A DNA stretch of 62,145 nt from Thermoanaerobaculia bacterium (GTDB taxonomy: Bacteria > Acidobacteriota > Thermoanaerobaculia > UBA5066 > Gp7-AA6). Positions within the stretch are counted from its first letter, which is position 1. Each line of letters begins with the position of its first letter. The DNA is taken from positions 1-62,145 of the forward strand of contig DATBBK010000063.1 of NCBI GenBank assembly GCA_036271035.1, given 5' to 3'. The notes below the pieces were generated by a model, which was not told where the DNA came from, did not search any database, and worked only from the letters and a program-made list of their open reading frames with translations. A program made the translations under genes and the position numbers. Positions 1 through 62,145 of the stretch are shown here, piece after piece.

Positions 1-73
1 CGCCCGAGCCGACCGGAAGCCTCGCGAACGGGTTCGCGCCGGAGCGAACGACGAGGACGCGCGGCGCGCTCAC
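1..73 (-). CDS. uroporphyrinogen-III synthase (HemD-like), N-terminal fragment running off the left edge
   Basis: GTG at 71-73 overlaps the hemC stop (GTGA). The reverse translation VSAPRVLVVRSGANPFARLPVGSG resembles HemD N-termini. The order hemA-hemC-hemD is classical. Only 24 codons are visible. Confidence 0.35.
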   Translation of the reverse strand, partial: MSAPRVLVVRSGANPFARLPVGSG

Positions 74-996
74 GGCTCTCCCCCGGCCTCGCCGATCAGC
101 TCCGCGGCGCCGCGGGCGAGCAGCCTGCGCGCGACCTCCTCGCCGAGCGCCTCGGGCGCTCCCTCGGAAGCCGCCGTCTCGCGCAGCGACCGCGACCCGT
201 CGCCGGAGAAGACGGCCGCGGTGAGGCGGAGGGCGCTTCCCTCCCGGCGCGCCCGCGCCGCCACCGGCGCGCGGCAGCCGGCCTCGAGCACCGCGAGCAG
301 CCGCCTCTCGGCGAGAACCTCGCGATGCGACGCGGGGTCGTCGAGCGCGGCGAGCGCCTCGCGGGTCCGCGTGTCAGCCGCGCGCGCAAAGATCGCAAGC
401 GCACCCTGGCCGGGCGCCGGTAGGACGACCGACTCGGACAGCGTCTCGACGATCTCGCCGAGACGGCCGAGGCGCGCCAGGCCCGCGCGCGCGAGCACGA
501 GGGCGTCGCAACGCCCCTCGCGGAGCCGGCGCACGCGCGTGTCCACGTTGCCGCGGATCTCGACGACGGTGAGGTCGGGCCGCGTCGCGAGGATCTGCGC
601 CCGCCGGCGCGGACTTGACGTGCCGATTCGCGCCCCGGCCGCGAGCCGCTCGAGGGTCAGGCCGCCGTTGGAGACGAGGACGTCCGACGGATCCTCGCGG
701 GGCGGCACGGCCGCCAGCACGAGATCGCTCGCGACCTGCGAGGGCACGTCCTTCAGGCTGTGAACGGCGAGGTCGATCCGCCCGTCCCGCAGGGCCTCGT
801 CGAGCTCGCGCGTAAAGTCGCCCTTCCACTCGATCGGCAGTCCCTCGGCGGAGCGGCGGTCGCCGGTCGTCGTCACGTAGACGACCTCGACGCCATCGCC
901 GCCGAGCGCGCGCCGGACCAGCTCCGCCTGCGCGCGCGAGAGCGCACTGCCCCGGGCGCCGAGGCGCAGGACGGACCGCTCGACGCTGATGGTCAC
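70..996 (-). CDS. hemC: hydroxymethylbilane synthase (porphobilinogen deaminase)
   Basis: 308-aa ORF with an LRLGARGSALSRAQA...GDR... N-terminus and a full-length HemC-like sequence. GTGA overlap with the hemA stop. Confidence 0.95.
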   Translation of the reverse strand: MTISVERSVLRLGARGSALSRAQAELVRRALGGDGVEVVYVTTTGDRRSAEGLPIEWKGDFTRELDEALRDGRIDLAVHSLKDVPSQVASDLVLAAVPPREDPSDVLVSNGGLTLERLAAGARIGTSSPRRRAQILATRPDLTVVEIRGNVDTRVRRLREGRCDALVLARAGLARLGRLGEIVETLSESVVLPAPGQGALAIFARAADTRTREALAALDDPASHREVLAERRLLAVLEAGCRAPVAARARREGSALRLTAAVFSGDGSRSLRETAASEGAPEALGEEVARRLLARGAAELIGEAGGEP

Positions 997-2264
997 TCCT
1001 CGCGGTCCAGGTCGAAGACGTGGCGCACCGCCTCGACGCGGTCGAGCTTCCGCGACGCATCCGCCTCGGACTTCAGCCGCCGCATCGGCTCGTGCAGGAG
1101 CTTCGAGGCGATCGAGTCGGCGAACGCGCGGAACCGCTCCCGATCCTGCGCGGGGACGCGCGCGAGCTCCGCGTCGCGGAGCGCCGCGAGCCGCGCCTGC
1201 AGATCGTTGACGGTGGGCACCACCGCCAGGTTCCCGAGCCAGCCCATGAAGCGGGCGAGCTCCTCCTCGAGGATCGCCTCGGCCTGCGGAATCTCACGGC
1301 CGCGACGCAGGCGGTTCTCCTCGGCGACGCTCTCGAGGTCGTCGAGGGCGGCGGAGAACACGTTGTAAACCCCGGTCACGTCGGGCGCGATGTCCCGCGG
1401 CGCCGCGAGGTCGAGGAAGAACATCGGCCGTCCGCGCCGGCGGCGCATCGCCGCCTCGGCGTCCGCGCGCGTGACCACGGGGGTGGGGCTCGAGGTCGTG
1501 CCGACGACGACGTCCGCCTCCGGGAGGGCGACCGGGAGGTCTTCCCACGCGACGCGCGTGCCGCCGATCCGCCCGGCCAGCGATGCGGCGCGCTCCGGAG
1601 TGCGGTTCGCGATGCGCACGTCCCGCGCGCCGGCGGCGGAGGCCAGCTCCGCGACGAGCGTACCGGTGTCGCCCGCACCGAGGACGAGGATCGCGCGCTC
1701 GCTCAGATCGCCGAAGACCTTGGCCGCGAGCTCGAGCCCGATCGAGGCGACCGAGAGCGGGTGCCGCGCGATCTCCGTCTCTGTCCGGACGCGCTTGCCG
1801 GCCGCGACGGCGCTCTCGAACATCCGGTGGAGGACGGACCGGGTCGACCCCGCCTCCTTCGCCACGCGCAGGGCCTGGCGGACCTGGCCGAGGACCTCGC
1901 TCTCGCCGAGCGCCATCGAGTCGAGTCCCGTGGCGACCCGAAAGAGGTGGCGCGCCGCCTCGGCGCCTTCGCGCGAGAAGCTCGACCGCGACACCTCGCC
2001 GGCGTCGAGCCCGCGCCAGTCGGATACGAGCGCGGTCAGCCGCTCGATCGGGCGGTCGTCGTCCGACACGCCGTAGATCTCGGAGCGGTGGCAGGTCGCG
2101 ACGATGACGCCCTCGCGCACGACGCCGTCGCCCCGCATCCGCTCGAGCGCCTCGCGGACCTCGTCCGTGTTGAGCGCGATCCGCTCGCGCACGATCCGGC
2201 TCACGGCGGCCTCGCCGCGGAAGCTCCACCCGAGCAGCAGCAGCCTCGCCTCGCCGGCCATCAT
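993..2264 (-). CDS. hemA: glutamyl-tRNA reductase
   Basis: 423-aa ORF with a catalytic-Cys motif ATCHRSEIY, an NAD(P) fold LVLGAGDTG, and a C-terminal dimerisation helix. Confidence 0.95.
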   Translation of the reverse strand: MMAGEARLLLLGWSFRGEAAVSRIVRERIALNTDEVREALERMRGDGVVREGVIVATCHRSEIYGVSDDDRPIERLTALVSDWRGLDAGEVSRSSFSREGAEAARHLFRVATGLDSMALGESEVLGQVRQALRVAKEAGSTRSVLHRMFESAVAAGKRVRTETEIARHPLSVASIGLELAAKVFGDLSERAILVLGAGDTGTLVAELASAAGARDVRIANRTPERAASLAGRIGGTRVAWEDLPVALPEADVVVGTTSSPTPVVTRADAEAAMRRRRGRPMFFLDLAAPRDIAPDVTGVYNVFSAALDDLESVAEENRLRRGREIPQAEAILEEELARFMGWLGNLAVVPTVNDLQARLAALRDAELARVPAQDRERFRAFADSIASKLLHEPMRRLKSEADASRKLDRVEAVRHVFDLDREE

Positions 2265-2284
2265 CTCTTCATCGCTTCATCGCC

Positions 2285-3097
2285 TCATCGGAAGCTGTGC
2301 GCCGTGCTCAGGTAGAGGTTCACGATGGTGTAGGAGAACAGAACGACGCCGAAGCCGAGGATCGAGAGCACCGCGACCCGCGGCCCCGCCCATCCCCGTC
2401 GGTCCATCCAGAGCAGGAATCCGTAGACGACGAGCGTGATGGCGGCCCACGCGATCTTCGGATCCGCGAGGCTCGGCCAGACGCGCTCCGCCCAGAAGAG
2501 ACCGAGCGCGAGCGAGAGGACGAGCGTGGCGACGCCGATCGTCACGCTCGTGCGGTTCATCCGGCCGATCACCTGGAGGGCCGGAAGGCGCGAGAAGAGA
2601 AGACCCGTCTTCGCGCGCCGGATCTGGCGGTTCTGGATCAGGTACAGCATCGAAAGAACGAACGAGAACGTGAATGCGGCGTAGGCGAGGATCGCGAGCG
2701 TGACGTGCAGCGCGAAGACGCTGCCGTGCAACCCCTGAGACGACGGCGCGTGCGCCGTCTCCGGCAGGAGCAGGCCGATCCCGGTCGCGATCACGATGAA
2801 CGGGATGAGGAACGCGCCCATCGACTGCTCGCGATGGCGCAGGAGCAGCGCGAGGTAGGCGATCCCGAGCATCCACCCGAAGAAGGAAACGGAGCCGCCG
2901 AGAGTCCGGTACGGAACCGAGGACAGCTCGTGCGCGCGGCGCATGAGGTCCGCGAAGTGAAGCGCGAGGCCCGCCGCGATCGCCGCCGGAACGGCGCGGG
3001 CGAGCGCGCCGCGCGGCCGCATCAGGGAGACGATCGCGAGGCCCTCCGCGGCCGCGTACAGCGCAACGGCCAGCCACCCGAGGAGGTGGGATCCCAT
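2285..3097 (-). CDS. cytochrome c assembly protein (CcsA/HemX-like membrane protein)
   Basis: Polytopic membrane protein directly upstream of hemA, in a position like Bacillus hemX. I chose the start at [11 protein letters not shown] (ATG 3095-3097) because the longer ORF would overlap the acnA start. Confidence 0.75.
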
Positions 3098-3137
3098 CGA
3101 GGGCCGCAGTCTATCAGGGCGTAATACGATAGCCGCG

Positions 3138-5962
<2,825 letters not shown>

Positions 5963-5966
<4 letters not shown>

Positions 5967-7036
5967 ACGCGCCGGGTCGGTTCGAGCCGTCCGCCGACCG
6001 CCTCCTCGCCGCCTGCCGGCGCCTCCCCGTGGACGTGCCGCCGGTCTGGATGATGCGGCAGGCGGGCCGGTACCTGCCCGAGTATCGCGCGGTGCGCGAG
6101 AAGGTCTCGTTCCTCGAGCTCTGCCGCACGCCCGAGCTCGCGGCGGAGGTCTCGCTGCAGCCGTTCCGGCGGTTCGCGCCCGACGGCGTCATCTTCTTCT
6201 CCGACATCCTCGTGCCCGCGGAGGCGATGGGAGTGCCGGTCGCGTTCGGCGACGGCGGGCCGGAGCTGCCGGAGCCCATCCGCGACGCCGCGGCGGTCGC
6301 GCGCCTCTCGCGATTCGACCCGTCCGAGCGGCTCGCCTTCACCGGAGAGATCCTGCGGACGATCGCGCGCGAGGTCGGCGGCCGGGCCGCGGTCCTCGGC
6401 TTCTGCGGCGCGCCATGGACGCTCGCGTCGTACCTCGTCGAGGGCGGCGGCTCGCGCAGCTTCGCCGTCATCAAGGAGATGGCCGCGCGCGACCCGCAGA
6501 CGCTGGAGCGGCTGCTCGGGCTGCTCGCCGACGTCGCGGCCGACGTCCTCTCGTTCCAGATCGCCTCGGGCGCGCAGGCCGTCCAGCTCTTCGACACGTG
6601 GGCCGGCGAGCTCGACCTCGAGGACTATCGCCGCTTTGCGCTGCCGGCGGTCTCGCGCGCGATCGCGGGGATCCGGCGCGGCGCCTCGACGGCGCCCGTC
6701 GTCCTCTACGTCAACGGCTGCGGCCATCTGATCGAGGCGATGGCCGAGTCCGGCGCCGACGTCCTCTCGGTCGACTGGCGCGTGCCGCTCTCGGAGGCGC
6801 GCCGCCGCGCCCCGCGCGTCGCGCTGCAGGGCAACCTGGATCCCGCGCACCTGCTCGGCACGCCGGAGCGCGTGGCGCAGCGGACGGCGGCGATGCTCGC
6901 GGAGACGGGAGGCGAGGCGCACGTCGCGAATCTCGGGCACGGCATCCTTCCGGGCAGCCGCCTCGAGTGCGTCACGGCGTTCTTCGACTCGGTGCGCTCG
7001 CCGGCGCGGATCGGCGCCGGGGCGATTCCAGCATGA
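5963..7036 (+). CDS. hemE: uroporphyrinogen decarboxylase
   Basis: In-frame ATG at 5963 overlaps the acnA stop (ATGA). N-terminus ...[16 protein letters not shown] is the HemE signature. Confidence 0.95.
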
Positions 7037-8451
7037 GCGCCCTCCGCGTCCCGCTCGAGCTGCTCCGGCGCTACAACGTCCCGGGGCCGCGCTACACGTC
7101 GTACCCAACCGCGCCGAGCTGGAAGGAGTCACTCGACGCCACCGACTACGGCCGGATCCTCGAGGAGAGCTCCGCGGCCGCGGAACCGGCGCCGCTGTCG
7201 CTCTACTTCCACCTCCCGTTCTGCGAGCGGCTCTGCTACTTCTGCGGCTGCACGGTCGTCATCACGGGCGCGCATCACGGGCCGGAGGACGCGTACCTCG
7301 CGACGATCGAGCGGGAGATCGACTGGGTCGCCCAGCGCCTCGGCGCGGCCGCGGACGGGAACGCAGTTGGAAAGCCAGGCCGACGCCGTCGAGTCGTCCA
7401 GCTCCACTGGGGCGGCGGCACGCCGACCTACTTCTCGCCGGAGCTCCTGACCCGGCTCGGCCGCCGCATCCGCGAGCGATTCGAGATCGCGCCGGACGCG
7501 GAGATCGGCGTGGAGGTCGATCCGCGCGTCACGACGCCGGCGCACCTCGAGGCGCTCGCCGCGCTCGGATTCAACCGCCTGAGCATGGGCGTGCAGGACT
7601 TCGACCCCGAGGTGCAGGCCGCGATCAACCGGATCCAGCCCTTCGAGGCGACGCGCGACCTCGTGCGGGCGGCGCGCGCGCTCGGCTTCCCGAGCATCAA
7701 CGTGGACCTGATCTACGGGCTGCCCTACCAGACCGCCGAGCGCTTCTCCCGCACGATCGACCGGGTCCTCGAGCTCGGCCCCGACCGGCTCGCCGTGTAC
7801 TCGTACGCCAACGTCCCCTGGATGAAGAAGCACCAGAGCGTTCTCGAGAAGCACCTGCCCGACGAGGGGACGAAGCTGTCGATCTTCCTCCTCGCGCTCG
7901 AGCGCTTCACCGACTCCGGGTTCGAGTACATCGGCATGGACCACTTCGCGCGGCCGGAGGACGAGCTCGCGCGCGCGCGAAGCGACCGGACGCTCCACCG
8001 CAATTTCCAGGGCTACACCACCAAGGCCGGCACCGACCTCGTCGGCCTCGGGATGAGCGCGATCGGGTCGATCGGCAGCTGGTACGTCCAGAACCGCCGC
8101 GAGCTCGCTCCGTACCGCGCGGACGTGGACGCCCGCGGCGGAGCGACGTTCCGCGGCGCGCGCCTGACCGCCGACGACCGCCTGCGGCGCACCGTGATCG
8201 AGCGGCTGATGTGCCACGGCGTCGTCCGGAAGGCGGAGATCGAGCGGGAGTTCGGAATTCGCTTCGACGAGGAGTTCGCGGCCGCGATCGAGCGGCTGGA
8301 GCCCGGCCGGCAGGACGGCCTCGTCGAGCTGACCGCCGGCGAGATCCGCGCGACGCCGCTCGGCCGTCTTTTCCTGCGCAATCTCGCGATGCCGTTCGAC
8401 GCGTATCTGGCGGCCACGCCCGAGCGCCCGGTCTTCTCGCGCACGGTCTGA
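7033..8451 (+). CDS. hemN: oxygen-independent coproporphyrinogen III oxidase (radical SAM)
   Basis: ATG 7033 overlaps the hemE stop. Contains YNVPGPRYTSYPTAP and the radical-SAM motif CxxxCxxC (CERLCYFCGC). Confidence 0.92.
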   Translation: MSALRVPLELLRRYNVPGPRYTSYPTAPSWKESLDATDYGRILEESSAAAEPAPLSLYFHLPFCERLCYFCGCTVVITGAHHGPEDAYLATIEREIDWVAQRLGAAADGNAVGKPGRRRRVVQLHWGGGTPTYFSPELLTRLGRRIRERFEIAPDAEIGVEVDPRVTTPAHLEALAALGFNRLSMGVQDFDPEVQAAINRIQPFEATRDLVRAARALGFPSINVDLIYGLPYQTAERFSRTIDRVLELGPDRLAVYSYANVPWMKKHQSVLEKHLPDEGTKLSIFLLALERFTDSGFEYIGMDHFARPEDELARARSDRTLHRNFQGYTTKAGTDLVGLGMSAIGSIGSWYVQNRRELAPYRADVDARGGATFRGARLTADDRLRRTVIERLMCHGVVRKAEIEREFGIRFDEEFAAAIERLEPGRQDGLVELTAGEIRATPLGRLFLRNLAMPFDAYLAATPERPVFSRTV

Positions 8452-8476
8452 GAGAGCGGAGGCCGTCCGGGCTCCC

Positions 8477-9463
8477 ATGAGCATGAAGCGCGCGATCCTC
8501 TTCCTCCAGCTCGGCGGCCCAGAGACGCTCGACGACGTACGGGGCTTTCTCTACCGGCTCTTCTCGGATCCCGACGTCATCACGGTGAAGTCGCCGCTGC
8601 TTCGCAAGACCATCGCGGCCTCCATCGCGGTCGGACGCCAGAAGGCGTCGAAGGCGCTGTACGCCGCGATCGGCGGCGGCTCGCCCATCCGCCGCCTCAC
8701 GGAGGAGCAGGCGAGCGGCGTCGAGCAGATCCTCCGCGCGAAGGGCTGGGACGTCGCCGTGCGCGCCGCGATGACGTGCTCCGCGCCGCTCGTCGAGGAC
8801 GTCGTCGAGGAGTTGGCGCGCGCCGGGGCGACGAGCTTCCTCGCGCTCCCGCTCTACCCGCAATACTCGCTGACGACGACGAAGGGCGCCCTCGAGCGGA
8901 GCCGCGCCGCCGTCGCGAAGTCCGCTCCGGCCGGCCGGCTGTTCGAAGCGCACTCGTTCCCGGCCCATCCGCTGTTCGTCGAGGCCCACGCCGAGCTGAT
9001 CCGCGAGGAGCTCGCGAAGTTCCCGGACCCGCGACCCGAGGCCGTGCACCTCCTCTTCTCCGCCCACTCGATCCCGAAGAAGCTCGTGGTCCAGAAGGGC
9101 GACCCGTACGCGCACCAGATCGAAGTGAGCGCCTCGGCGATCCGCAAGCGCCTCGGCTGGAGCGGACCGTCGACGCTCGCGTACCAGTCGAAGCTCGGGC
9201 CCGTGGAGTGGCTCGGCCCGCCGACGCTCGGCGAGATCGCCCGGCTCGGGGCCGCGGGCGTCCGGCAGTTGCTCGTCGTGCCGATCGCGTTCGTGACGGA
9301 TCACGTCGAGACGCTGTACGAGATCGACCAGCTCTTCGGCGACGCCGCCCGCAAGGCCGGTATCCAGCAGTTCCGCCGGACGCCGGGCCTGAACTCGCGC
9401 CCGACGTTCCTCCGCGGGCTCGCGGACATCGCGCGGTCGGTGAACGGCTTCTGGGACCAGTGA
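8477..9463 (+). CDS. hemH: ferrochelatase
   Basis: 328-aa ORF with AILFLQLGGPETLDDVRGFLYRLFSDPDVI and ...FSAHSIP...TDHVETLYEID motifs. Confidence 0.93.
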   Translation: MSMKRAILFLQLGGPETLDDVRGFLYRLFSDPDVITVKSPLLRKTIAASIAVGRQKASKALYAAIGGGSPIRRLTEEQASGVEQILRAKGWDVAVRAAMTCSAPLVEDVVEELARAGATSFLALPLYPQYSLTTTKGALERSRAAVAKSAPAGRLFEAHSFPAHPLFVEAHAELIREELAKFPDPRPEAVHLLFSAHSIPKKLVVQKGDPYAHQIEVSASAIRKRLGWSGPSTLAYQSKLGPVEWLGPPTLGEIARLGAAGVRQLLVVPIAFVTDHVETLYEIDQLFGDAARKAGIQQFRRTPGLNSRPTFLRGLADIARSVNGFWDQ

Positions 9464-10785
9464 GCGACGCGACCGCGGTCGTCGGCGCCGGACTCTCCGG
9501 CCTGACCGCCGCCCGCGCGCTCGCGCGCGCCGGGCGCCCCGTCGTCGTCTTCGAGGAGTCGGGCCGCCCCGGCGGCGCGGTCCGTTCGGAGGCGCGAGGC
9601 GGATTCCTGATCGAGCTCGGTCCGAACACGGTGCGGCCCACGCCGGAGCTGTGGCGCCTCGTCGAGGAGCTCGGCCTCGCGCGCCAGGCGCTCTTCGCGC
9701 CCGCGAGCCTGCCGCGCTACGTCGAGCTCGGCGGACGCCTGCACGCGCTGCCCGCGTCGCCGCCCGCGTTCGTCGCGTCCCGGCTGCTCTCGGTGGCGGG
9801 GAAGCTGCGGCTCTTGTCCGAGCCGCTCCGGCCGCGCCGCCGTGCCAATGCCGAGGAGAGCGTCCACGCGTTCGCCGCGCGCCGCCTCGGCGCCCAGGTC
9901 GCCGACCGGATGATCGAGCCGTTCGTGGGCGGCGTCTACGCGGGCTCGGCCGACGCGCTCGAGGTCTCGGCGGCGTTCCCGTCGCTCGCCCGCTGGGAGC
10001 GCGAGCGCGGGAGCATTCTTCGGGGCGCCCTCGCCGACCGCCGGCGCCGGCCCGCCGGGCCGCGTCCGCCGCGGGGCCTGCTGTCATTCCGCGAGGGGCT
10101 CGAGGCGCTCCCCCGCGCGCTCGCCACGGAGCTGGGCGACTCGCTCCGGCTGAACGCGGCGATCCGCGGGCTTAAGCCGTCGAAGGACGGCTGGACGCTC
10201 GAGACCTCCGACGGCGCCGTCGACGCCGCGCGCGTCGTCCTCGCGGTCCCGGCGTGGCGAGCGGCGGAGCTCGTCGCCGGATTCGCGCCGGAGGCCGCGG
10301 CGGCGCTCGGAGCCATCCCGCACCCCCCGCTCGCCGTCCTGCACCTCGCGTACGCCGCGGCGTCGCTTCCCCGCCCGCTCCACGGCTTCGGCCACCTCGT
10401 CGTGCCGGATCCGGCGCGCCGCATCCTCGGCGCGGTCTGGAGCTCGAGCCTGTTCACCGGCCGCGCCCCGGACGGGCAGGTCCTGCTGACGGTGTTCGCC
10501 GGCGGCACCCGCGACCCGGACGCAGCCGGGCTCTCCGACTCGGAGCTGGCCGGCATGGCGGCGCGCGATCTCGCCGGCGCCGGAGTGGCCTCGGGCGCGC
10601 CGACGGTGGTGGCGATCACGCGCTGGAGACGGGCGATTCCGCAGTACACCTTCGGCCACGGCGAGCGGATCCGGGTGCTGGAGCACGCCGAGGCGAGATG
10701 GCCGGGGCTGCGGTTCGCGGGGAATTACAGAGGCGGCGTTTCCGTCGGCGACGTGGTGAAGTCGGGGATGGAGGCGGGATCGTAG
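9460..10785 (+). CDS. hemY: protoporphyrinogen/coproporphyrinogen oxidase (HemY-type, FAD)
   Basis: GTG 9460 overlaps the hemH stop (GTGA). FAD fold VVGAGLSGLTAARAL...FEESGRPGG, and C-terminal ...GNYRGGVSVGDVV. Confidence 0.9.
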   Translation: MSDATAVVGAGLSGLTAARALARAGRPVVVFEESGRPGGAVRSEARGGFLIELGPNTVRPTPELWRLVEELGLARQALFAPASLPRYVELGGRLHALPASPPAFVASRLLSVAGKLRLLSEPLRPRRRANAEESVHAFAARRLGAQVADRMIEPFVGGVYAGSADALEVSAAFPSLARWERERGSILRGALADRRRRPAGPRPPRGLLSFREGLEALPRALATELGDSLRLNAAIRGLKPSKDGWTLETSDGAVDAARVVLAVPAWRAAELVAGFAPEAAAALGAIPHPPLAVLHLAYAAASLPRPLHGFGHLVVPDPARRILGAVWSSSLFTGRAPDGQVLLTVFAGGTRDPDAAGLSDSELAGMAARDLAGAGVASGAPTVVAITRWRRAIPQYTFGHGERIRVLEHAEARWPGLRFAGNYRGGVSVGDVVKSGMEAGS

Positions 10786-10821
10786 AGGCGAAACGCCCGC
10801 GGCCGGCAGTGCGACGGGAGT

Positions 10822-11004
10822 AGGAGGACCGGCCCGCGAGTCCCGCGGCGAGAAAGTCGCTTATGGAACGCGGCACTCCGCAAGTCGGGCCTGCGCGCTT
10901 CGATGGTGTCAGCCCTCAATTTTTCGGAGCTCAGAACGAGTTGAGCTCTATCGCGTTCGCGTCGTCGCTCCGAAAAACAAAGGACTGACCCCGAGCACGG
11001 CATC
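10822..11004. repeat. conserved ~184-nt structured intergenic element, copy 1 (candidate ncRNA or non-autonomous element)
   Basis: Colinear block-wise match to 44574-44757 in the same orientation. The two copies share helices with compensatory differences. No conserved reading frame. Confidence 0.8.
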
Positions 11005-11032
11005 TGGTCAACCCGGGCGCGGCATCCGGCGA

Positions 11033-11608
11033 TCAATGGTCGTGCTGTTCGTGCCCGCCATGGTTGTCTGGCTTCTCGTCTTCGTGACCGTGCTCCTCTT
11101 TTTCGCTTCCCGCCGCGAGGGCCTTCTCCTCGTCCTTGGACAGCTCCGGCAGGTGGCGGAGGAACGTGACCATCCGCCAGATCTGCTCCTCCTTGTGCGT
11201 CGGCCCGAAGGCCGGCATCCCCGTCATGCGGATCCCGTTCGAGACGATCCAGAAGAGCTCTCCGTCCGAGCGCGCCTGGACCTTCGCCAGCGTCAGATCG
11301 GGCGCGGGCGGGTTGAGGCCCTCGCCGATCTCCGACGGATCGACGCCCGGCGCGCCGTGGCACGTCACGCACATCTCGCGGTACGCCCCGAGCGCGCGCG
11401 AGAGCGTCTCGGGCGACCCGGCGACCGGATTCTTCTGGTTCGAGGCGCGCTTAGCGACCGAGCGATTGAGCGCGAACGGAGCGAGCGCCTTCTCCAGCGC
11501 GCTCGGCGGCTTCGACGCCGCGAAGTCGAACACCCCGCTGACGACCACGACCCCCCCGAGGATGAGCAGCAGGACCAGAGTGGTGATCATGCCCGCGAGA
11601 AATCGCAT
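11033..11608 (-). CDS. membrane-anchored c-type cytochrome with His-rich C-terminal tail
   Basis: Heme motif CVTCHGAPG with a distal Met region (IRMTGMPAF). N-terminal TM helix. Strong SD GGAGGTG ahead of ATG 11606-11608. C-terminus EEHGHEDEKPDNHGGHEQHDH. Confidence 0.85.
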   Translation of the reverse strand: MRFLAGMITTLVLLLILGGVVVVSGVFDFAASKPPSALEKALAPFALNRSVAKRASNQKNPVAGSPETLSRALGAYREMCVTCHGAPGVDPSEIGEGLNPPAPDLTLAKVQARSDGELFWIVSNGIRMTGMPAFGPTHKEEQIWRMVTFLRHLPELSKDEEKALAAGSEKEEHGHEDEKPDNHGGHEQHDH

Positions 11609-11687
11609 TCCCACCTCCGTGTCGCCCGGATGATAGCCCCGGGCATGCAACGGACGGGCCGTTGTCACGGCCCGGCGTAACGGGCCT

Positions 11688-12950
11688 CTAGAGAATCGGC
11701 GCCATCCTCCGGGCCAGCGCGTCGAACGAACGGTGCCAGCCGGACCGCTTTCGCCATGGAAGCTTCAGGATCTCGTCGCTCGACGCGAGGTCCTTCTCGA
11801 ACCGACCCTCCATGACCGCCGCCGTCGCGGCGTCGCGGACGACGAAGTTGCACTCGGCGTTGAGCTCGAACGAGCGGAAGTCGTAGTTGCTGGAGCCGAT
11901 CACCGAGAACAGCCCGTCAGCGACCATCGTCTTCGCGTGAAGGACGGCGGCCTGGTACTCGAAGATCCGGACCCCGGCCGCGAGAAGCGACGCGTAGAAG
12001 CCGTGGCCGGCGTGGCGGACGAGCGTCACGTCGGTCTTCCCTGGGAGGATCATCCGGACGTCGACGCCGCGGCGCGCCGCCCGCCCGAGATACCGCGCGG
12101 CGCGCGTGCGCGGCGCGAAGTAGGCCATCGTGATCCAGATGCGCCGCCGCGCTCCGGCCACGATCGCGGACAGGACCGAGGCCGTCTCGACCGACCCGCG
12201 GCCGGGTCGCGAGTCGAGGATCATGACGCGCGCGCCCGGCGCTCCGAGGTCCTCCTCGGCCTCCTGGATGCCGATGCGCTCTCCGCCGGCGCGCAGCCAG
12301 CTCTCCTCGAAGACGAGCGCCATCTCGCGGGCCGCGGGCCCCTCGACGCACGCGTGCGTGTCGCGCCATCCGCCCGGGCGCGGCTTCGCGGACGGGCTCG
12401 ACGCCCCGTACTCCTCGCCGATGTTCATGCCCCCCGTGAACGCGACGCGGCGATCCGCCACGAGGATCTTGCGGTGGTCGCGGAACATGAGCCATCGCGG
12501 CGGAAACCCGATCGGGTGGAAGAGCCGAGCCTGGACGCCGCTCTCGCGCATCCATCCCCAGAACCGGCGCTTCGTCTCAAACGAGCCGAACCCGTCGGCG
12601 AGGACGCGGACCCGGACGCCGCGGAGCGCCGCGTCGCACAGCTCACGCGCGAACGCATCGCCGGTTGCGTCGTCCTTGAAGATGTAGGACTCGAGGAGCA
12701 CTTCCTCCCGCGCGGCGCGGACGGCCGAGAGCATCGCGCCGAACGCGTCGTCGCCGCGGAAGAACACCTCGACCCGGTTGCCGGGATGGAACGTTCCCTC
12801 GTCGATGCGCGAGAGGAGCTCGACGAACGCCGGATCCGCGAGCCCGCCCGGCAGCGCCGCCGCCGCGGCGGCCGCGGCCGAAGGCCGGAGCGATCGCGGC
12901 ACGGTGCGGTCGGCTCGGGGGCGGAGGACGGGCCGCCAGAGACGTCGCAC
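11688..12950 (-). CDS. cls: cardiolipin synthase / phospholipase D family protein
   Basis: Two HKD motifs (HRKILVAD...; HAKTMVADG...GSSNYD). Confidence 0.88.
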   Translation of the reverse strand: MRRLWRPVLRPRADRTVPRSLRPSAAAAAAAALPGGLADPAFVELLSRIDEGTFHPGNRVEVFFRGDDAFGAMLSAVRAAREEVLLESYIFKDDATGDAFARELCDAALRGVRVRVLADGFGSFETKRRFWGWMRESGVQARLFHPIGFPPRWLMFRDHRKILVADRRVAFTGGMNIGEEYGASSPSAKPRPGGWRDTHACVEGPAAREMALVFEESWLRAGGERIGIQEAEEDLGAPGARVMILDSRPGRGSVETASVLSAIVAGARRRIWITMAYFAPRTRAARYLGRAARRGVDVRMILPGKTDVTLVRHAGHGFYASLLAAGVRIFEYQAAVLHAKTMVADGLFSVIGSSNYDFRSFELNAECNFVVRDAATAAVMEGRFEKDLASSDEILKLPWRKRSGWHRSFDALARRMAPIL

Positions 12951-12966
12951 CGGTGTCAGCCGTGGA

Positions 12967-14091
12967 TCAGAGGGCGGCGGCCTGAGCCGGTCCGCGGACC
13001 GCGGTCTCCGCGCGGCGGCGCCCCTTCTCGACCGCGCAGCGCGCGATCGGGAACCAGAGCGTCTTCCACAGCCGGGGCGCGTAGAACCCGCGCAGCCATT
13101 CCCTCGCGTCGGACGCGCGCGCGATGCGCCGTAACAGCCGCGCGTAGCCCGAGTCGCCGAGCTTCTCGTAGAAGTAGCGGTTGACCACGGAGGCGCGGAG
13201 GATCCCCGCGAAGCGGCCGCGAAGCTTGCGATCGTATTCGCCGTGCGTTCGGTCGAGGACGGCGCGCGCGGCCATGTGCCCCGAGACGAGCGCGAACCGC
13301 ATCCCGAATCCCCAGAGCGCGTCCTGGAGTCCCGCCGCCTCGCCCGCGTAGAGCGTGCGGCCGACGCGCGCGATCGGCGACGAGCGCACGTTGCCCGTGC
13401 CGGCGAAGGCCCGGGCCTCGCGCATCCGGAGCCCCGCCCGCCGCTCGAAGAACTCTCTCGCGGCCTCGCGGTACTCCCGCGCGCGGCCGTAGTCGTCGAA
13501 CATGCACGAGGCGACCGTGCCCCAGCCCCGGCACGCCATCATGTACGCGTAGCCCTTCGGCGCGAGCCTCTCCGAGAGCACCGCGAAGACGCCGTCGGGC
13601 ATGTCCGTCCGGAAGACGTAGCCGACGTCCAGCGCGTCACACCGGTTCGGTCCCGGAGTCCGGATCGCCTCCTGCAGCGCCGCGCCGGGCGCCTGGGCGA
13701 ACCGGATTTGCACGCCGGCGGCGAGCGCCTGAGCCTTGAGCTCCTGATCCAGCGTGCCCGACCCGGAGCCGCGCCGCACGAGGTAGAAGGCGGGGCGCTC
13801 GGACCTCACCAAGCTCTCGCGTCCGTCCGCGTCGAAGAAGACGCCCTCGCGGATCGCCGACCACTCGAACGTCGGCGCGATGCCCATGCCCTCGAGCTCC
13901 TCGAGCACGTCGACGGGTGTCGTCCAGTTCTCGAGGCCCTGGAGGTCGCCGTGGAATCGGTCGCCGCAGTCGGAGCGGCGCTCGTAGACCGTGACCTCGC
14001 GTCCCGCGCGCGCGGCGGTCAGCGCGGCGGAGAGACCCGCCGGGCCGGCGCCCACGATCTCGACCGCGCCGCGCGCCGCTCGCTCAGGCAT
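12967..14091 (-). CDS. FAD-dependent oxidoreductase (geranylgeranyl reductase-like)
   Basis: Dinucleotide fold VEIVGAGPAGLSAALTAARAGREVTVYERR. 374 aa. Confidence 0.75.
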   Translation of the reverse strand: MPERAARGAVEIVGAGPAGLSAALTAARAGREVTVYERRSDCGDRFHGDLQGLENWTTPVDVLEELEGMGIAPTFEWSAIREGVFFDADGRESLVRSERPAFYLVRRGSGSGTLDQELKAQALAAGVQIRFAQAPGAALQEAIRTPGPNRCDALDVGYVFRTDMPDGVFAVLSERLAPKGYAYMMACRGWGTVASCMFDDYGRAREYREAAREFFERRAGLRMREARAFAGTGNVRSSPIARVGRTLYAGEAAGLQDALWGFGMRFALVSGHMAARAVLDRTHGEYDRKLRGRFAGILRASVVNRYFYEKLGDSGYARLLRRIARASDAREWLRGFYAPRLWKTLWFPIARCAVEKGRRRAETAVRGPAQAAAL

Positions 14092-14935
14092 GGCCCGCCG
14101 TCGAGAGGCACACCACGTCGCCTCCCTGCTCCACCTGGATCGTGGCGTGGTCGACGCCCGCGCGCTCGAGCAGCAGCCGCTGGACGCGCGGCAGCAGCTC
14201 GTCGCGCGAGGCGCCGGCGGCCGCGAGGATGTGCACGCTCGCCGAGTGGAGGCCCGACGTCAGCGTCCAGAAGTGGAGGTCGTGGACCGCGGCGACGCCG
14301 GGAAGGCCGCAGAGCGCCGCGCGGACCGACGCGACGTCGATCTCCGGCGGCGCGCCTTCCAGCAGGATGTGCGCCGCGTCGCGCAGGATCCCGATGCCGC
14401 GCGGCAGGATGAAGAGGGCGATCGCGGCCGACAGGATCGGGTCGAGGGCGTACCAGCCGGTGCGCGAGATCACGAGCGCGGCGACGATGACCGCGAGCGA
14501 GGAAAAGGCGTCGGTCGCCACCTCCAAGTAGGCGGCGCGCATCCCGAGGCTCTCGTGATGGCCGTGGCGCAGCATGAGAGCCGCCGTCACGTTGACGGCC
14601 AAACCCACCGCCGCGACGCCGAGCATGAGCCCCGTGTGCACCGGCCCGGGCGCCCGGAAGCGCCGCCAGGCCTCGACGAGAATCGCGGCCGAACCGACCA
14701 GCAGCAGCTGCGCGTTCACGAAGGCCGCGAGCACCTCCGCCCGCGCGAGACCGAACGTGTGCTTCCCCGTCGGCGCGCGGCCGCCGAGCGCGAGACCGGC
14801 GTAGGCGAGCGTCAGCGCGGCCACGTCCATGAACATGTGGGCCGCGTCGGCGACGAGCGCGAGGCTTCCGGACAGCACGCCGCCGACCGCCTCGACGAGG
14901 AGGACGCCGACGGTGAGGACGAGGACGATGCGCAT
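14084..14935 (-). CDS. cation diffusion facilitator family metal exporter (CzcD-like)
   Basis: Internal start MRIVLVLTVGVLLVEAVGG...SLALVADAAHMFMDV... with typical CDF TM2/TM5 metal-site motifs. The upstream part of the track ORF is Arg-rich read-through. Confidence 0.85.
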   Translation of the reverse strand: MRIVLVLTVGVLLVEAVGGVLSGSLALVADAAHMFMDVAALTLAYAGLALGGRAPTGKHTFGLARAEVLAAFVNAQLLLVGSAAILVEAWRRFRAPGPVHTGLMLGVAAVGLAVNVTAALMLRHGHHESLGMRAAYLEVATDAFSSLAVIVAALVISRTGWYALDPILSAAIALFILPRGIGILRDAAHILLEGAPPEIDVASVRAALCGLPGVAAVHDLHFWTLTSGLHSASVHILAAAGASRDELLPRVQRLLLERAGVDHATIQVEQGGDVVCLSTAGHA

Positions 14936-15009
14936 GCGCGAGAGACGCGCCGCGCGATCGGAGGCCCGGCGGCCGTCGTGAAAGTCCGCCGGAACCGACG
15001 CCGCTTCGG

Positions 15010-17124
15010 TCACGGGATCCCCGCCGGCTCGACCTCCACGCGCGCGTCGTTGAAGCAGGCGCCGCCGCCGAGGTCCGTGAGCGTGTCGGGCGCGAGCGCG
15101 TTGGCGGTCGTGCCGCTGTCCGTGTTGTGGCTCCAGATCCCCTTGGGCATGAACGCGACGCCGGGCCGCAGGTCGGGGTCGATTCGCGCCCGGCAGCGAA
15201 CCGAACCGAGGTCGTTGAAGACGCGGACCCGCATGCCGTCGCCGATCCCGCGCGCGGCGGCGTCGTCCGGGTGGAGCGAGAGCGGAACCGGCGCGGAATG
15301 GAGCTCGCCCAGCGTGGAGCTGATCGTCCGGTCGGTGCCCGGCGAGATGAGCGCGAGCGGATGGCGGGCGTCGCCGCCGCCGGGATCCGGCGCGTAGTGG
15401 TAGAGCCCGCCGGGGCACTCGCGATCGAGCTCCTCGGGGACGAGGTCCACGCGGCGGTCCGGCGTGTTCGGGAACGCGTCGACGAACTGGACCGGGGTCG
15501 CGCCCTCCAGCGGGAAGGCGGCGCCGCGGGCGGCGATCTCCCGCCGCAGCTCTCCGGCGCGCGCGCTCGTCGCGAGGATCGCGTCCGCGATCTCCTCCGC
15601 CGTCTCCGGCTCGCCGGAACGGGCGACGCCGGTGCGGCGGCAGAGCTCGCCGAACACGTCGTGGTTCGCGCGAGCCTCCCCCGCGGGGCGCGCCGCCGGC
15701 GGCGCCAGCTGGAGGACGAGCGCGCCGTAGCCGCGCGACATCTCCGTCCTCTCGAGGAAGGTCGCGGCCGGCAGCACGACGTCGGCGTAGCGCGCCGTGT
15801 CGGTCATGATCGGGTCGAAGACGACCGTGAAGAGGTCCTCGCGCCGCAGCCCGCGCTCGACGAGGTCCTGGTTCGGCAGCGTCATGACCGGATTGCAGTT
15901 GTAGACGAAGAGCAGATCGACGTTGCCGGCACTTTGCGTCGCGCCCGCAGCCGTTTCCGCCGCGTCCGCGGCGCGTCCATTTTGCGCGGCGTTTGCGCCG
16001 CGACCCCGCTTCACGAGCGCGTCGCCGACGCGGTTCATGTTGATCTCGCGGGTGGCCGGCGCCGCCTCGCCCACCGCGGCCATTCCGTCGAGCTCGCGCC
16101 AGGCCGGCGAGTTGCTGTTGGTGTAGCCGCCGCCGCGCACGCCGAACTTGCCGGCGACGGCGGGCAGCGCCAGGATCGCCGCAGTCGCGGAGCCGCCGTT
16201 GCGGTTGCGCTCCTGGCCCCAGCCGCAGCGGATCGCCGCGGGAGAGGCATCGGCGTACATGCGCGCGAACGTCTCCAGCTCCGCCGCCTCGACGCCCGCC
16301 TCCGCGGCCGCCCGCTCGATCGTCCAGGGCGCCGCGCGTCGCTCGAGCTCATCCGCGCCGCGCGCGTGCGCCGCGAGGAACGCCCGGTCCGCGCGGCCGT
16401 TGGCGAAGAGCCAGCGGATGACGCCGAGCGCGACGGGCAGGTCGGCGCCCGGACGGACCGGCAGATGCAGATCGGCGCGCGCCGCGAGCCGGGTTCGCCG
16501 CGGGTCGATCACGACGAGGCGGGCGCCGCGCTTCTGCGCCTGCTGGACGTAGGGAACGAGGTGGATGCTCGACACCGAGGGATTGACGCCCCAGAGGACG
16601 ATCAGGTTGGCGTGGACGTAGTCCTGCGGCGCGACGCCGGTCATCTTCCCGTAGAGGCCGGACGCCGCGCGCGCCGTCGGAGCCGCGCACACCGTTCGCG
16701 CGAGACGCGAGGCGCCGAGGCGATAGAAGAGGCGCGCGTCGGTTGTGTCCTGCGAGACGTAGCCGTTCGACCCGCCGTACGAGACCGGCAGGATCGCCTC
16801 GCCGCCGGAGCGCGCGCGCGTCTCGAGCAGCCGCGCGGCGACCAGGCCGAGCGCCTCGTCCCACGTCGCGTCGCGGAAGCGCCCCTCACCCTTCGCGCCG
16901 GTGCGGATCCCCGGCCTCAGGAGGCGCGCCGGACCGTACATGTGCTCGGGGAGCCGCCGGACCTTCGCGCAGATGTAGCCGTCCGTGATCGGGTTGACGC
17001 GGGATCCGCCGACCTCGATGACGCGCCCCTCCTGGACGGTCACGTCGAGGCTGCACGCGTCCGGACAGTCGAGCGGGCAGGCGCTCGCGACGTGACGCGG
17101 CTCCGAGGCGGGTGGGCCGCTCAT
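15010..17124 (-). CDS. molybdopterin-dependent oxidoreductase (MopB superfamily, N-terminal 4Fe-4S)
   Basis: Start MSGPPASEPRHVASACPLDCPDACSL (Cys cluster). Molybdopterin and dinucleotide-binding domains. ATG 17122-17124 overlaps the stop of the upstream M1 peptidase gene (ATGA). Confidence 0.85.
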   Translation of the reverse strand: MSGPPASEPRHVASACPLDCPDACSLDVTVQEGRVIEVGGSRVNPITDGYICAKVRRLPEHMYGPARLLRPGIRTGAKGEGRFRDATWDEALGLVAARLLETRARSGGEAILPVSYGGSNGYVSQDTTDARLFYRLGASRLARTVCAAPTARAASGLYGKMTGVAPQDYVHANLIVLWGVNPSVSSIHLVPYVQQAQKRGARLVVIDPRRTRLAARADLHLPVRPGADLPVALGVIRWLFANGRADRAFLAAHARGADELERRAAPWTIERAAAEAGVEAAELETFARMYADASPAAIRCGWGQERNRNGGSATAAILALPAVAGKFGVRGGGYTNSNSPAWRELDGMAAVGEAAPATREINMNRVGDALVKRGRGANAAQNGRAADAAETAAGATQSAGNVDLLFVYNCNPVMTLPNQDLVERGLRREDLFTVVFDPIMTDTARYADVVLPAATFLERTEMSRGYGALVLQLAPPAARPAGEARANHDVFGELCRRTGVARSGEPETAEEIADAILATSARAGELRREIAARGAAFPLEGATPVQFVDAFPNTPDRRVDLVPEELDRECPGGLYHYAPDPGGGDARHPLALISPGTDRTISSTLGELHSAPVPLSLHPDDAAARGIGDGMRVRVFNDLGSVRCRARIDPDLRPGVAFMPKGIWSHNTDSGTTANALAPDTLTDLGGGACFNDARVEVEPAGIP

Positions 17125-18923
17125 CCGGGCCGACCGACGATGCGGTCCATCGTGTCCACCGCAATGGGATGGTATCCCGGCCGCGCGCGCGCATAGATGG
17201 CGCGGGCTCGCGCGTGGCCCTCCGGCGTCTTCACGAGCTCCTCGTAGAGCGGCTTGATGTACTTGCGCCGGCCGATCGACACCAGGAACTCCTCGAGCCG
17301 GCCGTTCGCCGGGGCGTAGCCCGAGCGGAGCGACATGAGGAGCCACTGGAAGGCGACCTCGTTGTTGCGCGACTCCGTGAGCCCGAGCGCGCGGTCGAGC
17401 TCGGCCATCCGCGCGGCCGGCAGCGGGCTCGGCAACCGGCGCAGGAACTGGATCCGCTGCTGCGTGCTCCAGCCCGCGAACGGAAGCGCGTCGGACGCCA
17501 CGCGCCCGCCGGTCCATTCCTCCGCCACGCGCGCGACGGCGTCGAGGGCGGCGGATACCGGTTGCGGCGCCTCCGCCGGAAGGGCCGGCGCCTCGATCCA
17601 CGCCTCGAGCGGAACGGCCTTCGCCCGGCCCGCGTCGGTCGCGAACAGATTCGCGCGCAGATCGTCGAGGAAGTCCTCCGTGAGGATGCTGCGGAACGCG
17701 AACCGGTCGAAGTAGCCGCGCAGATATGCGTCGAACCGCTCGCGGCCGAATAGCTCCTCGAGCGAGCGCAGGAAGAGAGAGCCCTTCTCGTACGGCAGCC
17801 GCGTGGCGCCGTCGTCCGGGTCGCGCCCGGTGAGGTCGATGTGAAGGATCTCGTCGCGGTCCTCGAGACGCTCGAGCTCGTCCTCGAGGTCCTGACGGCC
17901 GAGGACCGCCTCCATCGTCGCGGCGTCGCGGCCGTAGACCTCCTCGACGAGCCGCCGCTCGAGATAAGTCGTGAAGCCCTCGTTCAGCCAGAAGTCGCGC
18001 CATGTCGCGTTCGTGACCAGGTTCCCGGACCATGAGTGCGCGAGCTCGTGCGCGATGAGCGACACGAGGCTCTTGTCGCCGGCGAGGACCGTCGGCGTGG
18101 CGAAGGTCAGCCGCGGGTTCTCCATCCCGCCGAACGGGAAGCTCGGCGGCAGCACGAGGATGTCGTAGCGCTCCCAGCGGTACGGCCCGTAGAGCCGCTC
18201 CGCCGCCTCCATCATCTTCTCCGTGTCCTCGAACTCGCGGGCGGCGGCGCCGACGACGGAGGGCTCCGCGTAGACGCCGGTGCGCCGGCTCATCGGCGCG
18301 AACCCGATGTCGCCCGCCGCGATCGCGAGCAGATACGCGGGGATGGGCTGCGGCATCGTGAAGCGATACTCGCCGCCGCGGCGTCCCTCGGGATTGCCGC
18401 CGGCGCTCATGACCGCGGCGAGCTCGGGCGGCGTGCGCACGCGCGCCTCATAGGTCAGGCGGACCTGCGGTGTGTCCTGGATCGGGATCCAGCTGCGCGC
18501 GTGAATGGCCTGCGACTGGGAGAAGAGGAACGGATGGCGGCGGCCCGCCGTCTGCGCCGGCTCGAGCCACTGGAGCCCGGACGCGGTCGGCCGCGTCGCG
18601 TAGGTGATCCGGACGCGGTCGTCGCCCGGCCGCAGGGCGACCGTCAGGGGCGCGCCGAGGATGGCGTCGGCGTCGCCGAGCTCGAAGGCCGCGTCGCTCC
18701 AGCCGCCTCCGCCGGACGAGGACTCCGCGCGCGTGACGTCGAGGCCGCGCGTGTCGAGCCTCAGCGAGCGGGCGTTCGGGCTCGGATCGACGCGCGCGAG
18801 CGCGAGCTCGGCGGTGCCGCGGAGGATGCGTCTGTCGAAGAGGACATCGAGATCCAGCGCCGCGTGAGAGACGCGGACCTCACCGGGGTTCGCGTAGGAG
18901 TGCACGTCGCGGATCGGCCGCAT
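17121..18923 (-). CDS. M1 family zinc aminopeptidase (leukotriene A4 hydrolase-like)
   Basis: Contains GGMENP, HELAHSWSGN and an NEGFTTY...E zinc site. 600 aa. Confidence 0.92.
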   Translation of the reverse strand: MRPIRDVHSYANPGEVRVSHAALDLDVLFDRRILRGTAELALARVDPSPNARSLRLDTRGLDVTRAESSSGGGGWSDAAFELGDADAILGAPLTVALRPGDDRVRITYATRPTASGLQWLEPAQTAGRRHPFLFSQSQAIHARSWIPIQDTPQVRLTYEARVRTPPELAAVMSAGGNPEGRRGGEYRFTMPQPIPAYLLAIAAGDIGFAPMSRRTGVYAEPSVVGAAAREFEDTEKMMEAAERLYGPYRWERYDILVLPPSFPFGGMENPRLTFATPTVLAGDKSLVSLIAHELAHSWSGNLVTNATWRDFWLNEGFTTYLERRLVEEVYGRDAATMEAVLGRQDLEDELERLEDRDEILHIDLTGRDPDDGATRLPYEKGSLFLRSLEELFGRERFDAYLRGYFDRFAFRSILTEDFLDDLRANLFATDAGRAKAVPLEAWIEAPALPAEAPQPVSAALDAVARVAEEWTGGRVASDALPFAGWSTQQRIQFLRRLPSPLPAARMAELDRALGLTESRNNEVAFQWLLMSLRSGYAPANGRLEEFLVSIGRRKYIKPLYEELVKTPEGHARARAIYARARPGYHPIAVDTMDRIVGRPG

Positions 18924-19043
18924 GGCGCGAGGAGATTAGCACCGGCCGCGCTCGAGGCGGCCATCGGAGGCGGGAACGCCGGAGGCGAATCCGGATCCGT
19001 CGAGAGGCGCGGGCCGAATGCCTCGATTTCGGTGTCGAAACGC

Positions 19044-19072
19044 AAAAAAAATGGGCGCGCCGAAGCGCGCCC
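19044..19072 (-). terminator. Rho-independent terminator of the small secreted-protein gene
   Basis: On the minus strand: GGGCGCGC-TTCG-GCGCGCCC followed by a run of 8 T, about 27 nt after the stop. Confidence 0.8.
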
Positions 19073-19098
19073 GAAAGGGATACGCGAGGTTCGACGTC

Positions 19099-19323
19099 TT
19101 ACTTGCCGGGCGTCGGCTTGGGCGCCGGCGCCGTCTGCGTGGTCGACTTGTGCGACTTGCTGGTGTGGTGATGCTTCTTCGCCTTCGGCGTGGTCGAGGC
19201 CGCGGCGCCCGACGACGTCGCCGTCGACGGAGCCATGGTCGGCTTCGGCGCGGGCGCGGAGGTCTGCGCCGCCACCACCACCGGCAGACCGAACGCGAGC
19301 GCGAGACTGACGAGCTTCTTCAT
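19099..19323 (-). CDS. small secreted low-complexity protein (Pro/Thr/Ala/Lys-rich with a KKHHHTSKSHKS patch)
   Basis: MKKLVSLALAFGLPVVVAAQ signal peptide, SD GGGGAG, its own canonical terminator. 74 aa. Confidence 0.7.
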   Translation of the reverse strand: MKKLVSLALAFGLPVVVAAQTSAPAPKPTMAPSTATSSGAAASTTPKAKKHHHTSKSHKSTTQTAPAPKPTPGK

Positions 19324-19486
19324 TTCCGTTACTCCCCTTTTCGCGATGCCCTTTGCATCGTGAGTTCCAGGGTCAACGTACGCTCGCCCCCATGAACCGA
19401 ACATGAACGGTAGTCACGAAAGGCGCCGATGGCGCGCGCGGCTAGAATTCCCTGATCCGCTTCGGCAAGACCGACGAGGAGGCACC

Positions 19487-21658
19487 ATGAGCCGAGGATC
19501 CATTCACGCGTCGCTCGCAGCCGCGGGACTGCTGGTCGGCATCGCCGCCGGCGCGCTCGGCGTTCCCCAGGCGTCGCCGTCCGCCCCCCCGGCGTCCGAC
19601 AAGCGACCCGTGACCGACACGTACCACGGCGTCGCGGTGCGCGACGACTACCGTTGGCTCGAGGACCCGTCGGAGCCCGAGGTCAGGGCGTGGAGCGACG
19701 CCCAGAACGCGTACGCGAGGGGGATCCTGGACCGCCTCCCTTCCGTCACGGCCCTGCGCGCCCGCCTGAAGGCGATCGCGAGCACGCCGTCGCCTTCCTG
19801 GTCCGCGCTCGTGCGGCGCGGCGACGGGTGGTTCGCCCTGAAGAGCGAGCCGCCGAAGCAGCAGCCGTTCATCGTGCGGGTGTCCGTCGCGGCGGATCCC
19901 GCCTCCGAGCGGATCGTCGTCGACCCGAACGCGCTCGACCCGACCGGCGGGACGGAGATCGACTGGTTCATCCCCTCCGTCGACGGACGCCTCGTCGCCG
20001 TCTCACTCTCGAAGGGCGGCAGCGAGGCGGGCGACGTGCACGTGTTCGACGCCCAGACCGGCCGCCCGCTCGCCGACGTCATCCCGCGAGTCAACGGCGG
20101 CACGGCGGGCGGCGGCCTCGCGTGGAATGACGACGGCAGCGGATTCGTCTACACGCGCTATCCGCGCGGGCACGAGCGGAGCGGACAGGACGTCGACTTC
20201 TACCAGCAGGTCTTCATGCACCGCCTCGGCACGCCGACGGAGTCCGACTCGTACGAGACCGGCAAGGATTTCCCGCGCATCGCCGAGACGACGCTGCATC
20301 AGTCCGACGACGGGCGGTACGTGCTTGCGACCGTGAAGAACGGCGACGGCGGCGAGGCATCGCAGTACCTCCGCGCGCCGGATGGCGCGTGGTCCCGAAT
20401 CTCGGCCGACGAGGACCGCGCCATCACCGGTCGCTTTGCGCCCGACGGCTCGCTCGAGCTGATCTCGCGCAAGGACGCGCCGCGCGGCCGGATCCTGCGG
20501 CTGGCGCCCGGCTCGAGCGACCTCTCCCGCGCTTCGGTCCTCGTCGAGCAGGGCCCGGACTCGATCGACGACTTCTGCCCGACCGCCGGAACGCTCTACG
20601 TCGCCTACATCGTCGGTGGGCCGTCGCGCGTCCGCGTCTTCTCCGCGGACGGCGCGCCGAGGGGCGAGGTGCCGCTTCTCCCCGACTCGTCGGTCTCGGA
20701 GATCGTGTGGGCCGGCGGCGACGAGATCCTCTTCGACAACCAGAGCTACACCGAGCCGCCCTCCTGGTACCGGACGGGTCCGGCCGGCCGCCCCGTGCGC
20801 ACCGGCCTGCGGCAGACCGCGGCCGCCGACTTCTCCGACGTCGAGGTCAGCCGCGAGATGGCCGCCTCGAAGGACGGCACGAAGGTTCCCGTGGACGTGC
20901 TCCGGCGCAAGGGCGCGCCCCGCGACGGCAACAACCCGACGGTCCTCTACGGATACGGCGGCTACAGCATCAGCCAGCGTCCCAGCTACAACGCGCTTCG
21001 GAAGGCGTGGCTCGAGCAGGGCGGCATCTACGCGTTCGCCGGAATCCGCGGCGGCGCCGAGTACGGCGACGACTGGCACCAGGCCGGGAAGCTGCTGCGG
21101 AAGCAGAACGTGTTCGACGACTTCGCCGCGGCCGCCCGGCAGCTGATCGCCTCGAAGTGGACGCGCCCCGCGCGGCTCGCGATCGAGGGCTGGTCGAACG
21201 GAGGGCTCCTCGTCGGCGCGTCCTTCACGCAGCACCCGGAGCTGTTCGGAGCGGTCATCTCCCACGTCGGCATCTACGACATGCTGCGCTGGGAGCGCTC
21301 GTCGAACGGCGCGTTCAACGTCACCGAGTTCGGCAGCGTGGAGGATCCGGCGCAGTTCCGCTACCTGTATGCGTACTCGCCGTACCATCACGTCGCCGAC
21401 GGCGCGGCGTACCCGCCGATCCTCTTCCTCACGGGCGCGAACGACCCACGCGTGGATCCCATGCACTCGCGCAAGATGGCGGCGCGCCTGCAAGCGGCGA
21501 CGAACGGCAAGACGCCGGTCCTGCTGCGGACGAGCGCCAGCTCCGGCCATGGCTTCGGCAGCTCGCTCGACGAGAAGATCGGCGAGACGCTGGACGTCGA
21601 CGCGTTCCTGCTCGACCGGCTGGGGGTGACCTACAAGCCCGTGAACGTGAAGCCGTGA
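19487..21658 (+). CDS. prolyl oligopeptidase family serine peptidase (S9A)
   Basis: ATG 19487 preceded by GAGGAGG. Signal peptide and beta-propeller followed by an alpha/beta hydrolase domain with EGWSNGGLL (GxSxGG) and a C-terminal His. Confidence 0.9.
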   Translation: MSRGSIHASLAAAGLLVGIAAGALGVPQASPSAPPASDKRPVTDTYHGVAVRDDYRWLEDPSEPEVRAWSDAQNAYARGILDRLPSVTALRARLKAIASTPSPSWSALVRRGDGWFALKSEPPKQQPFIVRVSVAADPASERIVVDPNALDPTGGTEIDWFIPSVDGRLVAVSLSKGGSEAGDVHVFDAQTGRPLADVIPRVNGGTAGGGLAWNDDGSGFVYTRYPRGHERSGQDVDFYQQVFMHRLGTPTESDSYETGKDFPRIAETTLHQSDDGRYVLATVKNGDGGEASQYLRAPDGAWSRISADEDRAITGRFAPDGSLELISRKDAPRGRILRLAPGSSDLSRASVLVEQGPDSIDDFCPTAGTLYVAYIVGGPSRVRVFSADGAPRGEVPLLPDSSVSEIVWAGGDEILFDNQSYTEPPSWYRTGPAGRPVRTGLRQTAAADFSDVEVSREMAASKDGTKVPVDVLRRKGAPRDGNNPTVLYGYGGYSISQRPSYNALRKAWLEQGGIYAFAGIRGGAEYGDDWHQAGKLLRKQNVFDDFAAAARQLIASKWTRPARLAIEGWSNGGLLVGASFTQHPELFGAVISHVGIYDMLRWERSSNGAFNVTEFGSVEDPAQFRYLYAYSPYHHVADGAAYPPILFLTGANDPRVDPMHSRKMAARLQAATNGKTPVLLRTSASSGHGFGSSLDEKIGETLDVDAFLLDRLGVTYKPVNVKP

Positions 21659-21661
21659 GCG

Positions 21662-21690
21662 GTCGATATATTAGCCAACGCTAATACGTC
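21662..21690 (+). repeat. AT-rich hairpin/palindrome, copy A (GTCGATATATTAGC-CAAC-GCTAATACGTC)
   Basis: 7-bp arms TATTAGC/GCTAATA with a 4-nt spacer. Flanks conserved with the copies at 38555 and 39922. Confidence 0.75.
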
Positions 21691-21733
21691 CGCACGAGAG
21701 GCCGGGAGAGCGACGACCGGGCAGCCTATTGCG

Positions 21734-21772
21734 AAAAAGGCCCTCCTCCCCGCAGCCGGGGAGGAGGGTTTG
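21734..21772 (-). terminator. bidirectional-looking Rho-independent terminator (best for the TonB receptor gene)
   Basis: 12-bp GC stem CCCTCCTCCCCG/CGGGGAGGAGGG with a 4-nt loop. A TTTTT run follows on the minus strand and TTTG on the plus strand. Confidence 0.75.
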
Positions 21773-21792
21773 AACGGAAGTCTGCCGATCCT

Positions 21793-23991
21793 CTAGAACC
21801 GCACGGTCAACTCTGCCGAGACGCCGCGGGGCGGCGCCGCGAAGAACTGATCGGCGCCGATCTCGCTCTCCGCGACGAACGGCCGCTGGTCGGAGAGGTT
21901 GCGTCCGATGACGGCGACCCGGAATCGGTCGAAATCGAACGAGAGCCCGGCGTCCACCATGAAGAACGACTCCGCATACGCGAAGTTGTCGATGTCGAAG
22001 ACGCGATGGTTCTGGTGGCGCACGGCGATGAAGCCGCCCACGCCCTGCTTGGGCGCCATCACCAGCTTGAGATTCCAGGTGTCGCGCGGCACGAGCTCGA
22101 TGCGCCGCCCGGCGGCGTCCTCCTCCCCGCCCTCCTCGTTGATGAACGTGAAGTCCTTGTACCTCGCGTCGTGGTGCGCGTAGCCGCCGTACACGGACAG
22201 GCCCTCGAGGAACGGCATCGTGTAGCCCGCCTCGATCTCGGTGCCCTGGAACCTCTCCGCGCCCGCGTTGACGAGCTCGGGCCCGTCCGGCCCGAGGACG
22301 CCGACGACCAGGTTCTGGAAGATCATGTGAAACCAGGTGACGTTCACCGAGAGCGCGCCGTCGAGCCAGCGCGTCTTCAGGCCCGCCTCCTGGATGTTCG
22401 TGGTCTCGGGGTTCAGGATGTGCGCGTTCTCGGCCTCGGTCAGGTTCGGCGCGGCCGGCTTGAAGTTGCGCCGGGCGGCGCCGTAGAGGTTGATCGCCGT
22501 GAGTGGACCGGACGGCTGGTCCACGAGCCGGAACAGGCCCGAGACGCCCCACGACGGCTTGTTGTCGTGGCGCGAGTCGTCGACCGTATCGAAGTTCGGA
22601 TCGCCGACCTCCTGCTGGAAGACGTGCAGCGACTCGGACGTCAAGTCGTAGCGGCCTCCGAACGCGAGCGTGAACCACTGGACCGGCGTCCACTCGTCGT
22701 TCAGGTAGATCCCGAAGAACGTGCGGCGGTCCTCGAAGTTGCGGTTGTCTCCGAACGGAAACGTCCCGTACGCCGGGACGACGACGGGGTCGATCTGGAT
22801 GGCGAAGTCGAAGCCGTGTCCCTCGGCGGTCGTCTTCCCCCACGTCAGCGCGGCGCCCGCCACGAGATGGTGCTCGCCGGCCGCCTCGAAGTGAAACCGC
22901 GCGTGCGCGTCGTCGTACACGACGGTCTCCTTGGGATAGAGCGAGATGCCTTCCGCGGTCGCCTGGTTCCCCTCCGCGTCGATCTCGTTGATCCACGAAC
23001 GGATCTGGCCGGAGGAGTCGTGCGTGACGCCGAGGACGTTCTCGAACTCCACGCCGGCACCGAGCGGCGTGGAGATGGTGTTGAAGAGGCCGACGATGTG
23101 GTGGTCGACCCTCGCGCCGCCGACGGCGTAGTTCTTGTCGATCTGGAAGGGCTCGATGATCTCCCCGGTCTCGCCCTCGACGGGCGTCGGCGATCCCCAG
23201 AAGTTCGAGTCACGCAGCCAGAGAAGCGAGGTGTTCACCTTCGTCTGACCGAACGTGTTCTCGAGCGAGACCCGGAGCTGGTCGCGTGCGAGGTCGGTCC
23301 GGTCCTGCCAGCCGTCGCCGCGCGCGATCGAGCCGTTGATGCGCAGCGTGAAGTCGGGCGAGATCTTCGTTCCGAGGTTGACGTCGCCGTAGCCCTGCTT
23401 GAATTGTCCGAATCCTCCGACGCGAGCGCTGCCCCACGTCGTGCCGCCCGTGTCCGACCGCGTGTAGACGTTGACCATGCCGGCGAACGCGGAGACGCCG
23501 TACAGCGTACTCTGCGGTCCGCGGAGGATCTCGATGCGGTCGATGTCCTCGATCGGAATCATCGCGAGGTTCGGGTTGAAGGGACCGCCGACGGGAACGC
23601 CGTCGAGGTTCACCTGGAGGGCGTCGAACTCCTTGACGCCGTAGACGCCGATGTTCGGCTGGCGCGGGCCGTTGTCGGAGCCGTTGCCGGTGTCGATGCC
23701 GACGACGTCCTGGAGCGCGTCGGCGAGCGTGCGCGTGCCGCGGCGGCGCAGCTCCTCGCCGCTCACGACGCTGACGGAGTTCGGCACGTCGACGGTGGGC
23801 TCCTCGATCTTCGTGGCGGAGACGACGACCTGCTCCTGCACCTTCTGGGCCGCGGGGGTCGGCGTCGGCGACGGGGTCGGAGACGGAGTCTGTGCGCGGC
23901 CTGCCGCGGCCGCGAAGAAGAGCGATGCGAAGACGAGCCGGGCGCGCACGTGAAAGCGCGCGCCGGCCCCGTTCGGGGTGGTTCCGTTCAT
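21793..23991 (-). CDS. TonB-dependent outer-membrane receptor
   Basis: Signal peptide, plug region (VVSATKIEEP...VSVVSGEEL), long beta-barrel, and a terminal ...ELTVRF. Confidence 0.92.
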   Translation of the reverse strand: MNGTTPNGAGARFHVRARLVFASLFFAAAAGRAQTPSPTPSPTPTPAAQKVQEQVVVSATKIEEPTVDVPNSVSVVSGEELRRRGTRTLADALQDVVGIDTGNGSDNGPRQPNIGVYGVKEFDALQVNLDGVPVGGPFNPNLAMIPIEDIDRIEILRGPQSTLYGVSAFAGMVNVYTRSDTGGTTWGSARVGGFGQFKQGYGDVNLGTKISPDFTLRINGSIARGDGWQDRTDLARDQLRVSLENTFGQTKVNTSLLWLRDSNFWGSPTPVEGETGEIIEPFQIDKNYAVGGARVDHHIVGLFNTISTPLGAGVEFENVLGVTHDSSGQIRSWINEIDAEGNQATAEGISLYPKETVVYDDAHARFHFEAAGEHHLVAGAALTWGKTTAEGHGFDFAIQIDPVVVPAYGTFPFGDNRNFEDRRTFFGIYLNDEWTPVQWFTLAFGGRYDLTSESLHVFQQEVGDPNFDTVDDSRHDNKPSWGVSGLFRLVDQPSGPLTAINLYGAARRNFKPAAPNLTEAENAHILNPETTNIQEAGLKTRWLDGALSVNVTWFHMIFQNLVVGVLGPDGPELVNAGAERFQGTEIEAGYTMPFLEGLSVYGGYAHHDARYKDFTFINEEGGEEDAAGRRIELVPRDTWNLKLVMAPKQGVGGFIAVRHQNHRVFDIDNFAYAESFFMVDAGLSFDFDRFRVAVIGRNLSDQRPFVAESEIGADQFFAAPPRGVSAELTVRF

Positions 23992-24042
23992 GACCTTCCT
24001 TTCCTCCGTGAGTGCGTGGACGAATCGGAGGCGAGGAAGGGT

Positions 24043-24801
24043 CTAGAGGCGAAGAGGGCTCGAGACCGCGGCCGGCGCGGACGCCGGAGCGGACGGGAAC
24101 AGGGACGCCGCGGATGCGGTGAGGTCGATCCGAGCGGAAGCCGGTGGCGGGCCCGGCTCCGCCACGTCGGACGGGCGGTTCGCCTCGGTCTCACCGCGCG
24201 GCGCGACGAGGCGCTCCCCCTCTTCATCCATGGATTCCCGGAGGAGGTCCCGCACGCTGCGCTCGAAGAGGGCCTGCTCGGTCCACCACTCCGCCGGGCC
24301 GCGCACGAAATCGTCCGGCGCGTCGGGTGCCGACGCGATCGCTAACGGTTCGCCGATCACCACGAGCCTCTCGTGGTCGCCCTCGCAGTCGGATCCGACC
24401 CTCAGCGCCAGGCGCGCGGACGTCGCCGGAATCGAGGGCACGCGGAGGCGATACGAGGTGGCTCGCGGCGACAGCTCGGATGAGAGCCGCACGATCCTGA
24501 TGGGCCCCCCCTCGAGAACGAGGACGAGCTCGGCCTCATCCGCGCCGCCGAGCGCTTCCGGCGAGACGGTCCAGCGCACCTCGAGGATCGAGCCGGCGAT
24601 CAGAGTCGCGCCGGCGTTCGTCGCGCGCAAGGCGTCCCCGGGCGGCGGCGCGGCGAAGCTCGCCGGGGACGCGGACGGGGACGCGGAAGATGCCTCGACG
24701 CCGAGCCCATTCGCCAGGGAGGACGCCGGCGCCGACACGACCGCCGACACGACGCCGAGCACGACGATGCAGCGCGTGAGCACTGCGCGGATTGTACGCA
24801 C
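24043..24801 (-). CDS. hypothetical secreted protein (upstream of the TonB receptor)
   Basis: GTG start and signal peptide MRTIRAVLTRCIVVLGVVSAVVSA. High third-position GC. No family recognised. Confidence 0.6.
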   Translation of the reverse strand: MRTIRAVLTRCIVVLGVVSAVVSAPASSLANGLGVEASSASPSASPASFAAPPPGDALRATNAGATLIAGSILEVRWTVSPEALGGADEAELVLVLEGGPIRIVRLSSELSPRATSYRLRVPSIPATSARLALRVGSDCEGDHERLVVIGEPLAIASAPDAPDDFVRGPAEWWTEQALFERSVRDLLRESMDEEGERLVAPRGETEANRPSDVAEPGPPPASARIDLTASAASLFPSAPASAPAAVSSPLRL

Positions 24802-25044
24802 GGATCGGCGCGCGAGTGCCGCTCTGCCAAATAAAAAAGCAAGATCCGGGACGAGCTCGGCGAAAAGACGAAGCGTCGTTCCCCGGGAAAGCCTTCTCGT
24901 CTCCGGCGCGCATGTCGCTGCGCGCTGGGCACCAGCCCTCCTGGTACTCGACTCCTCTCGCGGAGCGGAGCGGCTAGAGCCGCAGGGGGATGGGCGCTCC
25001 GGACGGAGCGGTGGCGAGCCAGCGCGCGAAACTGTCGGTCAGAG

Positions 25045-25146
25045 TGGCGGCCCCAACGGGGAATCGAACCCGTGCCGCGGCCTCCGGGGGCGCGGGGGCC
25101 GCAAGGCCCCCGAACAAAGAGTCAGCCGTGTCCGACACGGCGAGCC
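25045..25146 (-). pseudogene. degenerate tRNA-Glu-like copy (expanded anticodon arm, truncated D arm)
   Basis: The 3-prime half (acceptor, T arm, anticodon-stem 3-prime strand) matches the intact tRNA-Glu. The 7-nt anticodon loop is replaced by about 41 nt containing a GGGGGCC-TTGC-GGCCCCC hairpin. D-loop deleted, 1-nt insertion in the T arm. Confidence 0.6.
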
Positions 25147-25171
25147 AGCGAGCGAGATCGGTCGGTCAGAG

Positions 25172-25246
25172 TGGCGGCCCCAACGGGAATCGAACCCGTG
25201 CCGCGGCCTTGAAAGAGCCGTGTCCTAACCTCTAGACGATGGGGCC
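25172..25246 (-). tRNA. tRNA-Glu (anticodon UUC), CCA encoded
   Basis: GGCCCCATCGTCTAGAGGTTAGGACACGGCTCTTTCAAGGCCGCGGCACGGGTTCGATTCCCGTTGGGGCCGCCA folds as a cloverleaf. Anticodon stem CGGCT/GGCCG, loop CTTTCAA. Confidence 0.93.
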
Positions 25247-25281
25247 GGCGTCCCGGGAAAAATAGCACGCGGTACGGCCGC

Positions 25282-27348
25282 TCATCCGGCGTCCGTCTGC
25301 CCGTCCGAGTCGCGCAGCGACGCGAGCAGCGCGAGCAGCGCGTCGGGCTCCACGGGCTTCGTCAGGTGATAGTCGAAGCCCGCCTCGCGCGACCGCCGGC
25401 GGTCCTCGGCCTGGCCGTACCCCGACAGCGCGATCAACCGGGCGGCCGAGCCTTCCGGAGTCTGGCGCAGCTTCGCGGCGACCTCGTAGCCGCTCATCCC
25501 GGGCAGCCCGATGTCGCAGAGGACGACCTGCGGACGGGTCGCGCCGGCCGCCTCGATCGCCGAGGGACCGTCCGACGCCGTCCGGACCTCGTGACCCTCG
25601 AGTCGCAGGAGAAACGCCAGCATCTCCGCTGAATCGGTGTGATCCTCGACGACGAGGATCCGCAGACCCTGAGGCGGAGCGGCCGCCGAGCCCGGCCACG
25701 GCGCCCCGTCTGCCGGCTGCGCGGGCTCGACCCGCGGCAGGCGCACGATGAACTCGCTCCCCTTCCCGAGCCCCTCGCTGCGCGCCTCGACCTCGCCGCC
25801 GTGCAACTCGACGAGCTGCCGCACGAGCGTCAGTCCGATCCCGAGCCCTCCCTGCGAGCGGTCGAGCGAGCGGTCCGCCTGCGTGAACAGATCGAATACG
25901 TGCGGCAGCAGCTCGGCGCTCAGGCCGATGCCGTCGTCGCGCACGCGCATCACCGCCCGCCCGTCCTCCTCGCCCGCGTCGAGCCACACGTCGCCGCGCT
26001 CCGGCGTGTACTTCGCCGCGTTGTGCAGCAGGTTGCCGACGACCTGGACGAGCCGCGTGAGGTCCCCCTCGAGCCGGACGGGCTCCGGCGCCACGCGAAC
26101 GTGGAGACGGTGGCCCCTCTCCTCGACGGCGGACCGGGTCTCCTCGACCGCGCGCTGTACGACGGCGGCGACCTCGACCCACTCTCGTCGCAAGGCGATC
26201 TTGCCCTGCGTGATTCGGGAGACGTCGAGCAGATCGTCGACCAGCCGCGTGAGGTGCTGCGCCTGGCGCTCGATCACGTCGAGGGCCCAGCGCTGGTCGA
26301 CCTCGGGCGAGCCGAGCAGCTTCAGGACCTGCGCCGCGTTGCGGATCGGCGCGAGCGGGTTGCGCAGCTCGTGCGCGAGCATCGCGAGAAACTCGTCCTT
26401 CCGCCGGCCGGCCTCGCGGAGCGCCTCCTCCGCGGCTCGCCGCTCGGTGATGTCGATGTCCGACCCGATGTAGCCGAGGAGCTCTCCCGCGCCGCCGAAC
26501 GTGGGCTCCGCCGTCCCGATGACCCAGCGGTACGCGCCGTCGGCGGCGCGCAGCCGGTACTCGAGGCGATAGGGCCCCCGGCGCTCCATCGCGTTTCCGA
26601 ACGCCTCCTCGATTCGAGGGCGATCGTCGGGATGCATCGCGTCGGTCCAACCGCGTCCGAGACCGCTGTCGGGCGTCCGGCCGGTGAAGCGGTACCAGCT
26701 CTGGCTCAGGAACGTGCATTCCCCGCCGGCATCCGTGACCCACACCATCATCGGGGCGTGGTCGGCCATGTTGCGAAACCGCGCCTCGCTCGCGCGGAGC
26801 TCGGCGTCGAGCCTCAGCTTCTCGATCGCGTTCCACGTGCGCTCCGCGACCTCGTCGAGCAGCTCGACCTCGCGGGCGGTCCAGTCGCGCGGCGAGTCGG
26901 TGCTGACGAAGAGCGCGGCGACCCAGCGGCCGCGCCGATGGAGCGGCACTGCGAGGTACGCGCGCTCCCCGGCCGGTCCGTAGGTCGTCTCGTAGAGCGC
27001 GGCCGTCCTCGGATCCGTCTTCGAGTCGCGGTTGACGACGGCGCGCCCCGCCTCCATCTCCAGGCCGGCGGCCGCGCTGTACGCGGACAGCCGGTACTCC
27101 CCGGCGATCGATGGCACGCCCTCGCGGCGGTAGTCGCGGCGCACGAGGCCGCGGTCCCGAGCCGTGTCGACCTCGACGAAGAAGCTGCGCGCGACGCCGA
27201 GCGCCTCGCCGACCCGCTGCGCGACGAGCCACAGCAGCTCCTCGGGATCCGAGCCGAACCGCAGGCGCTCACTCAAGTCGGAGAGACCGCGATAGCGGTC
27301 GGGCGGCGCTGAGGTGGGTTGGTCCATTCGGTCGGGAGAACGCGACAT
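25282..27348 (-). CDS. hybrid sensor histidine kinase (GAF-PAS-HisKA-HATPase-REC)
   Basis: Start MSRSPDRMDQ. H-box LAHELRNPL, N/G boxes, and a receiver domain with VVLCDIGLPGMSG. The upstream 236 codons of the track ORF are read-through. Confidence 0.9.
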   Translation of the reverse strand: MSRSPDRMDQPTSAPPDRYRGLSDLSERLRFGSDPEELLWLVAQRVGEALGVARSFFVEVDTARDRGLVRRDYRREGVPSIAGEYRLSAYSAAAGLEMEAGRAVVNRDSKTDPRTAALYETTYGPAGERAYLAVPLHRRGRWVAALFVSTDSPRDWTAREVELLDEVAERTWNAIEKLRLDAELRASEARFRNMADHAPMMVWVTDAGGECTFLSQSWYRFTGRTPDSGLGRGWTDAMHPDDRPRIEEAFGNAMERRGPYRLEYRLRAADGAYRWVIGTAEPTFGGAGELLGYIGSDIDITERRAAEEALREAGRRKDEFLAMLAHELRNPLAPIRNAAQVLKLLGSPEVDQRWALDVIERQAQHLTRLVDDLLDVSRITQGKIALRREWVEVAAVVQRAVEETRSAVEERGHRLHVRVAPEPVRLEGDLTRLVQVVGNLLHNAAKYTPERGDVWLDAGEEDGRAVMRVRDDGIGLSAELLPHVFDLFTQADRSLDRSQGGLGIGLTLVRQLVELHGGEVEARSEGLGKGSEFIVRLPRVEPAQPADGAPWPGSAAAPPQGLRILVVEDHTDSAEMLAFLLRLEGHEVRTASDGPSAIEAAGATRPQVVLCDIGLPGMSGYEVAAKLRQTPEGSAARLIALSGYGQAEDRRRSREAGFDYHLTKPVEPDALLALLASLRDSDGQTDAG

Positions 27349-27456
27349 GCAAACGTAAGGCCGGTCCGATCCGTCCGCCGGGGCGCCGGCCGATTCCAGA
27401 ACGCGCGCGGCCGGCGCGCGACTGTGTCGGCGACGTCCCGTGCGATACTCGTCGAC

Positions 27457-27849
27457 GTGAAAAATCATGCCGGACTCCTGCGACCGCTCCGTCTCGGCGT
27501 CGTGGCCGGGGCCGTGCTCCTCACGGCCGTCTCGTGCGCGAACGTCAAGGAGATCGACAAGGCCCACGAAGAGGCGCGGACCAAGGGCAAGTACCACGTC
27601 CGCCTCACGGACAAGTCCGACGAGGTCCAGGGGACGTGCAAGTTCATCCGCGCCATCCAGCCGGAGTACGACCCGACCGGGAAGCCGACGAACGCACAGC
27701 TGCCGGACTACTACCGCGAGTGGGCGGTCTACTACGGAGCGGATACGGTGCTGGTGCGCGGCACGCTCGCCGAGGCGTATCAGTGCGGGCCGGTGCCGCT
27801 CAATCCGGACGGGACGCCGAAGGGCCTGTACGGGCAAAACCCGCAGTAG
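27457..27849 (+). CDS. small lipoprotein, function unknown
   Basis: GTG start. Signal peptide with lipobox LLTAVSC. 130 aa. Confidence 0.6.
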   Translation: MKNHAGLLRPLRLGVVAGAVLLTAVSCANVKEIDKAHEEARTKGKYHVRLTDKSDEVQGTCKFIRAIQPEYDPTGKPTNAQLPDYYREWAVYYGADTVLVRGTLAEAYQCGPVPLNPDGTPKGLYGQNPQ

Positions 27850-27941
27850 GCGTCGGAGCCTGCCCTCGCCGGGGTCAGAGGCATGGAGGCGACGAGGAAC
27901 TTCGGCCCCTGGGTCTTCTCGACCCTCCAGCCCGTGCCCGG

Positions 27942-28298
27942 CTAGTTGTGCAGGCTCGGCAGACCCATCCGGCGGCGCACGTCGGTCGTCGTGCGTCGGA
28001 CCGTCGCCGCCGCGCGGAAGGACTTGACGAGGAAGATCTGCGCGGCCAGCCTCCACTTCGCCTCGTCCTCGGCGGAACAGTCGTAGCGAACGATGCGTCC
28101 CTCGAGCTGGAAGTCGATGGCGCGCGGAGCGTCGTCGGCGGGGACGGCGTAGAAGCGGCGGATCTCCTCGACGGTCAGCTCGCGCTCGAGGATCAGCGTG
28201 CAGGCGTGGCGACCTCCGGTCAGGCGCGTCGTCTTCTCGCGCACGATTTCGGGCGTTCCCACCGCGTCCATCCCTCTCGCCCTCGCTGCGGCCGTCAC
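27942..28298 (-). CDS. hypothetical protein
   Basis: 118-aa ORF with coding-like composition. An alternative start at MDAVG (28271) is possible. No family recognised. Confidence 0.45.
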   Translation of the reverse strand: MTAAARARGMDAVGTPEIVREKTTRLTGGRHACTLILERELTVEEIRRFYAVPADDAPRAIDFQLEGRIVRYDCSAEDEAKWRLAAQIFLVKSFRAAATVRRTTTDVRRRMGLPSLHN

Positions 28299-28341
28299 CG
28301 GTCCGCCGGTCGCTTCGCCGCCGGGGACGATATCACCCCGT

Positions 28342-28371
28342 TTGACATTCGGCGGAAGGTCAAAAAATAAT
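28342..28371 (+). promoter_or_regulatory. sigma70-like promoter for the APC permease gene
   Basis: TTGACA (28342-28347), 18-nt spacer, AATAAT (28366-28371). This is an AT-rich island in an otherwise GC-rich intergenic region, about 35 nt upstream of the TTG start. Confidence 0.45.
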
Positions 28372-28405
28372 CCGCGCCCGCGCCCCCGCAGGCGCGCTCA
28401 AGACC

Positions 28406-30403
28406 TTGCCCACCACCATCAAGCAGATCCTCGTCGGGAAGGCCCGGGACCCGATGGATCCCCGGATCTTCCACACCGTCACGCTGGCGGCCTTCCTCGC
28501 GTGGGTCGGGCTCGGCGCCGACGGGCTCTCGTCGTCGGCCTACGGCCCGGAGGAGGCGTTCAAGGCGCTCGGATCGCACGCGTACCTGGCGGTCTTCCTC
28601 GCCCTCCTGACGGCGATCACGGTTTGCGTAATCTCGCTCGCCTACACGAAGGTCATCGAGCTCTTCCCGGCGGGCGGCGGCGGGTACCTCGTCGCGACGA
28701 AGCTCCTCGGCCCGCGGCTCGGCGTCGTCTCGGGCTGCGCGCTCGTCGTCGACTACGTGTTGACGATCTCGATCTCGATCGCGTCCGGCTGCGACCAGCT
28801 CTTCTCGCTCCTCTCCCCGTCCGCGCAGAACCTGAAGTTCACGACCGAGGTCGTCGTCACCCTCGCTCTCATCGTCCTCAACCTCCGGGGGATCAAGGAG
28901 AGCATCACGGTCCTCGTCCCGATCTTCCTGCTCTTCCTCCTGACGCACTTCTCGTTGATCGCCGTGACGATGTTCGGCCACCTGCCGGAGCTGCCGCGCG
29001 TCTTCGGTGAGGCCTCGAACGATGCGACGGCGACGGGGGCCGCGCTCGGATGGGCGCCGCTCCTGCTCATCATGATGCGGGCCTACTCGCTGGGCGGCGG
29101 GACGTACACGGGCATCGAGGCCGTCTCCAACAGCGTCCAGCTCCTCCGCGAGCCGCGCGTGCCCAACGCGAAGCGGACCATGCTGTACATGGCGGTATCG
29201 CTCGCGTTCACCGCCGGCGGGATCATCATCGGCTACCTGCTCGTCGGTGCGAGGCCGCATCCGGGCCGGACGATGAACGCGGTCTATGCGGAGCGGGTCT
29301 TCGGAGACTGGGTCATCGGCGGCCTGCGCATCGGGCCCGTCCTCGTCGCCCTGACGCTGATCTCAGCGGGCGCGCTGCTGTTCGTGGCGGCGCAGACCGG
29401 GTTCGTCGCCGGGCCGCGCGTCCTCGCGAACATGGCGGTCGACTCCTGGGTGCCCCGGCGGTTCGCGCAGCTCTCCGACCGGCTCGTGACGAACAACGGG
29501 TTCTGGCTGATGGGGCTCGCCGCGTTCGGCACGCTCCTGTACACGCGCGGCGCCGTCTCGCGGCTCGTCGTCATGTACTCGATCAACGTGTTCCTGACCT
29601 TCACGCTCACCCTGCTCGGAATGCTCCGCTACTGGCTTCGGAACCGCGGCGCCGAGGACTTCAAGCGCAACCTCGCGATCCACGGAGGCGGGCTCGTGCT
29701 CTGCTCCCTCATCCTCTGCGTGACCGTTTACGAGAAGTTCGGCGAGGGAGGCTGGCTCACGGTCGTCGTGACGGCCTCGTTCGTGACGCTGGCGTTTCTG
29801 ATCCGGCGGCACTACGCGCGGATCCGCGACGTCATGCGGCGCATCGACGAGACCCTGCTCGACGTTCCGGTCCGCGCGCACGAGCCCGTCGACGCCGCGA
29901 TCCCGCGCGACGAGCCGGTCGCCGTGATTCTCGTCAGCGGATTCAGCGGGATGGGCGTCCACACGGTCCTGTCGGTGCAGAACCTCTTCCCGCACCAGTT
30001 CAAGAGCTACGTCTTCGTCTCGGTCGGCATCATCGACTCGGAGAATTTCAAGGGCGCCGCGGAGATCGAGGCGCTGAAGAAGCAGACCGAGGAGGACCTC
30101 CAGAAGTACGTCGCGTTCGCGCAGCGGCTCGGCTTCGCCGCCGACTATCGTTACGACGTCGGTACCGAGGCCGTCGAGGAGGTCGTCACCCTCTGCGAGG
30201 GCGTGCGCAAGGACTATCCGCGCTCGATCTTCTTCCTCGGCCAGCTCGTGTTCGAGAACGACCGTTTCTACTACCGCTTCCTGCACAACGAGACGGCGTT
30301 CGCGATCCAGCGCCGCCTGCAGTTCGCGGGGCTGCAGGCGGTGGTGCTGCCGATTCGCGTTCTCGACCGCGTCACGCGAGGCAAAAAGGCCCGGGCGGCG
30401 TAG
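28406..30403 (+). CDS. APC superfamily permease with a C-terminal cytoplasmic domain
   Basis: 665 aa with about 12 TM segments. N-terminus IKQILVGKARDP...ADGLSSSAYGPEEAF is typical of this APC subfamily. TTG start per the ORF track. Confidence 0.85.
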   Translation: MPTTIKQILVGKARDPMDPRIFHTVTLAAFLAWVGLGADGLSSSAYGPEEAFKALGSHAYLAVFLALLTAITVCVISLAYTKVIELFPAGGGGYLVATKLLGPRLGVVSGCALVVDYVLTISISIASGCDQLFSLLSPSAQNLKFTTEVVVTLALIVLNLRGIKESITVLVPIFLLFLLTHFSLIAVTMFGHLPELPRVFGEASNDATATGAALGWAPLLLIMMRAYSLGGGTYTGIEAVSNSVQLLREPRVPNAKRTMLYMAVSLAFTAGGIIIGYLLVGARPHPGRTMNAVYAERVFGDWVIGGLRIGPVLVALTLISAGALLFVAAQTGFVAGPRVLANMAVDSWVPRRFAQLSDRLVTNNGFWLMGLAAFGTLLYTRGAVSRLVVMYSINVFLTFTLTLLGMLRYWLRNRGAEDFKRNLAIHGGGLVLCSLILCVTVYEKFGEGGWLTVVVTASFVTLAFLIRRHYARIRDVMRRIDETLLDVPVRAHEPVDAAIPRDEPVAVILVSGFSGMGVHTVLSVQNLFPHQFKSYVFVSVGIIDSENFKGAAEIEALKKQTEEDLQKYVAFAQRLGFAADYRYDVGTEAVEEVVTLCEGVRKDYPRSIFFLGQLVFENDRFYYRFLHNETAFAIQRRLQFAGLQAVVLPIRVLDRVTRGKKARAA

Positions 30404-30493
30404 AGCGGCTCGAAGGGAGAGGGTCCGTCTGCGGCTTCCCCTCTCGTGTCCATGTCCTCGAGGCGGACCGCGAGAGGTCCGAGCTCCGCGCCG

Positions 30494-31480
30494 TTATTCT
30501 TCTCGCAGGGCCCGCGTCATGAGCCTCTCGACGGCGTCGCGCGCCGGGACCCTCTCGTACAGCACCGCGACGACCGCCTCGGCGATCGGCGCCGATGTGC
30601 CCGCCTTCGCGGCGAGGCGCGGCACCGCGAGGCACGTCCGCGCGCCCTCCGCGACCTCAGGCATGTCCGCCAGGACCTCTTCGAACGCGCGGCCCTTGCC
30701 GATCTGCTCGCCGACGAAGCGATTCCGCGACTGCGCCCCCGTGCAGGTCAGGAGCAGGTCGCCGACGCCCGCCAGCCCCTGGATCGTGCGCCCCTGGCCG
30801 CCGAGGCCGACGACGATGCGGCCGATCTCGACCAGGCCGCGCGTCACCAGCGCCGCGAGCGTGTTGTGTCCGTACCCGAGGCCCGACACGATCCCCGCGG
30901 CGATCGCAACGACGTTCTTCAGCGCTCCCGCGAGCTCGACCCCGACCACGTCGTCGGAGCGATAGAGCCGGAACGTCGCGCTCGAGAAACTCGACTGCAG
31001 CCACTCGGCGTACGCCGCGTCCTCCGCGGCCACGACGGCCGCCGTCGGATCCGCGCGAGCGACGCCCTCCGCGAAGGTCGGTCCGGAGAGCGCCGCGACC
31101 GACGCCGCGGGATACCGCTCGCGGACGATCTCCGTCATGCGCTTCAGTGTGTCGGGCTCGATGCCCTTCGACGTCGAGACCAGCCGCAGGCCGGCGCCGT
31201 CTCCCTGCGGAGAAAGCTCGAGCAGCGGCCGGATCGACGCGCACGGCACGGAGAGGAAGAGGACCTCCCCAAACGCCACCGCCTCGGCGAGATTGGACGA
31301 GGCGCGGACCGACTCCGGAAGCACGAACCCCGGCAGCCGGCGCGGGTGGCGGCCGTCCGCCTCGATCCGCGCCGCGACCTCCGGATCGCGGCCCCAAAGG
31401 AGCGCGTCGTGCCCGGCACGGGCGAACTCGATCGCGAGGGCCGTGCCCCACGATCCCGCCCCCAGGATCGCGATCCTCAC
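30494..31480 (-). CDS. gpsA: NAD(P)H-dependent glycerol-3-phosphate dehydrogenase
   Basis: MRIAILGAGSWGTALA... full-length GpsA-like sequence. GTGA overlap with the plsY stop. Confidence 0.95.
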   Translation of the reverse strand: MRIAILGAGSWGTALAIEFARAGHDALLWGRDPEVAARIEADGRHPRRLPGFVLPESVRASSNLAEAVAFGEVLFLSVPCASIRPLLELSPQGDGAGLRLVSTSKGIEPDTLKRMTEIVRERYPAASVAALSGPTFAEGVARADPTAAVVAAEDAAYAEWLQSSFSSATFRLYRSDDVVGVELAGALKNVVAIAAGIVSGLGYGHNTLAALVTRGLVEIGRIVVGLGGQGRTIQGLAGVGDLLLTCTGAQSRNRFVGEQIGKGRAFEEVLADMPEVAEGARTCLAVPRLAAKAGTSAPIAEAVVAVLYERVPARDAVERLMTRALREE

Positions 31481-32052
31481 TTGCGCCCCAGGCGGCGCTC
31501 ATCGCCGCGGGCGAGGCGCGCGAGGTTCTCGCGGTGCTTGACGACGATGAGAACGGCCGCGGCGGCGGCGGCGATCACCGTCGGCTTCGGTTCGTGGAAG
31601 AGGAGTCCGCAGACGGGCGGCAGGAGCACCATGGCGGCGACCGAGCCGAGCGAGACGTAGCGTGTCCCCGCGACGATCGCGACGAACACGCCGACGCAGA
31701 CGAGGGTCGGCAGCGGCGCGAGGGCGAGGAACGCGCCAACGCTCGTCGCGACGCCCTTGCCGCCGCGGAACCCGTAGAACAACGGGAACACGTGGCCGAG
31801 GATCGCGGCGAACGCGGCCAGGGCGGCGGCGCGCGGGTCGGCGGTGACGAGGCGAACCAGCACGACCGCGAGCGCGCCCTTCGCGACGTCGAGCGCCGCG
31901 ACCGCGATACCGAGGCCCTTCCCGTGCGCGCGGAGGACGTTCGTCGCACCCGCGTTGCCGGACCCCTCCGTACGGATGTCCCTGCCCGTCGTGAGCCGGA
32001 CCAGCAGCACGGCGAAGGACACGGAGCCCAGCAGGTAGGCCACGCCGACCAT
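31477..32052 (-). CDS. plsY: glycerol-3-phosphate acyltransferase PlsY
   Basis: Start MVGVAYLLGSVSFAVLL...GSGNAGATNVLR...FRGGKGVAT motifs. 191 aa. Confidence 0.92.
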   Translation of the reverse strand: MVGVAYLLGSVSFAVLLVRLTTGRDIRTEGSGNAGATNVLRAHGKGLGIAVAALDVAKGALAVVLVRLVTADPRAAALAAFAAILGHVFPLFYGFRGGKGVATSVGAFLALAPLPTLVCVGVFVAIVAGTRYVSLGSVAAMVLLPPVCGLLFHEPKPTVIAAAAAAVLIVVKHRENLARLARGDERRLGRK

Positions 32053-32069
32053 GGCCGCGCCGGCCGGGC

Positions 32070-32654
32070 TCACGCGCCGACCTCGGCATGGGACACGAAG
32101 GCGAGAGTCCGCACGGGGGTATGCACGGCTCCCGACGGGCTCAGGCGGCTCGCATAGAGCACGCACTCGTCGCAGCGGAACGGGGGAAGCGGCGCCTCGC
32201 CGAGCGCCGAGCGGAAGGCGTCGACCGCCGCGGCGGGCCACGGATCGCGGATGCGCGCGAGCGTCACGTGCGGGCGGAAGGGCCTGCCCTCCGGCGCAAC
32301 GCCGATTCGCGCCGCGGCGTCCTCGGCGTGGCGGGCCAGCTCCTCCAGCGCGCCGCCGGCGGCGGACGGCGCGAACCCGGCGGCGAGGACCCGCGGGCGT
32401 CCGCGCGGCGGAAGCACGAGCGGACCCCCGGGCGGGAGCGAGCCGCTCGCCGCCGCGGCCGCGTGCGGCGCCAGCTCGGCGGCGAAGCGCTCCGCGTCGG
32501 ACTCCGGGATCTCGCCGAGGAATTTCAGCGTCAGGTGCCACGCCTCCGGCCGAGTCCACGAGGCGCGCGGCAGGTCCCGCCGGAGTCGCGCCGCGAGCGG
32601 CCCGGCGGCCGCGATCCACGCCGGATCGGCGGGTACCGCGAGAAACGCCCTCAC
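32070..32654 (-). CDS. thpR: RNA 2',3'-cyclic phosphodiesterase (2H phosphoesterase, LigT/ThpR)
   Basis: Two HxT/S motifs (HLTLKF, HVTLAR). GTG 32652-32654 overlaps the cinA stop. Confidence 0.85.
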   Translation of the reverse strand: MRAFLAVPADPAWIAAAGPLAARLRRDLPRASWTRPEAWHLTLKFLGEIPESDAERFAAELAPHAAAAASGSLPPGGPLVLPPRGRPRVLAAGFAPSAAGGALEELARHAEDAAARIGVAPEGRPFRPHVTLARIRDPWPAAAVDAFRSALGEAPLPPFRCDECVLYASRLSPSGAVHTPVRTLAFVSHAEVGA

Positions 32655-33915
32655 GCCGGCTCCGCGATGCCGGCGAGCATCCGGCGCAATAGCTCCAGGG
32701 CATGGAGCGCGGCCGTCCGACGGATCACGGCTCGGTCGCCGACGAGGAGGCGCTTCTTCTCGACGGAGGCGCCGCCGCGCGAGACGATCGCGAAGAAGAC
32801 CGTGCCGACCGGCTTCTCGGGCGTGCCGCCGTCGGGTCCCGCGATCCCGGTGATCGCGACCGCGACGTCCGCGTCGAATCTCTCGCGCGCGCCGCGCGCC
32901 ATCTCCAGCGCCGCCGGCGCCGACACCGCCCCGTGCGCGCGCAACGTCTCGGCGGAGACGCCCAGCAGCCGCTCCTTCGCGTCGTTCGCGTACGACACGA
33001 CGGAGCCCACGAAGTACGCGCTCGATCCGGGCACGTCGGTCAGCATCGTCGAGACGAGGCCGCCGGTGCAGGACTCGGCCAGCGCCAGCGTGCGCGTCGC
33101 GTCCCGGAGCAGGCCGCCCACGACGACGGCGAGGTCCTGGCCGTCCTCGCCGAAGATGCGGCTTCCGAGGATGGCCCGGAAGTCCGCCTCCATCTCCGCC
33201 AGCCTGCGGTCCGCCTCGGCGGGCACGCCGCGCGTCACGAGGTGGAGCTGGACCTCGCCGGGCGACGCGAGGATCGTGACGGGATCCTCGCTCCACTTCG
33301 CATACAGCGGCGCGACGAGCTGCTCGACCGCCGACTCCCCCATCCCGGCGATCCGAAGGACGCGACGGCGCGCGACTCGGCCGCCCGCGCGCTCGCGCAG
33401 CTCCGGGAGCACGAGCGTTTCGAAGATCTCCTTCATCTCCGATGGGACGCCGGGCAGGATCACGATCTCGACGCCGTCCTTGCGAGCTCGGAACCCGGGC
33501 GCCGTGCCCTTCGGGTTGGCGAGCACGTCGGCGCCGACGATGAAGTCCGCCTGCTTCGCGTTGCACTCCGCCATGGCGAAGCCGCGGCGCTCGAAGCGCG
33601 CGCGCATCGCCGTCAGGAACGCGTCGTCGCGGCGCAGCGGCGCGCCCAGCCACTCCGCGACCGCCGCGACCGTCACGTCGTCGGCCGTCGGCCCGAGCCC
33701 GCCGGTCGTGACGATCAGCTCCGCGGACTCGGACGCGCGGTCGAGCTCGCCGCGCAGGGCCGGAGGATCGTCGCCGACGATCGACTTGCGGACCACGCGG
33801 ATGCCGGCCTCCTCCAGCCTCGCGGTCAGCCAGAGCGAGTTCGTGTCCTGCCGCAGCGGCCCGAGCATCTCGGAGCCGATCGCGACGATCGCCGCGGTGT
33901 CGGGAGCGCGCGCGC

Positions 33916-33919
<4 letters not shown>
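32651..33919 (-). CDS. cinA: CinA family protein (MoCF-binding plus nicotinamide-nucleotide amidase domains)
   Basis: Start MSARAPDTAAIVAIGSEMLGP (ATGA overlap with the ABC-F stop). C-terminal PncC-like domain ...AESCTGGL... Confidence 0.88.
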
Positions 33920-35919
<2,000 letters not shown>

Positions 35920-35950
35920 GGACGGATTCTAAGCGGACCGGAGCGGCGCG

Positions 35951-37051
35951 CTAGAAGCTCGCGCCCTTCGCGTCGTACCGCCGGCCCCGCCACTCCACCT
36001 CGCGGCGCAGGAAGCGGCGAACGAACGAGCGGACGATGATCTCCGTCCACGCGAGCGCCATGAGCGGCTGCGTGAACGCGGCCCAGAGCGGGTAGCGCAG
36101 GGCCGCCGCCATCCCGAGGCGCGCGGCGACCATGCCCCCCCACCCGGCCGCGGCGAGAACGACGTCGGCGCGGGAGACGGAGGCGCCGAAAAGGGCGGCG
36201 GCCAGCACCGCGGGCGGGAGGACGTACGCCGCGATCGAGAGGAGCGTCGAGAGGGCGAGCAGCACTCCCGTCACGCCGTCGAACACCCACGCGATGTTCT
36301 TCGTGAACCCGTCGCGCACCTCGCGGTAACCGCGGTACATCCGAAGCGACATCCGGTCGTCCGCGCGCGCGATCCGGCAGCGGCCGCCCGACCGCCGCAC
36401 GTTCAACGCGAGGTGGAGATCGTCGATCACCGAGGACCGGATCGCCTCGTGGCCACCGGCGCGCTCGTACGCCCCACGACGCATGAGCATCCCCGCGCCT
36501 GCCCCGACCGCCCACCGCTTCTGGAGGTCGCTGTTCAGGAGAGCGCCGGGGCCCAGGAAGAACGACGCGGGCACGTACGGGAGGAGCACGTTCTCCCAGA
36601 ACCCCTCCATCTCCAGGTGCGGGAACAGCGCGAGCAGGTCGACGCGGCGCGACTCGAGGAGCGCCACGGCCTCCCGCAGCGCGCGGCGGTCGTAGCGGAC
36701 GTCGGCGTCGGCGAGGAGGAGGAGCTCGCCCGTCGCGCGAGTGATGCCCTGATGGAGCGCATGCGGCTTGCCCAGCCAGCCGGGCGGCGGCTCCGCCCCG
36801 TGGACGACGATGAGTCGAGGATGATCCGCGGCGAGCCGGTCGAGGATCGCGCCGGTCGCATCCGTCGACCGGTCGTCCACGACCACGACCTCGAAGCGGT
36901 CCGGCGGATAGTCCTGCTCGAGATGCGAGCGCACCGCGAGCTCGATCGCGAGCTCCTCGTTGCGCGCGGGCACGACGACGGAGACGCGCGGCGGAGCGTC
37001 GGGATCGCCCCCGGGACGCGACGCGACGCGCGACAGCCGCGGTGTGGCCAT
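35951..37051 (-). CDS. family 2 glycosyltransferase (membrane-associated)
   Basis: Contains VSVVVPARNEE...VVVDDRSTD...LLLADAD (DxD). The first canonical in-frame start is ATG 37049-37051, so the start is uncertain. Confidence 0.8.
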   Translation of the reverse strand: MATPRLSRVASRPGGDPDAPPRVSVVVPARNEELAIELAVRSHLEQDYPPDRFEVVVVDDRSTDATGAILDRLAADHPRLIVVHGAEPPPGWLGKPHALHQGITRATGELLLLADADVRYDRRALREAVALLESRRVDLLALFPHLEMEGFWENVLLPYVPASFFLGPGALLNSDLQKRWAVGAGAGMLMRRGAYERAGGHEAIRSSVIDDLHLALNVRRSGGRCRIARADDRMSLRMYRGYREVRDGFTKNIAWVFDGVTGVLLALSTLLSIAAYVLPPAVLAAALFGASVSRADVVLAAAGWGGMVAARLGMAAALRYPLWAAFTQPLMALAWTEIIVRSFVRRFLRREVEWRGRRYDAKGASF

Positions 37052-37134
37052 GAGCGAGGCGACGAGCGCCGCGAGCGAGAGCGCCGAGAGCGCCGCGGAG
37101 ACGACGAGAAGGGCGTGGAGGACTTGCGAGAGCG

Positions 37135-37836
37135 CTACGACAGCGGGACCTTCTGCCGGGCGTCCGCGCGATACGGCGAGGTCGGGAACTCGTTGATGAC
37201 CCGCTGATAGGCGGCGCGCGCGTCGGCGGCGTCGCCGCTCTGCTCGTAGATCTGGCCGAGGGTATAGAGGAGCGCGTCCCTCGGGGCCGGGCTGTTCGGC
37301 GCGTCGATGGCACGCTTCAGGCGCTCGACCGCCTCGGTCGTCTTGCCCTGCGATGCGAGCAGCTTCGCCGCGTCGATCTCGGCCGCGGCGGCGGTCTCCG
37401 ATCGGCCCTGCCGCGCGGCCTTCTCGAACACGTCGACGGTCTGGTTCGGCTTGTCGGCGCCGCCCGCGGCGAGCAGGACCTGCGCGGCCCGGCCCGGCGA
37501 CGTCGATCCGTGCTTCGCGGCCTTCTCGAGCAGCTCGTTCGCGGCCTTCCGCCGCTCCGCGTCGTTCGGGTACGTCTTCGGCGCGGACGCCGCGTCGGGC
37601 TCGGAGGCCAGGGGCGTGTCGAGAACGGCGAGCGCCTCGGACAGCGTGCGACCGGCGCTCCGCGACATCCAGGCGCGATAGGCGAAGAAGCCTCCGACGA
37701 GCACCGCGATGGCCGCGGCGACCGCCGCCGCCTCCGTGACGCCGCGGCGGTGCTCGGAGACGTAGCCGACGGTGCGTTCCATCGTCTCGGCGAGCTCGTT
37801 TCGCTTCAGGTCGCGGCGGGTGATCTTCTGTGCCAT
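37135..37836 (-). CDS. YfgM-like membrane-anchored TPR protein
   Basis: MAQKITRRDLKRNELAE..., a single TM helix, then a TPR-like C-terminal domain. Confidence 0.75.
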   Translation of the reverse strand: MAQKITRRDLKRNELAETMERTVGYVSEHRRGVTEAAAVAAAIAVLVGGFFAYRAWMSRSAGRTLSEALAVLDTPLASEPDAASAPKTYPNDAERRKAANELLEKAAKHGSTSPGRAAQVLLAAGGADKPNQTVDVFEKAARQGRSETAAAAEIDAAKLLASQGKTTEAVERLKRAIDAPNSPAPRDALLYTLGQIYEQSGDAADARAAYQRVINEFPTSPYRADARQKVPLS

Positions 37837-37922
37837 CGAGCGGTTTCTCCTCGAAAAAACGGCGCATTATACAGCCGCCGGCGCGGCCGGAGGAGGGGGG
37901 CCGGAGGCTATACTCGAAGCCC

Positions 37923-38519
37923 ATGGCGAGCGACGAGATCAAGATTACCGGCGAGCCATCCAAGGACGGCGACCGCTGCGCGTTCCTCGTCGACCGGCCG
38001 GTTCTCCCCGGCGAGTCGGCGCACTTCTCCGACCCGAAGGACGCCGAGGCCCACTCTCCCCTCGCGGCGGAGCTGCTCGCGATGCCCGGCGTCGAGTCCG
38101 CGCTCCTCGCCGAGAACACCGTCACGGTCAGCGCGGCGCACGCCGTGGACTGGCCGGCCCTGGGGATCGGGAACGTCATCCGCCGCCACCTGCGCTCGGG
38201 AGCGCCGATCGTCACCGCCGAATTCTTCGATTCGATGCCGTCCGAGTCCGACCTCAAGTGGGCGATCGGCGACCTCCTCGACCGCGAGATCAACCCGGCG
38301 GTCGCGCAGCACGGCGGGTGGGTCGAGCTGATCGACGTCCGGCGCAACAACGTCTACCTCCGGCTCGGCGGCGGGTGCCAGGGCTGCGGCGCCGCCGACG
38401 TCACCCTCAAGCAGGGCATCGAGAAGGCGATCCGCGGACTCGCTCCCTCCGTCGGCGAGATCCTCGACACGACCGACCACGCCTCGGGCCGCAACCCCTT
38501 CTACGCACCGTCCAAGTAG
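37923..38519 (+). CDS. Nfu/NifU-type Fe-S cluster scaffold/carrier protein (Nfu_N plus NifU C-terminal domain)
   Basis: Start MASDEIKITGEP. CxxC motif GGGCQGCG in the C-terminal domain. Confidence 0.85.
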   Translation: MASDEIKITGEPSKDGDRCAFLVDRPVLPGESAHFSDPKDAEAHSPLAAELLAMPGVESALLAENTVTVSAAHAVDWPALGIGNVIRRHLRSGAPIVTAEFFDSMPSESDLKWAIGDLLDREINPAVAQHGGWVELIDVRRNNVYLRLGGGCQGCGAADVTLKQGIEKAIRGLAPSVGEILDTTDHASGRNPFYAPSK

Positions 38520-38554
38520 CCGTCGGCAGCCAGCAAGGCGATCGGCAGCGAGCC

Positions 38555-38584
38555 GTCGATATATTAGCGTTTGCTAATACATCG
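38555..38584 (+). repeat. AT-rich hairpin/palindrome, copy B (GTCGATATATTAGC-GTTT-GCTAATACATCG)
   Basis: Same arms and flanks as copy A. Lies 11-40 nt beyond the ATP-grasp stop codon. Confidence 0.75.
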
Positions 38585-38594
38585 TACCGCGGCG

Positions 38595-39872
38595 TCAGCC
38601 CTCCCCGGGCGTGATCCGGATCTCGAGTGCCGCGTTCGCCGCTCGGAGCGCGCGCTCGGCCCGCTCCGGCGTCGCCGCGCGGGCGAAGACGAAACCGAGG
38701 TAGCGCGATCCCTCGGGCAGCGGCACCAGCCGCTGGCCCGGATGCGCCGAGACGATCACGTCCTCCACATCCGGCACGGCGCGCGCCGCCGCGAGGTGGC
38801 GCACCTCCTCGAGGATGCCCGCTCGGGGTGTCGGAATCATCATCACCCCCGAGGCCGCCTCCTCGCGCGGCGGCGGAACGCCGCGCCCGAGCGCGTGCCG
38901 CAGGACGACCTCCTCGAGCGAGACCGTCTCACTCGTCTCACTCGACTCACTTGACGCCGGCTCCGCGAAGCGCAGCGCGCGGCCGCAGAGACCGCCGATG
39001 GTCCGCGCGGCGATCTCGAGCACGACGGGGCCGGAGGGCGGCAGCCGCAGCTCGGCGTGGATCGGTCCGTGCACGAGCCCGAGCGCCTTGGCCGCGTCGC
39101 CGGCGGCGCGGGCGATCGCCGCCCGGACCTCCGCGGATCGGCGCGAGGGCGTGACGTAGATCGTCTCCTCGAAGAACGGCCCATCGAGCGGGTCGGGCTT
39201 GTCGAAGATCGCGAGCACCTCGAGCTCGCCCGCCGTCAGCAGTCCCTCGACGGCGACCTCGTCACCCGGCACGAACTCCTCGACGAGGACGGTCTGCGCG
39301 TTCTCACCGCCGCGGCGCGCGACCTCGGGATCCGCGAGGATCGCCGCGAGCCGCTCCCACGCCGCGCGCAGCGCGTCGGGCGAGTCGGCCCGGATGACGC
39401 CGCGGCTTCCGGAGAGAAACGTCGGCTTGACGACGCACGGAAGGCGGACGCGCGCGGCGACGGCATCGGCGCCGGCCTCGAGCGGCTCGGCGCGCCAGCG
39501 CGGGGCCGCCAGGCCGGCCGCATCCATCCGCTCGCGGAACAGCCGCTTGTCCCGCGCCGCCGCGACCGCCTCGGGAGGATTCGCGCGCGCGATCCCCAGG
39601 GTCCGCGCGATCCGCGCCGCGGCGAGGGCCGTCTCCTCGTCGACGCCGAGCACCGCGTCCACGCCGCCGCGCGACGCGAGCTCCGACGCCGCGCGCTCGC
39701 ACGCACGCGCGTCGCGGAAGTCGATCGTCATGAGCCCGGCGGGGTTGAGGCGCTCCAGCGTGCTCGGCCGCTCCGACCCCACGACCGTCTCCACGCCGAG
39801 CCGCGCGGCGGCGTGGAGGTAGTCGGCAGTCCGGTACGTCGACGTCGGCAGGAGCAGAAGGACTCGCGGCAC
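38595..39872 (-). CDS. ATP-grasp domain ligase (carboxylate-amine/L-amino-acid-ligase-like)
   Basis: 425 aa. Contains VVKPTFLSGSRG, VLVEEFVPGDEVAVEG and HAELRL...LEIAARTIGG motifs of the ATP-grasp_4 type. GTG start. Confidence 0.85.
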   Translation of the reverse strand: MPRVLLLLPTSTYRTADYLHAAARLGVETVVGSERPSTLERLNPAGLMTIDFRDARACERAASELASRGGVDAVLGVDEETALAAARIARTLGIARANPPEAVAAARDKRLFRERMDAAGLAAPRWRAEPLEAGADAVAARVRLPCVVKPTFLSGSRGVIRADSPDALRAAWERLAAILADPEVARRGGENAQTVLVEEFVPGDEVAVEGLLTAGELEVLAIFDKPDPLDGPFFEETIYVTPSRRSAEVRAAIARAAGDAAKALGLVHGPIHAELRLPPSGPVVLEIAARTIGGLCGRALRFAEPASSESSETSETVSLEEVVLRHALGRGVPPPREEAASGVMMIPTPRAGILEEVRHLAAARAVPDVEDVIVSAHPGQRLVPLPEGSRYLGFVFARAATPERAERALRAANAALEIRITPGEG

Positions 39873-39921
39873 GGTGCGATGCTATGCGGCCCGGCATCTC
39901 CGCGCCTCGACCGGAGCCGGG

Positions 39922-39948
39922 GACGTATTAGCCTCAGCTAATGGATCG
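39922..39948 (-). repeat. AT-rich hairpin/palindrome, copy C (inverted: CGATCCATTAGC-TGAG-GCTAATACGTC on the minus strand)
   Basis: The reverse complement matches copies A and B, including the GCTAATACGTCC flank. Lies in the divergent region between the ATP-grasp gene and the 38-aa ORF. Confidence 0.75.
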
Positions 39949-39973
39949 TGCGCAATGGCGTTACCATCGGCGC

Positions 39974-40090
39974 ATGAAGTCCAAGCGCATGGCGCCCTCG
40001 AAGCCCCGCAAGTCCGCCTCGAAGGCCGTGAAGAAGAAGAACAAGACGTCGCGGCGCAAACCCATCATGCGCCACTCCAAGGAGGGCTGA
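39974..40090 (+). CDS. 38-aa highly basic Lys/Ser/Pro/Arg-rich micro-protein (hypothetical)
   Basis: MKSKRMAPSKPRKSASKAVKKKNKTSRRKPIMRHSKEG. All but one codon (aaa, Lys29) end in G/C, which is strong coding-type bias. No obvious SD. Too short to appear in the ORF track. Confidence 0.45.
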   Translation: MKSKRMAPSKPRKSASKAVKKKNKTSRRKPIMRHSKEG

Positions 40091-40097
40091 CCGCCCG

Positions 40098-41216
40098 TCA
40101 GGGATTCGTTTCGGCGGGCAGCTGCTGGAAGTAGCCGTGGAGCTCGCGGAGCGCGCCGCGGTCCACCTGCTGCTGCCGGACGGACTCGCGGACCAGGGCG
40201 AGCGCGGCCACTCCCTCGGGCGCCATCTTCAGCTCCATGATGACCGGGAGCGCTGCCGAGACTTCGCGCAGCGCCTCGACCTCGCGTCCTTCCTCGAGGA
40301 GCAGATCGGCGACGACGAGATTCAGCGCCGCGATGTCGGCGCGCATCCCGAGACCCTCGAACTCCTCCTGGGCGCGCCGGTAGGCTCCGATTGCCGCCGG
40401 GCGCTTCCCGGTCTCGCGCAGGAGCGTGGCGAGCCCCCACTGCACCTTCGCGAGCGCGACGCGGTCGTTCAGACGCTTCAGCGGCGGGACGGCGCGCGCG
40501 GACGCCGCGATGGCATTCTCGGTGTCGCCGAGCATTCCGTAGATGTGCGTCAGGTTCGCGTAGGCCTGTGCCGTGAGGCGCGCGTTGCCCAGGGCCTCGG
40601 CCTCGGACGCGATCTCCTGGAAGAGCGCGATCGCCTCGCCGAGCTCGTCCGTCTCCATGAGCGCGAGGCCCTCGAGGAAGCGGCACTTCACGGCGTCGTC
40701 GTTCATGTCGAGCTTCCGGAAGGTGTCGATCAGGGGCGGGAGCATCTCCCGCACGAAATCGATCTGGCGCTCCTCGAGCCGCTCCGCGAGGCGCTGATAC
40801 GAGAGGCGAGACAGGTCTCCCACGACGTTGATCGTGTGGCGGAAACCCGCCTCGGCGCGGTCGAACCACTGGTGCGCCTCCTCGCGGCGCGCGAGCTGGC
40901 GGCAGGCGGCGCCGCAGAGCAGGGCCGTTTCGCCCAGGAAGTACTCGCGCTCGTCGAACAGGCCGATATCTCGGACGGGCTTCTCGAGGAAGCGATACAG
41001 GAACTCGGCCTCCTCGCGGAGCGCCGCAGGCGACGCCTCCATGGTCCGGCGCAGCGCCGCGCAGAGCGCCAGCAGCGTCTCCGGATCCTCAAGCGCGAGA
41101 GCCTCGGCCATCGCGGCGCGCTCGGGAATCGGCGTCCGCAGGACGCGGTCGGCCGCCGCCTCTCCGGCCTCGGACGAGAGCGGCGGACGCGGGAAGTGGA
41201 TGACGCGGCCTGTCAT
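40098..41216 (-). CDS. TPR-like helical-repeat protein, function unknown
   Basis: 372 aa, all-helical repeats (e.g. AIALFQEIASEAEALGNARLTAQAYANLTHIYGMLGD). ATGA overlap with the upstream 125-aa gene. Confidence 0.7.
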   Translation of the reverse strand: MTGRVIHFPRPPLSSEAGEAAADRVLRTPIPERAAMAEALALEDPETLLALCAALRRTMEASPAALREEAEFLYRFLEKPVRDIGLFDEREYFLGETALLCGAACRQLARREEAHQWFDRAEAGFRHTINVVGDLSRLSYQRLAERLEERQIDFVREMLPPLIDTFRKLDMNDDAVKCRFLEGLALMETDELGEAIALFQEIASEAEALGNARLTAQAYANLTHIYGMLGDTENAIAASARAVPPLKRLNDRVALAKVQWGLATLLRETGKRPAAIGAYRRAQEEFEGLGMRADIAALNLVVADLLLEEGREVEALREVSAALPVIMELKMAPEGVAALALVRESVRQQQVDRGALRELHGYFQQLPAETNP

Positions 41217-41590
41217 CGATCCCCCTCGAGCTTCTGCGCCAGCTCGACGGCCACGTCGTCGGGCTCGCGGGCGAGCAGCGCGTTCAGCGACGCGTCCTGC
41301 GAGGCCGCACCGCCCAGCTTCCAGAGCTGGAAGGAGCGGCCGTACTGACAGGTGGCGGAGAGCAGCGACACGCGCAGCATTCGTTCCGGCATGTGGCCGC
41401 CGCGTCGCGAGAGACGCTGGAACCAGACGAGCAGATCCTCCTCGGCGCCGCGCGCCTCCTCCTCCGTGAGGCGGTAGTCGGAGACCAGCGTCGAGTGAAT
41501 GACCGAAAGTGTCCGCGCGAAGACGGACTGAACGTCGTCGTGCGGCCGGGAGGAGGGTTTTTCCACGCGCGTCACGAAGCGTAACACCAC
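41213..41590 (-). CDS. hypothetical 125-aa protein with a sigma-70 region-2-like segment (no region 4)
   Basis: GTG start with GGGGGA upstream. By eye, ...EEARGAEEDLLVWFQRLSRR...LRVSLLSATCQYGRSF resembles ECF sigma region 2.1-2.2. Confidence 0.55.
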   Translation of the reverse strand: MVLRFVTRVEKPSSRPHDDVQSVFARTLSVIHSTLVSDYRLTEEEARGAEEDLLVWFQRLSRRGGHMPERMLRVSLLSATCQYGRSFQLWKLGGAASQDASLNALLAREPDDVAVELAQKLEGDR

Positions 41591-41650
41591 GGACGTCCCC
41601 CGGGGAAGCCGTCGCGACGCTTCGAAACGAACGACCTCAGGCGAAAGGGC

Positions 41651-41791
41651 TTACATCGGGATGATGCCGCCCAGCTTGATCGTGAAACGTGTGGACTTCT
41701 TCTCGCGCGGCCAGGACGCTGGACGCGTCGCGGTGGGCTCGTTCGAGGGCTGACGCTCCGGAGCGCGGGCGGGAACCTGAGTGGTGGCCAT
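41651..41791 (-). CDS. 46-aa hypothetical peptide
   Basis: MATTQVPARAPERQPSNEPTATRPASWPREKKSTRFTIKLGGIIPM. Near-consensus SD AAGGAGA 7 nt upstream of the ATG. Same strand as, and 60 nt upstream of, the 125-aa gene. Confidence 0.5.
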   Translation of the reverse strand: MATTQVPARAPERQPSNEPTATRPASWPREKKSTRFTIKLGGIIPM

Positions 41792-41892
41792 GAGGCTGTC
41801 TCCTTTCACCGAGAGGACCGGCGCACGGCCGGACCAAAAATGAAGCGCGACTATTGAATCACAGCGCGGCGCCGAGGGCACCGGGACTCGTC

Positions 41893-41922
41893 GTGACCGC
41901 AGGTTTCGGCGCTGTTTAGAAT
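41893..41922 (+). promoter_or_regulatory. possible sigma70-type promoter giving a leaderless ndh mRNA
   Basis: GTGACC-N18-TAGAAT. The -10 hexamer ends 6 nt before the ATG at 41929 and there is no SD. Confidence 0.35.
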
Positions 41923-41928
41923 CCCGAT

Positions 41929-43200
41929 ATGTCGTCCGCCGCCACCGGTCCTCGGGTCGTGATCCTGGGCGCGGGCTTCGCCGGACTGAGCGCCGCGCGC
42001 GAGCTCGCCGGCGCGGACGTCCAGGTGACGGTCGTCGACCGCCGGAATCATCACCTCTTCGCTCCCCTGCTCTACCAGGTCGCGACGGCCGCGCTGTCGC
42101 CGGGCGACATCGCGTATCCGATCCGCGCGATCCTGAGTCGACAGGCGAACACGCGGGTCCTGCTCGGCGACGCGGTCGCCATCGACCCCGCGCGGCGCGA
42201 GCTCGTCCTCACCGACGAGCGGATCCCCTACGACTACCTGATCCTCGCGTCCGGCTCGCGCCACGCATACTTCGGCCACGACGCGTGGGAGAAGGACGCG
42301 CCGGGGCTCAAGACGCTCGAGGATGCGCTCGAGATCCGGCGTCGGATCCTGCTGGCGTTCGAGCGGGCGGAGCGGGAGCACGATCCCGCGCAGCGCCGGC
42401 GCCTGCTGACGTTCGTCCTGGTCGGAGGCGGTCCGACGGGCGTCGAGCTCGCCGGCGCGATCTCCGAGATCTCCCGCCACGTCCTCGTGAAGGACTTCCG
42501 CGCGATCGATCCGCGGGAGGCGCGCATCGTCCTCGCCGAGGCCGGGCCGCGCATCCTGCCGGCGTACGCGGCCGAGTCCTCGGAGCACGCGGCGCAGACC
42601 CTTCGCGCGCGCGGCGTGGAGGTGCGCACCGGGACGCCGATCACGGGCGTCGACGCGGACGGCGTGCTCGCGGGCGGGGAGCGAATCGAGGCGAGCACCA
42701 TCCTGTGGACGGCGGGCGTCGCCGCGTCGCCGCTCGCCGCGTCGCTCGGCGTCGAGCGCGACCGCGCAGGACGCGTCGCCGTCGACCGGGACCTCTCGGT
42801 GCCCGAGCATCCGCAGATCTTCGTCGCGGGCGACCTCGCGCTGTTCCCGTATCAGACCGGGGCGCCGCTGCCCGGCGTGGCCCAGGTCGCGCTCCAGCAG
42901 GGACGCCACGCCGCGCGCAACGTGCGCCGCGACCTGGAGCGGCAGCCGCGGCAACCCTTCCACTACTCCGACCGCGGCAACCTCGCCGTCATCGGGCGGT
43001 CGGCGGCCGTCGCGGAGATCTACGGGCTGAAGCTCTCCGGATGGGCGGCGTGGCTCGTCTGGTGCTTCATCCACATCCTCTACCTGATCGGATTCCGGAA
43101 CCGGTTTGTCGTGATGTTCGAGTGGGCGTGGTCCTACTTCAGCGACCAGCGCGGCGCGAGGCTCATCACGGGCGATCTGGAGGGGCACCAGCAGGAGTAG
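41929..43200 (+). CDS. ndh: type II NADH:quinone oxidoreductase (NDH-2)
   Basis: VVILGAGFAGL...NHHLFAPLLYQVA..., second dinucleotide fold LVGGGPTGVELAG, and a C-terminal membrane-anchoring helix. Confidence 0.92.
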   Translation: MSSAATGPRVVILGAGFAGLSAARELAGADVQVTVVDRRNHHLFAPLLYQVATAALSPGDIAYPIRAILSRQANTRVLLGDAVAIDPARRELVLTDERIPYDYLILASGSRHAYFGHDAWEKDAPGLKTLEDALEIRRRILLAFERAEREHDPAQRRRLLTFVLVGGGPTGVELAGAISEISRHVLVKDFRAIDPREARIVLAEAGPRILPAYAAESSEHAAQTLRARGVEVRTGTPITGVDADGVLAGGERIEASTILWTAGVAASPLAASLGVERDRAGRVAVDRDLSVPEHPQIFVAGDLALFPYQTGAPLPGVAQVALQQGRHAARNVRRDLERQPRQPFHYSDRGNLAVIGRSAAVAEIYGLKLSGWAAWLVWCFIHILYLIGFRNRFVVMFEWAWSYFSDQRGARLITGDLEGHQQE

Positions 43201-43247
43201 AGTCTCGGAAAGTCATTGGCTCGACTTCAGCAAACAAGGAGGATCGG

Positions 43248-44543
43248 ATGGCCATCCATCGTCGCGCCCTCCTCTCGGGTCTGGCCTCGGGCGTCGGCCT
43301 GTTCGCGTGGCGCGGCGACTCCCTCGCGCGCATCGTCTCGGCCGGCCGTTCCGCGGGCGCGGCGCCGCCGCAGACGCTCGCGACCGAGGAGGCCTACTGG
43401 GGCGAGATCGCGCGGGCGTTCGACGTCGACCGCACTTGCATCAACCTCAACAACGGCGGCTGCAGTCCCGCTCCCTCATCCGTCATGGACGTGCTCATCC
43501 GCGACGTGCGCTTCTCGAACGAGATCCCGGTCCACAACATGTGGACCGTCCTCGAGCCCCGGATCGAGAGCTGCCGCCGCGACCTCGCGGCCGAGTTCGG
43601 CTGTGATCCCGAGGAGATGGCCATCACGCGCAACGCGTCCGAGTCGCTCGAGACGCTGATCCAGGGGATCGACCTCCAGAAGGGCGACGAGGTCGTCGTC
43701 ACGACCCAGAACTATCCGCGCATGCTCACGACGTGGGACCAGCGCGCGCGGCGCGACGGCATCGTCGTCAAGCGCATCACGTTCCCGGTGCCGCCCGTCT
43801 CGCAGGCGGACCTCGTGGAGCGGTACCGCGCCGCGATCACGCCTCGCACCCGGGTCCTCGAGGTCACGCACATCACGAACCTCACGGGGCAGATCTTCCC
43901 GATCCGCGACATCGTGAAGATGGCGCGGGAGCGCGGGATCGAGGTCTTCGTCGACGGCGCGCACGCGTTCGCGCACTTTCCATTCAAGCGCGACGAGCTC
44001 GACTGCGACTACTACGGGACGAGCCTGCACAAGTGGCTGTACGCCCCGATCGGAACGGGCTTCCTGTACGTGCGCAAGTCGAAGCAGAAGAAGATGTGGC
44101 CGCTCATGGCCGCTCCGCCGGAGATGGACGAGAACGTGCGCAAGTACGAGGAGATCGGCACGCACCCTGCGGCGAACCACAACGCGATCGCGATGGCGAT
44201 GGTGTTCCACCGGACGATCGGATCCGACCGGAAGGCGGCGCGCCTCCGCTTTCTGCGCGACCGCTGGGCGAAGCGGCTCTCCGCGGCGAGCTCGCGCGTG
44301 AAGGTGCTCACGCCGTTGAACGACACCGACTCCTGCGGCATCGGCTTCGCGCACTTCGAGGGTCTCGACACGAAGAAGCTCCAGGCGCACCTCTGGGACA
44401 AGCACCGGATCATGACGACGCCCATAGATCACCCCGAGTTCAATGGGCTGCGAATCACGCCGAACGTGTACACGATGCCCGGCGAGGTGGATCAGTTCTG
44501 CGACCGGATGGAGAACATTCTGAAGGACGGCCTTCCCGCGTGA
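43248..44543 (+). CDS. class V aminotransferase-fold PLP enzyme with a twin-arginine signal peptide
   Basis: AAGGAGG SD. MAIHRRALLSGLASGVGLFAWRG (Tat-like). PLP-lysine region GTSLHKWLYAPIG. Confidence 0.85.
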   Translation: MAIHRRALLSGLASGVGLFAWRGDSLARIVSAGRSAGAAPPQTLATEEAYWGEIARAFDVDRTCINLNNGGCSPAPSSVMDVLIRDVRFSNEIPVHNMWTVLEPRIESCRRDLAAEFGCDPEEMAITRNASESLETLIQGIDLQKGDEVVVTTQNYPRMLTTWDQRARRDGIVVKRITFPVPPVSQADLVERYRAAITPRTRVLEVTHITNLTGQIFPIRDIVKMARERGIEVFVDGAHAFAHFPFKRDELDCDYYGTSLHKWLYAPIGTGFLYVRKSKQKKMWPLMAAPPEMDENVRKYEEIGTHPAANHNAIAMAMVFHRTIGSDRKAARLRFLRDRWAKRLSAASSRVKVLTPLNDTDSCGIGFAHFEGLDTKKLQAHLWDKHRIMTTPIDHPEFNGLRITPNVYTMPGEVDQFCDRMENILKDGLPA

Positions 44544-44573
44544 GGTGAGCTGGGTTGGCGAACGGACCGGTCG

Positions 44574-44757
44574 AGGAGGACCGGCCCGCAAGTCCCGCGG
44601 CTACTAAGTCGCTTACAGAAAACACCAGCCGGCAAGTCGGGCCTGCGCGCTTCGATGGGGTCAGGTCTTCGGTTTTCGGAGCTCTTTTCCCGGTGGGGCA
44701 CCACCGATCTCGCGTCGTCGCTCCGAAAACGCTAACACCTGCCCCGGGCACGGCATC
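44574..44757. repeat. conserved ~184-nt structured intergenic element, copy 2
   Basis: See copy 1 (10822-11004). Same orientation. Confidence 0.8.
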
Positions 44758-44764
44758 CGTTGAG

Positions 44765-44789
44765 GGAACCTCCTCCCCCTGCCGGTGTC
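44765..44789 (+). promoter_or_regulatory. ECF-type promoter candidate (GGAAC-N17-GTC)
   Basis: GGAAC at 44765-44769 and GTC at 44787-44789, about 20 nt upstream of the start at 44810 of the first gene in the secreted protein / ECF sigma / anti-sigma operon. Confidence 0.35.
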
Positions 44790-44809
44790 CCAATAGCCGG
44801 AGGGACGTC

Positions 44810-45727
44810 ATGCGCCGTTCGCTCAGCCTCGCCGGGCTCTTCTTGACCGCCTCGGTCGCCGCCGCCTCGAACAACCCGGGATACTCCATGGCCGTGCTGA
44901 TCGACGGCGCGCCGGCCGTCGAGTACGCCGCTCGCGGGCGGCTCTACGTCGAGGCGCTGCGCGGGCGCGAGTTCACGATCCGCCTCCACAATCCCGGCCC
45001 CGGCCGCGTCGCGGTCGCGCTCTCCGTGGACGGCCGCAACGTCCTCGACGCGAAGCGGACCTCGACCGCCGAGGCGTCCAAGTGGGTGATCGGGCCGGGC
45101 GAGACCCTCGACGTTCCGGGCTGGCAGATCTCCGGCCAGACGTCGCGCCGCTTCTTCTTCACGGAGACGGAGCGCTCGTACGCGAAGTGGCTCGGCGACA
45201 CGTCCAACGTGGGGACCATCGAGGCCGTGTTCTTCCGCGAAAAGGGATCGCGCGTTGCGGTCCGTCCGGCGCCGCCCGTCGAGGACGAGAGCAACTGGAC
45301 GCCGGACCGGTCTTCGGCGGACGGCGTCGAGGGAGGCGTGCCGGGAGGCGTCGTGGGCGGCGTGCCCGGAGACGCCGCGGACGGCGTCGGTGACTCGCCC
45401 GCGATCCAGAACGAGGTCCGCGTCGCGCCCCGCTCCGCGAAGCCGTCTCAGCCCGCGCCCGCGCCGAAGCCCGCTCCCAAGGCGGCGCCCAGCGAGGCCG
45501 ACCGGTTCGCCGCGACCGGCATCGGCGAGCGGACCGGTTTCTCCGTCGAGTGGGTTTCACTCGAGCTGGAGGATCGGCCGGCCTCGAGCGTCGCGCTGCG
45601 GTACGAGTTCCGCGAGCAGCTCGTGCGCCTCGGCGTCGTGCCGCGGGACGTCCGCGGGCTCTACGCGCGCGAGCACGCGCGCGGCTTCGAGCCGGCGTAC
45701 GCGCCCGATCCGGACGGCCAGCGGTAG
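44810..45727 (+). CDS. secreted hypothetical protein (two domains joined by a Gly/Pro/Ala-rich linker)
   Basis: GGAGGGA SD, signal peptide MRRSLSLAGLFLTASVAAA. 305 aa. Sits immediately upstream of the ECF sigma gene. Confidence 0.7.
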   Translation: MRRSLSLAGLFLTASVAAASNNPGYSMAVLIDGAPAVEYAARGRLYVEALRGREFTIRLHNPGPGRVAVALSVDGRNVLDAKRTSTAEASKWVIGPGETLDVPGWQISGQTSRRFFFTETERSYAKWLGDTSNVGTIEAVFFREKGSRVAVRPAPPVEDESNWTPDRSSADGVEGGVPGGVVGGVPGDAADGVGDSPAIQNEVRVAPRSAKPSQPAPAPKPAPKAAPSEADRFAATGIGERTGFSVEWVSLELEDRPASSVALRYEFREQLVRLGVVPRDVRGLYAREHARGFEPAYAPDPDGQR

Positions 45728-45730
45728 AGC

Positions 45731-46405
45731 GTGTCGGCGATTCGGCGAGGACTCGCTTCGGTGAACGGAGGACCGGTCCGCCGTAGAATCGTGGCGCCGC
45801 CGCCCCCGCGGCGCGAGCGCGTGCCGGAACCCGAGAACGAGAAGAGCGACGACGCGCTCCTGACGGAGGCGCGCGAGGGCGACGAGGCGGCGTTCGGCCT
45901 CTTCGTCCGGCGGCACGCCGAGACGGTGCATCGCTGGATGGCGCGGGCGGTCGGCCAGGAGGACGCGGACGACGCGACACAGGAGGTGTTCCTGAAGGCG
46001 TACCGGGGACTCGCGGCGTTTCGGGGCGAGGCGCCTCCGCGAGCGTGGCTCGCTTCGATCGCCGACAACGCGGTGAAGAACCGATACCGCTCGCGCAGCC
46101 GCTTCCGCCGCGTGTTCGCGGGCAGCTGGGAGAACGACCAGGGCTTCGAGCCTCCCGCGGTCGGCAGCGGCCCCGAGGAGAACGCGCGCGCGGGCGAGTC
46201 GCGACGGCTCGTCACCGAGGCGCTGCGGCAGCTCGCCCCCGAGTTCCGCATGCCGGTCGTCCTGCGCGACATCGAGGAATGGAGCTACGACGAGATCGCG
46301 GTGTCCCTCGGCCTGCCCGTCGGAACCGTGAAGTCCCGAATCGCGCGCGGGCGCGGACAGCTCAAGGAGATCCTCGCCCCGCTTCTCTCCGGAAGGTGGC
46401 CATGA
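45731..46405 (+). CDS. ECF (sigma-24 type) RNA polymerase sigma factor
   Basis: Region 2 DADDATQEVFLKAYRGL...WLASIADNAVKN and region 4 SYDEIAVSLGLPVGTVKSRIARGR. The exact start is uncertain (several in-frame GTGs). Confidence 0.88.
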   Translation: MSAIRRGLASVNGGPVRRRIVAPPPPRRERVPEPENEKSDDALLTEAREGDEAAFGLFVRRHAETVHRWMARAVGQEDADDATQEVFLKAYRGLAAFRGEAPPRAWLASIADNAVKNRYRSRSRFRRVFAGSWENDQGFEPPAVGSGPEENARAGESRRLVTEALRQLAPEFRMPVVLRDIEEWSYDEIAVSLGLPVGTVKSRIARGRGQLKEILAPLLSGRWP

Positions 46406-47568
46406 ACGGATCGATCCCGACCCATCCGGCCGAATCGCCCGAGTTCCTGTCGCGTCTCCAGGACGGCGAGCTGTCCGCGGCCGAGGCGGCTTCGTTCGAG
46501 GAGCACCGGAAGACGTGCGCGCGCTGCCGCGAGAACGCGGACTCCTACACGCGGGTCCTCGACGTGTTCCGGTCCGCGGCGCCGCGCCCCGCCGCCTCGG
46601 ATCTGTCCGCGCGGATCCTGCGCAAGGTACGCGCGCAGTCGCCGTCGCGGAGGCCCTTCGGCGTGACGTTCGGGATCGACGTGCGCTGGGCGGGCGTGTG
46701 CGCGGCGGCCCTCGTCGTCGTGATCATGGCGGCGTCGATCCTCGACGAGGGACCCCTGCCCTCGATCGTGCTGCCCGAGCCGCAACGGGTCACGGAGCCC
46801 GAGTCCGTGCGGGCGCGGCTCCTCGAGCGCGAGCAGGCGCCCGCGAGCCGGGGCCGGAAGGAGCTCGCGAAGACGGCGCCCGCGCCGGCGGCGCCGAAGC
46901 CGAACGATCTCGCCGCGAAACAGGCGCCTCTCGCCGCGCCGCACGAGGAGACGGCGGCCGCGCCGTCCTCCGCCGCTGCGTTCGCGCCGGAGCCCTCCGC
47001 GAGCGCCGAGACGCGACTCCAGGCCGCCGCGCCGGCGGACGCGCTGGCCAAGCGCGACGAGGAAAAGTCCGCGGGCCGCCGCGACGAGATCGCTCAGAAC
47101 AAGAAGGAGCAGCCGGACGCCGGCGCGGCAAACGAGGCCTCGGGCCGCGACGCCCTCAAGACGGAGCGCCGCAGCGGCGCGCCCGCCGCCGGTTTCATCG
47201 CGCCGCCGGCGCGCCGGATCACGGTGCCGTCCGACGCGCCGGGCGGAGAGGCGGGGATGGCGCTCGACCTCGAGGCGGACGCGGCGCTTCATCTCGGGGT
47301 CCGTCCCGTTGACGGGTTCGGCAGCCCGCCGGCGCTCGAGCCCGGCGCGGACGCCGCGGCCCTGGCGCCCCTGCGCGGGCGCGAGTTCGTCCTCATCGTC
47401 GAGAGCGCCGGGCGCGTGCGCTCGGCGTCCGTGTCCGCCGGGAGCAACGCGCTGAACATCCGGACGAAGGACAAGGCCGCCGTCGTCCGCGACGACCTGT
47501 CTCCGCTGCTCTCGCTGCGCTTCGCGCCGGGCGATCGGCCGCGCCGGCTCGTCGTGCGGATCGACTGA
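46402..47568 (+). CDS. anti-sigma factor (zf-HC2, single TM, Ala/Pro-rich periplasmic region)
   Basis: ATGA overlap with the sigma gene. H-x3-C-x2-C motif (HRKTCARC). TM helix WAGVCAAALVVVIMAASIL. Confidence 0.82.
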   Translation: MNGSIPTHPAESPEFLSRLQDGELSAAEAASFEEHRKTCARCRENADSYTRVLDVFRSAAPRPAASDLSARILRKVRAQSPSRRPFGVTFGIDVRWAGVCAAALVVVIMAASILDEGPLPSIVLPEPQRVTEPESVRARLLEREQAPASRGRKELAKTAPAPAAPKPNDLAAKQAPLAAPHEETAAAPSSAAAFAPEPSASAETRLQAAAPADALAKRDEEKSAGRRDEIAQNKKEQPDAGAANEASGRDALKTERRSGAPAAGFIAPPARRITVPSDAPGGEAGMALDLEADAALHLGVRPVDGFGSPPALEPGADAAALAPLRGREFVLIVESAGRVRSASVSAGSNALNIRTKDKAAVVRDDLSPLLSLRFAPGDRPRRLVVRID

Positions 47569-47575
47569 GGCGGCG

Positions 47576-48601
47576 TCAGCGGGACACGCGCAGCACCGCC
47601 GCGCCGCGGACGTTCCCGCGCGCGACGTCCTGCAGCGCCGCGTTCGCGTCCTCGAGCGCGTACTCGGCCACGTGCGACCGGATCGGCATCGCCGCCGCTA
47701 GCGCGAGCAGCTCGATCGCGTCGCGGTGCGTGAAGTTCTGCACGCTGCGGAGGACGCGCTCGCCGTAGATCCGTTCGTACTCCATCGAGGGGATCGGGCT
47801 CATGTGGATCGCGTTGATCGCGACCGTCCCGCCCGGCGCCACGCGCGCGAGAGCGGCGGGGACGAGCTCCCCCGCCGGCGCGAACGTCACGGCGGAGTCG
47901 AGGAGCACGCCCGGGTCCTCGTGCGCCTCCCCGGCCCACCTCGCGCCCATCTCCAGCGCGAGACGGCGGCCTGACTCGCCGCGGGTGAAGGCGTAGACCT
48001 CCCAGCCCCAGTGCAGCGCGACCTGGATCGCGAGGTGCGCCGAGGCGCCGAAGCCGAAGAGGCCGAGACGCCGGACTGAACGGCCCGGAGAATCGGGCTC
48101 CGGGGGCGCGACGCCCGCGAGCCGGAGCGAGCGATAGCCGATCACCCCGGCGCAGAGCAGCGGCGCGGCGTCGCGGACGGCGAAGCCGGGCGGCAGCGGA
48201 AACACCCACTCGGCGCGCGCCGTCAGCGCCTCCGCGTATCCCCCATCGCGGTCGCGGCCCGTGAATCGCGCCGCCGCGCACAGGTTCTCGCGCCCCGAGA
48301 GGCAGTACGCGCAGCGGCCGTCGACGGCGGCCATCCACCCCACGCCGACCGCGTCGCCGGGCGCGAGCCCCGCGACCCCGTCGCCGACGCCCGCGACGCG
48401 TCCCGCCGCCTGGTGTCCGAGGATGCGCGGCAGCGGCGCCTGGACCTCGCCCTCGGCGATGTGCAGGTCCGTGCGGCAGACGCCGCATGCCTCGACGTCG
48501 ATCGAGACCTCGCCGGGTCCAGGCTCGGGGACGGGAGCGTCGACGAGCGACAGCCGCGAGGTCGCGATCGGCCCGGCGCGATCGAGCCGCATCGCGCGCA
48601 T
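47576..48601 (-). CDS. zinc-dependent alcohol dehydrogenase family oxidoreductase
   Basis: Contains CGVCRTDLH and GHQAAGRV, a structural-zinc Cys cluster (CAYCLSGRENLC), and an NAD fold GLFGFGASAH. Confidence 0.9.
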   Translation of the reverse strand: MRAMRLDRAGPIATSRLSLVDAPVPEPGPGEVSIDVEACGVCRTDLHIAEGEVQAPLPRILGHQAAGRVAGVGDGVAGLAPGDAVGVGWMAAVDGRCAYCLSGRENLCAAARFTGRDRDGGYAEALTARAEWVFPLPPGFAVRDAAPLLCAGVIGYRSLRLAGVAPPEPDSPGRSVRRLGLFGFGASAHLAIQVALHWGWEVYAFTRGESGRRLALEMGARWAGEAHEDPGVLLDSAVTFAPAGELVPAALARVAPGGTVAINAIHMSPIPSMEYERIYGERVLRSVQNFTHRDAIELLALAAAMPIRSHVAEYALEDANAALQDVARGNVRGAAVLRVSR

Positions 48602-48623
48602 GAGACGAATACTATGGCCGGAG

Positions 48624-49097
48624 ATGACCGCGATGGAGGCGCACCGGCCGGGCTTCGACGCGCTGCTCGAGGAGTACGGCCGTCAGCACGCCACGCGCGG
48701 GAATCGGGTGTGCCACGCGTTCGGCATCACGCTGATCGTCTTCGGCATCCTCGCGCTGCTGCAGGCCGTCCGCCTCGCCGGGCCGTGGACGGCGGCCGAG
48801 GTGCTGATCCTCGCGGCCGGCGTCTTCTACGTGTGGCGCGATCCCGTGCTGGGCATCGCGACGACGGGCGCCGCCGTGCTGCTGGATCTCGCGGCCCGCG
48901 CGATCGGCGACTGGCGCGTCGGCGCCGCGGCGTTCGCGTGCGGCTGGGTGTTCCAGGCGATCGGCCACGCCGTCTACGAGAAGAGGTCGCCGGCCTTCTT
49001 GCGCAACCTCGTGCACCTGCTCGTGGGGCCGGCGTTCATGGTCAACGAGGCGCTGCGCCTCCGCCCGGCCCCGCCGTCGCGCCCTCAGGGTCCGTAG
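48624..49097 (+). CDS. DUF962 (Mpo1-like) membrane protein
   Basis: FDALLEEYGRQHATRGNRVCHAFGI... with four TM segments and ...GHAVYEKRSPAF. ATG at 48624 chosen. Confidence 0.7.
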   Translation: MTAMEAHRPGFDALLEEYGRQHATRGNRVCHAFGITLIVFGILALLQAVRLAGPWTAAEVLILAAGVFYVWRDPVLGIATTGAAVLLDLAARAIGDWRVGAAAFACGWVFQAIGHAVYEKRSPAFLRNLVHLLVGPAFMVNEALRLRPAPPSRPQGP

Positions 49098-51271
49098 AGC
49101 GTCAGGCCGAACGTCTTCGTCAGGAAGACCGCCATCTGTCCGCGCCGCGTCGACTGCGAGGGACAGTACGCGCCGTTGCCGCAGCCCGCGGTGACGTCCT
49201 CGTTCTTCAGAGCCTCGACCCACGGCGCGAACGTATTGGACGCCGGCACGTCCCAGAACTCCCCGCTCGCGGGCGGCGGCGCCCAACCGGCGCCGTGCTC
49301 GGCCTTGAGCAGGAAGACGGCCATCTGCGCGCGCGTCACGGTCGCGTTCGGGCAGAACTTGGAGCCGCCGCAGCCCGCCGTGACCCCCTCGGCGGCGAGC
49401 CGCTCGATCCAGTCGGCCGCAAACGCGGTCGCGGGGACGTCGATGAAGACCTGGCCGGTCGCGGTCGGAGGCACGTACGCGGCGCCGTGTTCGGCGCGGA
49501 GCAGGAAGACCGCCATCTGCGCGCGCGACATCGACGCGTCCGGACAGAACGACGCGCCGCCGCAGCCTGTGGTGATGCCGTTGTGGAGGACGGTCTCGAC
49601 GTAGCGGTAGTCCGCGCGCGACGAGGGCGCGTCGGAGAAGGAGCCGCCGATGTGGATGGGCCACGTCCGCACCGACGTGTCGGAGAGAGTCTCCTGGAAG
49701 AACGCGTCCCAGTGCATTGCCGGCCGGGTCGCGGCCGTCACGACCACGGAGTAGCAGTCGCCGGTCGCGTCGAAGCACGACGCGCGCGCGCCCGCCGCGA
49801 CCGTGCCGTAGTCGGCGGCCGGGTCGCCGATCGCGTACGTCGCCCCCGTAGGGCCCGTGAACGAGGTCGCGGCTCCGGTCATCGCCGCCTCGGTCGCGGC
49901 GGAGTTCGTGTACGACGGCTCGATCGTCGCGACCTCGTTCGTCTCGAGCAGCCCGTTCGGGTGGATGTTCGTCGCCGTCGCGTGGCGGTCCACGCCGAAC
50001 GGCGGCGACGGGCCGAGATCGACCTGAACGACGAGACCGGTGGAGTCCGCGCCGAGCGGGGTGACGTGCAGCTGCGCGGCGACATCGGTGTAGGTCTGTC
50101 CGACCACGAGCGCGGCGTCCGCGAAGCCGGTCGTCGCCGGCGTCATGTCGAGGAGGCAGGAGTCGCACGTGTACGTCGGATAGCCGGGTCCGAGGTGGAC
50201 GAGCGCGCCGCTGATCGGGTTGCCCGACATGCCCGCGTCGAAGCCGAACGGCTGCCGGTACTCGAGCCAGTACGTGAGGCTCTGATCCGGCAGCGGGATC
50301 TGCACCGTGTAGAGGCTCTGGCCCGCCAGCTCGATCGGCGCGATCGTGTAAACGGCCATGCCGGTCACGTGCGTGGCGATCGTCGCGGGAGGCAGGTATC
50401 CGAGCTGGTACTTGAAGTACGCCGGGAAGTGCCGCGCGGCCGAATTGCCCATGATCGAGAAGCGGTCGCCGTACTCCGAGACGGTGCACGTGCCCCCGAG
50501 CACTCCCGAGCCGCACGACAGCGAGCTGGAGTGGCCGACGCCGAAGCAGTGGCCGAGCTCGTGGCCGACGACGAGCACCGAATTGGACTGGTTGATCCAC
50601 GCCGTGGATCCGCCGCCGAGCCCCGACCAGCCGCATGGCAGGTGCGGAAAGAAGTAGACCTGCTTCTCGTATCCGCCGGGGTTGTAGCCCGCGGCCTGAG
50701 CGCGCGCGATCGCCTGATTCATCACCGTGATGTAGTCGCACGTCGCCGGCGTGGCGACGGTCGCCGTCAGCCACGGCGTCACGATCCCCGACACCGTCTG
50801 CGCGCCGTAAGAGGCCTCGGCGTAATAGGCGGAGACGCCCTGCGCGCCGAAGACGACGTTCTGGACCTGCGCCTGCGTGAACGGCTCGGCCGCGGTGTCC
50901 GTGAACTTGATGAGGATCGCGATCACGGACGCGTTCTGGGCGACGACGGACGGCAGCGACGACGGCGCGGCGTCGAGGACCTCGACGCTCTCGACCGCGA
51001 ACGCGCCGCGTGCGGCCGGCGTGCCGTGAACGGCGATCCGAGCGCCCGATTCGAGCGGCGGCGCGCCGGCGGGCAGCTCGAGCACCGTGGCTGCGCCGGG
51101 CTTCTCGACGAGCGTCACGATGCGCGCGGCCGTTCCCGAGTCGAAGTCGTCGGCGGTCAGAATCTGGACGGTTCCCGTTCGCGTCTCGGTCGCCGCCGAG
51201 GCGAGAGCGGAGACGGTCCAGAGGATGGCGAAAGCGGCCGCACGGCGGCCCGGCGCCAGCCTGATGCTCAT
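49085..51271 (-). CDS. secreted metzincin-type zinc metalloprotease (gametolysin/M11-like) with three C-terminal SLH-like repeats
   Basis: Signal peptide. HELGHCFGVGH (HExxHxxGxxH). Three ~60-aa repeats F.D.p....w.e.l...gvTaGCG...fCP...vtRaQMAVFL. Confidence 0.85.
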   Translation of the reverse strand: MSIRLAPGRRAAAFAILWTVSALASAATETRTGTVQILTADDFDSGTAARIVTLVEKPGAATVLELPAGAPPLESGARIAVHGTPAARGAFAVESVEVLDAAPSSLPSVVAQNASVIAILIKFTDTAAEPFTQAQVQNVVFGAQGVSAYYAEASYGAQTVSGIVTPWLTATVATPATCDYITVMNQAIARAQAAGYNPGGYEKQVYFFPHLPCGWSGLGGGSTAWINQSNSVLVVGHELGHCFGVGHSSSLSCGSGVLGGTCTVSEYGDRFSIMGNSAARHFPAYFKYQLGYLPPATIATHVTGMAVYTIAPIELAGQSLYTVQIPLPDQSLTYWLEYRQPFGFDAGMSGNPISGALVHLGPGYPTYTCDSCLLDMTPATTGFADAALVVGQTYTDVAAQLHVTPLGADSTGLVVQVDLGPSPPFGVDRHATATNIHPNGLLETNEVATIEPSYTNSAATEAAMTGAATSFTGPTGATYAIGDPAADYGTVAAGARASCFDATGDCYSVVVTAATRPAMHWDAFFQETLSDTSVRTWPIHIGGSFSDAPSSRADYRYVETVLHNGITTGCGGASFCPDASMSRAQMAVFLLRAEHGAAYVPPTATGQVFIDVPATAFAADWIERLAAEGVTAGCGGSKFCPNATVTRAQMAVFLLKAEHGAGWAPPPASGEFWDVPASNTFAPWVEALKNEDVTAGCGNGAYCPSQSTRRGQMAVFLTKTFGLTLYGP

Positions 51272-51359
51272 GTCGTGTTCCTCCGGTGTGCGTTCGAGTA
51301 TAGGCAGCAGCCGGGGGGCGGGGCGTGATCCCAGGCACATTCGCCGGGGCGAATGCGTC

Positions 51360-52535
51360 CTACTCGCGGGGCCTGCGCTCGTTTCTTCCGAGGAGCTCGC
51401 GCAGGCGGTCGATCGGGAGAGCCTCCACGGTGCGGCCGCCGGCGCCCGTGACGGTCGTCGCGCGGGTCAGCGAGTTGTAGACCGCCTCCTCGACCGACTC
51501 GACGGCCGCCAGGAAGAGCGGGTCCATGCGGTCGTTCTCGAGCTCCTCGACGGTGCGGACGTCCGCGGCCGGCTCGTACGGCACGCGGTTGCGCGTCGAG
51601 AACGCGATCACGAAGTCGCCGGAGCCGTTGCCGACGAACGAGCCCGTGCGGGCGAGGCCCAGCTCCGCGCGGCGCGCCAGCCGCTCGAGGTTGCGCGATG
51701 AGAGCGGCGCGTCCGTCGCGAGCACGATCATGCACGAGCCGTCGCCGGGACCCTTCGCGCCGAGCTCCTCGGAGAACGCGAAGCGCCCGAGCCGCTCGCC
51801 GACCCGAATGCCGTCGATCGTCAGGACGCCGCCGAAGTTCGACTGGACGAGCGCGCCGACCGTCCATCCGCCGAGCTTGCCGGGGAGGCGGCGCGACGCC
51901 GTCCCGATCCCGCCCTTCCACCCGAACGCGACCGTGCCGGTCCCGGCGCCGACGCTCCCCTCCGCCACCGCTCCGCCGCGCGCGGCGGCGAGGGCCGCGA
52001 GGACATCGTCCTCGGTCACGCGTCGCGCGCGGATGTCGTTCAACGCCCACCCGTCGTTGGTCTCGCCGACGACCGCGTTGACGGCGCGGACGCCCGCGTT
52101 GCCGGGCTGCGCGAGCGTCCACCGCACGAGCGCGTTGACGGCGGTGCCGACGGCGAGCGTGTTCGTCAGCACGATCGGGGTCTCGAGGTTGCCGAGCTCG
52201 CGCACCTGGAGGAGCCCGGCGGCCTTGCCGAAGCCGTTCGAGACCCACGCGGCCGCGGCCACCTTCCGCTGGAAGAGATCCCCGGGCGCGGGGACGATCG
52301 CGGTGACGCCGGTGCGGATCGACTCGCCCTCGATCAACGTCCGGTGCCCGACGCGCACGCCGTCGACGTCCGTGATCGCGTTCAGAGGTCCCGGCGGCAG
52401 GACGCCGGGCGCGACGCCGAGGTCGCGAATGCGCGGGCGCGCTTCCTCGCCTCGCGCGGATGCGCCGCCGAGCGGCAGCAGCGCTGCGAGCGCGATCGCG
52501 AGCACGATCCGGGGCGCCCGCCGTCCGCTCAGCAA
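51360..52535 (-). CDS. DmpA/S58 (P1) family aminopeptidase
   Basis: Contains GVTAIV, VGETNDG and GAGTGT motifs. Predicted signal peptide if the TTG at 52533-52535 is the start, which is uncertain. Confidence 0.82.
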   Translation of the reverse strand: MLSGRRAPRIVLAIALAALLPLGGASARGEEARPRIRDLGVAPGVLPPGPLNAITDVDGVRVGHRTLIEGESIRTGVTAIVPAPGDLFQRKVAAAAWVSNGFGKAAGLLQVRELGNLETPIVLTNTLAVGTAVNALVRWTLAQPGNAGVRAVNAVVGETNDGWALNDIRARRVTEDDVLAALAAARGGAVAEGSVGAGTGTVAFGWKGGIGTASRRLPGKLGGWTVGALVQSNFGGVLTIDGIRVGERLGRFAFSEELGAKGPGDGSCMIVLATDAPLSSRNLERLARRAELGLARTGSFVGNGSGDFVIAFSTRNRVPYEPAADVRTVEELENDRMDPLFLAAVESVEEAVYNSLTRATTVTGAGGRTVEALPIDRLRELLGRNERRPRE

Positions 52536-52849
52536 AACGTCGTGAGCACCGCGTTCGGATGCTCGAGCCGGTAGCCCTCCCCCGCCGGGTCCGGGTCCAC
52601 GTCGAGGACCGCGCCCTCCAGCCTCCGATACGACAGCTCGTCCATCACGACCGGAATCCCGGACGCCTCGAAGGTGTGCCCCTCGTCGGGCGCGTTCTCT
52701 TCGACCGAGATGCGGAAGCCCGTGCCGCCGCATCCGAGCAGGTGTCGGACCGAGAGGACCGAGCGCGTGAAGTCGGAGTCCGCCTTCAGGCGCGCCGCCG
52801 CCTCGGCCGTGATCGTCATCCGCGGGGACGCCGGGATCGGTTGCGACAT
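52529..52849 (-). CDS. HesB/IscA-like A-type Fe-S carrier domain protein (atypical C-terminus)
   Basis: Contains ITAEAAARLK, GCGGTGFRISV and LEHPNAV...FC, and ends at the first Cys of the usual CGC motif. Confidence 0.65.
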   Translation of the reverse strand: MSQPIPASPRMTITAEAAARLKADSDFTRSVLSVRHLLGCGGTGFRISVEENAPDEGHTFEASGIPVVMDELSYRRLEGAVLDVDPDPAGEGYRLEHPNAVLTTFC

Positions 52850-52863
52850 GAGATCCTGATTCT

Positions 52864-53739
52864 ATGGAAAGGCGGACAACTCGGTTGGGACGGGCGCCCT
52901 CGGCGGGCGCGCATCGTTCGGGGCGCGCGCGCTCGACCGGGACGCCCGATCGGCGCCGGCCGATCACGGTCGTCTCGATCGCCGCGTCGGATTCCGGCGG
53001 CGGCGCGGGCATCCAGGCCGACCTCCTCACCTTCGCGGCCCACGGCGTCCACGGAGCGACCGTGCTCACGGCGGCCACGGCGCAGAACACGCGCTCGGTG
53101 ACGGGCGTCGAGCCGCTGTCGGCGCGCCTCGTCGCACGCCAGATGGACGCCGTCTTCGAGGACCTGCGCCCGGCGGCGGTGAAGATCGGGATGCTCTACG
53201 ACGCGCCGCGGATCCGGGCCGTCGCGACGGGCCTGCGGCGCCACCGCGCCCGCAACGTTGTCCTCGACCCGGTGATGATCGCGAAGGCCGGCGCTCGGCT
53301 GTTGTCGGGCGCCGCCGTCGCCGCGCTCCGCCGGAACCTGCTGCCGCTCGCGGACCTCGTCACGCCGAACATCCCCGAGGCGGAGGTCCTCGCGGGGATG
53401 CGGATCCGCTCGGACGCCGACCGGCGCGTCGCCGCGGCGACGATCTACGAGCACGGCCCGCGCGCGGTGCTCGTGAAGGGCGGCCACGGGCGCGGCGCCG
53501 TGGTCCGCGACCTGCTCTACGACGGCCGCTTCTTCACGCAATTCACGGCGCCTCGGATCCGGACACGCGCGACGCACGGCACGGGCTGCACCCTCTCGTC
53601 GGCGATCGCGGCCAATCTCGCGCTGGGTTATCCGCTCGAGGACGCGATCGTGCGGGCGATCCGGTACTTGCGAGCGGCCCTCGAGCGGGGCTACTTTCCG
53701 GGGAAGGGCTTCGGCGTCCCGCGACGCGTCGCGAGCTGA
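52864..53739 (+). CDS. thiD: hydroxymethylpyrimidine/phosphomethylpyrimidine kinase
   Basis: Contains SIAASDSGGGAGIQADL, VKIGML and ...THGTGCTLSSAIAA. Start uncertain (ATG 52864 or TTG 52885). Confidence 0.9.
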   Translation: MERRTTRLGRAPSAGAHRSGRARSTGTPDRRRPITVVSIAASDSGGGAGIQADLLTFAAHGVHGATVLTAATAQNTRSVTGVEPLSARLVARQMDAVFEDLRPAAVKIGMLYDAPRIRAVATGLRRHRARNVVLDPVMIAKAGARLLSGAAVAALRRNLLPLADLVTPNIPEAEVLAGMRIRSDADRRVAAATIYEHGPRAVLVKGGHGRGAVVRDLLYDGRFFTQFTAPRIRTRATHGTGCTLSSAIAANLALGYPLEDAIVRAIRYLRAALERGYFPGKGFGVPRRVAS

Positions 53740-53754
53740 GCTCCGTCGCGCGCC

Positions 53755-54183
53755 TCAGCGCGGCCGGATGTAGTACCCGCTCACCCGCCAGCTTCCGTCG
53801 GAGTCCTTCATCGGCGTGATCGTCTCGACGGCGGTCCCGTCGGCGAACTTCGCCTCGTACTGCATGACCTCGTACTCGCCCTTCGGCGCGTTGGGCAGCT
53901 CGGTCATGCGCTTCGCTCCGAGCAGCCGCCGGGAGTCGAGCCTGCCGAGGGGCCCGCGCGCTTTCCCGACCGCCTCGATCCACTGCTCCTTCGTCAGCGC
54001 CTTCCTGAGCAGCGACGCCGCGGCGTCGTAGCTGTCGCCGTAGTTGCCCGCGTCGACGAGGGCCAGCCACCTCTCGGCCGACGCCTGCGCCGCCTTGTCG
54101 GGCTCGTCGGCGGCGCGGACGACGGCGGCACAGACCCCGAGGACGACGCATGAGACGAGGATCAACCGGGCTGGGCTCTTCAA
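53755..54183 (-). CDS. DUF4019-like secreted protein
   Basis: TTG start with AGGAGAG SD. Signal peptide. C-terminal ...WRVSGYYIRPR. Confidence 0.65.
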   Translation of the reverse strand: MKSPARLILVSCVVLGVCAAVVRAADEPDKAAQASAERWLALVDAGNYGDSYDAAASLLRKALTKEQWIEAVGKARGPLGRLDSRRLLGAKRMTELPNAPKGEYEVMQYEAKFADGTAVETITPMKDSDGSWRVSGYYIRPR

Positions 54184-54199
54184 GCGGCTCTCCTGTTTC

Positions 54200-54227
54200 G
54201 GCTCACGGCTTACGGCTCACGGCTCAC
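54200..54227. repeat. tandem heptamer repeat (GGCTCAC GGCTTAC GGCTCAC GGCTCAC)
   Basis: 4 x 7 nt filling most of the 47-nt spacer between the acyl-CoA dehydrogenase stop and the DUF4019-like gene start. Confidence 0.85.
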
Positions 54228-54230
54228 GTC

Positions 54231-56051
54231 CTAGGTCTCATCCCACAGCGGAAACGGGTACCGCAGACCCGCGTACGCCATCTCGGAGATCGCGGTCCGC
54301 TCCGCGTCGCGGTTCTTGTCCATCTCCTTCAGGAGGCCGACCATCCTGTACTTCGCTCCCTGCACGAACGCGCGCGCGATGCGGATCTGGTCGTCCGCCT
54401 TCTCCGCCCCCCGCTTCGCGTATGCCGCGCTCGCGCGCGAGAGCGTGCACAGCGAGGCGTAGAGCTCGATGGCGACGTTGGCGAGCCGCTCCTGGTGGTA
54501 TTCCTTCTCGATGACGCCCTTGCCGTACTTCTTGAGAAGCGTCTCGACTGCTCCGCCGGCCGCACGCGCGTAGCGGGACACGACCTCCGCCTCCGCCGCG
54601 AGCGGCGGCGCGACCTTCGTCAGCCGCGCCGGGACGACGTCGCGAAGCTTCCGCGCCGCGTACTCGGAGAGGATCCCGAACGACGTCAGCGGCGCCCGGA
54701 GCGCCCGGCCGACCTCCTTGAGGTCCTCGCCGACGTCGCGCATCCCGGAGAGAGCGATCAGGACGCGCAGGATCTCGTTGGTCCCCTCGAAGATCATGTT
54801 GATGCGCGAGTCCCGCAGCGCCCGCTCGAAGGGGTACTCCTCCATGAAGCCGTTCCCGCCGGCGATCTGCAGCGCGTCGTTGATCGTCCGCCAGACCGCC
54901 TCGGTCCCGAAGATCTTGCAGCAGGCGCCCTCGAGCGCGTAGTCCTCGAGGCCGCGGTCGATGAGGCCGGCGGTCATGTAGACCATCGACTCGAGTGCGT
55001 ACGTCGAGACGACCATGCGGGCGAACTTCTCGCGGATCATCTCGAAGTCGGCGATCCGCGTTCCGAACTGCCGCCGCTGGGTCGCGTGGAGCATCGCCTC
55101 GCGCATCAGCCGCCTCGATCCGCCGATGCAGCCCGCGCCGAGCGACGTGCGGCCGGTGTTGAGCACCTCGACCGCGATCCGGAATCCCTGCCCGCGCTCG
55201 CCGATCACGTGATCGAGCGGCACGCGCACGTTCTCGAGCTGGATGGGCACCGTGGACGACGCCTTCAGGCCGAGCTTCTTCTCCTCGGGGCCGGGGACCA
55301 CGCCGCCGAGGCTCTTCGTCACCGCGAACGCCGTGATCCCGCGGTGCGCATCCTTCGCGCCGAGCACCACGTCCCGCGCGAAGACGGTGAAGAACTCCGC
55401 GAAGCCGCCGTTCGAGATCCAGTGCTTCGTCCCGTTCAGAACGAAGACGCCGGCGGCCTCGTCCAGCACGGCGGTCGTCTGAATCGACGCCGCGTCCGAG
55501 CCGGCCTCCGGCTCGGTCAGCGCGAAGGCCGCGATCATCTCGCCCGCCGCGAGGGCCGGGAGCCACCTCTTCTTCTGCTCCTCGCTGCCGTGCAGGACCA
55601 GCGCCTTCATCCCGATCGACTGGTGTCCGCCGACCAGGATGCCGAGCGACGCGTCGATCGTGCCGATCTCCTCCGTGATCCGGCAGTACGCGGACGAGGA
55701 GAACCCGTAGCCGCCGTACGCCTCGGGGATCGTCATCCCGAACGCCCCGAGCTCCGCGAGCCCGCGCACGACTTCCGGCGGGATGTGCCGCTCGCGCTCG
55801 AAGCGCGCCGGGTCGATGCGTTCCTTCGCGAAGGCGCGGAGCGTCTCGAGGAAGGCGGCCACGGTCTCGCGCTCCTCCGCGGAGACCTCGGGATACGGGA
55901 AGAGCGTGTCCTCGGGGATCTGGCCCGCCAGGAGCCACTTGACGACCGGCTCCGGCTCGGGACCGCGGCCCGGCCGCGTGAGGCGGACCGTCGGACGCCG
56001 CGGCGCGGCGGGGCGGTCCGGGACGCCCGGACTCTTCGCCTCCTCGCTCAC
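54231..56051 (-). CDS. long-form acyl-CoA dehydrogenase
   Basis: GTG 56049-56051 overlaps the upstream stop (GTGA). ACAD N, middle and C-terminal domains (..LTEPEAGSD.., ..GGNGFMEEYP..) plus a C-terminal extension. Confidence 0.9.
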   Translation of the reverse strand: MSEEAKSPGVPDRPAAPRRPTVRLTRPGRGPEPEPVVKWLLAGQIPEDTLFPYPEVSAEERETVAAFLETLRAFAKERIDPARFERERHIPPEVVRGLAELGAFGMTIPEAYGGYGFSSSAYCRITEEIGTIDASLGILVGGHQSIGMKALVLHGSEEQKKRWLPALAAGEMIAAFALTEPEAGSDAASIQTTAVLDEAAGVFVLNGTKHWISNGGFAEFFTVFARDVVLGAKDAHRGITAFAVTKSLGGVVPGPEEKKLGLKASSTVPIQLENVRVPLDHVIGERGQGFRIAVEVLNTGRTSLGAGCIGGSRRLMREAMLHATQRRQFGTRIADFEMIREKFARMVVSTYALESMVYMTAGLIDRGLEDYALEGACCKIFGTEAVWRTINDALQIAGGNGFMEEYPFERALRDSRINMIFEGTNEILRVLIALSGMRDVGEDLKEVGRALRAPLTSFGILSEYAARKLRDVVPARLTKVAPPLAAEAEVVSRYARAAGGAVETLLKKYGKGVIEKEYHQERLANVAIELYASLCTLSRASAAYAKRGAEKADDQIRIARAFVQGAKYRMVGLLKEMDKNRDAERTAISEMAYAGLRYPFPLWDET

Positions 56052-58210
56052 ACCGTCACCTCTCGTTCGCGCGGCGGCGCCTCGCCGTAGAAGCCGCGTC
56101 CCGCGTTCGCGAGCTCGCGGATCCGCTCGGCGGGGGCGAAGCGCGGCCCGAGCCGCTCCGACAGATCGTCCAGCCGCGTGAAGACCTTGCCCAGGCCGAG
56201 CGAGTCGGCCCAGCGCAGCAGCCCGCCGCGGAACGGCGGGAAGCCCGTCCCGAAGATCATCGCGAGGTCGAGCCGCGCCGGATCCCTCACGATCTCGTCC
56301 TCGAGGCAGAACGCCGCCTCGTTGACCATCGGAAGCACGAGCCGCGACTGGATGACCTCCGCCGGCAGCGGCGTCTTGTCGGCCGGCTTCACGCGCAGGG
56401 CCGCGTAGGCCTCTCTCGACGGCCTCAGTCGCTTCGAGCCCGCGTAGTCGTAGAAGCCCTCGCCGTTCTTGCGGCCGAGACGGCCGCTCGCGACCAGCGC
56501 GTCCTCGCCTCCCGCGGAGATGCGCTCCGGGAACGCGGCGTTCAAGACCTCGGCCGCCTTGACGGCGACGTCGAGGCCGACGTCGTCGAGCAGCGCGAGC
56601 GGACCGACCGGCATTCCCCACGACGTCATCGCGGCGTCGACGTCCTCGATGCGGCAGCCGTCCTGGAGCAGCCGCACCGCCTCCGAGAGGTAGGGCGCGA
56701 GAATGCGGTTCACGAGGAATCCCGGCGCGTCCTTCACGACGACGGGCGTCTTCCCGAGCGCCTTCGCGAGCGCGAAGATCGTCGCCACCGTATCGTCGGT
56801 CGTGCGCTCGCCGCGGATCACCTCGACGAGCGGCATCCGGTGCACGGGGTTGAAGAAGTGCATGCCGACGACGCGGCCGGGCACGGACGCGCCGATCGCG
56901 ATCTCAGAGATCGGCAGCGTCGACGTGTTCGACGCGAAGATCGCCTCCGGTGGAACGACCGTCTCCCAGTGCCGCAGCACCTCGCGCTTGACCGACAGCT
57001 TCTCGACGACGGCCTCGATCGTGACCTCGCACCGCGCGAATCCGGAGTCGTCGAGCGCGCCGGAGATCCGGTCCATCCGCCGCTTCATCTCGAGCGGCGC
57101 GAGCCGGCGCTTCTTGACCTGCTCCCGCCAGACCGCCGCGGCCGAGGCGAAGCCGTGCGCGAGCGCCTGCGGCGCGATGTCCTTCATGCGTGCGGGAAGC
57201 CCCTTGTCGGCCGCCAGCTGCGCAATCCCGCCGCCCATCACACCCGCGCCGAGCACGCCCACGCGCGTCACGGAACGCGCGCGCACGGCCGGATCGGAGA
57301 CGCCCGTCTCCTTCTTGACCTCCTCGGTGAGGAAGAAGATCCGCAGCAGGTTCTTCTGGACCTCGCCGCCGAAGACGAGCCCGATGTGCCGCGCCTCCGA
57401 CTCGAGCCCGACGGCGACCGGTCTGCCGTAGCCCTCCTCGATGACCTCGAGCGCCTCGAGCGGCGCCGGGTAGTGGCCGCCCGTCTGCTCGAGCACGGTC
57501 TTGCGCGCCTTCGTGAAGATCAGCCGGCGGCCCGGCGGCGTCGCCTCGAGCGCCCTCCCGGCGAAGGACTGCCGCCCGCGATACGGCCGCGGTTTGGAGC
57601 CGCCGAGCTTCTCGCGCGCGAAGTCGCGCGACCACTCCTCGAAGATCGCCTCGGGGACCGCCTCGTCGACGAGGCCGACCTTCCTCGCGCGCCTCGCGTC
57701 GAGCGTCTTGCCGGCGAGGATCAGATCCAGCGCCGGCGCGAGCCCGATCGTCCGCGGCAGCCGCGTGCAGCCGCCCCACGCCGGGAAGATCCCGAGTTTG
57801 ACCTCCGGCAGGCCGATCTGCGACTTCCGCGCGTCGGACATGACGCGGTAGTCGCACGCGAGCGCCAGTTCGGTGCCGCCGCCGAGGCACACGCCGTGAA
57901 TGGCGGCGACGGTCGGGTACGGCAGGTGCGCGAGCTGCTCGTACAGCGACTGCACCCGGCTGACCGCCGTGCGCACGTCGTCGGTGCGGATGTCGAGGAA
58001 CTCCTTGATGTCCGCACCCGCGATGAAGACGTCGGGCTTGCCGCTGCGCACGAGGAGTGCGCGGATCCGCGGCTCGCGCGCGAGGCGCACGAGCAGATCG
58101 CCGAGCTCGGCCACCGCGGCCTGAGAGACCGTGTTGACCTTCTCGCCCGGCGCGTCGAAGGTCACGACCGCGAGCCCGTTGTCGGCGATCTGAAGCTCGA
58201 AAACGCTCAT
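56048..58210 (-). CDS. fatty-acid oxidation complex alpha subunit (enoyl-CoA hydratase / 3-hydroxyacyl-CoA dehydrogenase, FadB/FadJ type)
   Basis: Start MSVFELQIADNG. Crotonase fold (FIAGADIKEF) followed by the NAD fold VGVLGAGVMGGGIA. Confidence 0.92.
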   Translation of the reverse strand: MSVFELQIADNGLAVVTFDAPGEKVNTVSQAAVAELGDLLVRLAREPRIRALLVRSGKPDVFIAGADIKEFLDIRTDDVRTAVSRVQSLYEQLAHLPYPTVAAIHGVCLGGGTELALACDYRVMSDARKSQIGLPEVKLGIFPAWGGCTRLPRTIGLAPALDLILAGKTLDARRARKVGLVDEAVPEAIFEEWSRDFAREKLGGSKPRPYRGRQSFAGRALEATPPGRRLIFTKARKTVLEQTGGHYPAPLEALEVIEEGYGRPVAVGLESEARHIGLVFGGEVQKNLLRIFFLTEEVKKETGVSDPAVRARSVTRVGVLGAGVMGGGIAQLAADKGLPARMKDIAPQALAHGFASAAAVWREQVKKRRLAPLEMKRRMDRISGALDDSGFARCEVTIEAVVEKLSVKREVLRHWETVVPPEAIFASNTSTLPISEIAIGASVPGRVVGMHFFNPVHRMPLVEVIRGERTTDDTVATIFALAKALGKTPVVVKDAPGFLVNRILAPYLSEAVRLLQDGCRIEDVDAAMTSWGMPVGPLALLDDVGLDVAVKAAEVLNAAFPERISAGGEDALVASGRLGRKNGEGFYDYAGSKRLRPSREAYAALRVKPADKTPLPAEVIQSRLVLPMVNEAAFCLEDEIVRDPARLDLAMIFGTGFPPFRGGLLRWADSLGLGKVFTRLDDLSERLGPRFAPAERIRELANAGRGFYGEAPPREREVTV

Positions 58211-58269
58211 TCGCCGCTCAGCGGAGCCGCCGGGAGAGGATCCGGTCGAGACATCCCCTCCCATTTCCA

Positions 58270-58288
58270 CGGTCCGCGAAGCGGACCG
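58270..58288 (-). promoter_or_regulatory. intercistronic GC hairpin between the thiolase and fadB/J genes
   Basis: CGGTCCGC-GAA-GCGGACCG (8-bp stem) within a 94-nt spacer. No U-run follows, so it is not a classical terminator. Confidence 0.3.
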
Positions 58289-58304
58289 CAAGAGGTCCGA
58301 GCCC

Positions 58305-59585
58305 TCACACCAGCTCCACCACGACCGCGCCGCCCTGCCCGCCTCCGATGCACATCGTGGCGACGCCGAGCGGAGTGCCGCGGCGTTTCATCTCCTTCAG
58401 GAGCGTGGTCACGAGCCGGTTCGCCGAGGAGCCGACCGGATGCCCAAGCGCGATCGCGCCGCCGTTGACGTTGGTCTTCTCCCAGTCGATCTCGCCGATC
58501 GGGCCGCCGGTCTTGTACTTCGCGTGCCACGCCGCCGACGGAAACACCTTCGCGCAGGCGAGCACCTGCGCGGCGAACGCCTCGTTGATCTCGACGAGCC
58601 CGACGTCCTTCCAGGCGACGCCGGCCCGCTTCAGCGCGAGCGGGACCGCCACCGCCGGGCCGAGGCCCATGCGTTCCGGCTCGAGCGCGCAGAACGCGAA
58701 GCCGCGGATCTTCCCGAGCGGCGCGTCACCCCGCGACCGCGCCGCCGACGCGCTCATGAGCAGCACCGCGGCGCCGCCGTCCGTGATCTGTGACGAGTTG
58801 CCCGCGGTCACCGTCCCGAAGCGCCGGTCGAAGTACGGCTTCAGCTTGGCGAGCGCCTCCATCGTCTGGTTCTCGCGGACCCCGTTGTCCTTCGTCGCCG
58901 CGTCCTGGAACTTCGGCGGGATCGGCACCGGCACGATCTCCTCCGCGAGCTTCGCGCGAGCGAGCGTCACCCGCTGGTGCGACCGCAGAGCGAACGCGTC
59001 CTGCTCCTCCCGCGAGATCGCGAACTCCTTCGCGAGGACCTCCGCGGTCTCGCCCATGTTCAGCCCGCAGACCGCGTCCGTGAGGCCCATCAGAAGCCCG
59101 ACCTCGGGCTTGAAGTGGCGCGGGCGCAGCCGGGACGCCGCCGCGACGCGGCCGGTGAGGTCGCGCGCGGAGTAGATCCCGCCGAACACCTCCTGGCTCT
59201 CGCGCGAGAAGAGCAGCGGGATGTTGGACATCGACTCGACGCCGCCCGCGACGATCGCCTCGGCGTCGCCCGCCGCGATCATGTAGGCGCCGTCGGCGAT
59301 CGACTGCAGGCCGGAGCCGCAGAGCCGGTTCACGGTGTACGCCGGGATGTTCCGCGGCACTCCCGCGCGCAGGGCCGCGACCCGCGCTACGTTCACGGCG
59401 TCTGGCGGCTGCGCGATGTTGCCGACGATGACCTGGTCGAGCGCGGCCGCGTCGAATCCGGTCCGCGCGAGCAGCTCGCCGATCGCGATCCGCCCCAGGT
59501 CCGCGGCGTCGACGTCCTTGAGCTCGGTGCCGGCCTTCGAGTAGGGAGTCCTCAGCCCGTCGACGACGACGACGTCACGCGACAT
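58305..59585 (-). CDS. acetyl-CoA acyltransferase (3-ketoacyl-CoA thiolase)
   Basis: Active-site Cys context VNRLCGSGLQ and C-terminal NVNGGAIALGHP...CIGGGQG. Confidence 0.93.
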   Translation of the reverse strand: MSRDVVVVDGLRTPYSKAGTELKDVDAADLGRIAIGELLARTGFDAAALDQVIVGNIAQPPDAVNVARVAALRAGVPRNIPAYTVNRLCGSGLQSIADGAYMIAAGDAEAIVAGGVESMSNIPLLFSRESQEVFGGIYSARDLTGRVAAASRLRPRHFKPEVGLLMGLTDAVCGLNMGETAEVLAKEFAISREEQDAFALRSHQRVTLARAKLAEEIVPVPIPPKFQDAATKDNGVRENQTMEALAKLKPYFDRRFGTVTAGNSSQITDGGAAVLLMSASAARSRGDAPLGKIRGFAFCALEPERMGLGPAVAVPLALKRAGVAWKDVGLVEINEAFAAQVLACAKVFPSAAWHAKYKTGGPIGEIDWEKTNVNGGAIALGHPVGSSANRLVTTLLKEMKRRGTPLGVATMCIGGGQGGAVVVELV

Positions 59586-61386
59586 GCGACCTTCCGGCCG
59601 CCGCGTACATGCCCTCGATGAGGTCGCGGTAGCGGGTCTCGATCGTGCGACGCTTGACCTTCAGCGTCGGCGTGACGGATCCGTCCTCGATCGTCAGCTC
59701 CGACGGGAGCAGCGCGAAGGCACGGATCTGCTCGTGGTGGGGACGGTCGGCGTTGTAGGCGTCGATCTCCGCCTGGAAGAGCCCGCGCACCGCGGCGTCG
59801 GCGTCGATCGCGTCCCAGCGCACCGTGCGATGACCGGCCGCGGCCCAGTCCCTGAGCTTCTCGAAGTTCGGGACGATGAGGGCGGCGAGGAACTTCTGCC
59901 GGTCGCCGATGACGATCGGCATTCCCACGTAGGGCGAGTGCTTGAGCGCGTTCTCGATCGGCTGCGGCGCGGCCTTCTTGCCGCCGGCGAGCACGATGAG
60001 GTCCTTCTTGCGGTCCGTGATCGAGAGAAACCCGTCCGCGTCGAATTGCCCGATGTCGCCGGTGTGGAACCAGCCGTCCGCGTCGATCGCGTCGCGCGTC
60101 GCCTCGGGCTTGTTGAAGTAGCCCTTCATGATGTGCGGCCCCCGCGTGAGGATCTCGCCGTCCGACGCGATGCGCACCTCGACGCCGCGCAGCGGCTTGC
60201 CGACCGAGCCGACCCTCCATCGGCCGGGACCGTTGACCGCGATGACGGGAGACGTCTCTGTCAGGCCGTAGCCCTCGTAGACCGCGACGCCGGCTCCGAT
60301 GAAGAACGCCGCCAGCTCGGGTGAGAGCGGCGCGCCGCCCGAGACTGCGAAGCGGAACCGCGTCCCGAGCGCGGCGCGAATCTTCTTGAAGACGAGCGCG
60401 TCGGCGATCGCCGCCTTGCGCGCCAGCGCCGCCGGCAGGGGTTCCCCGCTCGTGACGAACGGAACGCGCTCGGCGCCGATCCGCGTCGCCCACGCGAAGA
60501 GCTTCTTCTTGATCGGACTGCCCGCCTCGACCTTCGCCATGATGCGCGCGTAGACCTTCTCGTAGACCCGGGGCACCGCGCCGAAGCAGTGCGGGTTGAT
60601 CTCCTTGAAGTTGTCCGAGAGCTTGTCGACGGACTCCGCGTACGCGATCGAGGCGCCCTTGTGGAGGTACGCGTAGTCGAGCATCCGCTCGAAGACGTGC
60701 GATAGCGGCAGGAAGGAGAGCGCGACGGCGTCCGAGCTGAACGGCACGACCTCGCACCCCGTCAGCACGTTCGACACGAAGTTCGCGTGCGTCAGCATCG
60801 AGCCCTTCGGCTCCCCCGTCGTGCCGGACGTGTAGATGACCGTGGCCACGTCCTCGGGCTTCACCCGCGACGCGCGCTGGTCGAACATCCCCGGGCTCAT
60901 CTCGAGCGTCGGGCGGCCGCGGTCGACGACGGAGTGGAAATCCCAGAAGCCCGGCTCGCCGGGCGGATGGCCGTCGAGGAGGATGACGTGCTCGAGCGCC
61001 GGACACTGGGCGTGGATCGTCAGGATCTTGCCGAGCTGCTCGAGCGTCGAGACGAAGATGGCGCGCACGGAGGAGTCGTTGAGCAGCGGCGCGATCTGGG
61101 CGGCGGGGAGCGTCGGGTAGATCGGGACGGACCAGGCGCCCGCGCAGAGGATCGCGTAGTCGGCCATCGCCCACTCCGGCCGGTTCTCCGAGAGGATGGC
61201 GACACGGTCGCCCGGCTGGATGCCCAGCGCGTTCAGACCCAGGGAGAGCGCACGGACCGTGAAGCCGAAGTCGCGCGCGGAGATGGGCTGCCAGGTCCCG
61301 CCCACCTTGGAGATCAGGAGGTCGGGCTTCTCGGTCGACGCCGCCGCCGTGAAGATGTCGCAGAGAGTTCGTGGCTCTCGGCTCAT
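59575..61386 (-). CDS. fadD: long-chain fatty acid-CoA ligase (AMP-forming)
   Basis: AMP-binding motif YTSGTTGEPKG, plus GYGLTETS and a C-terminal ...TPTLKVKRR. Confidence 0.92.
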   Translation of the reverse strand: MSREPRTLCDIFTAAASTEKPDLLISKVGGTWQPISARDFGFTVRALSLGLNALGIQPGDRVAILSENRPEWAMADYAILCAGAWSVPIYPTLPAAQIAPLLNDSSVRAIFVSTLEQLGKILTIHAQCPALEHVILLDGHPPGEPGFWDFHSVVDRGRPTLEMSPGMFDQRASRVKPEDVATVIYTSGTTGEPKGSMLTHANFVSNVLTGCEVVPFSSDAVALSFLPLSHVFERMLDYAYLHKGASIAYAESVDKLSDNFKEINPHCFGAVPRVYEKVYARIMAKVEAGSPIKKKLFAWATRIGAERVPFVTSGEPLPAALARKAAIADALVFKKIRAALGTRFRFAVSGGAPLSPELAAFFIGAGVAVYEGYGLTETSPVIAVNGPGRWRVGSVGKPLRGVEVRIASDGEILTRGPHIMKGYFNKPEATRDAIDADGWFHTGDIGQFDADGFLSITDRKKDLIVLAGGKKAAPQPIENALKHSPYVGMPIVIGDRQKFLAALIVPNFEKLRDWAAAGHRTVRWDAIDADAAVRGLFQAEIDAYNADRPHHEQIRAFALLPSELTIEDGSVTPTLKVKRRTIETRYRDLIEGMYAAAGRSHVA

Positions 61387-61450
61387 GCCGCCTCCCGGGT
61401 CGATTCTGCCACGTACGCGCGGCGCGCTCCTGCGCTAGGCTCCCCTTCCC

Positions 61451-61993
61451 GTGGCCATCGCGCTCTTGTCCGGCACGCTCCTGGCGATCGCCGGCTTCCT
61501 GCTGACCTCGGTCCAGGGGTTCGTCGTCGCGGCGCACTGGCACACAGACCGCCTCCTGATCACGCGGCACGTCGCGTACGCGATCCCGACCGTCCTCCTG
61601 TCGCTCTTCTCGCAGTCCATGGTCCTCTTCTTCTTCATCGGCACGGGCCGTCTGGTGAAGGACGAGACGAACTCCCTGCCCGAGGCGGACCGGACCGCGG
61701 TGCGACGCGCGCTCTCCGGGTTCAAGCGGAAGACCTCGCCGCCCGCGACCTTCGCGCTGCTGTCGGCGATCGGCGTCTTCGTCCTCGGCGGCGCGGTGCA
61801 CACCCGCGCGCTGCCGTCCTGGACGCACCTCGCCGCGTCGCTGACCGCCGTCGCCGTGCACCTCTGGGCTCTGGGCGCCGAGTGGGTCGCCTTCATCGAG
61901 AACGGCAGGCTGATGGCGGACCCCGCGGCCTACGTGCGCGGCGGACTGTCTACTTCAGCTCCAGCGTCGTCGTCTTCCCCTCCTCGACGGTGA
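61451..61993 (+). CDS. hypothetical integral membrane protein (about 4 TM)
   Basis: GTG start. Hydrophobic helices. Divergent from fadD. The C-terminal Ser/Pro tail may be over-extended. Confidence 0.5.
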   Translation: MAIALLSGTLLAIAGFLLTSVQGFVVAAHWHTDRLLITRHVAYAIPTVLLSLFSQSMVLFFFIGTGRLVKDETNSLPEADRTAVRRALSGFKRKTSPPATFALLSAIGVFVLGGAVHTRALPSWTHLAASLTAVAVHLWALGAEWVAFIENGRLMADPAAYVRGGLSTSAPASSSSPPRR

Positions 61994-62145
61994 AGCTCCA
62001 CGAGCGCTCGGCGGCGACGAAACGGTAGGCGCCGGGCGCGAAGTGATCCCAGACGGTGAGCGGCGGGCGGACGTCGAGACGGCCGTCGAGCTGCCACGGC
62101 GACGCGAGGTAGGGGCCGCCGTCGGCGGCGACCACCTGCCCCGAG
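61950..62145 (-). CDS. C-terminal fragment of an unidentified protein continuing beyond the right edge
   Basis: Open frame to the window end. Ends ...FVAAERSWSFTVEEGKTTTLELK (beta-rich). Confidence 0.4.
   Translation of the reverse strand, partial: SGQVVAADGGPYLASPWQLDGRLDVRPPLTVWDHFAPGAYRFVAAERSWSFTVEEGKTTTLELK

Follow-up and report, generated by a model that had tools for sequence, protein, structure and literature searches.

The two intergenic elements in the window (the whole stretch of 62,145 nt that was analyzed, from a Thermoanaerobaculia contig) belong to a family that probably consists of small, non-coding, non-autonomous interspersed repeats of the ERIC/BOX/REPIN/MITE kind, found in Thermoanaerobaculia (Acidobacteriota). 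The finding is real, the family was previously undescribed, and it is notable for the strong conservation of its sequence blocks and for its two-domain architecture. The initial annotation, which was made from the two copies in the window, had proposed either a new structured RNA or a non-autonomous element. The data favor the latter, and a new structured RNA gene is not demonstrated. The repeat reading is favored because of empty sites in relatives, placement behind stop codons in either orientation, clustering, partial forms, and breaks in assemblies. The avoidance of promoter-bearing spacers and the lack of an adjacent enzyme gene also fit an interspersed repeat.

Copy 1 (10822-11004) and copy 2 (44574-44757) align colinearly on the same strand (MAFFT, 10780-11050 against 44532-44800). 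The positions originally given for the copies, and the six near-identical blocks separated by short unrelated segments, were all correct as written. Blocks 3 and 5 supplied two 20-mers, GGGCCTGCGCGCTTCGATGG and TCGCGTCGTCGCTCCGAAAA; with up to three mismatches allowed, each has exactly two occurrences in the 62-kb window, where chance would be expected to give ~0.07-0.12 matches. The G+C content of the window is 71.6%. A covariance model, R1, that was built from 37 family members scored copy 1 at 197.6 bits (10811-11016) and copy 2 at 202.5 bits (44563-44769). Both the 20-mer counts relative to expectation and the covariance model scores indicate that the match between the copies is far above chance. 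R1 revealed no third copy in the window, where its next-best match was 10 bits (E value of 0.9). The unit runs past the right limit first proposed for copy 1, with an end repeat at 10998-11008 and again at 11020-11030. The features of the two copies are listed below; a strand is given for the flanking genes, and none is assigned to the element or its parts.

10822-11030, copy 1, whole unit, which fills the spacer between hemY and the cytochrome c gene (R1, 197.6 bits)
10785 (+ strand) and 11033 (- strand), stop codons of the convergent genes flanking copy 1, hemY (protoporphyrinogen oxidase) and a c-type cytochrome gene, respectively
10822-10849, copy 1, block 1, AGGAGGACCGGCCCGCGAGTCCCGCGGC, with the first CCGC[R]AGTC direct repeat
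10845-10861, copy 1, candidate small hairpin, GCGGC/GTCGC with a variable loop, then AAGTCGCTTA
10880-10912, copy 1, block 3, GCAAGTCGGGCCTGCGCGCTTCGATGGTGTCAG, the most conserved segment, with the second CCGC[R]AGTC repeat
10905-10930, copy 1, 5' arm of the long hairpin, pairing with 10967-10992
10931-10966, copy 1, apical loop, hypervariable except for TCGCGTCGTC (10957-10966), which adjoins the 3' arm
10967-10992, copy 1, 3' arm of the long hairpin (from stem pairing and the family alignment)
10993-11030, copy 1, right end, GAGCACGGCATCTGGT, then a second CGGCATCCGGC 22 nt on
44574-44762, copy 2, whole unit, in the spacer between the aminotransferase and DUF7918 genes (R1, 202.5 bits)
44543 (+ strand) and 44810 (+ strand), stop codon of the class-V aminotransferase gene and ATG of the gene for a DUF7918-type secreted protein, respectively, flanking copy 2
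44574-44601, copy 2, block 1 (from the copy-copy and family alignments)
44632-44664, copy 2, block 3 (from the copy-copy alignment and the 20-mer search)
44657-44682, copy 2, 5' arm of the long hairpin (from stem pairing and the family alignment)
44683-44719, copy 2, apical loop, with the conserved TCGCGTCGTC at 44710-44719
44720-44745, copy 2, 3' arm of the long hairpin (from stem pairing and the family alignment)
44746-44762, copy 2, right end, GGGCACGGCATCCGTT, with the end motif in a single copy

The core of the unit is ~185 nt in length, or ~210-240 nt when the end repeats are included, and in the family alignment the conserved span runs from about GGAGGAC to CGGCATCCGGT. The 5' domain (domain 2) comprises ~80 nt, is almost invariant, and is built on two direct CCGC[R]AGTC repeats. 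It contains the hairpin-like GCGGC-loop-GTCGC and the most conserved stretch of the element, GCAAGTCGGGCCTGCGCGCTTCGATGG. Within block 1, CCCGCxAGTCCCGCG is invariant in all 37 aligned members, and GGAGGAC is retained in ~30 of them. Block 3 is nearly unchanged in members recovered by an independent genome scan that did not use the block 3 center, and it is kept even in doubly deleted remnants (loci L022 and L037). The second part of the unit is a 26-bp imperfect palindrome with a loop of ~36 nt, in which the conserved motif CGCGTCGTC adjoins the 3' arm. The right-end motif, CGGCATCCGGT, is present across the family in one to three tandem copies with a 22-nt period; there are two in copy 1 (10998-11008 and 11020-11030), one in copy 2, and three at loci L004, L034, and L070. 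A relative of the end motif to the left of GGAGGAC gave a signal above the 95% control in 5 of 35 members, and this signal was too weak for the left-flank copy to be accepted as a flanking direct repeat.

At least 60 instances of the family were recognized, located in contigs from soil and rhizosphere metagenomes and in three metagenome-assembled genomes (MAGs) of Thermoanaerobaculia. Scanning metagenomes with the block 3 20-mer yielded 52 loci, ~43 of which were true members carrying the whole element; ~9 were chance matches to the pattern. When 185,579 species-representative genomes were scanned with a pattern lacking the block 3 center, true members were found only in three MAGs labeled Thermoanaerobaculia or Acidobacteria, one of which had five copies. 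Matches in Solirubrobacterales, Micromonospora, Roseiarcus, and ELA516 genomes were attributed to chance. R1 recovers all of the members, at 176-225 bits, plus further copies and fragments. Homologues of the proteins encoded next to the elements in the window are also named Thermoanaerobaculia. With the strict pattern there are one to five copies per MAG, which appears to be below the numbers for classical REP or MITE families and counts against the repeat reading.

A comparison with Rfam, including motifs derived from Acidobacteria, had been recommended at the outset, and it revealed no described Rfam family for either copy. At gathering scores the only Rfam 15 match in the whole window was a tRNA at 25175-25246, and searching each copy at an E value of ≤10 gave only a chance match to mir-673 (17.5 bits versus a gathering score of 100). 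No similar sequence was found in IMG/VR, PLSDB, or INPHARED. Literature searches found nothing on non-coding RNAs of Thermoanaerobaculia and no matching REP or MITE family. The proposal that the element is non-coding was upheld, because indels and hairpin-less variants break every frame. An ATG-led frame of 27 codons in copy 2 was rejected as coding because it stops after 13 codons in copy 1, is interrupted by indels elsewhere, and is missing from the hairpin-less copies.

The long stem comprises 26 pairs, and 94% of its cells are paired in the family alignment. Seven pairs have changes on both sides, and 52 cells carry a two-sided change versus 16.8 in shuffles. As a control, the partner arm was slid along the alignment, and fewer than 50% of cells then paired. 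This stem contains a 10-bp helix that had been recognized from the two copies alone, with a U-A pair in one and a G-C pair in the other extending it. The helix and its extension were confirmed, with G-C in 24 sequences and U-A in 10 family-wide, and the stem was lengthened to 26 pairs. The broader suggestion that the differences between the copies respect one fold holds for the long hairpin only; it fails for a proposed 5-bp helix, and the helices of domain 2 lack two-sided variation. No covariation was found outside the long hairpin, as the domain 2 helices are either invariant or changed on one side only. For example, the small hairpin GCGGC/GTCGC has conserved arms and a variable loop in the family alignment, but on the + strand its changes are from G.U to G-C on one side only, with no two-sided changes.

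Other proposed helices fared differently. An outer helix, GGCCCG/CGGGCC, is present, but it never varies in the family, and its pairing is thus neither supported nor refuted. The 5-bp helix had been listed among the differences that respect one fold. However, it occupies alignment columns 33-37/62-66 in copy 1 and 36-41/68-73 in copy 2, so the difference is not compensatory. It was rejected as a family helix because the copy 1 version pairs in 59.5% of cells and covariation is absent. A local hairpin that had been drawn inside the long hairpin in each copy is not a family property, since the interior of ~36 nt folds no better than shuffles (mean z of +0.4 and -0.25). This apical interior is an unstructured loop. 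A helix between GCCGUGCUC and AGCGCG, obtained with RNAalifold on the - strand, was rejected because neighboring positions favor opposite strands and the segment is variable; we treat the segment as a bulge or loop. A closing helix between the two ends, ACCGG/CCGGU, was inconsistent across members, and a hairpin presenting GGAGGA was not conserved.

Both strands of the element fold better than dinucleotide shuffles (mean z of -3.6 for the - strand and -2.7 for the + strand), and the - strand is the more stable in 28 of 37 members. G.U versus C.A events in the long stem are roughly balanced between the strands, and folds of domain 2 with 98-99% pairing can be drawn on either strand. Therefore, G.U versus C.A counts were rejected as a means of choosing the strand. 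Because equally good folds are available on both strands, the functional strand, and RNA versus single-stranded DNA, are not separable here, and for the same reason an RNA gene on a defined strand lacks demonstration.

Members of the family sit ~10-100 nt behind stop codons, in either orientation. At the 22 loci at which both flanks were readable, with gene calls that were crude and our own, the flanking genes were convergent at ~10, tandem at ~11 (with the element in either orientation), and divergent at ~0. The neighbors are unrelated housekeeping genes. A riboswitch or 5' leader was rejected because the copies follow stop codons and have unrelated neighbors on either strand. An integron attC array was also rejected because the copies are scattered in both orientations between housekeeping genes and have no integrase close by. 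The earlier statement that no mobility enzyme is encoded alongside was borne out in the neighborhoods inspected, where no transposase, reverse transcriptase, or integrase gene was next to the copies and no Y1 transposase (the IS200-like class that includes RAYT) was present. Neither an autonomous partner nor a candidate enzyme turned up at the loci, and in ~0.74 Mb of these there was no gene flanked by element ends.

The copy 1 locus is found in relatives both with and without the element. The hemE-hemN-hemH-hemY operon and the convergent cytochrome c gene are kept in these relatives. At two loci in which hemY is ~64% identical (L071 and L073), there is neither a spacer nor an element, and the cytochrome c gene overlaps hemY by 12-29 nt. 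L071 belongs to MAG XM2_XAASGE4bin.10, in which a different locus (L058) has the element. At three loci in which hemY is 79-88% identical (L070, L069, and L034), there is a spacer of ~228-273 nt with an element orthologous to copy 1, and the contig of P0004 was assigned by gene coordinates to this 228-273-nt spacer group. The C terminus of the cytochrome c is different and extended in the lineages that carry the element. Loss of the element at the hemY site, instead of gain, would be less economical because it would have to restore the overlap of two reading frames.

The copy 2 locus also has empty relatives. Seven contigs with an aminotransferase that is 90% identical (L076-L082) have a 131-nt spacer without the element but with a different small palindromic insert, and eight contigs with an aminotransferase that is 76% identical (L083-L090) have a 68-nt spacer from which the element is absent. 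R1 had no match in 233 kb of these empty relatives. The part of the spacer that adjoins the downstream gene is homologous in all three groups. The spacers of the empty relatives, with their homologous right part, indicate that the element and ~25 nt on its left were in all likelihood inserted directly behind the stop codon. Across the filled and empty comparisons at both loci, the flanking proteins are 63-90% identical, too diverged for base-level junctions, and no target-site duplication was readable. New copies have thus entered very short gaps immediately after stop codons, and they have done so in either orientation. Over evolutionary time the element has been mobile, as its clustering, its partial forms, and the assembly breaks also indicate.

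After insertion, copies persist, and their blocks and stem pairing change far less than neutral sites do. A comparison of the window with L070 gave 79% protein identity and 78% DNA identity for hemY, with 54% identity at four-fold degenerate sites. The left spacer is ~45% identical, and the element is ~92% identical, with the blocks (nearly 100%) and stem essentially unchanged. Differences separate the two window copies, and copy 1 is similar to its orthologues, which argues against within-genome homogenization or concerted evolution. At an rpoD/tRNA-Met locus, five lineages have the element, with invariant blocks and a fast-changing loop and flanks; independent insertions at a hot spot could also have produced this pattern. 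At another locus, a single site is occupied by different subtypes (L010, L024, and L039).

The extent to which block conservation surpasses that of synonymous sites exceeds expectation for a purely selfish relic and counts against the reading as a plain repeat. Either a functional RNA or a protein-binding site would account for such conservation just as well. Purifying selection is strong, and the element may have its own function, as RNA, as single-stranded DNA, or as a protein-binding site.

Clustered and degraded copies occur. One locus has three copies within 7.6 kb (L007), and others have a second copy nearby (L035, L010, and L014). A hairpin-less copy is head-to-tail with a full copy at L027, and an inverted half-copy abuts a full copy at L068. 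The hairpin-less forms have at least two different deletion boundaries (L059 and L061 versus L035b). At L022 and L037 a deletion between two internal direct repeats left 55 nt between convergent genes, and some other copies are truncated. Of 38 whole contigs, 19 end within 200 nt of an element, compared with an expectation of 6.4. This excess of contig ends is the signature of an assembly-breaking repeat.

If the elements are interspersed repeats, their copies would be produced in trans, by an enzyme whose gene lies elsewhere in the genome. Such an enzyme would recognize the invariant blocks, the hairpin and the motif in its loop, and the end repeats, which resemble iterons. A stem-loop with a conserved loop sequence and adjacent direct repeats is a typical target of single-strand DNA transposases/HUH enzymes and of site-specific recombinases. 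Resident copies may be transcribed by read-through from one or both neighboring genes, since a stop codon precedes most of them by 10-100 nt and a separate terminator is lacking. Read-through would put a very stable hairpin on the 3' end of the mRNA. A possible benefit to the host, either protection of the 3' end or insulation of convergent genes, would explain the conservation.

Of the alternatives, the one that best survives the evidence, although unlikely, is that the elements are paralogous structured non-coding RNA genes, trans-acting or protein-binding, transcribed from one strand and spread by occasional duplication. The invariant blocks would then be tertiary contacts or protein-binding sites. 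Invariant blocks beside a covarying stem are consistent with such genes, but domain 2 is without covariation. Several one-sided changes preserve G.U pairs and the - strand is modestly more stable, yet the G.U versus C.A evidence is contradictory between strands. The conservation of the element at an orthologous locus, well above that of four-fold sites and flanking spacers, and the lack of concerted evolution between the window paralogues would also be expected of RNA genes. However, orientation with respect to the flanking genes is random, divergent spacers that would bear promoters are avoided, and stop codons 10-50 nt away on both sides leave no room for a promoter of the element's own. No sigma-70-type promoter was found at either window copy, although promoters in this phylum may differ. 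No intrinsic terminator was found at copy 1, only a chance-level internal site was found at copy 2, and canonical terminators adjoining the element are rare family-wide. The hairpin-less variants might be viewed as genes with an optional stem, but truncation, inverted partial copies, and broken assemblies are what repeats typically show. Furthermore, insertion into a spacer of zero length requires a mobility mechanism anyway.

It is also unlikely, and next in order, that the element is a cis-acting 3'-end module of the host, which does not spread autonomously today and is retained for its benefit to the flanking genes. Such a module might block transcription in both directions, act on mRNA 3' ends as a stabilizer or RNase III site, or, as DNA between convergent genes, bind a nucleoid or topology protein; roles of this kind are credited to REP/BIME and ERIC in a review (PMC3733652). 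There is a strong bias of the element to the 3' ends of genes and to convergent spacers, but relatives manage without the element at the same gene pairs. A separate canonical terminator is missing at most loci, and the palindrome works alike on both strands. However, the stem carries four to five U's on its 5' arm and four to five A's on its 3' arm, and a U-tract after the hairpin is absent. With the U's and A's inside the stem and no U-tract following, the hairpin is not an intrinsic terminator on either strand. Purifying selection after insertion is consistent with a 3'-end module, which would nevertheless leave the invariant domain 2 of ~80 nt and the end repeats unexplained.

We regard as doubtful a further possibility, that the element is a mobile structured module in which the invariant domain and the loop motif have functions of their own. 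The module would be a scaffold or guide RNA, or a recognition module of single-stranded DNA, for an unlinked enzyme, or else a self-propagating non-coding RNA that purifying selection maintains in the host. The unlinked enzyme would be an orphan partner from an HUH, TnpB-like, or recombinase system. If this were true, the family would represent a new class and not another ERIC-like repeat.

Very improbable is a recombination or replication site for a site-specific recombinase or an HUH Rep-type protein (attP- or origin-like), left over from, or a satellite of, an integrative element or rolling-circle replicon, because although the long stem, the loop motif CGCGTCGTC, the one to three tandem 22-nt direct repeats alongside, and the weak related motif on the left flank resemble such a site, no integrase or Rep gene is near any copy, the plasmid, phage, and viral collections have no match, the copies are dispersed singly among housekeeping genes, and many have a single end repeat.

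As small interspersed repeats, the elements appear to be closest in kind to ERIC (enterobacterial repetitive intergenic consensus) and pneumococcal BOX sequences and, more loosely, to REPINs and MITEs. ERIC and BOX are non-coding intergenic repeats of 100-200 nt around a long imperfect palindrome, located in transcribed regions behind genes in either orientation. They have size variants that arise via internal deletions or insertions, and they are conserved across related lineages. We know of no transposase of their own. The new family shares with them the imperfect palindrome, the occurrence in either orientation, the length variants, the conservation between related lineages, and the lack of a known transposase of its own; transcription, which we infer from the distance to stop codons, would be a further likeness. 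It differs in its host phylum and in having an invariant domain of ~80 nt with two CCGC[R]AGTC repeats, tandem 22-nt end repeats, and a large loop that is unstructured and holds a conserved motif. We consider homology with the consensus of ERIC or BOX implausible in view of the host phylum and the base composition (72% G+C).

REP sequences are described as 20-40 nt in length; their stem is of 5-13 bp, and at its foot is an unpaired tag, GTAG or CGTC (PMC3733652). REPs and REPINs are characterized there as extragenic palindromes between convergent or same-direction genes that are vertically persistent and form dimer or mosaic clusters, and they are thought to be mobilized in trans by a single-copy RAYT transposase (PMC3733652). 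The new family is also extragenic, palindromic, persistent, clustered, and found between convergent or same-direction genes, but its unit is ~185-240 nt, its stem has 26 pairs, and CGTC is present only inside the loop motif CGCGTCGTC.

Like MITEs, the elements are small, non-coding, multicopy, and intergenic, with presence/absence polymorphism, a long hairpin, and an association with assembly breaks. However, the left end, GGAGGACCGGCCCGC, is not the reverse complement of the right end, GCACGGCATCCGGT. The sole long inverted repeat lies inside the unit (10905-10930/10967-10992), and nothing in the unit mirrors the 5' domain. Target-site duplications were not evident at the diverged sites, and no parent IS is known. 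The initial annotation had raised, as a deflationary outcome, a plain MITE bounded by terminal inverted repeats and target duplications; this does not describe the family because the ends are not inverted repeats. Multicopy structured RNA motifs in Rfam resemble the family in block conservation, a covarying stem, and intergenic location. The family differs from them in its random orientation, and it has no Rfam 15 match.

Thermoanaerobaculia are abundant soil bacteria that are almost uncultured, and to our knowledge no repeat families have been described for them. R1 provides a compact, easily recognized marker for the family, which helps annotation and the understanding of MAG fragmentation. 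The element creates new spacers between formerly overlapping genes and alters the C termini of proteins, as in the extended tail of the cytochrome c. The combination of insertion with conservation above synonymous sites makes the family a test case for selfish replicators versus domesticated RNA or DNA modules. If the invariant domain binds a specific enzyme, it would be a pointer to an undescribed mobilization system.

The cytochrome c gene beside copy 1 of the element ends in a His/Glu-rich tail (...EKEEHGHEDEKPDNHGGHEQHDH), and its 3' end was located in the window and in the fetched loci L070 and L071, the latter from the metagenome-assembled genome (MAG) XM2_XAASGE4bin.10:

Window 11033-11100, - strand: cytochrome c gene 3' end
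L070 7494-7560: cytochrome c gene 3' end
L071 11327-11400: cytochrome c gene 3' end

The tail is missing from the cytochrome c of relatives that lack the element, in which the protein terminates ...REPATSGD and the gene overlaps hemY. Insertion of the element seems to have replaced the original cytochrome c stop and made a new C-terminus.

About 5 kb away from the hem/cytochrome locus of the same MAG is a region containing a phage-type integrase gene, small unannotated ORFs, and a gene for an AAA_25 protein:

L071 16671-21338: integrase region

This region resembles an integrated element, one with no relation to the ~185-nt repeat, because the covariance model of the repeat had no match there.

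Another locus, conserved among L013, L025, L029, L058, and L068, has the order rpoD, element, tRNA-Met-like gene. The rpoD product there has the C-terminus ...KPFLETIR, and TTTGTTATATTCAT lies ahead of the tRNA-Met-like gene. One example is as follows:

L068 700-1100, - strand: rpoD, element, and tRNA-Met-like gene

In L068 an inverted half-copy of the element is joined to the spacer by a perfect 9+9 palindrome, GCGGCATCC|CGGATGCCGC.

A second repeat, GGGAGAGGGTTGGGGTGAGGGG, which is unrelated to the element, adjoins it in several metagenome contigs and was found in its left flanks:

L001 1-50: GGGAGAGGGTTGGGGTGAGGGG repeat
L043 5760-5830: GGGAGAGGGTTGGGGTGAGGGG repeat
L017 140-200: GGGAGAGGGTTGGGGTGAGGGG repeat
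L039 6110-6180: GGGAGAGGGTTGGGGTGAGGGG repeat

Together the two form mosaic intergenic repeat clusters. There is no copy of the GGGAGAGGGTTGGGGTGAGGGG repeat in the window, which has other features of its own:

21669-21685, 38562-38578, and 39926-39942: intergenic A+T-rich palindrome TATTAGC-N4-GCTAAT
49121-49584: tandem repeat, 3 units, period 189-192 nt
25175-25246, - strand: tRNA gene, the sole Rfam match in the window (64.3 bits)

The three palindrome copies, in DNA of 72% G+C, are all in short spacers adjoining gene ends or starts, and the palindrome looks like an operator of one DNA-binding regulator. The tandem units, with 67-78% identity among them, are probably a repeated protein domain within a gene rather than a noncoding array.

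The spot of copy 2 is occupied in element-less relatives (L076 to L082) by a different small insert, with a tandem GATCGGTCAGAGGT (two units) followed by a palindrome, GGTGACAGG...CCTGTCACC:

L076 7799-7929, also L077-L082: spacer with the small insert, orthologous to window 44544-44809

Therefore, small palindromic DNA seems to have landed repeatedly in the spacer between the aminotransferase and DUF7918-type genes.
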